DNA of 64,000 nucleotides, from positions 2,232,001 through 2,296,000 of the forward strand of contig OZ176050.1 in assembly GCA_964247055.1 (NCBI GenBank), in the 5' to 3' direction. Numbering within the stretch: position 1 is the stretch's first letter; the number at the start of each line of letters is the position of its first letter. A program made the position numbers and the translations under genes. The notes under the pieces were generated by a model. It did not search any database. It was given only the letters and a program-made list of their open reading frames with translations, and had not been told where the DNA came from. This DNA comes from Paragordius varius. Taxonomy: Eukaryota; Animalia; Nematomorpha. Positions 1 through 64,000 of the stretch are shown here, piece after piece.

Positions 1-2346
1 CGATTTTCGTGTCACAATCAATCCTTATCTATCAAAAGATTCTCATATCATTCCGACATTTGATCAATTATTGGGTAAAATCGGAAATGGACATTCATTT
101 TCAGTTTTGGATCTCAAGGATGCCTACTTACAACTACCGGTTGATAAAGAATGCTCTAATATTCTGACAATTACAACACACAGAGGTTACTTTACGTATA
201 AACGATTACCTTTCGGGCTCACAAATGCTCCAATGATATTTCAACGAGTTATGGATCAAATTCTGGATGATTGCACAGGCGTTTGTGCTTATCTGGATGA
301 TGTTCTGGTAACCGGCAATACACACACTCAACACAAAGCAAATCTTGAGCATGTGTTGGAGAAACTTGAACAGGCCGGATTCCGTTTGCAACCAGATAAA
401 ATGAAATTCTTCCAGGAAAAAGTATCCTACATGGGATACGAAATATCTAAAAGAGGTATTAAGCCAACGGATGAAAAAATCAAGGCTATTTTGAAATGTT
501 TTGTTCCAAAGGACAAAACAACATTACGGTCCTTTTTAGGACTATTAAACTTTCATGAAAAATTTATTCCAAGATTACATTCAGTCATAAGTGATCTGCA
601 CACTTTAACTGGATACAAAATGCCATGGAAATGGGAGAATATTCATGATAAACAATTTGCACTGTCAAAACAACTAATAGCAAATTTTGTAACTGATTCT
701 GTACAATCCGCAATTGCCATTATTGATTGAGACCGATGCTTCAAACGAAGGTTTGGGTGCCATCCTTTTCCATGTAACCGAAGATGGCAAGCGGCCAATC
801 TCTTTCGCATCCAGGAAATGTTTATTTAAAACATTATTCGACGATCGAAAGAGAGGCCAAGGCGATTTTGTTCGCGGTAAACAAATTTCACCCTTTCATA
901 TATGGGAGATCTTTTAAAATATTGACTGATCATAAACCACTGATTAAATTATTTGGGGAAGACCGGAACTTAACCGGAGTCACTAATATAAAATTATTAC
1001 GTTGGATTTCAAAATATCGGGGTATGATTATACCATTCATTTCAATAAAGGGGTTCAAAATTTAGCTGATCCCCTATCAAGATTAGCAATTGACGATCCT
1101 GAAATGGATGATGATCATGCTGTAGCTGAAAAAATTCGGTTCTTATCTATGAACGATTTGAACATTAATAAAAAAATGTATTAGATCAGTCCAATAATGA
1201 CCCGGTGATAAAAAAATTAAAAATTGCATTAAATTCCAACAATTGGGATGATCCAGATCTAAAAAATTATCAATCACATCGCAACGCTATCCAAGCATCG
1301 TATAATTTAGTTTATTTCGAGGATAGACTCATTGTTCCTAGATCCATGCAAAATGAAGTCCTAAACTACTTTCACACTGGACACCCAGGGATAAGTACCA
1401 TGAAGTCCCTTGCGCGCCACAGTGTATATTGGCCAGACTTGGACCAAAGTATTGAATTGCTTGCGAAGACATGTGACTCATGTCAAAGATACAAGCCCAA
1501 TGTCCAGGAAAATCCAACATACAAATGGAATTTCAACACCGCCGTCTGGGAAAGAATACACATAGATATTGCTGGTCCCATTGATAATTTCTACTGGCTG
1601 GTAACAATTGACAGCTCGTCCAGATGGCTGGAAGTTAATTTATTGAAACAAGTTAGGAGCAGGTCTGTTTTAAATTGCTTAGAACAATTGTTTTCGAGAT
1701 ATGGTTTTCCTAAAATGATAGTAAGTGATAATGCATCGTATTTTGTATCGCACGATTTTGATGAACGGCTAAACACTTAAACATCAAACATGTTACGTCG
1801 AGTCCGTATCACCCACGAACGAATGGGTTGGTAGAAAGATCTATTTACACATTGAAAACTAAATATAAAGCTACGAAGAGGGCTGACATCTCTCCGCAAG
1901 AAGCAATGAATACCATTTTGTGGAGCTATCGGCAAGCAATTCATAGTGCAACGAGAGCAACACCGTGCTCATTATTCCTAAAAAGAGAATTGTTAGGTCC
2001 CTTGTCATGGTTAAAGACAATACCATCAGATTTTACGGATAATACTAGAGCCCCCTTACGTTGACGTTGATGATGCTATTCTGATTAAAAATGAAACAGC
2101 AGAGGGGTGGCGGAAAGGAAAAGTAATTAAAAGAACAGGATTATTATCATACAAGACTGATGACGGTAGCAAAATTCAGCGAAAACACGCCGATCAGCTA
2201 CAGAAGTCTGTTAGGTCACAACCCGCCCTTGACATTGTACCAGAGATCCCAGTTACGGAAGCTGTGGAGTCGGAGTGTAACTTGACAGAAGTACAAAGCC
2301 GTTATCCTCGCCGGGAACGAAAAGCTCCGGATCGTCTTTCTTATTA
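1..2346 (+). mobile_element. Ty3/gypsy (Mag-like) LTR retrotransposon pol, frameshifted: RT, RNase H, integrase; 5' part lies outside the window
   Basis: ORF pieces carry RT motifs (LDLKDAY, RLPFGL, YLDD), RNase H (ETDAS, TDHKPL) and integrase (FHTGHPGISTMK...C..C, RIHIDIAGP, VSDNA). They end in RYPRRERKAPDRLSY* at 2346. Several frameshifts and stops. Confidence 0.95.
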
Positions 2347-2359
2347 AAGGTGGGAGATA

Positions 2360-2623
2360 TGATATGATGTTATATAATATGCAACAAAACATAACTCTAT
2401 TTTATATATTACGTTGCTATTCAATGCATACTTATAATACTTTTCTGTTATTAATATTTTACGTGACATGCTATATACTACGTGACAAGTTTTAGACTAC
2501 GTGACTGTTTTATAAATGCACACTCATCATTCTCAGAAATTTGTATATGTTAATGCACGATAAAAATATATAATAAGATCCGTATACATTTCTCGGAATT
2601 AAATATAACCTATATAAACAACA
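2360..2623 (+). repeat. Probable 3' LTR of the gypsy element at 1-2346
   Basis: Follows the purine tract AAAGGTGGGAGA (2346-2357) plus TA. Starts TGATA, contains AATAAA near 2570, and has a plausible end at ...AAACAACA. The right boundary is inferred because no second LTR is in the window. Confidence 0.6.
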
Positions 2624-4769
2624 ACTTCTTTAAGTCCATTGCATTACTGTGTTTTCCCATTATTGTGTTATAATAAATTATACCCAACTGATATTACCGT
2701 TTTTACTACTTTAAATTACTGTAAAACTCGTTCCACCAAAATTTTGTTAATTATATAATATTTGATCAACATTTTCAAATATTTTTTTGCGATGATAAAT
2801 CTGACAAAATATGTATTATTAATAGATAAATGTATCAGGCTGTTATTTTTACCTCATAAATGATATGTATAATAGATTATGCACTTTTATTACTCGCTCG
2901 ATATTGAAAAGTCGCAAAATTAATGCATATATTATCAAACAAAATTTTGGTAAAAGCAAAATGCTTCCAAAAAAATATCCTTGAAATATTTTAAAACTAT
3001 GAAAAAAAATACTGATAGAGAGGGATTTACTTTTTATTAATGCTCTCCTTAAAAAAAAATATAAAAAGCAAAATATCTAAATTTGTTTAGAAAATACATA
3101 TCTAAATACTTCGACGCCATTTTTATTGTACAAAATTGCAAAATATCGTGTTTTTATTCTAAAGCTAGAAATAAAGTATTTTTTATTGAAATCACATCTA
3201 ACATAGTAAAGAGATAAAGTGGGTTATTATGCATTATTTTTATATTTAACATGATACCGTGATAAATAAATTTTTTACTTGAGAGTTTTGCAATTAACTG
3301 GATAATAATAAGTATTAGATGTAACTTTTTTTACATTTATGTTCATCTTGGTGGTATAAGTGCCAACCTTTGCCATGGATTGAGACGAATGTGTTGTATC
3401 CAATTGTTAAACTAAAGGAAAAATGCCGATATTTCGATAAAAATATTCAAATATATGCTAAAAATCGACATCAAAAAAGTGTTTTTTTCATAAAAATGGA
3501 TTTTTTTTCTTAAATTTAATTGCAAAATTTTGGTGAAGCGAGTTTTAACGTGTCATGGTATTTTAAAAACCATTTATGATGCTAAACATTTCTATCATTT
3601 CACATTTACGAACCAATAAATTATTGACAAATTTAAGTTTTATATAAGTAGTGTTTTCAAAAAAAAATAATTTTATTGATGTGAATCACGTTTTTATATA
3701 AAAAATCTGAGGTATAGTAATGTTCATCATCAACGAATTATATAGGAATCTTAAAATAATAATACCGCCATCATTAAAATACTATATTTTAAAGAAATTT
3801 ATTTTTTCAGAAAAACTATTTTGATGTCATAATTTAGCATATTAAATTTCGCACAATCTCGGCATTTTACATTTCTTTTCGGAAAAAATTCTCATATTCG
3901 GGTGCAAAAGACTTTCGAAGCCTACATCTATAATTTAAAAATATAAATATTGTTTTCCTTTAAATAAAAAAAAGATATTTTAGTGATATTTTTGGAATCA
4001 AGCATTATGCTTTCACCATAAAAAAATTAGCAAAATGTGCGTAGTTGCCATTTTTTGAAGCATATCACATGTAAAGCCCAAACCCAAATCACCATAATAA
4101 CCATGATAAATTTACTAATTAATATTACATCAGGATATTTTTTAATTCCCTCCCGTTTTGAGCGCTATGTTATTGAGTAAATTTATGCTAAAATGTTATT
4201 TAATTGATTGGTAAGTTGGAAGCTTGTATTCGATTTACGAGTGTTATATATTATAGGAGAATTTCCTTAAATCAGTTATGGTCTTTTAAGGATAGATTTA
4301 GAGATGTTTTAGAAATGGATATTATTTCGTTCATTAACCGATATGTCTGTGTTTCTTCCTCTCTTGCCACTTACATTTCCTATCATTGTAACTTTGCTCG
4401 TATTAGGTGACAAAAGTGGCTTATCATTTTATTTGTTGTTCTTTAATGTTATACGAAGAACTTCGTTCAGCTCTAGAAGAACATTTCAAAACTTTATTTT
4501 TTTCTCATTATCGTTTTTATTATCCAGCTTTCACAGCCTATGGGATTATCAGCGCGTTTAGTAATGAATTTTTTAATTGTATATAATACCACATAATTTA
4601 TTATCTTAAGCCAAAGTGCATTTGGTATCTATATCTCTTTTAATATATTGTTAACTTGCAATATGTAATAATACTCCTCAAATATGTGTATTAGTTGACC
4701 ATTTCGATTATTTCGTTATTAATTTGTGTGAATAGGTATGAGGGAAGTTGAAGTATAAAATTTAAGTCT

Positions 4770-5400
4770 TGTTAAGCGAAGGCTATGTGAATTAGCTAGA
4801 ATTGCTCAATTTTTGGCATAGTAAAGAGTCGTCAGAAGGTGGCTTCTTACCCTTATTCCTGGTAGATTCAACTCTTTTGAATACATTTCAAGTAATGTCG
4901 AACAGCCTGGGAGATAATATGCAACCTTGACGTCAACCTATGTTTATTGAACTCTAGGTGATTTGGCCATGCTGTGTGGTAAGTGATGGAGAAGAATTGG
5001 CTTTACTAGTTTGATCAGGTGATTGAAAACTATATTGAGGAAATCTAGAGTGTGTAGTGCCGAACGGTGTTTAAAGCTTTAGAGAAATATCAAAAAGCTT
5101 AGGTGTAGCTCGTTTTGAAATCCCCATTTTTTACCATCTTCTGTTGAAGAAAGATTGTCTCGGCATCCGCATTTTTCTTAAAAGCCTGCCAGTGTTAATA
5201 AGAGCCCAAGGTCGGCATAGGTTTGTAAACGTTTTTATATTATTTGTATTAGGAATGCTTTTGAAGTTTGGCTAATTAATGCTACGGTAGTTTCCGCATA
5301 ATTTAATCGGGACAACTAATGATTCGTTTATATTTTTTAACCAATGTTGAAACCCGTTAAAAAGTCTGTAAGCATTTTTTCAAAACGATAAAAAGTATTC
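4770..5400 (-). mobile_element. Decayed RTE-clade LINE reverse transcriptase fragment
   Basis: The minus strand reads CGNYRSI-LISQTSK, a QAGF-like motif, a degenerate DFSKAFDTV, QGCILSPRLFDI and LLYA, interrupted by indels. Confidence 0.75.
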
Positions 5401-6363
5401 ATTGGAAATTTAATTTTAGCAAAAATAGTTACATTATATTAAGAACCATCACCAACCTCTTCAGTATTATTCAATATTGTTGGCTCCAATATTTAAATGA
5501 AATTAGGAATAATTAATTCAATTATAATTTTAGGTATTTTCAGATAAATTAATCAAATATTTTTGTGAGAAGAAAAATATCTCGGTTTCTTAAGTCACTA
5601 GTTGCTAATAATAAATTTAATTATAAAATTTGTTTTTGTCCCCAAACCATTAATATAATATTGGGTAATTATTCAAATTTGACCATTTTTTTTAATTTAA
5701 TCTAAATCGTGCCCAGATTCCCGGCCATTTTTATATCAATAACTGTATATTAACAGTTATAAAAAACGCTAATTTTAGCAATTCAACATTTACATCGCGG
5801 AAAAATTGATTCAAAAAAGTTTCATAATCTGATGTTAAAATTATAATAATGCTTTTTAAGTTATTATCATATATAAAAGATCATTTACATAGTAATATCA
5901 ATTCAGTCCTGTACCAATGTTCGGAATATACAACTAAACTTTTTCACATATGTTATATTTCAATATGTTTGACAAGTTGTTATTAAAAGCGCTCCAGCCA
6001 TTGTCAATAATGTTTTTATCATCAGTTAACTATAAATTAATTTACATCGAAAGCATTGAGTAATTCTACAATAAAATCATAATTAGGTTTTTCTCAAATT
6101 AATGTAAAATGTATTTTCAGCAAATTGTATAGTTAAATGTATGGAAAAACGTCTATTTTTATGCTAATAATACAATGCTAACTCTAGATGAGACAAAAAC
6201 ATTTATTCAATGATTCGTTTAATACAATAAATTAAATATCAATCAAAATTACAGGCTAAAAATGCTAAATGGTGACAAAAATATAATTGTGCGCTTATAT
6301 AAACGATGGCAAAAATGTAAAAAATTGATTTATATTAAGATAAATATATCTACTACGTTGACA

Positions 6364-17727
<11,364 letters not shown>

Positions 17728-19201
17728 TTGTTATAACGATTTGGATATCCGCATATTGTAAAATTTCACTGATAACAAGTTCATCAAAATTATTGTTTAG
17801 ATTCTGATATAATAAAGAATCATTTTTATCATAGTGCCAATGGTTTTGACTCTTTGAGTGATTTGAAAAAGTTGTATACTTTGCAAAATAGCAAAATTTG
17901 CGCACAAATAAAATTTTTTGGTAAAAGCTAAATGCTTCCTTTCAAAAATAACTTAAAAACTAAGCAAAACATATTTTAGAAAATTGTAATTTTAGTTGTG
18001 GCTCCAAAATGTCCCATTTTTCAATTACTTCTCTTAACATTTAATTATATTTTTTAGCAATGACATGGGGTAGTTTTTAGAACTTAAATTGTTTAATAAA
18101 ATACTGTTTAAAAGTTTTTTGACTAATTTATATTTTTTACAGATTCCCAACTTCTAGCGTCAAAAATTTAGATAGCTTTAAAACACGATTGAAGCGTACA
18201 CCAGATAATATCAATAAATATTAATATTTGCTGTTAAACGTTGACCGAAAGCTTTTTTGAAGCAATATCTCATTTTTACCCGAAAACATTTCTTCTGTTG
18301 CATTAGCGAATTATAAATTCAAAGAAAAAAAATGGCGGCGAAGAAGTTTGAGACTAGGATTATTTACATTTTATAAAAAATACTTGTGCATCATATGCAT
18401 ATAAGACTAAACATATTTTTAAATTTGGCCCAACACAAAATACATTGTTTAGATATTGAAATTTTGTATACTTTTGTGGTATAAATCTACTCCACGTGTT
18501 CCATAGAACGCAATGCGCGATATTTAAATATGTTTAAAATTTTGACATTGAAAAAAGTTTTTTATCCAAAAATGGATCTTTTGTTATGGGATTAAAACTA
18601 AAATTTTGTTATTTGATTAAAAGCAAAATTTTGTTATTTTATTAAAAGCAAAATTTTGATGAAGCGAGTTTGGTATGTTGAAGCAAGGTTGTAACGGAAA
18701 TGTTGTGAGATATGAAAACATATTTATCACCTTAAAATCATAGTTTTGTTTTAGCTTTTACAAAGGGAATTTTTGTATACACAATATATGTTACAAATAT
18801 AGCAAATATATATGTATTGGATATATCTAATCTTTAGCATCAATTATAAAGAAAATGGGCTTAAAGAATAACTTAAAGCGCTTTTTTACCGTATTTACTA
18901 AGTAAACAAATTTATGTGAAAAATTAAAGACTAGCGGGCGAAAAAAATTAGGATCATCGGAGCCCACATTTAAAAATTTAAATTATTTAAAATATTGTTT
19001 TTTTCCATATATTTGATATATTTTAGTTTTAGTGATATTTTTAAAAAAAATCATTTAGTTTTATGCCATTATCTATGGAGCAGTTGCGACAAAGGTGATA
19101 TTCCTATATCACTCGTAAGGCCCAATGCTAAAGGCACCATGTCTGATACATTTATCTATCAGAGCATATATTTTTCAATATTTTTTAAGTGCATTGTACT
19201 A

Positions 19202-20724
19202 TACCATTTTTCATGCAAAAACATCATTTTTTCAACCAAACGCACCATTTTTTCAAGCAAACGCAACATTTTTTCAAGCAAAGGCAACAATTTTTCAAGC
19301 AAATGCAACATTTTTTTAAGCAAAGACAACATTTTTTCAAGCAAACGCAACATTTTTTCAAGCAAACGCAACATTTTTTCAACCAAATGCAACATATTTT
19401 CAACCAAATACAACATTTTTTCATCCAAACGCAACATTTTTTCAACCAAAGACAACATTTTTTCAAGCAAAAACAACACTTTTTTTAATATTACAAAGAA
19501 TTACTATTTATTGTTAATTATAATATATTTATTAAATTTTAAGTTAATGTAATTTATTTTTAGCGTTGAATTATGATTTTTATTGTTTTACCATCAATAT
19601 TTGATGGTAAAATTGATTTTCAAACATTTGGATTTTGCCCATAAATTGCCGTTTTTATTTATATTAATTATATTTTTCTTTTACAATTCGCCTAATCAAA
19701 TTATTTAATTTGCACTTCAAGAGTGTCTTTGAACACTTCAAGTTGGTCCTTGAACATTTCAAGTTGGTCTTTGAATTCTTTAAGTTGGTCCTTAAAATAT
19801 ATAAATTTTGTTTTACCCTAATTTTTGCATTTATTTTTTAATATTATTATTTATTAACCTAATTTTCTTTATTTATTATATATTTATCATTTAAAAATAA
19901 ATTTTTTTATTGAAAAACCACTTTTTTGTTTCAAAATATTTTTTTTAATTGAACAAAATTATTAACTTTTAATGAAAATTTTTTAATAACCCAGAAAACT
20001 CATATTTTTTTTCGTGTTATAAATATATAAAATTATTTTAAGAAATAGTTGATATCGATTTAAAATTTATGTTAAATAATAGAAAATAGGTTAAAAACAA
20101 TAAAATATAAAAATTATTTTTGATTTAATTAATAAAAGTTAAAAACAAAACAAAAAAGTCAAAGGACCAACTTGAACTAAGGACATTAAACTCTCAAAGA
20201 CACTCTTGAAGTGCAAATTAAATAATTTGATTAGGCGAATTGTAAAATAAAAATATAATTAATATAAATAAAAACGGCAATTTATGGGCAAAATCCAAAT
20301 GTTTGAAAATCAATTTTACCATCAAATATTGATGGTAAAACAATAAAAATCATAATTCAACGCTAAAAATAAATTACATTAACTTAAAATTTAATATATA
20401 TATTATAATTAACAATAAATAGTAATTCTTTGTAATATTAAAAAAAGTGTTGCTTTTGCTTGAAAAAATGTTGTCTTTGGTTGAAAAAATGTTGCGTTTG
20501 GATGAAAAAATGTTGTATTTGGTTGAAAATATGTTGCATTTGGTTGAAAAAATGTTGCGTTTGCTTGAAAAAATGTTGCGTTTGCTTGAAAAAATGTTGT
20601 CTTTGCTTAAAAAAATGTTGCATTTGCTTGAAAAATTGTTGCCTTTGCTTGAAAAAATGTTGCGTTTGCTTGAAAAAATGGTGCGTTTGGTTAAAAAAAT
20701 GATGTTTTTGCATGAAAAATGGTA
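19202..20724. mobile_element. Foldback-type element: 531-bp inverted arms, each with about 13 copies of a 21-bp repeat, 461-bp spacer, TA target duplication
   Basis: Arms 19202-19732 and 20194-20724 are reverse complements with only about 4-5 differences. Ends are TA|TACCATTTTT ... AAAAATGGTA|TA. Repeat unit is about CAAACGCAACATTTTTTCAAG. Confidence 0.9.
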
Positions 20725-22883
20725 TATTAATATTTATATTTTAGTTCTAGGGGCTTTTCGCACGATTGGTTTCTGAATAATAAGGCTACCTTTTGGTATA
20801 TTTTGCCAATTTGTTTACTATTAATTGGTTTTGCATTTATAAAAAATATTACTTTTTAAGGCAAGTGTTTGTTTAGGTTTCGCCGCTGTTAATCGAAACG
20901 GTATTAGAATTTTTTTTTGTTATTTTTATGTTCTTTAGGAATTGATATAAATTTATTTGCTCATATGATGAGCTCTCTATTTATTAACCATTTTGATCGG
21001 AGATAGAATCAAAATTTAGATAAGATATATGCTATTAAAATTAGCATTTTAAGCAACATATTTTCCCTTTTTACAAAAACGTTCAACCTACAAATAAAAG
21101 AAACCGGAAGGTTCAATAAAGTTCGAGAATGGAATGATGGTTCTTAAAATTTTCGATTAGCATAAGATCTTTTTAAATAAATGGCCCTAATAAGAAATGA
21201 TTTTGTTTTAGTTTTGCTAATTATCAAAATTTCTACGGTAATAGATTAAATAAAAAGAAAGAGTATCATTGATAGTGTCTTTTTTAATGGCGCTACTTAA
21301 ATATTATATTTTCTGCCCAAGAATGACAAAGTAGATGAACCACAGCTTATGGACTGCATTAACGATTAGTCAAACCACTACGCCGCATAATAGTTTTTAC
21401 AGATACCTCTAAGTATACTTTGTGTTACCAACCGAATTGGCAAAATTATTAATATATGAATATTAACGAGTGTTTTGAATAGGTAAAAGCTTGTTTTGTA
21501 AAAACAATTATACAATATTTCATGGCACATCAGTTTTATGCTTAAAATTTAAAAAAAATTTAAGTTAAAATTAAATAAATTCGACTAAATATATATATAT
21601 ATATATATCTACATATATACGTCGTTTTAAATCCTTGTTGAGTGAATTATAAAAATATTATTCTAACATTCACAGTAAGTAATAAATTTCTGGTTTATAA
21701 ATTGGACATAATTATTTTTATAAAACTTACCTATACGTTAAAAGTAATAAATACTAATGCGTTATTAATTTCCATATTCTAGAAATGAGTAAACAAATTT
21801 TGCATTACAAATCATATTTTTAATTAATTTTTTATTATGCTTTTACGCGGCGTTAATCGGCGTTTAAAATATGATTTAAATATTAATGCACGATTAACGA
21901 TTATTATAATATAAAATAATTTTTTTTACAATGGAACATAATGGTCATGTAACAGTCCAATCCATATCGTTTATAAACGGTAAAAAATAATAAAGACTAT
22001 CAAAAGTATTGTCAAAAAATCCAAATTTACTAATTGGAAATAGTCATTTTTGATACTATTTTGTAATACTTTATAGTTTATGCATTATATGCTAAAATAA
22101 GTGGTGTATTATTTGAGTGTTGATATGAGGGATACTGATACTGATGAGGAGTAACTAATCGCATAAAATGTCCGTAGATGAGAAAACGAAAGCAACACCC
22201 CTTTAGATACTTAATGACACATTGAAAGTTTACCTCGTTATTTAAAATATTTAGCTGACCCAAATCGATATGCCTTTAATCCTTACAAGTTTAAATGTAA
22301 AAAAATATTACCACATATCCAGGAATGTAATAAGAATATTGAGAGTCGTAATTTCTTCATAATTTAAGCAATTAGGTATTTCATTAAAAATAATTAAATT
22401 AAACAGATGCAAGGCTGACACGGTAGCATGTACGCTAATATTATTAATTATAACAATTATAATATATTTAATCAATAGTGCATTATAATATCCCTCCCAG
22501 ATATTTTAATCAATACTTTGCTCAACCCTAAATAATCTTATAAATAGTTAAGATCTAATCACAGTCTTACCTATAGAAATATATTTTATTAAAATATAAC
22601 ATTTTAGGACAGATCATTATCTATGATATGATGAAATACTAAAAACTAACCATTATATTTATTAATACCTAAAAACAATCAGAAAGGTTAATGGCAGGAA
22701 AAATTGAATATGTCACTTAATTCTTAACTCTTATTTATTTAATAATATCTTAGCTATGTCCTTAACAAAAAACAAGCCTAAATTCCATTTCAAACATAAA
22801 ATGAGTAAAAATATATTTTTAGATTTTAATATATCCCAGATAGATACAGTAAAGTTCATTTGCTTAGAGTTGGTGAATATATA

Positions 22884-23194
22884 TACCATTTACAGTTTAA
22901 ATTCACCCTTCATCAATTCGAATTCACCCTTGAACAATTTAAATTCACCCTAAAAATATATTATGTGTTTTCAAACTAAAATAACTCATTATTAATAAGA
23001 AATATATTTTTATGGCATAGTTTATTATTTTTTCAGTATTATTTTAATTTAAAACAAAATTTTTTATTTTTTAAAAATATATCAAAATATTGGTAATTTT
23101 TAATCTAAAAACATATATTTTATTTGAGGGTGAATTTGAATTGTTCAAGGGTGAATTTGAATTGTTTAAGAGTGAATTTGAATTGTAAATGGTA
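22884..23194. mobile_element. MITE (311 bp) with TACCATTTACA termini, 21-bp subterminal repeats and TA target duplication
   Basis: TA|TACCATTTACAG ... TGTAAATGGTA|TA. The AATTCACCCTTGAACAATTCA unit is repeated in both arms. A second, inverted copy is at 25502-25755. Confidence 0.8.
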
Positions 23195-23409
23195 TATAAA
23201 ATTATTTTATATTTTTCCTTCAATAGAATCTTAAAAAACAAGGTGTATTCAAAAGTCATTCCTGGGTTAAAAAGTGAAAACCAGACCCAATTAATTAGAC
23301 ACGAACGCCATTTTGTTTATTTGGCACAAAATGACAAAGACACACAAGCTAAGTCCTCCAAAAACTAGCGTCCTATTTTTCCCATTTAGTAATATGTAGA
23401 ATTTTGAAT

Positions 23410-24170
23410 AAGAATATTTGCGGCACATAATCCGAAGAGGCTGTTGAAAGTTCTGTGAAAACATATAATGAACTATCGATTAAACAAAATATTAAGTTGT
23501 AACTTCATGTCAACAGTAAAAGCGCGATTGGACCATACAAACGCTTAGACAATAAAGTGCAAGAATTATTGGATGATGGCCCAATTTAACCTCCTCGCCA
23601 GTTAGCCGAATCAATACAAGCATGACAATACCAATCAATAGATATCTATGAACGATTGGAATGACCAACTTCAAAAATGGCAATAAATCATATTTTAAAG
23701 TCACGAAAAGAAATCATTTTTACATAGAATTAAGTAGGGTGGTGAGATATGACTTTATGCAAAACAAAAGCGGAAAAATCATGGCTTTCACCTTGCCAAG
23801 CCTGGAAACCAATACCAAATTGTTTCGGCAAAGGACAGTGTTCTACGTTTGGTGAGACCAGAGCGATAATGTGTGATAATAACTTTTAAAAAGAGGTGAC
23901 ATATGGAAAACGATCGGAATCGGCCAGAAGGCATGACAATACACCTTAAAATCGCTTTGAGGCAAATTCTTTTTTACTAAACCCTGACGGTATTGACTAA
24001 TACAAATTGGCATCAATGGGGCACACTCTCGGAGAGCAGCATCTGAATCATTTCGAAGACATTGGTAGTGGCTAGAATGGTTTTCTAAAAATGTCAATTA
24101 GTTTTTCTGGCATGGCATTTGTATGTCACTGAGAGATGGGCGAAATGATCCAATAATTAGAATTCACCAA
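23410..24170 (+). mobile_element. Decayed mariner transposase
   Basis: Broken frames give mariner-like segments: ELLDDGP, PNCFGKGQCSTFGETRA (degenerate PKPNLHxKKVMLCVWWDQ), HDNT (HDNA), FEDIGSG and ERWAK. Confidence 0.7.
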
Positions 24171-25501
24171 CGAGTTTTATAAACAAAAAACCGGTAAAAA
24201 ATTATGACTATCCCTGGTTATGGTTTATCTGTTATAACCGACAAAAATTGCGTTTCCACATTTCGATTAAAAATAATAATCTTTTTTAAATTATATGTAC
24301 ATGTAATCAAAATACAAAAATGTGTGGCGTTTTTTAACAATCAATTTAAGTTTAATACTACAATACCTATAGTAGAAGCAATTGCTTTGTATTTTGCGAC
24401 TATTAAATTTATTAAGAAAGTAAAATTATTAGGTCGTCTTTTTATACAATATGCACATTAATGATCTCTGCATCGGTTGAATAATATGCTAGCAATTTTA
24501 TTTACAGTAATCAAAGTATACGGAAAAAAGGTAAAAATATAAAGATAAATATTTATTTCTAAAAGACAACTATACTTTTTAAATATTAATAATAACTCAT
24601 TTATAATCTAAAGTATAAAGGGATGTACATTGGTAACACAATCAATTACATCTTTTGAAATTGTTATTAAATGTCTTTAATTGGATAAATTAAGGTTGGA
24701 AAAAGTATGGTTGTCATTGGAAAACAAATTTTGTTTTTATATTTTTACGTTTTGTCCGTATAATTTTTACTGTAATTATGGACAATTTTTATGCAGTGTT
24801 ACCGATTGCCCAACAATAAATATGAATCAAGCACCATTAATGCTCTTACGGTATTAATTTCGGATGGCTCGAATACAAATTAAATATTTACCACGTGTTT
24901 TTTTGTGGCCAGTCCAGTTTAAGCCTCAAACCGCTGATATGCCTAAATGTTTAAACCGCAATAAACCGTGCTAAACCGGTGCGGTGCGCCTTGGTTAAAA
25001 AGTCACTATGTAATTTTTATAGTGGCATTACTTTTATTTTATTTTGGAGGGATTTCAGACAAATAAATTAAATATATAAGGAGTTTAAACAATTTTTTTA
25101 CCTTTTTATAATTTAAGTCTGCTTGAATAACATTGGCAAAATATTTTAGCGGGCCACATAAATAATGCTGGTAAGCGCACCCAGCCAACATAAATGTTAT
25201 TAATTACAATTAATAATCTTCCAGTATAGCTCGATGAGGTCCCGTGCGGCTCTTGGGGGTAAGAATTAACATATATCCCTCATCTTTAAATACCAGCAAA
25301 ATTCAATTTAAACGAAAACCTTATTCACATAGAATAAATTCTAATTTATGCAAAGTTAAACTATATGCTATCAACCAATATATGGGGGAAAATGTTTGGA
25401 ATTTTTCTTCCCTTTGCATATGCAAACGAGTTAATTTTTCGGGGTGTCGGTTTGGCACATTCCATCGGCTTTGTTTAAAATTAACAGCATTTGTTTTTTG
25501 T

Positions 25502-25755
25502 ATACACCATTTATAGCTCAAATTCACACTGGAACAATTCAAATTTATATTAAAATAAATTACGTGTTTTTAAGATTTAAAATTACCAATATTTTTTTAT
25601 ATTTTTTAAAAATGAAATTTTGTTTTAAATTAATAGTACTGAAAAAATAATGCCTTAAAGATATATTTCATATTAATGATATATATTAGCCCAAAAACAC
25701 AAAATATTTTTAGGGTTAATATGAATGTTAAGAGGGATTACATTTGTAAATGGTA
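25502..25755. mobile_element. Degenerate inverted copy of the 22884-23194 MITE
   Basis: The internal sequence matches the reverse complement of 22884-23194 (TTACCAATATTTT...TTTTGTTTTAAATT...TACTGAAAAAATAAT) and ends TGTAAATGGTA. Confidence 0.75.
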
Positions 25756-26301
25756 TGTCTCGTAGATATTTGAATATTAATTATTTTACTTGGTATAAAA
25801 TATAAAATGAGATTTTTGATTTTTTATAACTTTTTTCTAGCACATTACCCTATTTAAAGGTTTGGAATTAATTATATTTGTTAATAAAATTATTAAATAA
25901 CATATTCATACACTTATAACAATCCTTTATTATATATCAATCATTAGGATATGTATAAAATATTTTAGAATAATTGACTACTAACAGGCAACCTTCGTAC
26001 ACAAATAGATATTTTCACAATTAAATGTGCACCAACTTAATAAACTTCTAGTTTTATTTATGATACCCAACGTACACCGTTTTAAATATAATACTTAACA
26101 ACTTTTGAACATATTACTAAAATAATTATGAAAGTTAACGTATAATGAAGAGTAATTATTTATTAAATATTTGACAATACATTTATAAATATAAAAAATG
26201 TAGAAAATACTTATGCTAAATATTATTACAATGTTTTTGTTGAATGAATGATTAAATATAAAATTTTACTATATTGGACATATATTAGATACGGAAATCA
26301 T

Positions 26302-29300
26302 TTATGAGGTTTCATCTAAAAATAAAATTATAATATAAATAATAATTTAAAAAATACAAAGACACTTACTTTGCTGAATCAGAGATTTTGGTGTCTTAAT
26401 AAGATGTGGGGGAGTTGTTTTAAGATTAAAAAATTGTTGTATTTCAGGACGCGTGACTTTTTTCTAAAAATTAATTATTAAAAGCTCATACTCTAGGAGG
26501 TGAAAAGGCATAATTTTTAGGCAAGTAGAATTGATTGTTTGCCTAAATCAATAAAATAATTAAATGATTTTTCAAAAAAAAACTAAAAATTTTATAATAA
26601 AGCAAAATTCCAGAAAAATTTAGTAGTAAAGACCGAAATTCCTTGTTCAGGTTTACGGAACATTCGACTTGGCAACATGGGTTTCGTTGGAAAATCTTTA
26701 AGAATAAAATTGGTACTGCGCGTCCAGATAAGTCCCAAAGCAATATCACACACAACGTATAATTTCTAGGATAATATATTTATAAACGATTGCATTCCTA
26801 CCTTATATTATCTATTACACACTCATGTATCCATTGTTTTATCGAAAAATTATTTTTTTGTTAAATGGGTAAAAATATTTGGTAAAGAATGGAAAAAACA
26901 AGAGCTCTATGGTAATTCTTATACTTTACTGATGAATATGATATTGTTAATACTAGAGAACTCTTGTTTTTCTATTCTTTAACGAATATTTATACCCATT
27001 TAACGAAAGAAAAATAAATTTTTGATAAAATAAAGGATACATGACTGTAATTCAAAACTTCAAATAAATATAGAATCAAATACTATTTATATTACAAAAC
27101 TCATACAAATAAGTGTTTCCAAGTCGTAATTCTCGGAAGATATTATGCGATTAAAATTTAGGGAATAAATATTACATGCTTTTTAAAATAAATGGCAAAC
27201 CTCATTATTTTCAGGATTGAGTGCGTCATCAGTCTGTTTAATATTTTCTATTAATCGTTTAAAAAAGGTGAACGTATAATTTTCATTCTTGGACACTAAT
27301 GGCTCCAACACAAACCATATGCATCTAAAATAAGGTTTATCATGTAATGTTACTCTTTAATTTTTTCCAAAAGCTTGATAGATTTGATATCGGTAAAGGA
27401 GGGCCAATACGAAAGTAAATGGATGACATATGGAATTACATAATCCGGCATAATATTGTGAATTTTAGCTAGAGATAGTATTTTGCATTAATATCACCTA
27501 AAATTTTGACTAACAAACCCCATTTTTTGGAAAAAAACTACTTACCTTGATTTTGAGTATTGGAACCAGATTTAAATGAAAGTTCCTTGAAAACGTCTCT
27601 CCTCTTATTAATGTTGGATATGAGATATTGTTTGACTTGAAGTCGATAATCACGATCGGATTCCAAGGGCGTCAACGCAAAAATGGCCAAATAATCCAGG
27701 GGAAGTTTAAAAGCTAACAAGGCCTTATGTAATTTATAAATAAAGCGTTGTTTGAACGCTAAATCCGAAATGGTCTAAATAATGAAATGAGAGTTATTTA
27801 GTTTAAAAATGCTACACATCTATATTTTAAGTCTCGAATGAAATATAAGATACAGTAACAAAAAAGAATAATTTAACTTCATACCGTTGGCAAATAAGCT
27901 ATAACATGATAATGGTCAAGCGTCAATTTTTCCCAAAAATATGGGATTTGAATGAGCTTGATTAGAAGACAGGTTGTTTTTAATTTAATTAAATTGAATC
28001 TATAGGTTAATAAATGATGTTTTGTACTCTTCTTCGGTAATATAATTGTTGTATTTGAACTTTTTATACGTGGCGGACAAGATTTGATCAAAACAAATGG
28101 AATAAAATTCATTTAAACTCTCAACTAAATCCGTTTTAGCAAGGTCTATTGAAGGTGATTGCGAATTATTTTCAGTGTTAGTTCGAGGTTGATTGATCTT
28201 ACAATAATATTGGCCAATCAATTTATGAGTATACAATTTAAGGAAAGTGATCAATATGTGACAACAAGCATTTTGTGCTGCACCCAAATTATCATTAATC
28301 AATGAATCAAGAGATATGCCCTAAGATAATTAAAATGATAAAAGTTAATAGTTATACCAAAAATGTATTGACTTTTAAACAAATATTATTAAAATTTTTA
28401 GTTATTTTAGTTAAATTATAATTGATCGATTGATGTTGAAAATTATTTAGCGAATAAAATGATAAGAGAAAAACGTACTTTCAAAAGTAATAACATCTTA
28501 CCCTTTTAATTTTTTTGTCTTTAGCAGTGAATAAGGAAGTATTATCTTTACCAAAAAAGGACATCGATAATCGCGGAACTATGACCGTTTCAATTTGGGT
28601 GTAAAAATCATTCAAGAGAGTACTGAGATCCATATTTTGAGGAGTGCAGGTAACTGATGATAAAAACGATATTTTACATGCAAAAAAATCATTCACAAAT
28701 CCTTCCCTCCTTATAATTAGCTTTAAAATAAACAACGCCTATAAACTAATGAACCGTAGACAGGATCAACTTTCTGAGTATTAAAAAGGTCCTAATTGTA
28801 AATAAGGTGTGTAAAAATGAATGAAACTTCCCGCAATGCTTAATAGTTGTTTTTAAAATTATAAATGATTTAGGACATTAATTTAAAAAAGTAATTTTAT
28901 TTTTTTCGAAAAATTGCTATGGGGATATTGCGCCAAGCATTTTTTTAAATTATTTATGGGGTAGGCTATATTCCACAAAACGTCCAACCAACATAAATGC
29001 GATATTTGAAAAGCGAAATATAGTAATTTTAAAAAATATTTCATTATGATAATTTTTCTCGCCTTAAGAAACCAAATATCACATAATAAAATTATATTCT
29101 CTCAACTTTTACATAAACTAACTAACCTTGATCGTTTGGTGAGATGAAATTGCTTGATGAGGTTGAATTGCAGGAATAATCGAGAGATTTGTTGGTAGAT
29201 CGAGAAACAGCATTCAACTTACAAGCCTCATAATGACTCCGACAAAACACGATACAGCTCACTTGAGCTCCATTTAGTTTGGAGATGGAAATACTTGAAA

Positions 29301-32300
29301 GCAAACCTTTTACTTTACCCTCTATGGGTGCATTTGTAAGGGGTTGAAGCGTTTCTAAGAGATACTAAGGACAAAAAATATGTTAGAGTTCAAAATGTCA
29401 TTATATATTATACTAATTTTAATTTAAGTACGGGTTTCCTTATAAAACAGTTATATTTTTTGTCCTTAATATTTTTTAAAATATACTTTATGAAGATTCT
29501 TTAGAATGTTTTTGAAATGCGATGAACTGGCTTTTTTCGTATCCTTGGCATCAAAATGTGGGTTAAATAGAATAGCCAATATATTTTGACAAATGTATTT
29601 CGTTTGTTTTGGATTCGTACTGTTCTTGTGCATTTTCAGGAGTAATGGAAGAAATTTGCTAATGTCACAAATAAAATTAAAATTTATCTCAATTGTAATC
29701 CGGCAAAAGCTTGGATTAAAAAAATAAATAAAATAAAAAAGTACAGCATACAAGCCCTTAAACGACTAGATCGGGGGTGTCCAACATGCAGCCTGCCAAA
29801 ATACTTTTTCAGCCGAAATTCAAATATAAAATTTTAGGTAATAAAAGATTTCTTAAACAATTTTCCAATTATGTTTTTTCGAATTTCGGCAATGAACCAG
29901 CAAAAAAATGTAAAACAAATAGTAGTTTTTACAATCTTATGTTAATTTAAATAAAATATTTAGTAATGCCCATGTATTTTGCGAATAAGGCCCTTGAGGC
30001 CATTTGTGATGGACATCCCTGAACTAGATATTAGATTACATTATAAAATTTAAAAAATACCACCTCGTAACAAGTTTGGCAAATGAATTATCATGGTCCA
30101 CTTCTTCGCTATTTCCGGGAGCTATAAAAATGTATTTACCACAAAGAACAAATACCTTCCCCATTAATAAGTAGGTGCAAAGTATGAGGTTTATATTGTT
30201 TCATCATGATTGCTAAAATGTGTAATATTGAACATTGTGCTTCTAACAACAGTTCATCAGCGTCTCCAATAGTAAAAGATTCTTGGAGAAATTGTAGGAA
30301 AGTGTGCAAAACATTTTCGCAAGTGAAGTAATCGATATATATTCGAGACAAAATCTATTATATAGTAGGAATAGGTAAGGAAAATCAATTTTTTATGAAA
30401 TTGTCAAATTTATATATCAACCTGTAATAAATTAAAGCCACGTTTGATAATAATATGGGTTGAAAGCATCTTTTCATTCATGTCTTCATTTGACTTTAAA
30501 TTCTTTTTTTGCAGTTTCTGAAAAATATAGAAAAAAATAATGAAACCAATCTACAATATTAAACAGATGAAACGAAAAGACAAATATTCTTTTAAAATGC
30601 AACAATACCCTATAAACTTTGATTTTATGATAACATCGTTTTGAGTTGCAAAACCAGAAACAGAGCTGATTGGCAACATACTTAATTATATAATTAAAAT
30701 TTTAATTATGTTGTTTTTATGAAAAGTTTTAGAAAACATGGTTGTCTTTTAAAATTGTACTGTCATATATGCATTTTATCCGTATAATTAAAATTTATAC
30801 TGTAAAATATGATCGCTTAAGCCATTGCTAATAAAAAGCATGCTAAGCGAGTTACTCATAAACATTAGAATTTACATTTAATTCTGCGCGGATTTCAGTT
30901 TGAGAAAATGTTTCCTTTTCCACAAAGGGAATAATAGGACAATTTTCATCATAAACGCTGCATTCATCGTTATCTTGTCCGCTTTTATTGGGTGAATTTG
31001 TTATTAATGGACTATTGCTTGACTTTGCCTTTAAAAGCGTAAAGGGTACGATTAGTTTGCAAAGGTATGCAATAGATTCCATATCAAACAAAAGTGGTGT
31101 CACCTAGTTTTAGTAGAAAATATTTCATTTCATATTGCTATCAGAAAAAGGTGTATAAAACTATTTTTTTTACCCTTTCCAAATATTGTTTTATGGTTGT
31201 ATACAAAATATTTGTGGCTTGCGGATTTCCTGTATGCTTCAGTATATTTTTCTACATTACAATAAAAAAATAATATAATTAAAACGAAACATATATAATT
31301 TAACTTGAAATAAAAAAAATTGATTTTATGACTTACGCATAAAGAGCAGGATTCTTTGCAATTAAGGTTGGAATCTTGAATTAAATGGAAAAACTCCTTA
31401 AATAATTTTGGATCAGCTGTAAGCAAGGCATCAAACTTTTTCAGGTTATCAAATGTTTTGAGCGAATCCGGCATCATTTCTTATAGAAATAATTAAAGGC
31501 AAGAAATACTTGATAGCTGAAAAAGTTTCTGTAAAGATTTTTGATACAACTCATTTTCCTTTTTGGTGTCCGCATTAGTGTTGTCAGGATGATTAGAATC
31601 CCTACTTTCATCTGAATGCCATTGTTTTTTAACTCTAATCTCGTTTGTAAATTGGTCTAAAATTTTAAGGTTTAAAACAAAGTTTTACCTATAGTCGGTT
31701 GTGAACTACTTTGTGTTGATTTGCTATACTCTTCACTGTACAAAAGTTGATGTTTATTTTGAATGTATTGTTTAGTTATGAATCTCATATACAATTGACG
31801 CTTGAAAAGTTCCGTCATAGCTTTAACACTGTTCTCATCAATGTTGATGAAAAAATGTAAAAGCCTTAACATACGTTTTTGAGTAGGTAAGGCATTTGGA
31901 ACAAAACATGCATGGAGAGTCTTTTCAACCAAAATTCTATTAAATGACATGAAAATATATAAAAATTAATAAACAAACTTATTAAACCTATTTATAATAT
32001 ATATATATCCTATATAACTGCAGTCAAATAAAAATTTGTGCGTTTTACCCATTACCATAATTAATATTGCAACCACAAACAATTGGTTATTTAAAAAATC
32101 TAGTTTTAATATTAATTTTTTACTTTATAATTTTAATTTACAAAACCTTATTTAACAAATAAACTAATATTATTATACTGATCTTCCAACGAATTTTGGT
32201 AATAAGTGTGCATAATTCTATCCCGAATCCAATAGAGTTGAGAACGTTCTTCAGGATTGGAAAGACATTGCTGACTAACTTTATTAACGGTTCCAAGTGC

Positions 32301-35300
32301 ATACAAATGTTTATATATCGCTCCCAGGCCTAAAACGGCTTCTCTTCGTATTCTATACTATAAAATAATTATGTTTTTCTCAAACACATTCTACCAACCA
32401 ATGTATAAAGTTGTAATTTAATACCATGTATAATAACTGTAATAATTTATCGTCATCAATCAAAAAGTCTTTATATCATATCAATTACTAAAAATTTTCG
32501 AGTATTTAAAATAAATTAATATTTGATTTAACTACAAGTCCAAATATAGTAAAAGAATAAAATTTACTGTCGTACTATATTAACCGTATTCAATGTTCAT
32601 TCCATATAAAACTATTGTTACCTTTTGACCAAAACAAAATCGATACTTTTTTATCCAGAGTTCGACTTTTGAGACATTCGAGTAAGCGTTCAGCATCGTT
32701 CAAAGTTTGAGAGGTGGATAATTTGGCAGATGTAGTAGAATGCCTTTTTCGTTTATGGCTTTTACTAGCTGGTTTGCTTTCATCTTGATCTGATTGCTGC
32801 TCGTCAGATTCTATGGAGGACGAACCATTGGGACTGTTTGTGAGAGCTTGTGGAGATTCGCTATATAATTTGGAAAAAACATACATGAGATGATGGATTT
32901 TATTAGTTAAGAAAAGAGGGACCAATTGTCTAACTAGCCTCAAGAAACCTTTGAACTGCCTGACGGTTGACAGTAATAATAGAAAAAATATACAATGCAA
33001 CAATTCACATATCACACTTAAGGTCAATGTGTGGCAGATATTTCAATGAATACTTTCAGTGAATAAACCGCGAATGACTAAATGTCTTATGACTTAAAAT
33101 TTGCAAGGGAATATTATGAGTCACTATTTTTAGAAACTTATGACTCAAAAAATAGTTTTGGGACGACTTAAATTGGCTTATCTTACATCAGCAAATTTAA
33201 AATTGACAAAGGCTCATTCACGTGGCCCTAAAACGTATCCACTCCCAAACTTTATCACCAAGAAGTCTATATGTGCAGCAAAAATTACGATTATACACAA
33301 CATAAAAAATATATTTTTGAAAAACCATGTTCAAAATAATGATTCATTTACTCATTGTTTTGAGTTGCAAAATAAGAATTATGGATGTAAATTATACTAA
33401 TACATTCACTATAATAATTTTAATATAGGATCAGGTAGATTTATCTCGAAAAAATTAATTTTATATCTATGATTGTAAAATATTGCCTTTTAGATACATT
33501 TTATCTAATATATACTAAGCATTACCATGATGTCGTAGTGTTGTTAATGTTAAGTGATGATGTGGATGATGGTGTTCCCCCCATCCGAAAAAGGTAGGAA
33601 GATTGAAGGGCAAACGTCTTTTTTGCGGCACTTTTGGCCTGTTGTTCTGGTGTCAGAACGGCCGGATCATGCGTTAGAGTAGCCAATCTCACAATAGCTA
33701 ACACAAATTCATAACGGACATTTTCATCGGGGTCATAGGCCCGGGGGACTAAAACTTCAATCAGGTCATGTCGCGCACTCTCTAAACTGTTAAAGAGTTG
33801 ACTAGTGGATGGTTCTTGTTGCGTGGTAGCGCCTGCAGCCACGCAATTATCGTAGAGTTGAGTCAGGAGATGAGATGCGAATCGAACACAAGTTAGGCGA
33901 ATCCCGGGATCCACGTCGTTAAATCTAAACTCATTTAATAAATTTATGTAAAAAATGGCATCAATCATAAAAATAATATCTTGCCTATAAAAAGTTTGGT
34001 TAAATGAACATATGGTGACATAATACACTTTTAGGATTTAAACTCATTTCTAGGTTATAGCGCAGAAAGTAAACACACGTTCCCACAAACCTTCTTTTGT
34101 AGGTATTATGGAAATAATGAGCCAAAATAAAAAATAATTTAATTTAATCATTTAAAATTTCTCAAGAATGCGATTTTTATTATATCAGGACCTCATTCGC
34201 TATCATTCCATTCGGGAACAATAAGCCCGGTCGCCCACGTTTAACCTGGGCTAAAAAGATTGATCTGAATTTCCAACAACTCAAACTGATAAAAACTTGT
34301 ATTAATAAAGAATTATTTCAGAAAAAGCTGGATAGCTAATGATAGTGCACCATCAAAGCTTACTGTTAAACAACAACATATAAAATATTAACTTTAATAA
34401 TGTTAAACCTGCATGTTAATCATTTTGAATACAAATAAATAATTTGCTTTGAAAGATAATTAACAAAAATATTATATTCTACAAAAAGGCACATTGTGTA
34501 AACCTTCCAAGAAAGCAGCGCCATAAATGGACATTGTCAGTAATGAGAGAAGAGGAAGGGTCACTCAACATGCGTCCCAAAGCTTTACAAATTTGGGCTC
34601 TTTCTTCAACTTTATTGCTCTGTTAAATATGAAAAAAATAACGAATCTAAATAATATATGGAATATCGACTATAATACGATATTTTTAAATCTTGAATAT
34701 TGTTTATAACCTAATTTTGCATTCTAATACAAATGTTTAATTAAAAAATTGGTCGAGAACATGTTATTTAAATTTTAGTCTCATATAATATTTTGACTAA
34801 AACTGTAATATAATATATATATATATTATATTACTCGAAGTTTGAATTCCAATAAATTTATAACGTTGGCCAACAACTGAGGTGCAATAATATATAATTC
34901 GTGGATAAAATCATAAACTTTTCCCTCACGGTATTTGGGAGTTGTGGCATGACTAGAATCGCTCGGTTTTTTAATTTTTTCATCAGTAGTATCCTCATCT
35001 ATTACAGTAAAAATCTAATAGATAATACACATTTGCAAAAGAAAACCATATTTTTATCCCATGATTTTTGCAACCGAAATGATTATAAATGTGCAACATG
35101 AATTATAAGGTAGTATTTAGATTTACATCTCTGTTTCTTTTTTTAAACCGGAAACGATTGGTTAAATAATGTCAAAATTAAATTTTGTACTGTATATGTG
35201 GTTTTTTTATTATGATAATAATTCATTATTATGTGTCAGACATTTCTTATGTGAAAAAAATATAATTTTTGCGTTATATAAAAATTAATAATTTTTAAAT

Positions 35301-36293
35301 CAACAAGATAGTTTATTATTGCTACGCATGATTAAAATAGAGTAATAAACGGTATTTAAGGCTTATTCAAATTTTCATTTGCAAAAAACAATGAATGCAA
35401 TACCTTCGGCATCAGATTGATGTTCATATTCATTTTTCGTCGTTAGACTTTTATCTTTGTCAGGAAAAAGTATACTAGTAATGTAGGCCTGAATAAACGG
35501 TTCCAAAACATGTTCCGTTCTTTTAATTAAATCGCGGGCTAAAGCATATGCCTCACGCTTTTGTGACTAAAATACATATAAAAGGCTTATTCACTTTGTG
35601 TGGTTCACAAAGATTTATAAGGATTGCTTCCAACAATTTATGGTTGGGTGCATCGATATCAATCAAAACAGCGGTCATAACGTCCAACATATAATTTTTC
35701 ACTTTGGCGGAATGTGCACTGCTACAAAATTAAATCAATCCTAACTTTATTATGTTGAAAAAAAGTTTGAATAAATTTTGTAAAATTTCTTGTCCGCCTT
35801 CAATATCAAAACAAATATTAAATGCCTTCAACCAAGCCAAACATTCCAATAAATAAAAATGCCGTTGAAAGTAAATATTGCTTGGGGCTTTGATCCCCTT
35901 TAATTCTTCTAAAATAAATTCAAATATCGTCTAAAATAAATTTAATAGATAAGGTGCCTTTAAAATTTCAGGATCTTTGTATGGCGGTTCAGGAGCGAAA
36001 ACACGAAATACGTCAACAATTATACATGCCACTAGTAACCTAACTTCTTTACTACCATGGCTTATAAAATCTTCGGATACAATCAAAAGTGCAAAATTTT
36101 CATAAGAACTAACATTATCAGTTTGTCCCAAACTCTGAAAGACTGAGGCGCAAATCTTAAACATATAAAATATATTAACTTTTAAGCGCCTGACAAGTTC
36201 CTCAGTAGAAAGTTGATCAGACAGATCTTTTACACCAGGAGGATATACAATATCATAAGCTGGATCTTTAATAGTATCATAGGCAATCGGCAT
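26302..36293 (-). CDS. PDS5: Sister chromatid cohesion protein PDS5 (HEAT-repeat cohesin regulator), multi-exon
   Basis: Exons align by eye with PDS5A/B: YPPGVKDLS..EELVRRLK, DVFRVFAPEPPY, HFYLLECLAWLK, WRCFLGRFND, RAYDPDENVR, SRTLDKK, WIRDRIMHTYYQNSLED, KLPLDYLAIFAL, MPDYVIPYVIHLL, ECIWFVLEPL, KLYVVCDIA. Tiny introns restore the frame. The terminal micro-exon (NETS*, 26315-26302) and a few internal junctions are tentative. Confidence 0.92.
26820..27046. mobile_element. Hairpin MITE (about 225 bp, about 85-bp imperfect inverted arms) in a PDS5 intron
   Basis: TCATGTATCC...TTAAATGGGTAAAAATATT...AAAAAACAAGAG is mirrored by CTCTTGTTTT...AATATTTATACCCATTTAA...GGATACATGACTGTAA. Possible TA|CAGT Tc1-like end. 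Confidence 0.7.
29772..30021. mobile_element. hAT (Charlie/Buster-like) MITE with 8-bp target duplication, in a PDS5 intron
   Basis: TIRs C(G)GGGGTGTCC / GGACATCCCTG. Flanks GACTAGAT (29764-29771) and AACTAGAT (30022-30029) match at 7 of 8 positions with a central TA. Confidence 0.8.
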
Positions 36294-37189
36294 GATTATC
36301 GAATTTTACACATGTGATTTTAGCGCGGTAAAAATATCTGGTGAATGTCTAAAAATATTTGGTACTATGTTTAGAAATTTGTTATAAAATTATTATACCA
36401 CTGATTAGACATAGTCATATTTATAATATACGCGCGAAATATCCGTAGTAATTCACAATATTTATATATTTTAAATATAAATGTATCAGGATTCCCAGGG
36501 GGTTTTTGATTTTGGGGCGTAGGAGCGATATATGAAACATTATGTTAAATATACATTTTTGATAAAAGCTACAAAACTAAATATATACAGCTACTGAAGT
36601 GTTAATTATTAAAAAGTTGGGTGGAATGCATAAATTTTCCATATGAGACTGCTTTGTTCTCCTATTTTACCATTCGAGGTAATTTGATATACCAGAGCCT
36701 AATTGCAATTAAACTACAGTTGTAAAAGTTATTAAGTTTATCAAACATTCTCATATACTAGATAACAAAAGGTTATATTTTTTACAGTTTAGTGACTTCT
36801 AGAGAATAAATTTGGGACAGCTCCAGATCCCGATTAAAACAAACAGATAGTATTAATACAAAAACATATCAAGTTTTTGCCTGTATGTAACCTGTAATAA
36901 AAGTTGATTATTTATATTTTTTAACTAAAATACCCATTTATTTGCTTGTTGATAAGCGAATTAAAAAAAATGAAAACACAATATTGCGACAAAAAAGCTC
37001 AAGATGAGGGTTTCTATACAATTTTTCATTTTTTATAAAAAAATTTATATTATGGGCATGAAAGGCTAAAGAATATTATAAAATTCGGCTAAATACCTTA
37101 ACATTTAAAATTTTTTAATAATTACTTTGAGATGTAAAACACCCCAAATAGTTTTTTAAGTGTCAAATGATATTAATGATTTTTACACA

Positions 37190-37765
37190 ATCATTTGCAA
37201 CTTTCAAACAATCAAATTATTTTAACCAATCTTTTATGGATATTTTATATAATTATCCACAACTTTTCAACAATCAAATTATATTAACCAATCTCTCATG
37301 GGTATTTACAATCATCCACAACTTTTAAACAATCAAATTATATTGAGCAATCTTTCATGGTTATTATATACAATCATCCACTAATTTTAACAATCAAATT
37401 ATATTATGCAATCCATGGGTAGTTTATACAATCATCCACTAATTTTAAACAATCAAATTATAAGCAATGTTTCATCGGTATATACTATCCACTAATTTTC
37501 CAAAATCATATTATATTAAGCAATCTTTTATGAATAATTTATTCAACAATCAAATTATATTAAGCAAACTTTCATGGGAATTATATACAATCATCGACTA
37601 TTATTTAACAATCAAATTATATTAGGCAGTCTTTCATGGGCTTTTATATAATCCACTAATTTTAAACAATTAAATTATATTAAGCAATCTTTTATGGGTA
37701 TTTTATACAATCATTCATTAATTTTAATCAATCAAATTATATTAAGCAATCTTTCATGGGTATTA
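37190..37765. repeat. Minisatellite, about 61-bp unit, about 10 degenerate copies
   Basis: CAATCAAATTATATTAAGCAATCTTTCATGGGTATTTTATACAATCATCCACTAATTTTAAA recurs roughly every 60 bp. Confidence 0.9.
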
Positions 37766-40700
37766 AAATGGTTGCATGAAAGAGGTGGAGGGGGCCAGCG
37801 ATGCAAGCTACACCTCTGTTATCAGCTAATATCAATTTAAAATCTCCTTACAATCGCTAACCTGTGTAAACAATGGAATTTATCTTACACGTCAAGTAAT
37901 CTCAAACCTTTTCTTAGCTTACTACGCCTTTTCATTATTTGGTTGCTATATTATCTAACATGGACTTAGTGATTTCCGGCATGCTTAATTTTTTGTTCAA
38001 AAGATTTATTTGATATGGTATAAATGCAGTCTGTTTGAAGTTTTTATAAATATTATATTTTGAGATAGATGGATGAACATTTAAATATATGCTAAACCTT
38101 TCCCGACGTTAATTGAAAGATGACACCTACTTTACTGGTAAGCAAATAAATGTATAGGTTTTATATAATATCTAATACGTCCATTACCTCTACCATCTAT
38201 TTTACTTTCCTCCTCATATGAAATCAAAAAACATCCCATTAACACTTGGATACAACACACTCATTTTAGTCCTTCGATTCAAATTGGGGTAGTTGGATAC
38301 CCCATGCCTGTTTTTAATTAAATTCTTTAAAAAATATAGAAGGAATCGAAACCATGGCAAAGTTTTGCACTTATCTAACATTAATAAACCGAAATATATA
38401 AAAAATTTTATTCAAAAATACTTGATAGTACTTATTTTAAGCTAAAACCAAAAGATTTTCATCAACGTGACATGTGTCAAATTGTAAAATTGAAAAATTA
38501 TACAAACTAAACCGCTTTTTCTATTTCTATTAATGTTAGATGTAATTTTTATAAAAAATTAGCTTTAGTTTTACCCTTGATAAAGACGATATTAAGCAAA
38601 AATTTTGTAAAATAAAAATGGCGTCTAAGTAGTTTTAGATGGAGCTTTTTTTTCAAAACAAAATTTTATCAAGATATTTTGGCATATTTATATACTATTT
38701 ATCAGAATAGAAGCATATATTTAAATTAGGACCATTTCCTTTAGTAGTTTTTTAAAAATATTAATTTTAATTTAGTCTGGGGTATTTAGAAACCCCAATT
38801 TAAATCGAGGTGTTAAAATACATTATCCGGTGATAGATATATCAAAGTTTCGTGTTTTATCCAATCGAATCTGATTTAAAGTCTTTAGATGAGTCGGATA
38901 AAGAATTGAATATGCAGAGAACCATATATCAAGTTATATGTCAATCAGTGTTTTATCTTGAACTGGTAAACAGTTATAATTGGTTATATGGGACTTTAAG
39001 ATTGTTTACTAGGGTAAAAAACTTTAATGTTGTCTGCAGGTATATTTTTTTTCCTTATTGACAATTTAATAAACACATATAACAATAAATATGGTACTGG
39101 CCAAATATATTAACTTCGCATAGCCCTATATAAATATTTTACTCTTGGCTTGATTTGTAATAATTATTGTTTTGGAATATTACAAAATAATGAATTACAA
39201 TAATAATATGTTTAACTGAAACTATATAATTATAAATTGTTATGTTGAGTAATTAATTACTTAAATTTTTATACATATTTTTTCGCACTTTATACGATAC
39301 AAGTGCTAAAGTTGGTAACATAGTGTTATGTAATGAGGAGGCCCTTCAATTGTTGTAAGGTTTGAAAGATTTATTGAATTGAGTATACTAAAGACCAAAA
39401 TACTCTTACATTTAATGGGAGAATGTTTAATATATTTTGGAATAATTTTTTCATAATTAAGATATGATTGTTTACAGTTTACACTATGGCATCAAAACAA
39501 TTTATTAATTGTCGCGATTAATAATATTTTTTACAAAACTTTGTAATATGCTTGAAAATGGTATAGATTTTTATATATTTTATTTTAAAATATTAGGTAA
39601 TAGGATTTTTGGAGTGTTTTGTCACCACAGCTTTCGAAAGCATGTTTCAAATTATAAGACGTTTAAATAAATTAACATATAATTTATGTGTAAATGACTG
39701 ATGGTCAACCTATCTATTTAAATTAAAGAAGGCAATATAACTGATATTATCGACAATTTTCGCTAATTCTTGGCAAAATTGAATAATCTTATAGATAATA
39801 TGTTAAAGAGATGTGCAAACTGTAGAATTTGGGTTATATTTGGTAAATTGTCGTTCCTCAAATACCATCTCAAAGGCTCTTTAATCCTGGACACTGATCA
39901 GAAAGACGCCTAAAGATACACTTCTTCTTCAAAAGTTAAATCGATTCCAGTATTATGATTTGTTTTAACACTAGTGGTACTCACCAAAAAATATCTTTTT
40001 TGGCTAATATGTACAAATATTAGATATATCAGTCGACCGTTCTGGTCGCACTTAGCACCCAAAATATATCTTCTACCAAATAAATTTTTGATAATAAAAT
40101 AAATTTAAATATTAATCAACAAAGATCTGGGTAGCCTCATGATAGGATTTCAATACGTCGTCCGTATTGACCTCTGTGAGGCGATTATACGTATGACATA
40201 TTTAATTTTTAAATATGCCTAGCATATGTAAGTTGAAGGGAAAACGGTGAAGATAACCTGGGCACATTTTTTTTCATATTTGTTTCTCACATCTTGCCAA
40301 AACTCATATTTTTCTTCTTTGCGATGCTCTTTAGAGATTGCGTCTAAATCTGAGTAGTTTTCAAAATCAATAAATTCCAACAGGATGTGCATGTGCCAGA
40401 TCGAATCTAAATTTCACCTGCTTATTTGTATATCCATATGTCATGGGTTTACAACGAATTTTGGGCATATTTTGATTCCAAAAATCTAAAATTCATCTCA
40501 TTACATAAAAATGTTAATATTATTAAATTAATAAAATTGGTATCCGTATCACCTTTGCTGCGAACCCATTTAGAGCACAAAAACATCCGAATAACCATTT
40601 ACACAATCAAAATTAGAATCAACACTTTCCAGATATATTAGTTTAGAGGGGGAACCTTGTAATTATGGACAATGTCGTATGATTTTAACATTTATTAAAT

Positions 40701-41974
40701 ATTCAATTAATTACACAAACTTTTAATTTCAAAATCTTATATCCCTTTACAACAGAGCAAATTGGCGCACATTTGACTACGAATAAGTTTAAATCGAAAA
40801 CGACTTTACCTAACTATAACCATATTATTTAATGGTTTAAGCAATGTATAATTTGACTAAACCTAGAGATGCATATTGTTTTCAAGGAATATAAATTGGT
40901 GTTAACGGACAACGGATTGGCAATATGTTAAAAATATCAACATGAGTGATATAAATTGGCATATTTAGGGTTGTTATTTTGACCCTCTTTTTCAAAAAAC
41001 GGGGTCCCATATGTTATTGCCAATAAAATAACTACATACATAATTTGATTAAATTACATAAAAAAGATTTTACATAAAGTATATTTTTTAAAAGTATACT
41101 TTCACCAATACTGATAATTAAAATTTCTACAATTAACTATCTTACCTGGAATCATACAAAAAGACTATAGAAAGTTTTAAATCACAGAGAGATAAGACTA
41201 ACAATAGGAATTTATTGGAACCTATTTATGCTCAAATAATTATTTCAAACTATTAATGAAATCCGGAAATGTTCCTTTTCAACTATGTTAAAATTAGAGG
41301 ATGTAAAAATAAATTTTGCTAAATGTTTCTGGCTATTTTCTTCTTGAAAACAGAAAATAAAACTAAACCTAAGAAATTAAATATTAATTTGCTTTAGACC
41401 ATCACCTTCTGTCATAATTTATTTTATAAACTTCTTTATATGTTTCTTCGTTCGGTTTTTATTTAAATATATAGTGCAATTGCATTTCTAGCTTGTAACT
41501 TGGTTTTCTATAAATTTCCACAAGGCTGATTCATTATGAGGAAGTAAGAAAAAATGTATATCATATGATATTTAAATCAAAATACTACATATTTAAATAA
41601 TATAAGGTTTTGTTTTCCTAAAACGAAAATTAATAAAATAAAAAAATAAAAAAAAATGACTTAGGTCATAGACTAACGGGCACAACCCTAGGCATATTAA
41701 ACATTTTATTCCTTTTTTTGTGTTGAGATAAAAAGAATTTGACACATATACCTAAAAATAACAATGCAACACTTTTATCATCAAAATGTTGATGGCAGAT
41801 AGCTTGGTAGGAAAGATTATAGCCCTGACGACTTTTGTATGGATAGCGGGATTTTATTATATTAATTATTTAATGAAATTTAATTTAATGCAATATATTT
41901 ACTCATATTATTTTTTTTTATATTCCAAATATAGGACAAAAAACGCGACCAATTTAGAAACTTTGGTTAAAAAA

Positions 41975-41976
<2 letters not shown>

Positions 41977-42021
<45 letters not shown>
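41977..42021. repeat. (TA)n microsatellite
   Basis: About 22 perfect TA units. Confidence 0.95.
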
Positions 42022-42028
<7 letters not shown>

Positions 42029-42192
42029 TTATTAATTTATCGTACACAATAAATTGAGGTTTTATTGATGGTTTAATACGTCATGTTTAAAATTGATATT
42101 AACAATCAAATTATCTTATATAAAAATATCTTTCAATTTAATGTTGTGTTTTTAATATTTCAATAAATAATACACCCCGACATCGATTAATA

Positions 42193-44573
42193 ATGAGTTT
42201 TAAAATATGCCGAACTTGTCAAAAACCGTTTAACCAATGCAGTACCTGTTTGGTACCATTTATGGACGAAGATCCAAATGCAACTTCAAATTTACACCCA
42301 CATTCTCCATCACCTTTGCAGTTTAACACAACTAATTCACCCCAAAACGCAATTAGTACACCTCACAATGAATTTTCTTCTATTACAAATGAAAACACCA
42401 GCTCTGACACAGAGCTTGGTGATTTTAAAGCTGAAGCAGATGAACAGGATATCATCTCCTATGAAGATACAGAAAATAATTCGCAAAATGATGCTATTAT
42501 TAATTATAACAATACACAATCACCAAATACTGATAAAACCGCAATTGACGATACAAGTAAAAATAATTTTTACAATACTGCTGAAATCAGAAAATGGCAA
42601 GAGATAATAGCCTATTTTGCCATACAAACATTAATTAGCATATTATTAGACAACTGTGTACAATGTCTCAATAATAAGTCTACAAAAAATTTACCAAATA
42701 AAGATCCATACGAAAATGACACAGAAGATAATCAATCAGTTAGGGGAGAAAAGATAGACAAAACGCCAGAAATGTATGGACCAAATGACAGTTTTTATAT
42801 ATACAGACCTAAGCCGTTTGAGCTTTGGCAAAAGACAAAGCCTGGCCCCTGTATATTACAAGGAACAGCCATAAGTATACAACAGAAATATAGTGAGTTG
42901 ACGTCCCTTCATTTTGAGGAGATTTTACGCCAAGAAGCCGAAATTTGCAAACAGTTGGAGGAATATTCGCGACAAGTTTCGCAAAACTTGGAGTCCATAT
43001 ATGTGATGTACAAAAATGAACGGTATAGAGAATGCCAATTTGAAAAAAATATAGTTCAAAAATTAGTGAAAAAATATGCAGACCTTGAAGTAGAATCTCT
43101 AACTGATCTTGTGGTGAAACCGAATAAAAAAGGTTTTACATGCACTTAAATAATTTCATCAAAAATGTTTTCATCTATAAACAACTAAATGAATCATAGA
43201 TTATTTATTGATTAAACTGTTACAGAAAGTAAAAATAATAATTAAATTTTTAAACATATTATTTGTTCCTTAATTTTCATGTAAATATATGGCTTTATTA
43301 TCAAAATAAAATTTCGAAATGCCGTTTAAACAAAATATTTTAAAAATTATGATAAAATGAATAAAAGGTATTATTTTTTACTATAGATATCCTATTATAA
43401 TTCTTAAGCTTAATAAACATTTCTTCCTGTAAAGGACAAAAGCAATCCAAGACCGCTACAAAAGAACACAAGAATGAAAGTAAAAGGCAAAAGAAAAAGG
43501 ACTCTTCAAAGGACGAAACGACACAAGTTGTCGCAAAACGCAAACTATCCGCTCCAACCTCCTATCAAATTAATAAAATAACAAAACCAATAACGAATGA
43601 AAGTCTGAGTGATTTTACAGATTCCTCCGAACCAATTTATATAAATCAATCTAACAATCATCATCAACCGCCACCACCACTTCCACCCCGTCAAGGTTTA
43701 AGGAAAAATAGATCGCCAGGTTCATCCGTACCAATTTACATAAATCAATTCAATGATCAACAACCGCCACCACTTGCCCCTCGACAAGGATCAATAATGA
43801 ATAGACCACCTAGTTTCTCAGAACCAATTTATATGAATCAATCTAACATTCATCAACAGCCGCCACCAATCCGAGGTCCAGGTTTAAGGATGAATAGACC
43901 CCCTAATCCATCCGAACCGATATATATAAATCAATTGAATGATCAACAACCACCACCACTTCTCCCTCGTCAAGGATCAATAATGAACAGACCGCTTAGT
44001 TTCGCAGAACCAATTTATATAAATCAATCTAACAATCATCAACAGCTGCCACCAATCCGAGGTCCAGGTTTAAGGACAAATAGACCCCCTAATCCATCCG
44101 TACCAATTTATACCAATCAATTGCATGATCAACAACCGCCGCCACTTCCCCCACGCCAAGGTTTATTAGTAAATAGGCCGCCTTTTTCTCAAGGTGTGCA
44201 TGAGACTCCTGCTTTTTCTCCATCTAAAGCATTAAAACCGCCAATGCCGCTACCGCAAAACCTAGCACCAAGACCGCCGCCACCAAGCACTAACCCAAGA
44301 TATGTGATTCCCGCCTTTTCTCCATCCACTGGAAACTTTGCAACAAGACCACCACCCCCAAACAACGACAACCCAAGATATACGATTCCCGCTTGTTCTC
44401 CATCCACTGGATTCACAAAACCGCCAAACATTGCCCCAAGACCACCACCCCCAAACAACAATAGCCCAAGATTTGCTCAAGTTTTACCGCGTCGTTCACC
44501 CACCCCGAATGCAACAACTCACAAAAATAAAAAGAAAAAATGGTGGAATTGTTTTAGTGTAAAAACAACCTAG
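42193..44573 (+). CDS. Orphan protein, about 692 aa, two exons: N-terminal CxxC-x6-CxxC, acidic/Asn-rich region, helical region, Lys-rich linker, Pro/Tyr tandem repeats, polybasic-Cys C-terminus
   Basis: Exon 1 (42193-43132) ends AAAG|GTTTTA and exon 2 (43435-44573) follows CTGTAAAG. The phase-1 join gives 2079 nt. The frame of ORF 43797 stays open and ATG-less back to about 43402, as expected for an internal or terminal exon. Confidence 0.65.
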
Positions 44574-45716
44574 TACCAAAATATGTTAATGAACGCTCAG
44601 CTATTCCTGCTAAATTAAGAGACCCGGGATAACTTAATTTGATATAATACTGAATAAAAAATTGTAATTTAATGATTATATAACATTGTCAATTTGAAGA
44701 TATGTGCAATGCACTAATTAATAAATGCAAAATAAAAATAATGAGACCAATACTTATGAAAATTACATATGAGTAAGTATACATTGCTTAATTCCACAGT
44801 ATATACAACAAAGAGCAGTATTATTAGCTAATAAAGGTAAAAAGAAAAAAACTACAAGCCATGTGCTATTTAGCAATCATTAATATCTTTCTAGCAATGT
44901 ATACTTATACTGTAAATTCGAGTGTATAAATATATCGGTAAAGTAAATCATATTACAACGCCCCTTCTAACACTGTGTCAAGTGGATATAAACGATATTT
45001 CTGACTCAGCATAATTTTATATTCAGTTTAAAACAAAACAAATAAATAAATTTTGGTTCTTTCCTTCAAGATATTATGTGGCCCGCTAATTGGAAACTTA
45101 CCAAGTACATGGACGTTTTATGCTCATAAATTCTGTAAAATTGTTATATTTTAAATTAATTATCTTGATAAGTCAATATCGAATATTTTATATCATTTTT
45201 TACAAAATTTGAATTAAAATTTATAATTTATTAATGCCCATCTATTTTTCGAATGCAGCCTGACGATTATTTGGCCCGCGATTATATTTGTGTTGAACGC
45301 TGGCTTAATGAAAATGATTTGGACATTTAGAAAAACTGCACTAACAGGGGAAACCTAGACTTGGCGATGATAGATGCTTTATATACGCATCATCCGCCTT
45401 ATCATTCGTCAGTCAATATTTTTGGGCTGGAATAATAGTTTGAATTGATTTTTTGATTCGCATCATTTTGTCGATCCAAGCCAACTGTATGCATTCGGAT
45501 GAAAAAACCAAAGGTTGGCAAAACTTAGTTATTGCTTTTCGCCAGATGTTGGTTGCCTCACATAGTTTGGGTTATCGACTGCCGAAATCTCCAAAAACAT
45601 ACCTCAATTATCGTGGCATCCAAAAATATATAATTGGGTTTTGAGCCCCTTTATACATAAAAAAATCTACCGATTTATAATTAAACTGCTAACCTGATTA
45701 GTTGTTTTGATATTAA

Positions 45717-45990
45717 TACCATTACTTCAAGAGTGCCTTGAACACTTTTGGTCCTTATATTTTTATTAATATAACCATAATTTTTGCATTTTTTTTATTT
45801 TATTTTCCACCTAATCTTTATTTATAATATATTTATCATTGAAAAATAATTATTCAAAAACTTTTGTTTCAAACTAATTTATTTCCCATTTTGAAATTAT
45901 AAATGTTTTCAATGTTGTAATAACCTAGAAAGCTTATATATTTTTAATTACATGTTATAATCATATCAATATTCAAAATAATTATATCAA
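45717..45990. mobile_element. Truncated MITE homologous to the core of the 19202-20724 foldback element
   Basis: Starts TACCATTACTTCAAGAGTGCCTTGAACAC and continues collinear with 19715-20040 (AATTTTTGCATT...ATATATTTATCATT...TTTTGTTTCAAA...TAATAACC.AGAAA). Confidence 0.7.
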
Positions 45991-46962
45991 ATTTATAAGG
46001 ATATACGGTTTCTGAATGATCTATATAATTTTCTCTTTTTATGCTCGGTCGCAGGTGTGGCGCTAAGCTTTGGATATCTTTCTTTTACTTTACTTTAATT
46101 ATCCTAATTTATAAATAGGGGAATTCAATTTAAACCAAGGACAGTATTTTTTAATTTTTAAATTGTCTTTTTTGTGTGTGTTGTATAAATTTTTAGCGAA
46201 TACGTGTCTTTTTTGTTTTTTCTGTTACTTTTTGTACTTCACAAATTTGTTATGTATAAAATTAAACTACTTCAAATCTATATTGTCTCTAAGGTCGGTT
46301 TTTAATCCTTATATATATATATATATATATATATGCATTGTATAATACAATTATCTTGTCCGCCCGGTAGTAAGGATGCCAAGACTTGTACGCCCTGTTC
46401 ATACCTAATATTTTTATTTTTTATTTTACATTTGGTTAAAAAAATAATAGAATAGATTATAAATTTTTTATATCATCACCGGTTTTTTATTGCATAAGGC
46501 TTATATCTTTGAACTAAGTTAATGAACGTTGAATTTAAATTATCAGCTTCAAGTTAAGAGTTAAACATTCAATTATCTTTGTCCCAATTTTAATTCCATT
46601 TTTCAAGTTCCTTTTCATATTGGCCAATTAAAACCAAAATAATTGGTTTTATGGCTTTTACTACTTTTTAACCCCTATATCCGAAGATATCACAATCTTA
46701 CAGCACAGTTAAATGATTCTGTTATGTGGTAACTATTTATGGACCAAAAATTTGGGAATCGATTTTATGCTTATTCCTACCATTTAATTCGTTTTCATTG
46801 TTAGCGCAATAAAATATGATGTCGTAATATAATTTTGGGTGACTAATTTTGAAGATCGGTATCTCGATTGCCATTTGTCATTTTTAGATTTTTAATCATC
46901 GTATTGCTACCTTATCATAAATCATTAGCTTAATGTATATCGATTATTTACACATTTTGCTT

Positions 46963-46965
<3 letters not shown>

Positions 46966-47035
<70 letters not shown>
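46966..47035. repeat. (TA)n microsatellite
   Basis: About 35 perfect TA units. Confidence 0.95.
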
Positions 47036-47038
<3 letters not shown>

Positions 47039-47569
47039 GTATTATACGTTTCATTGCATATTGTTAGAAGCCCTGAAGATGATTGACGTCCCCCTGCTCT
47101 AAGGCGCGTAAAAGCGTAGGAAGGCGGTAAGGGTCGTCTGTGAGGACAGTGGGAGTAAGGCGCATGCCTGTCACACCCTTTTCTGGATACCTGGATAAGT
47201 TTCAGTTGTTTTTTATTATTATGCATTTAAGATATCTTTTAAGTTATTACATAGATTGTGACGGAATCCATACACCTTAAGTATGGTTTAACAAAGCCCC
47301 GGCAAACTTGATCACAAAAATATGACAAAAATTAAAGTGATAATAAAATCTGTATAGAAAACTGGAACGCAAGAATTGAAATGAAGAAAAAAAAGACTCT
47401 AATAGGAAAGGATATGCAAAGAATCCAATTAATTGGGTATCACTAAAACCCATTACAAGGGCAAAGGTGTTTTATATAACAAAGAAAATTGTATTTATAA
47501 ATCGGGACACTATATAAGGAGGGTGTTGATGTAATATTAAATAAAGAATATAATAAATATGTCAATTCG

Positions 47570-48810
47570 TTTAATTTAAATTATTCATGAGCATCAGATT
47601 TAATGCTAGCCCGATTAACTTAACTTATATCATTGTTTATGCCCCTACAGCGGACTCTGAACAAGAAAAATAGATGCATTTTACGAACAGCTCCAAGACT
47701 TAATAAATTCTGTATCTAAAAAGGATACAATAATAGCTATTAATATAGAAAGGTGAAATCAAGAGTAGGACACGATATTGGGAAAACACGGATTAGGTGA
47801 AAGAACGAATCTGGTGAACGATTGATCGAATTCTGTATGATTAATCAAATGTTTGTTGTGAATACATGGTAAAAACAACATAAAAGACTGTTCCTCCCCT
47901 TGTGCAAAAATTAAAACCAAATAGATTATTTTATAGAACAACAAAAATGGAAAATTCATAAATGCTAAAAAAAAGAAAAGTTGTGACTGCTCAAGCGATC
48001 ACCAACTATTAATAACAACAATTATGTTGAAACTCTGGAATACAACGTAGAAATCTCTTTAGAATATAAGATAGAAGTAAATAATATTGATTTGTTAGGT
48101 AAGATGGATAATAACTTACAAAACCAAAGGAATAATATAAGAATAATTCACGAGACAGCACAAAAATATTTACCAAAAAAAAACTTCATATATAAAGTTA
48201 CCAGATGACTGTATAAAAATAATTGAAGAAAGTAGAAGAGCTAGAAAAGCGGAGAAAGAGATATAGTTAAAAAACAAAATTCAAGACTCTAGAGACAGAA
48301 AAGGAAGACCTGGAGGAACACTGTAATGAATAATGGACGATTACTGAGGAAGCTTACAGAAAAGGCTTAAGTAAACCTCTGTTCCAAACCAGAAGAATAA
48401 CAAATCAATACCAACTTCAAAACATTAATATTAAGGACAATGGAAGGATCTTGACGACGGAAATAGAAGTTAAAGAAAGATGATAAAGTTACACCAAACA
48501 GCTGTATATTGCAAATATAGACCTATATATGGGAATGGGGATAATGAGTTATGTATATTAGAAGCAGAGGTAGTAAAAGCTTTATAATCGATACCAATAA
48601 GGAAAGCCTCTGGAATAGATAATATTCCTTGGAATTAATAAGAGATATACCGATATCAGTTATACATAGATTGTGTCAGGAAGTATGGAGGTCGATGCCA
48701 AAAGATTGGCAAATACTGTTTATTCCAATCCTAAAGGGAGATAAATTTAATTGCGAGAACTATAAAAACATAGTTCTTAGTCATGCAAGCAAAATTTTGT
48801 TGAAGATTAT
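47570..48810 (+). mobile_element. RTE-clade LINE, 5' part (AP endonuclease to start of RT), decayed and interrupted by a gypsy insertion
   Basis: YAPTADSEQE..DAFYEQLQ, GKHGLGERNESGERLIEFC, KASGIDNIPLEL and CENYKNIVLSHASKILLKII. It stops exactly at the LTR at 48811. Confidence 0.85.
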
Positions 48811-51800
48811 TGTGGTAAATCGAGAAACCGTAAAACAATAATAATAATTATTGAGATAAAATGAAAAAACTACACTATATAAAGTGATGTTTATACATTT
48901 TTTGTGAATATAATATTTACATGTTAAATCAAGGTAAAATTACGTGTTCAGGTTAAAAACAAAATTGATACAATAGTTTACAAATATAAAAGGTCATGAA
49001 AAATGATTCAAATCTAATATATAAATTTGTCTAGTCTAAGGTTAAAACTGATGTATTCAAATCTATCATATCTCCTTATCCGAATCCGAGCCGATCTGGT
49101 GCTTTTCTTTCCCTAAGAGGATATCTCATTTCAAGTTCTCTCTAAGTGGTCTTTTCCGTTCTTATTTCAACCTCGGTGTCTTTTCGTTTTCTTTTTCTTT
49201 GCTTTGTTCCTCCCCCACTTCCCGATTATTGGTTGTTATCTTCATCAGTTTGGTTTATCGTTAAATTCATTCTCCTCTCCTGTTCTCGTCTCCGGTCGGC
49301 CGTAATTGATCCGCATGCTTGCGAAGGATTCGATTTTCATCTCTAACAGTGTACGAGATTACCCCTGTTCTCTCCAGAAAAATTGAACCTTTTCTCCACC
49401 CCGAATTGATATCATTCTTTAGCTACACTTCTTCGTCTGGTCTAAAAACTTGATTGGGTATTATGTCGTCCACTAATCGTTGTAAGGGTTCCCTAACCCA
49501 AGAGAAGCAGGTATTAATATTTCTTTTCAGAAATAAGTTATACGGGCACTCTTTTGTGGCGCTATGTACGGCGGAGCGATAACCCCATAACACCTTGATT
49601 TATTTTTTTGTCAGGAATCAGCTTAAATCCGTTAGCGATTTATAGTGTGCTTTTAAGGTGAAATGACACGTTCCACCAGCCCGTTTATTCGTGGATGATA
49701 GGGGGCACAGTGGCATTGTTTGCTCGTTGCAAGGTATCTTTAAAATCCTTCGATGCAAAATATGATGCATTATCGGTAACTATCATTCGGGGAAACCCGT
49801 ACCTTACACACCAAAATTCTAACCAATATAATATGTTTGCAGAATCTAAATTCTTAGCAATTCGACTTCATCTGGAGCTACTATCGATAGCTACTATCCA
49901 ATAAAACCTATCAATAGGACCGGCAACATCAAGATGTATCCGTTACCAGATACCCGTATTAAAATTCCATTTGTACGTGGAAATGCTATTTATGTTACTA
50001 CGGTTTTACTGACACCCCATACAAGATCTCACATAACTTTCGATGTCTTGGACCTGGCCAACCCTTGCCTTGGCAGACTCTTTCATTACATTAGACCCCG
50101 AATGTCCAATATGCAAAAATTTTAACGTTTCGTTTCGCAACGCCCTGGGAATAAACAGACGATCGCCCCAATACAACAAACCATATTAAAATTGGAGCTG
50201 GCCAATCATTATGATGTAGAGCCGCTTTTAATGTCATCAAAACTCATCCCGTAATGTATGTTCTTTACTGTAGGTAAAACTCATCCCGTAATGTATGTTC
50301 TTTACTGTAGGTTTAAGTTGTCAGTTGTTAAAAAGTTGATTTACCTGGATGGCCCTCAACCTCCTCAGTCGGTACTTGATACGGTAGACGAGATAACCAA
50401 TCTGCTAAATTTTCCGAACCATTATTATATTGTTTATTAAAATTATAATCGGCTGTTCCAAGTATTCATCTTACTAATCTACTATTGTTAATATTACTTA
50501 GATCTTTTTTAAAACAACTTGATAGGGGTTATGATCGGTTAATAATACGAACTTTCTGCCATACACAAACATTTTAAATTTTTCTAGCGCATATAAAATT
50601 GCCCTTGCTTCTTTTTCAATTACCGAGAAATGTTGTTCTGCCATCACACATTTTCGAGACGCAAAAGCTATGGTTTGTTTTCCCTCACTTGTCATATGTG
50701 ATAAGACTGCTCCGAATCCGTCATTCGATGCGTCTGTTTCCAACACTAACGGAAGGTTCGGGTTAAACGGTGTTAGACACAATGCATTACTCACCAACAG
50801 TTTAGTGTTATCAAAAACCATCTCTTCTTTTGTCGACCAACACCATTTCTTAGAACCTGTGAGCGCATCTAAATCGTCGATTGCAGCATGCAAAGATGGA
50901 ATAAAACGAGCGTGAATATTTAACATTCCCAAAAAAGACCGAAGTGATGTTCTATTGGTAGGTGTAGGACAATTCAAAATTGCTTTTACCTTTTCGTTAT
51001 CATGTTTAATTCCTTTGTCTGAAATTATATAGCCTAAGTATGACAATGAGATAAGAGCTAATTGGATTTTGTCCTTTTTAAATTCCAAACCTACAGTAGC
51101 TTATTTGTTCAAAACTTTTTCCAAATTAACTTTATGGTCCATTACCGTTGTTCCACTAACAATTATATCATCTAAGTAAACCGTTGTACCTGGACAATCT
51201 TTTAATAACTCATCCATAATTTGTTGAAATATCGTGGGTGCACTAGATATTCCAAATGGCAGTCTCTTAAATCGAAAAAGACCTATATGTGAACTGAACG
51301 CGAGTAATGTTGGTAATCTTGGTGTATCAGCATTTGCTAGTAAGCTTCTTTTAGATCTAGGGTCGTAAAAACTTTTTTTTGCCCGATTTTGAACACTAAT
51401 TGATCGAACGTTGGAATAAAATGATCGACAAGAACCAGAATTGGGTTAACAGTAACCCTAAAATAACCATAAATGCGAACATTATCATTCTTTTTAACTA
51501 TCACCAACGGAGTTACCCAGTCAATTCGTGTTTGCGAGGGGTATATGGACTCTGGTACCCAGACTTTCAAGCCTCTTTAATTCACTCTCCACCTTAGACT
51601 GAAGCTGGATAGGTACCCTCCTGGGTTCAAATCTTTTGGGGCTCCCTTTTTGAGCAACAACTTGATGGGTGGTCCCGTGTAACATCCAATCTCACAAAAT
51701 AAATCCTTAAAATTATTTAAATCCACGTAACTAACATTTTTAAGAACTACAGTCTCTGAAAATCTACGTTAAAGGCTTCCACGGTAAAACAAAAATGTTA

Positions 51801-52996
51801 CCCCAATCCTCCCTGGTAACCATACATTCCAACTGTTGACCATACCGTTCCATTTCACATCTACCATCTACACCTTGATGGTTTAACCCAACTATAGGAC
51901 CCGCGGGTGCTAAGATCGGCTTTCCAATCTCCAGCCACGTTTTTCCCAATCTATGATATTTGAGCTCCGGTATCGTACAACATCCTCACCCAATGGCCAT
52001 TTAGACTTGCTTGTCGGGATTCATTATTATTATTGTTACCATTCACTATATTAATTCGCCGGCACCTGCCAAAATGACATCGCTTTGCATCAATAACACT
52101 CTTTGTTTGAAGCGGGGCACCAGTTGATCGCATGCACGTATCCACATTTTTTACACTTTTTTCTTATCATCACAACCTGCATATTGTCGGGATTCTGATC
52201 AATCAAACAACTGTTTTTCGTACGCCATTGCCATTTCTACCACCATCTCCAACGTAATCGTCCCATCAAACATTGCGTTTGGAAATTTTGTGAACGAATC
52301 TATTTCTTGAGTTGTAAGACTCCAACAAACCCATCTCTGATTCTTAGCATTGCATTTTGCCCAAAGTTACACCGGGCACCACATTCCTTTACCCGAATCA
52401 AATAATCCATCACTGATTCCGTGGGTTCCCTTCGGAGTTGCGTAAACTGGAACCTGGCTGCCAACACATTGTATGTCGGAACAAATACTTTTTTTCCAGC
52501 TGCTACCCAGCCCACTTCTTCTAACAGTACGGGATAAAAGAATTTCTTCAACTTTGGAAGATGGGATAAACCGATATAGGTCAATAACAAGTTTTTTTTG
52601 TTTCGTCATCTCCTTGAATTAATTTCACTTTTAACATTCTATTTATATAATCATCAAAGCTAGTTGCGGGATCATATGCTTCCAGACCTAATTTCTCCAT
52701 GCGCGAATGTAATGAGGTAAAAAAAATAGACCGCGCCAAATGTTGTAAATCGAGAAACCGTAAAACAATAATATTTAGTGAAATAAAATACAAAAACTAA
52801 ATTAGGTAAAGTTTGCGATGTTTATATACTTTTAGTGAATATAATATTTACAAGTTAAACCAAGGTAGTGCGCAGATTAAATACAAAATTGATACAATAT
52901 TTTAACTCAATTATAGGGCATCAAAAATGTATTCAAATCTAATATATAAATTTGTCTAGTCTAAGGTTAGCTAAACTGATGTATTTAAATCTACCA
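48811..52996 (-). mobile_element. Full-length but decayed Ty3/gypsy Mag-clade element (about 4.2 kb): 5' LTR 52741-52996, 3' LTR 48811-49068
   Basis: PBS TGGCGCGGTC next to the 5' LTR. Gag with two CCHC knuckles, protease YDTGAQIS, RT (LDLKEAY, YLDD), RNase H (ETDAS) and integrase ending RYPLRERKAPDRLGFG*. PPT GGATAAGGAGA. The 5-bp target duplication ATAAT is seen at 48806-48810 and, in the duplicate copy, at 61734-61738. Confidence 0.95.
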
Positions 52997-54055
52997 GAAC
53001 AGACTACATCAAGTGATTCATGGAGATTTCAGATGTTTAAGCAGGATTTATGAAAGGGCGTATCACCAGAAATCACATCTCTAACACGCAAAACATATAA
53101 AGAATATCAAGTAGAGTTAGTAATATGTTGTATAGATTATACCCAATTTAACTCGATTAACCATGTCTATTTATGGCGAGGTTTGGAAGCAATGGGAACT
53201 ACAGTAATTGTTACCTTGCTCAAAAATTTGTATGGACATCAAAAGGCCATAATACAAAACTCGGTGGGCAGAACCAACGAAATTTCAATACAGAAGGGTA
53301 GTCAAGGATGTTGCCTCTCACCAGACTTGTTAAACATTAGTACAAAAATGATCATGAGAAAAGTATATGAAGCTAACCTAAGGAGGGCGAAGGATTTACA
53401 ATCTAAGATTCGAAGATGACGACGCTGATTGCAATAATGTAGAAAGTTTAAATAATATGATATAAGAGGAGAAAGCCAGTAGAAGTAGTAAATAAAAACT
53501 TATTCTTATGCTCTCTAAATATAAACGGATCCTTCACGCCAGATATTCACCGCCGCATAGCATTAGGGAAGTCAGCTGAGAACAAGTTGACTAAATTATG
53601 GAAAAGTAAAGATATCACTATGGAAACTAAAAAGAGAGTAATGAAATGCATGGTTTTTCCGGTAACTTATGCTGCCGAAAGTTTGACACTAAAACAGAAT
53701 GATAAAAAAGGATTGCAGCATTGAAAAATGGTGTTGGAGGATAATGTTGATTAGATGGTCTCACAGGGTTAAGAATGAAACAATAAGATAAATATTAAAT
53801 TCTGAGAATTACTTAATGGAAGCCATAATATTGGTCACATTTTCAGAAGTACATCTCTCGAGAAGTTTCATTTTTACAAAAGGGGAAAAAGGAAAACCGA
53901 TGTTAAGATGGCTGGATAATGTAAAGAAAGAATCTGGTAGATGTGTAAGGGAATTGAAAGAAATAGCCCGGGAAAGAAACAAGGGGAGAGAACTCGTCAT
54001 TTTAATTAAGGGATTGAACTCGACCTAAGGAATTACCTTCCTACCTTCCTAATAA
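52997..54055 (+). mobile_element. RTE-clade LINE, 3' part (RT and 3' end), continuation of 47570-48810
   Basis: Resumes QNRLHQ..EISDVxAGFMKGR, QGCCLSPDLLNI, RRIALGKSA and GKPMLRWLD. It ends in short TACCTTCC repeats, as is typical of RTE tails. Confidence 0.88.
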
Positions 54056-54329
54056 AAAATAGTTTAAAAACGCTAAAATAAATAAATGATATGACTTTGA
54101 TATAAGTTAAAAACAAAACAAAACAAAAAAGTTGTTCTAACTGGAAGTGTTCAAACACATTCTTGAAATGCAAATGGTATATATACATTTGTATACCAAG
54201 GATTTCAATAGCGTAGTTAGGGAGAGGGAATGGGAATGCACTGGGCGCCATAGTTGTTTATTTTTTTTAATTTTATTTCAATAAAATAGGTATTTAAAAG
54301 TTATTTAAAATTATCGATAAAAAATCACC

Positions 54330-54520
54330 CATTTATAAGTGGTCATCACCTTTAACCTTGACCGAAATTCTCTTTTAGTATTATCAATATTTAAATCTAA
54401 TCAACTCCTTCATATCCTTATTAATATCTCTCCACTTTGTCTTCAAGCGTCTACCTTTCTTACCTCCAGCCTGTTCATATCAATCAAGATAACAACCTTC
54501 AAATATTTTATTTCAATCAA
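54330..54520 (-). mobile_element. 3'-end fragment of a different LINE (RTE-like), shared by both arms of the inverted duplication
   Basis: The minus strand reads GRRLKTKWRDINKDMKEL, resembling an RT C-terminus. A homologous inverted copy is at about 60235-60430. Confidence 0.5.
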
Positions 54521-56081
54521 AATGTCAGATATATATATACACGATAAGACGATATCAATTAATTTTTATTTAGATTTTTATAGAAAGTGATTTTTAAATA
54601 TTCCATGGCAAATATTGCATATATATATAGATATATATATATCAAGTAAATACTCCTTTATGTACCGATATTAAAGTTGAATTTTTTGCAAATCATTTAA
54701 GATTCTGAGCGAATTTTAAAATATGTATTTTTAGCCTTTTAGGAAAATAATTCAAATATTATAATTGCAAAGGCGTCATATCAAACCTTTCACCGCCATT
54801 TTACAAATTTATTGATAGGCACTGCTTTCAAATCAGCGGATAAAAAGTGTTTTGATAAAGCTTATAGCCTGATAGATAAATATATCAGGATTCTCTTGGT
54901 GCTATTGGTCTTAATGCTAACGAGCTAAACAAAAATTAACTTTTGTTGTAATTGCTCGATATCGGAAAATCGTATGTTTTTTGGTAAAAATGAATTCTTT
55001 TCAAAAAAATTATAACGAGAAGCCCATTTCTAAAGGGAGCGAAAATTTGACACTGGGGCCAAAAAATTTTCGCTGTTTAATATATGGTGTAGATATGTGA
55101 CAATGATAATTTTAAGCACATAGCTTTTTCAAATAAAATTTTTTAGGGATATTGTCTCAAATTTTGCAATTTTTAATATAAAGATAACACTAATATGTAT
55201 ATATTTTTTATATCACAATATAAAAACCTCATGATAATCCTGATACTTTTATCTCTCAAAATAGAGATATATATATATTATTATTTTTATGTGCATGTAT
55301 AATACAAAAATCAATGTATATTATGGTTTGCCATTACACTTAATTTAACTTTTAAATATTTAGAAATGAATTTTGATATTCTTGTAATCCGCTTATATAA
55401 TAATTGGTATATAAATACGATTATTATTGACACACCATACCTTTTGGGGTGGTTTTGTTTTCTAAAGTCATTTAAAATCAGAATATTTTAAAAAGTAAAG
55501 GTATTAAGTTGAATCTAAAAATAGGCTTTCTTAAGTTTTTAGGCACATTATCCAATTTTTTTAAAAATCATCATCACAAGCTTTTTTGCCGCCTTTTTTT
55601 GAATCGCTAATGCAACATGCAATCTATATTATGGTTAGAAAAATAAATAATTAGCTTTATAATGCTTGTTACATTCTACCAGCAAAACTTAAGGTAATTA
55701 GATTTTCATATGAGCTGTTCACAATGGTGTTTTGGGGTGTCCCCTTTTTAAGAAGTCGCAAAACTGTAAAAAAATAAAATTTTTATCTACATGAGAACAA
55801 TATTTGATTATTAAATGTTAAATATAATTACTTTAAATCTGTAGTTTATTTACAAAATTGAACTCTAAGATATAAAAAACCCCAAAATGTAAAATAGGAC
55901 AAAAAATGAAGAGATAGTGTGCTAATATCTGAAATACTATAAAAATTAGCCTAGAAGCCATATTGTAAAAATTTTAAAGATATATGAAAACATATATTAC
56001 TAGAAATCTATTAACAAACCAATATATAATTTTTTTCTAATTCAAAAATATATCTATTTTATTTTTATATTACGATGCAAA

Positions 56082-58286
56082 ATGATAAGGCGTTTTGAGG
56101 TCATACCCTTACTTATGAATGAATCGGTTTTAAATTCAAAATTGAATGCTGCTAAACATGCGGTTCAAGATAATTTATTGAAGGACAATTTAAAAATTGG
56201 GATTGGTAGTGGAACAACTATAGTGTATGTTGCCAAAGAATTAAGTAAATATTATGTTAATATTTATTATTTTAGGCAAATTGAAAAAGGACGGCAAGAT
56301 TATTAATCTTATTTGCGTTCCAACATCCAATCAGGCCAAGAACCTTATTTTGGAAGCCGGATTAACATTAGCCACGCTTGATCAATATCCTGAAGTTAGA
56401 AACGATTGATTATTTAGCTTGATATTTGTATCGATGGAGCTGATGAGTTTGATTCAAACCTTAATTTGATTAAAGGCGGTGGAGGTTGTTTGGTTAAAGA
56501 AAAAATTATTGCTTTCAATTCCAAATATTTTGTTGTGGTTGTGGATGAGAGGTTGTTTTTATAAACCAAAAACCTATAGAAAACATTCAAACATGTTAGG
56601 TCAAAATTGGAATCGTGGGATCCCTGTTGAAGTTATTCCCACAGCTCTAGTTTCAATCAAAAAATACCTGGAAGCTATCAATACAATTGGGTTTGGCCCC
56701 TGTAAAATAAGAGAATCAACTGAAGTTATGGTATAATTTTTTTTAATTTTTGGAAAGGGTTATTAAGTCGACCCTTTTTATGATTATTTTTTCCGATAAG
56801 GAATGGACGCTTAAAATAAAAGCATAAATAATCGCGGACACATTTTTTAATTTTGGTTTATCAGGTTTGAAAAATTGAAAAAAATTATAATTAAAGCAAG
56901 CCAATACGTCTTTATCCAAAAATTATATAGTTTTTTTAGTAAGCGACATGTCAATTAAATAATTAAAATTCCATGCCAGAAAATAATATGGAATTTTTCT
57001 GAACTACATCTATATGATGCGATATATATGTTAATTATATTTTGGAAATAATAATCATCATTCATTGGTTTCTAAGGTTCGGGGCCTCCAGAGTTACCAT
57101 GTCACTATTAACTTGTTCATGTTTGATATCGAATCTTGATAAATTTTGAATCAGGTGTTCTAGTAAGTTTGGGCGTTTTCTATATGGGCCGTGTTTAGTT
57201 GTATGTTTTGCATTTTAGAATTTAATGCTAATATGCCTCCTGATGGTAATATTTGCAATATATATCTTCAATCAAACTCAACATTTTTTCAATCATTATA
57301 ATCTATTATAAATTCAACACTTTTTCGATTATAAACAACTTTTATCCAATCAAACTTACCACTTTTAACTCAACTAAATAATTAGTTTATTAGATTAATT
57401 TTAAGTATTTTAATGTTTTTTATTATAATTACTAAATTATTGATAATTAATTTATTACTTTGCAGAAATGTTAAAGTTTTTGGTATAAAAATCGTTGGTA
57501 TTGACTATATATATGAACAGATAATGAACACAAATTTTTTTAAAATCTATTTTAAGATTATGTTTAGTAAACTTTAGCTAATAAATGTTTTTGAATAAAG
57601 TATGTTGAGTAAAAAGTAGTATAACTGCGAATGAGTTTGGTCGAAAAGCGTAACATTATAGTTTTAATTATATAATTTTCAACTCCAATTATTCAAGTTT
57701 ATTGCTGTTAGCCAAAGTTTCTTTGCACATGTATTGGCTGGCCTTATCTTCGTTTTGCGAATTTGATTGGAAGGATATCGATTCGCCTAGAATCAGACAT
57801 TCTTAAATATATTAAAGTTAGCCCTAAAATCAAAATTTACAAAATGGAGGAGGACAGCTATGACATATGAAACTAGTAAATTGACTGAGTAATGCTGATT
57901 ATCATATTATTATAAAAATAAGGATTTCCATGAAAGTTAACTAGGGCTATAAGCGTTATAAAATTTATATGAGAAAATCAAAATTAATAAAAATTATAAA
58001 GAACCGTATTTATACAAGGATACGTTGCTTCACCACTATTTTTATTGGAAAACCATTGAATTTAATTTTATTATAGGGACCCGCAATCACAGAAAATGGA
58101 AATTTTATTATTGATTGGCAATCTTCTTTCCTTAATAATCCAAATGCGGATTGGAAAACGCTGTATGATGAAATCAAAAAAGTCCCTGGAATTGTAGATA
58201 TTGGCCTTTTTCTTAACATGGCCGATGTTATTTATGTTGGGAATGAAAATGGTGCCACAGTTTTGAAATCAAAAACTCGTCATTAA
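56082..58286 (+). CDS. RPIA: Ribose-5-phosphate isomerase A, 5 exons, about 258 aa (247 aa if the second ATG is used)
   Basis: Exons 56082-56244, 56276-56394, 56418-56551, 56580-56730 and 58077-58286 total 777 nt. Motifs [47 protein letters not shown] and [10 protein letters not shown]. Confidence 0.95.
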
Positions 58287-58979
58287 TCCCACGCAAGCCA
58301 CAATTAAGGAATTAAAAAAAACATTTGTAATATTAGATATATATTTAAAATTATAAATCCAATCATCGATCAATCAAATTATTTAAATCTTAATATTATT
58401 TACCTTAAACTTAGTATATTTTATGTGAAAAAATTATTTATTCTAATAAATCAATGATAATTCTAAATTTTATTTGCGCACCATGATGTTATTTTACATA
58501 AACCCGTATAAATTTCTTCATTGATTTCTCAAATCGTTCATTCATTCAAATTATTAATATTCCTCTTATTTTTGGTTGGGTAACTAGCTATACTTTTATA
58601 TATTAGAATAATGAGGTTCTTCAATGAGACCTATAATGGGAAAGCAATATCTCTTATTTTTTACTTGTATAGAATTAATCGAGTTTAAAAAAACTTAAGA
58701 ATACATACTGTCATACGAAACCTTAAACTTTTTGTTTTATTGTATTATATATTATTAAATTCAAAACACACATTAAAATATTCATCTATTACTGCCAAAA
58801 AAGCGATTTAATATAATTAATTTTAAATAGCTAAATTTTGCATAATAATTTTTTAAAATTTATTAAGTAAAAAGTCACTGTTTAAAAGCTCAACCAATTG
58901 TAGACTTTATTCAATGTTCCAATTAAGCTTTAAATTATGGTAGTAATAAGTTTTTATTGGTTTTATGTTTTAATTTTTA

Positions 58980-59440
58980 TCTTATTCAAAATATTGTCCA
59001 TCAACTTCTACGCATTTCTTCCACATCATCAATAATAGATTGTAGTACATTTGCGGCGCACCATTCTTTAAAGCAGTTTCCAACGTCAAAGAATTTAGGC
59101 AGATGGCGCCAGGTCAGGTAACTACAGTGGATGCTAAATGAAATGATGATCTTGTGAAGTTTGCCATTTCTTCTGGCCCATTCCGACCGTTTTTCGATCC
59201 ATTCATGGTGGTAATCAAATATTTGAAGAAATTGTGTATTAACGGTTGTTTACACTTCAAAAGTTTATAATACACAATACCGCTATGATTCCGGTAGAGA
59301 CAGAGCATGGTTTTCTTGGGAACCGAATTGATCTTGGTATTGATGGAACGGCTTGGCAAAACGAACATGACAATTTTTTCGCCTTTTTCAGAATAAAGCC
59401 AAATCACCCGTCATAATTTGTTTGCATGAAGGATTTCCTT
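58980..59440 (-). mobile_element. Decayed mariner transposase (catalytic half)
   Basis: QIMTGD, KKTMLCL..NHSGIVYYKLLK, a degenerate YSPDLAPSD (TTACCTGACCTGGCGCCATCTG) and WKKCVEVDGQYFE*. Confidence 0.85.
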
Positions 59441-60689
59441 TTATGAGGTTAAAGCAGGATTAACAAGTCAATTTGTGATTTTGGATTAGACGTTCATTCA
59501 AATTTATGGGACCTATATACCTAGTTTATTAGTCTTTCGATTGCTGGGAGACCTCTATTGATTCAGAGACGTAGCCTACGTTTCTGGCAATCGCTGCGTG
59601 AATCCTGATGACGCCCCCTCCATGCAAATTGCATTTAAATAGAATTCAAACAGTGCTTGAGATGAAATGTGATTCGTCATAAACAGAAACACGTGAAAAA
59701 AAACATGCACATCAACCCCATTCCTTTGAAAACGACAGTTTGCTTAGCAAATGTATCATTAATTAATAAATGATGATGTAGGTTTCTGCTCGAAAATTCG
59801 ACTTAGTTAAAATGTTGTATAAAAGCAGTATTTAAACTCAATTTTAAAGCGTAATCCACTAAAACAGATATTGGAAAATGGTTTGCATCCGAAAAAGAGT
59901 GGCAATTCGGTATTAAAAACATAAATAAATTGCGCAAAGGTTAAACATAAAATTCCATGAAAACTGCATCCCTAGACATAAATAACCTATTGTAATATAA
60001 TCCACATCTATTAGGTTATAAGGGTAACAAAATAAATATAAAACCACGACATGTACGTAGATGCATGCCCTAAATTGAGAAAGAAAATATATAAGCATTT
60101 ATTTTGAAATTTGCTTTTTCTTATCATTTTTAATTTTAAAAAATTTAATATAATGAATGACATTAAGCAAGCAATATATATAATTTTAAAAGAATATTAA
60201 CACAAAATACTTAAAAATGACACTTTGGCGATTTAAAAATATTTAAAGGTAGGTTACTTGATTGATATGAACCTGAGGGTAAGAAAGGTAGGAACTTGAA
60301 GACAGAGTGCAAGCTATTAATAAGGATAAGAAACAGTTGGTTAAATTTAAATATAACAATACTAAAGGAGAATTTCGGTCAAGGTTAAAGATCATGACCA
60401 CTCATAAATGGGTGATTTTTATGGATAATTTAAAATATTTACTTTTTATTGAAATAAAATTGAAAAATTTATACAACTATGGCGCCTGATGCATCAGCCC
60501 CCATACTCCCCCTAGCTACGCCATTGAAATCCATGGTATACTAATGTATATATATCATTTGCATTTTAAAATGTCTTTGAACACTATAAGTTGGTATTTT
60601 GACTTTTTTGTTTTGTTTTTAACTTTTATCAATCAAATCATATATAATTCATCTATTTTATCGTTTTTAACTATTTTTTATTAGGTAGG

Positions 60690-61733
60690 TAGCTAATTCC
60701 TTCAGAGCCCTTGGAAATAAATGACGAGTTCTTCCCAATTGTCTCTTTCCCATGCTATTTCTTTTGATTCCCTTACACTTATACCAGATTCTATCTGTAC
60801 AGTATCCAGCCATCTGAACATCGGTCTTCCTTTTTCTTTTCCCTTCAACCAAAAATTAAATCCTTCGTACTTCTTAAAATGTGACAATGTACAAGAACTT
60901 TTTTTTATTATAGTTTCCATTAAGTGACTCTCAGTATGTTTCATTCTTAACCTTGTGATATTACATTCTTCTCCAACAACATATTTCAATGCTGCAATCC
61001 TTTTTTTATCATTCTGTTTTAGTGTCAAACTTTCGCAGCATAAGTTGCTACCGGAAAAACCATGCATTTCACTCTCTTTTTGGTTTTCATAGTGATATCC
61101 CTACTTTTCCATAATTTAGTCAACTTGTTAGCAGGTGACTTCCCTAATGCTATGCGGCGTTGAATATCTGGCTCGGAGAAGCCGTTTATATCTATTAGAG
61201 AGCCCAAGAATAGGATTTTATTGACTACTTCTACTGGCTTTATTTTCTTACAAATCTTATCATATCATTTAAACTTTCTACATTATCTGCTATAAGCGTC
61301 GTGTCATCTGCAAATCTTAGATTGTAAATCCTTCGCCCTCCTATCCTTAGGCTTTCTATAGCTTCATCTACTTTACTCGTGATCATTTTTGTACTAATAT
61401 TTAACAAGTACGGTAAGAGGCAACATCCTTGAATACCCTTCTGTATTTAAATTTCGTTGGTTCTGCCCACCGAGTTTTGTATTATGGCCTTTTGATGTCC
61501 ATACAAATTTTTGAGGGTAACCATTGCTGTACCCATTGCTTCCAAACTTTGCCATATGGACATGGTTAATCGAGTTAAATTGGGTAAAATCTATACAACA
61601 TATTACTAACTCTACTTTATATTCTTTATATTGTTTGCGTGTCACGTTAGAAATGTGATTTCTGGTGCTACGCCCTTTCATAAATCCTGCTTGAACATCT
61701 GAAATCTCCCTGAATCACTTGATGTAGTTGTGG
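60690..61733 (-). mobile_element. Inverted duplicate of the RTE 3' part (52997-54055)
   Basis: Reverse-complement collinear with 53000-54050 at roughly 90% identity with many small indels. Confidence 0.9.
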
Positions 61734-61738
61734 ATAAT

Positions 61739-64000
61739 TGATAGATTTGAATACATCAGTTTAGCTAACCTTAGACTAGACAAATTTATATATTAGATTT
61801 GAATACATTTTTGATGCCCTATAATTGAGTTAAAATATTGTATCAATTTTGTATTTAATCTGCGCACAACCTTGGTTTAACTTGTAAATATATATTCACT
61901 AAAAGTATATAAACATCGCAAACTTTACGTAATTTAGTTTTTGTATTTTATTTCAATAAATATTATTGTTTTACGGTTTCTCGATTTAACACATTTGGCG
62001 CGATCTATTTTTTTACCTCATTACATTCGCGCATGGAGAAATTAGGTCTGGAAGCATATGATCCCGCAACTAGCTTTGATGATTATATAAATAGAATGTT
62101 AAAAGTGAAATTAATTCAAGGAGATGACGAAACAAAAAAATGTTATTGGCCTATATCGGTTTATCCCATCTTCCAAAGTTGAAGAAATTTTTTATCCCGT
62201 ACTGTTAGAAGAAGTGGCCTGGGATGGGTAGCAGCTGGAAAAAAAGTATTTGTTCTGACATACAATGTGTTTGCAGCCAGGTTCCAGTTTACGCAACTCC
62301 GAAGGGAACCCACGGAATCAGTGATGGATTATTTGATTCGGGTAAAGGAATGTGGTGCCCAGTGTAACTTTGGGCAAGATGCAATCCTAGAATCAGAGAT
62401 AGGTTTGTTGGAGGATTACAACTCAAGAAATAGATTCGTTCACAAAATTTCCAGATGCAATGTGGGACCATAACGTTGGAGATGGTGGTAAAAATGGCAA
62501 TGGCGTACGAAAAACAGTTGTTTGATTGATCAGAATCCCGGCAATATGCAGGTTGTGATGATAAGAAAAAAGTGTGGAAAATGTGGATACGTGCATGCGA
62601 TCAACTGGTGTCCCGCTTCAAACAAAGAGTGTTATTGATGCAAAGGACGAGGTCATTTTGGCAGGTGCCGGCGAATTAATATAGTGAATGGTAACAATAA
62701 TAATAATGAAGCCCGACAAGCAAGTCTAAATGGCCATTGGGTGAGGATGTTGTAAGATACCGGAGCTCAAATATCATAGATTGGGAAAAGCACGTGGCTG
62801 GAGATTGGAAAGAAGATCTTAGCACCCGCGGGTCCTATAGTTGGGTTAAACCATCAAGGTGTAGATGGTAGATGTGAAATGGAACGGTATGGTCAAACAG
62901 TTGGAATGTATGGTTACCAGGGAGGATTGGGGTAACATTTTTGGGTTACCGTGGATGAAAAGCTTTTAACGTAGATTTCCAGAGGCTGTAGTTGTTAAAA
63001 ATGAGTTACGTGGATTTAAATAATTTAAGGATAAGTTTTGTGAGATTGGATGTTCCACTGGACCAAAATCAAGTTGTTGCTCAAAAAGGGAGCCCCAAAA
63101 GATTTTCACCCAGGAGGGTACCTATCCAGCTTCAGTCTAAGGTGGAGAGTGAATTAAAGAGGCTTGAAAGTCTGGGTATCAGAGTCCATATACCCCTCGC
63201 AAACACGAATTAACTGGGTAACTCCGTTGGTGATAGTTAAAAAGAATAATAATGTTCGCATATATGGTTATTTTAGGGTTACTGTTAACCCAATTCTGGT
63301 TCTTGTCGATCATTTTATTCCAACGTTCGATCAATTAGTGTTCAAAATGGGGCAAAGAAAAGTTTTTACGACCCTAGATCTAAAAGAAGCTTACTGGCAA
63401 ATGCCGATACACCAAGATTACCAACATTTACTCGCGTTCAGTTCACATATAGGTCTGATTTAATAGACTGCCATTTGGAATATCTAGTGCACCCACGATA
63501 TTTCAACAAATTATGGATGAGTTATTAAAAGATTGTCCAGGTACAACGGTTTACTTAGATGATGTAATTGTTAGTGGAACAACGGTAATGGACCATAAAG
63601 ATAACTTAGAAAAAGTTTTGAACAAATAAGCTACTGTAGGTTTGGAATTAAAAAAGAATAAAATTCAATTAGCTCGTTCCTCAGTGTCATACTTAGGCTA
63701 TATAATTTCAGACAAAGGAATAAACCTGATAACGAAAAAGTTAAAGCGATTTTGAATTGTCCTACACCTACCAATAAAACATCACTTCGGTCTTTTTGGG
63801 AATGTTAAATTTTCACGCTTGTTTTATTCCATCTTTGCATGCTACGATCGCGGATTTACATACGCTCACAGGTGCTAAGAAACGGTGTTGGTCGACAAAA
63901 GAAGAGATGATTTTTGATAAAGCTAAACTGTTGGTAAGTAATGCATTATATCTAACATCGTTTAACCCAAACCTTCCGTTAGTGTTGGAAACAGATGCAT
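61739..64000 (+). mobile_element. Inverted duplicate of the gypsy element: 5' LTR 61739-61993, PBS, gag, protease, RT, start of RNase H; runs off the window
   Basis: Reverse complement of 50728-52996 at roughly 95-98% identity. Shares inactivating lesions (e.g. YGYFRV for YGDFRV and the same frameshifts) and the same insertion site in the RTE. Confidence 0.95.

Follow-up and report, generated by a model that had tools for sequence, protein, structure and literature searches.

LAT carries several pY-x-N sites for the SH2 domains of Grb2 and Gads together with a Cys membrane anchor, and it clusters in a multivalent fashion (PMC6624021, PMC10132753). The EGFR tail contains Y1068 (YINQ) and Y1086 (YHNQ), and the YINQ of Y1068 serves as a stand-alone Grb2 docking site (bioRxiv 10.1101/2025.11.19.689362; PMC4230624). 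In the proline-rich domain of SOS1 (S4, S5, S6, and S9), motifs S5 and S9 bind the N-SH3 domain of Grb2, and the peptides PPAIPPRQ and PPVPPRQ do so at about 30-40 µM (PMC11391413). FRS2, Gab/DOS/SOC-1, Dok, IRS, and Shc are non-enzymatic scaffolds in which several YxN and PxxP motifs recruit Grb2. Bacterial EPIYA effectors (CagA-type), which have an E-P-I-Y-A core and are delivered into host cells, and Chlamydia Tarp are built by tandem amplification of Tyr units.

Here, we analyze a 64,000-nucleotide stretch of contig OZ176050.1 of the nematomorph Paragordius varius (hereafter "the window"), in which an earlier note, made from the sequence alone, had described positions 43435-44573 as an orphan array of SH2 and SH3 ligands. 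Like LAT, the encoded protein has a tail with predicted disorder and YxN sites (6 here and 6-8 in its paralogues). Unlike LAT, it has SOS-type SH3 ligands and YxN sites together in one chain, and its family combines a folded helical domain with an N-terminal Cys knuckle and has no conserved transmembrane helix with a short ectodomain. No sequence relation to LAT was found, as neither exon matched a Pfam family at E ≤ 1 and protein searches were empty.

The other systems are similarly close in motif and distant in architecture. The YINQ core of the array is identical to that of EGFR, but here the motif belongs to a chain without a kinase, recurs 6-8 times, and has Ile rather than Glu at -1. The residue following the core is the same in both (PEYINQS in EGFR and EPIYINQS here). 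The PP-x-PPRQ pattern of SOS1, specifically that of S5 and S9 (PMC11391413), is also shared, but the window protein lacks RasGEF, DH, and PH domains and has only two strict sites per chain. It may be likened to FRS2, Gab, Dok, IRS, and Shc, from which it differs in having no PH or PTB domain (Pfam) and no myristoylation signal, its first residues being MSFKICRTC; judged by sequence, it belongs to a different, lineage-specific family. Finally, E-P-I-Y occurs in four of the six window motifs, but in contrast to the EPIYA effectors the Tyr is followed by x-N-Q and not A-x-x (the +1 residue is always I, M, or T), and the protein is eukaryotic, intron containing, devoid of a secretion signal, and accompanied by motif-free paralogues.

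Gene structure and a hairworm homologue

We predict an intact gene of two exons on the + strand, encoding a protein of ~692 residues, with positions 43435-44573 as its second exon. Exon 1 (42193-43132) begins with an ATG at 42193 and is an open frame of 313 complete codons, after which comes the first base of a Gly codon split by the intron; the start (MSF.IC...) is common to all paralogues of the gene, and the donor (G|GTTTTA) is conserved among them. The 302-nt phase-1 intron (43133-43434, GT..AG) was predicted by comparison with paralogues. The splice proposed in the earlier note (GT at 43133, AG at 43433-43434, phase 1) is kept in every paralogue examined, and intron position and phase are the same in contig-1 and contig-3 paralogues, including ones that are only ~55% identical; in two paralogues the intron is 164 nt long. 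Exon 2 (43435-44573) contains 378 full codons from 43437 and a TAG stop at 44571-44573. A candidate polyadenylation signal, AATAAA, lies ~80 nt past the stop (44653-44658, + strand); hexamers of this type are frequent in AT-rich DNA. An Rfam search of the window gave no match.

The N-terminal knuckle, CxxC-x6-CxxC (CRTCQKPFNQCSTC; 42208-42249), is kept in contig-1 and contig-3 paralogues and may either bind zinc or form a palmitoylation cluster. The central domain (exon-1 residues 131-313; 42583-43131) is conserved in alignments and consists of two long helices around a highly conserved PND..IYRP..FE.W...PGPCILQGTAI segment; AlphaFold2 modeled only helices 2-33 and 108-166, at a low-confidence mean pLDDT of 56. 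It belongs to no known family: the domain alignment was without a Pfam match, a PDB sequence profile search with the domain returned only chance-level rows (E ≥ 0.2), and a search of the ESM Atlas with exon 1 gave no usable match.

A single protein from outside the genome, CAK9297721.1 (unnamed, 667 aa), from the parasitic hairworm Gordionus sp. m RMFG-2023 (Nematomorpha), is by its sequence likeness a true homologue of the family. It is 58% identical to the window protein over 31 aa of the knuckle and 33% identical over 186 aa of the central domain, and an exhaustive profile search with that domain gave one true outside match (E 1.6e-25). The Gordionus tail is likewise Pro/Arg-rich, yet it cannot be aligned with the window tail and lacks the YxNQ and PPxPPRQ motifs. 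A BACK domain (PF07707, E 5.8e-15), its sole Pfam match, lies between its knuckle and helical domain, whereas the window protein has none, and the intron positions of the two genes differ. With CAK9297721.1 as query, the ESM Atlas returned BACK clusters only, with scores below 0.8; the domain required for membership in the BTB-BACK-Kelch superfamily is absent from the window protein (Pfam, both exons).

A scan of the window protein detected no signal peptide or other export signal, in agreement with the earlier note. The sole hydrophobic stretch begins at residue 138, with a Kyte-Doolittle value of 1.77 in the window copy and 0.54 in L019, a family member that clusters with the contig-3 copies; in the Gordionus protein, no hydrophobic peak occurs at the matching place, and the invariant residues of the helix are polar (Q, T, D, N, and Q). 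We rejected a transmembrane reading of this helix because its hydrophobicity is not conserved in L019 or the Gordionus protein.

A young branch of a multigene family

The description of the locus as an orphan does not hold, as the family has more than 20 loci in this genome in addition to the hairworm homologue. Sequence comparison places the window gene in a set of four very young paralogues within a lineage-specific multigene family. The same contig carries the other three, near-identical and with either 6 or 8 motifs, and further copies include decayed ones (contig 1, 2.60-2.63 Mb, with several stops each) and at least 12 diverged ones on another contig. Word-based protein searches found no match either for exon 2 of the window gene (378 aa; candidates of 208-661 aa) or for that of the 2.30-Mb paralogue (439 aa; candidates of 241-768 aa). 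Every member has the same predicted architecture, namely a CxxC-x6-CxxC knuckle, a helical domain without a known fold, and a disordered Pro-rich tail. The window protein has the knuckle, the PGPCILQGTAI block, the phase-1 intron, two PPxPPRQG sites, and the C-terminal WNC.

The tail encoded by exon 2 is 21% Pro, with many Asn and Gln, and AlphaFold2, run on the single sequence, predicts it to be disordered (mean pLDDT of 44.7, no secondary structure). It opens with a Lys-rich linker (43437-43625) that holds a family-invariant Tyr and a conserved SDFTDSS in the tail alignment. The Tyr motif reads TPYQN in the other aligned members and TSYQI in the window copy, which has lost the Asn of the ancestral form. 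All tail-alignable members keep the two SOS1-like PPxPPRQ sites; one TPYQN is likewise kept, except in the window copy.

The linker is followed by the array (43618-44165). Tandem Repeats Finder reported a period of 186 bp (43625-44161, 2.9 copies, 85% matches) and one of 93 bp (43618-44165, 5.8 copies, 68% matches), in line with the proposed ~186-bp unit of two subunits; the 93-bp subunits are of two kinds, paired as 186-bp units. Translation of 43437-44570 (+ strand) reproduced the six motifs that had been listed, EPIYINQ (PIYINQ at 43632-43649), VPIYINQ (43731-43748), EPIYMNQ (43824-43841), EPIYINQ (43917-43934), EPIYINQ (44010-44027), and VPIYTNQ (44103-44120), with Tyr at exon-2 residues 68, 101, 132, 163, 194, and 225. 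Across the four contig-1 paralogues, where the motif takes the form [EVQ]PIYxNQ in 6-8 copies, P, I, Y, and N are kept in 28/28 motifs and Q in 27/28, so that the stated invariance of PIY and Asn extends to the paralogues and that of Gln does so with one exception.

As had been noted, each of the six motifs is followed by a Pro run, but only two of these runs fit the class II SH3 pattern PxxPxR strictly (PPLPPR at residues 80 and 235). The first, PPPPLPPRQG (43668-43697), is conserved family-wide and has the SOS1-like pattern, and the second, PPPLPPRQG (44136-44162), is a match to the same pattern; PPPLAPR, PPPLLPR, and PPPIR/LPPIR are near-consensus only. Beyond the array, a Pro-rich tail (44163-44522) contains three copies of PAFSPS, a KPPMPLP, and three copies of RPPPP-x(3-4)-PR[YF]. 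The note had given this last repeat a fixed spacing of four residues; there are indeed three copies, the first of them with three residues. Two of the three read NPRY (44292-44303 and 44370-44381), which is the NPxY pattern.

The protein ends in KNKKKKWWNCFSVKTT (44523-44570) followed by the stop. Conservation of the proposed polybasic-Cys anchor is no more than partial: [CW]WNC[CF]S is conserved at the C terminus family-wide in the tail alignment, but the Lys run is found only in contig-1 copies, and one contig-1 paralogue has lost the C-terminal Cys to a TGA stop.

The PIYxNQ array occurs in no copies other than the four on contig 1: it was not found in the contig-3 subfamily, L019, or the Gordionus protein and is therefore not needed for the core function of the family. 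PxxxRxxKP, a Gab2-type pattern (defined in PMC11391413), occurs in the contig-3 copies. L019 has four copies of a different unit, PAFSPATG...KPPMPLPPNFAP. Unequal crossing-over appears to have amplified different tail modules in each subfamily.

Readings of the tyrosine array

We tentatively read the window protein as an endogenous scaffold, possibly with a lipid anchor, that docks Grb2-type adaptors inside the cell. The proposal that it carries Grb2 SH2 and SH3 ligands gains from the match of its motifs to EGFR Y1068 and to SOS1 sites, and these motifs resemble validated Grb2 ligands more closely than the earlier note stated. All 28 array motifs have Asn at +2 from Tyr, the pY-x-N pattern, and are thus predicted ligands. 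The genome encodes potential partners: a Grb2 orthologue at C5:3.998 Mb (best PDB matches all Grb2 SH2 domains, ~1e-15), many SH2 and SH3 domains, and tyrosine-kinase domains, among them SH3-SH2-kinases, one of which lies at C6:3.887-3.894 Mb. A Trp in the Grb2 SH2 domain sets its pYxN specificity, and the orthologue keeps the Trp that aligns with that of the human ...YFLWVVKF... segment. Src/Abl-type kinases prefer Ile at -1 and Glu at -3, which the array fits.

In this scaffold, a Src/Abl-type kinase would phosphorylate the array tyrosines, each pY-x-N-Q would dock a Grb2 SH2 domain, and the PPxPPRQ sites would dock the Grb2 N-SH3. As a single bivalent or trivalent adaptor would then find many sites on one chain, clustering of the LAT-Grb2-SOS1 kind would be allowed. 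The helical domain may oligomerize, and the Cys knuckle and/or the C-terminal WNC (with the Lys run in the contig-1 subfamily) may provide a tether to the membrane. A bolder form of the idea, which we regard as unlikely, is that the protein is "LAT plus SOS in one chain," such that Grb2 alone, with its SH2 and two SH3 domains, cross-links phosphorylated chains into membrane-proximal condensates. The ancestral docking family would already have bound Grb2 by way of one YxN and of SH3 ligands of the SOS and Gab types; one branch would have gained an EGFR-like PIYxNQ beside each PPxPPRQ module and then amplified the pair 6-8 times. With no need of a third partner, such a self-sufficient scaffold would amount to a clustering switch controlled by phosphotyrosine, of natural and very recent origin.

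Should the array be phosphorylated and read by Grb2, this would be a docking family that arose independently of LAT, FRS2, Gab, and Shc in a poorly studied lineage. The birth and amplification of docking sites would be nearly caught in the act, with paralogues of 0, 6, and 8 sites in one genome, providing a natural test case for the origin of multivalent phosphotyrosine scaffolds and for the tuning of clustering by valency.

Short linear motifs, on which these functional claims rest, arise easily where an AT-rich genome encodes sequence rich in Pro, Asn, and Ile. The main competing explanation, somewhat unlikely in our view, is framed around the proline modules: the family would be Pro-rich intracellular proteins that bind SH3, WW, or profilin partners, and the Tyr motif would be a by-product, an AT-rich stretch copied along with the older PPxPPRQ module and without a phosphotyrosine role. 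The DNA of the motif core is indeed an AT-rich word, ccaatttatataaatcaa, and a comparison of both ancestral modules with L019 and the contig-3 copies places the Tyr within an indel of 6-8 residues. The amplification of other modules in other subfamilies, as in L019, also fits this explanation, as does the restriction of the motif to four very young copies. These have a dS of 0.03-0.06 and a pooled omega of ~0.72 (p = 0.15 versus neutrality), so that selection among them is not demonstrable; purifying selection acts on the diverged contig-3 copies (omega of 0.16-0.55). Given the low dS and near-neutral omega of the four young copies, the motif is invariant largely because these copies are recent and have evolved in concert.

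Against a by-product, the two older subunit types, only ~68% alike overall, share a conserved core, and nonsynonymous variants are rarer within it. Among the four contig-1 paralogues, synonymous variants occur in 4/5 codons of the core, and variant codon types number 4 synonymous to 1 nonsynonymous in the core versus 7 to 27 in the flanks (Fisher p = 0.017). Moreover, the exact match to a validated Grb2 site adjoins SOS1-like sites, and the family already retains a YxN. Without phosphorylation of the tyrosines, the locus would instead be a cautionary example of a perfect-looking array produced by an AT-rich insertion and unequal crossing-over.

Quite improbable is that, of the whole family, the contig-3 branch alone is functional and the four copies on contig 1 are recent duplicates, either unexpressed or in decay, within a palindromic region of segmental duplication. 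An omega not different from 1, the premature TGA in one copy, and the decayed copies nearby would be expected of such duplicates; however, the four copies retain frames of 690-750 codons with intact splice sites and start codons, and the length differences between them (at least six separate ones, counted from listings) are all multiples of 3. No RNA-labeled run contains words of the stretch, but these runs are uninformative either way because they comprise only 1-30 million letters. We give equally little credence to a nonsignaling low-complexity protein of condensates, the cytoskeleton, or reproductive cells, in which Pro and Tyr would supply material properties. The wholly disordered tail, its composition, and the fast turnover of copy and repeat number are in keeping with this, but what is conserved is a set of specific motifs at fixed spacing (PPxPPRQG, TPYQN, PAFSPS, and NPRF) and not composition. 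Most improbable of all is the host-signaling mimic raised in the earlier note, analogous to EPIYA/Tarp effectors, in which the protein would be delivered to host cells, phosphorylated by host kinases, and capture host Grb2: repeat-amplified Tyr motifs, fast lineage-specific expansion, and a sole outside homologue from a parasitic hairworm recall pathogen effectors, but the idea is unsupported because a secretion signal is absent and the family architecture is intracellular, with knuckle and helical domain common to array-free paralogues and the animal having its own Grb2 and tyrosine kinases.

The six sequencing runs that contain the stretch are DNA, and their contigs span the intron. The +1 residue of motif 6, Thr in the window, is Ile in other DNA runs and in paralogues, owing to a C>T difference at 44113. 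Loose ends in the DNA runs start with GATC, which suggests Hi-C libraries.

Gene structure and the tyrosine/proline motif array

The window gene is a real, intact member of a lineage-specific family and carries a recently amplified array of tyrosine and proline motifs. Exon 2 (43435-44573, plus strand, frame from 43437) translates as a 378-codon open frame ending at a TAG stop (44571-44573), and we recovered in it all six PIYxNQ motifs listed in the earlier note (EPIYINQ, VPIYINQ, EPIYMNQ, EPIYINQ, EPIYINQ and VPIYTNQ), each followed within about 10 residues by a proline run. Tandem Repeats Finder returned the proposed 186-bp unit (2.9 copies, 85% matches), which pairs two types of 93-bp subunit (5.8 copies, 68% matches). 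Only two of the six proline runs contain the strict class II SH3 pattern PxxPxR (PPLPPR, at exon-2 residues 80 and 235). Downstream of the array, further proline-rich sequence holds three RPPPP-x(3-4)-PR[YF] units, the number claimed, although the first has three intervening residues rather than four; the protein ends in KNKKKKWWNCFSVKTT. These sequence facts are solid.

Exon 1 (42193-43132, plus strand) is an ATG-started open frame ending at a G|GTTTTA donor, the acceptor AAAG| lies directly before 43435, and the intron (43133-43434) is in phase 1, with G + GA giving Gly. Comparison upheld the proposed splice: three close paralogues match it in donor, acceptor, position and phase, and so do those contig-3 copies that were examined, at only ~55% protein identity. 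Comparative support for this predicted junction is good. Exon 1 and exon 2 served as separate queries in the searches. The six public runs containing the stretch are DNA, with contigs that span the intron and several loose ends that begin with GATC, as in Hi-C-like data; the RNA-labelled runs of the organism, which are tiny, contained none of the gene's words. The intron is 302 nt long in the window gene and 164 nt in two paralogues, while those of a Grb2/Drk-like gene (locus L030, about 1296-1940; G000:C5:3996800-4000200) are ~24-28 nt; the genome seems to mix ultra-short with ordinary introns.

A multigene family with a hairworm homologue

The array had been called an orphan, but six-frame searches of the 110.6-Mb assembly revealed a multigene family. 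Four near-identical copies lie on contig 1, at 2.04 Mb (6 motifs), 2.05 Mb (8), 2.27 Mb (the window copy, 6) and 2.30 Mb (8), all intact but for the C-terminus of the 2.05-Mb copy, where a TGA cuts off the final nine residues. At 2.60-2.63 Mb (G000:C1:2599585-2635212) is a tandem array of decayed copies (period ~5.6 kb), each with several in-frame stops, and some family fragments there are inverted. Contig 3 holds at least 12 diverged copies at 11.59-12.33 Mb (G000:C3:11588149-12335492; loci L007-L012 and L019-L022), which lack the tyrosine array; those examined are intact, save one with an internal stop. Exon 1 is split in two in the contig-3 cluster copies and unsplit in L019.

The window copy (plus strand, 42193-44573) and the 2.30-Mb copy (minus strand, G000:C1:2301880-2304302, past the window end) mirror each other around window position ~57,235, which places both in the arms of a large palindrome (window 50728-64000). 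The two genes are identical over their last 136 codons; their introns have 91% similarity and a 138-nt length difference, and the pair looks like a gene-conversion mosaic. On either side of the region are open frames for retrotransposon reverse transcriptase and integrase (window 50498-51570 and 71-1780).

A profile of the exon-1 domain, run without a word filter against 1.84 billion representative proteins, gave one true match (E 1.6e-25): CAK9297721.1, from the hairworm Gordionus sp. m RMFG-2023. Identity to the window family is 58% over 31 aa in an N-terminal CxxC-x6-CxxC knuckle and 33% over 186 aa in the central domain. Between the two, the Gordionus protein carries a BACK domain (residues 96-167), whereas the window protein lacks BACK and has an acidic, Asn-rich low-complexity stretch in its place; the Gordionus tail, also Pro/Arg-rich, is unalignable to the window tail and lacks YxNQ. 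G+C content is 28% at the CAK9297721.1 locus and 26.9% in the Gordionus genome (bioRxiv 10.1101/2023.06.26.546503), both similar to the window value of roughly 29%. Together with the single homologue, this suggests that the source of the window may be related to hairworms. A BACK-like open frame adjoins the contig-3 cluster (G000:C3:12336574-12336744), on the strand opposite to the nearest family gene. Word-based protein searches with tail queries found no relatives, the longer paralogue query admitting proteins of up to 768 aa. Neither Pfam nor the PDB sequences nor the Atlas clusters contained a match to the central domain, and AlphaFold2 modeled it, with modest confidence, as two long helices.

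Tail conservation and selection

Alignment of the exon-2 start, together with the listed tails, showed that the tyrosine of T-P-Y-Q-N (a YxN) is invariant family-wide, the window copy alone reading TSYQI, and that SDFTDSS and two PPxPPRQG modules likewise occur throughout the family. Further along are PAFSPS, KPPMPLPPNFAP, NPRF and a C-terminal [CW]WNC[CF]S. PIYxNQ sits in a 6-8-residue indel beside each PPxPPRQG module in the four contig-1 copies only, and L019 groups with the contig-3 copies; the restriction would reflect either gain in the contig-1 copies or loss in the other branch. A Lys run ahead of WWNC is likewise confined to contig-1 copies, L019 has an amplified module of its own (PAFSPATG...PPNFAP, four units), and NPF is present in some contig-3 members.

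Purifying selection acts on the contig-3 copies, with omega at 0.16-0.40 in their helical domain and 0.22-0.58 in exon 2. With dS of 0.03-0.06, the four contig-1 copies are very young, and their pooled omega (~0.72) does not fall significantly short of 1 (p = 0.15). They have nonetheless kept the frame: the separate length differences between copies, of which we counted at least six, are all multiples of three; by our own arithmetic the chance of six doing so is ~(1/3)^6, a figure that ignores the bias of repeats toward unit-length indels. Across the arrays of the four genes, P, I, Y and N occur in 28 of 28 motifs and Q in 27 of 28, and four of the five core codons show synonymous variants. 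Variant codon types divide 4:1 (synonymous to nonsynonymous) in the core vs 7:27 for flanking codons (Fisher p = 0.017). The evidence for added constraint at the core is modest, and both the shared ancestry of the units and the post hoc choice of core weaken it.

Docking motifs and possible function

The proposed pY-x-N, Grb2 SH2-type assignment agrees with the YINQ core, which is that of EGFR Y1068, a stand-alone Grb2 docking site (bioRxiv 10.1101/2025.11.19.689362; PMC4230624). PP-x-PPRQ matches SOS1 motifs S5 (PPAIPPRQ) and S9 (PPVPPRQ), which bind the Grb2 N-SH3 domain at ~30-40 uM, and the contig-3 copies contain one to four PxxxRxxKP patterns, a Gab2-type C-SH3 ligand (PMC11391413). At least 12 SH2 loci were counted in the genome, along with many for SH3 and over 50 matches of tyrosine-kinase type; it also has an SH3-SH2-kinase gene and a clear Grb2 orthologue (C5:3.998 Mb), whose PDB matches down to ~1e-13 are all Grb2 SH2 domains. 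The Trp of its ...YKYYVWIQKF... aligns with that of human Grb2 ...KYFLWVVKF..., a residue that we take to impose the pY-x-N preference; around the array Tyr, the Ile at -1 and the Glu at -3 presumably fit the preference of Src/Abl-type kinases.

LAT has a transmembrane helix and a palmitoylated CxxC. The window copy recalls this, with a helix of transmembrane-level hydropathy (window 42604-42672, exon-1 residues 138-160; Kyte-Doolittle 1.77) followed by CVQC. The 2.05-Mb copy shares both features. The copies at 2.04 and 2.30 Mb have Arg in place of the second Cys, and hydropathy over the helix region is just 0.54 in L019. A single-sequence model, which is weak evidence, predicts no structure anywhere in the tail (pLDDT 44.7).

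The most coherent reading, which we hold tentatively, is that the protein may serve inside the animal's own cells as a docking scaffold for Grb2-type adaptors. Because the SOS-like sites and the YxN are family-wide, this would go somewhat beyond a chance feature of one repeat. The youth of the array and its relaxed constraint nevertheless leave ample room for the array to be an accidental motif, or for the contig-1 copies to be silent duplicates. Mimicry of host signaling, raised in the earlier note alongside an apparent absence of signal peptide that we confirmed for the window protein, is very improbable. On the scaffold reading, the family would belong with the multisite docking proteins, and paralogues with 0, 6 and 8 sites in one genome offer a ready natural series for testing it.

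Separately, mitochondrial cox1 (G000:C44:7480-8820) has six in-frame TGA codons, indicating that TGA is a sense codon, as in the invertebrate mitochondrial code; a fragment that resembles cox1 but contains stops lies on a nuclear contig (C1:10612280-10612597).
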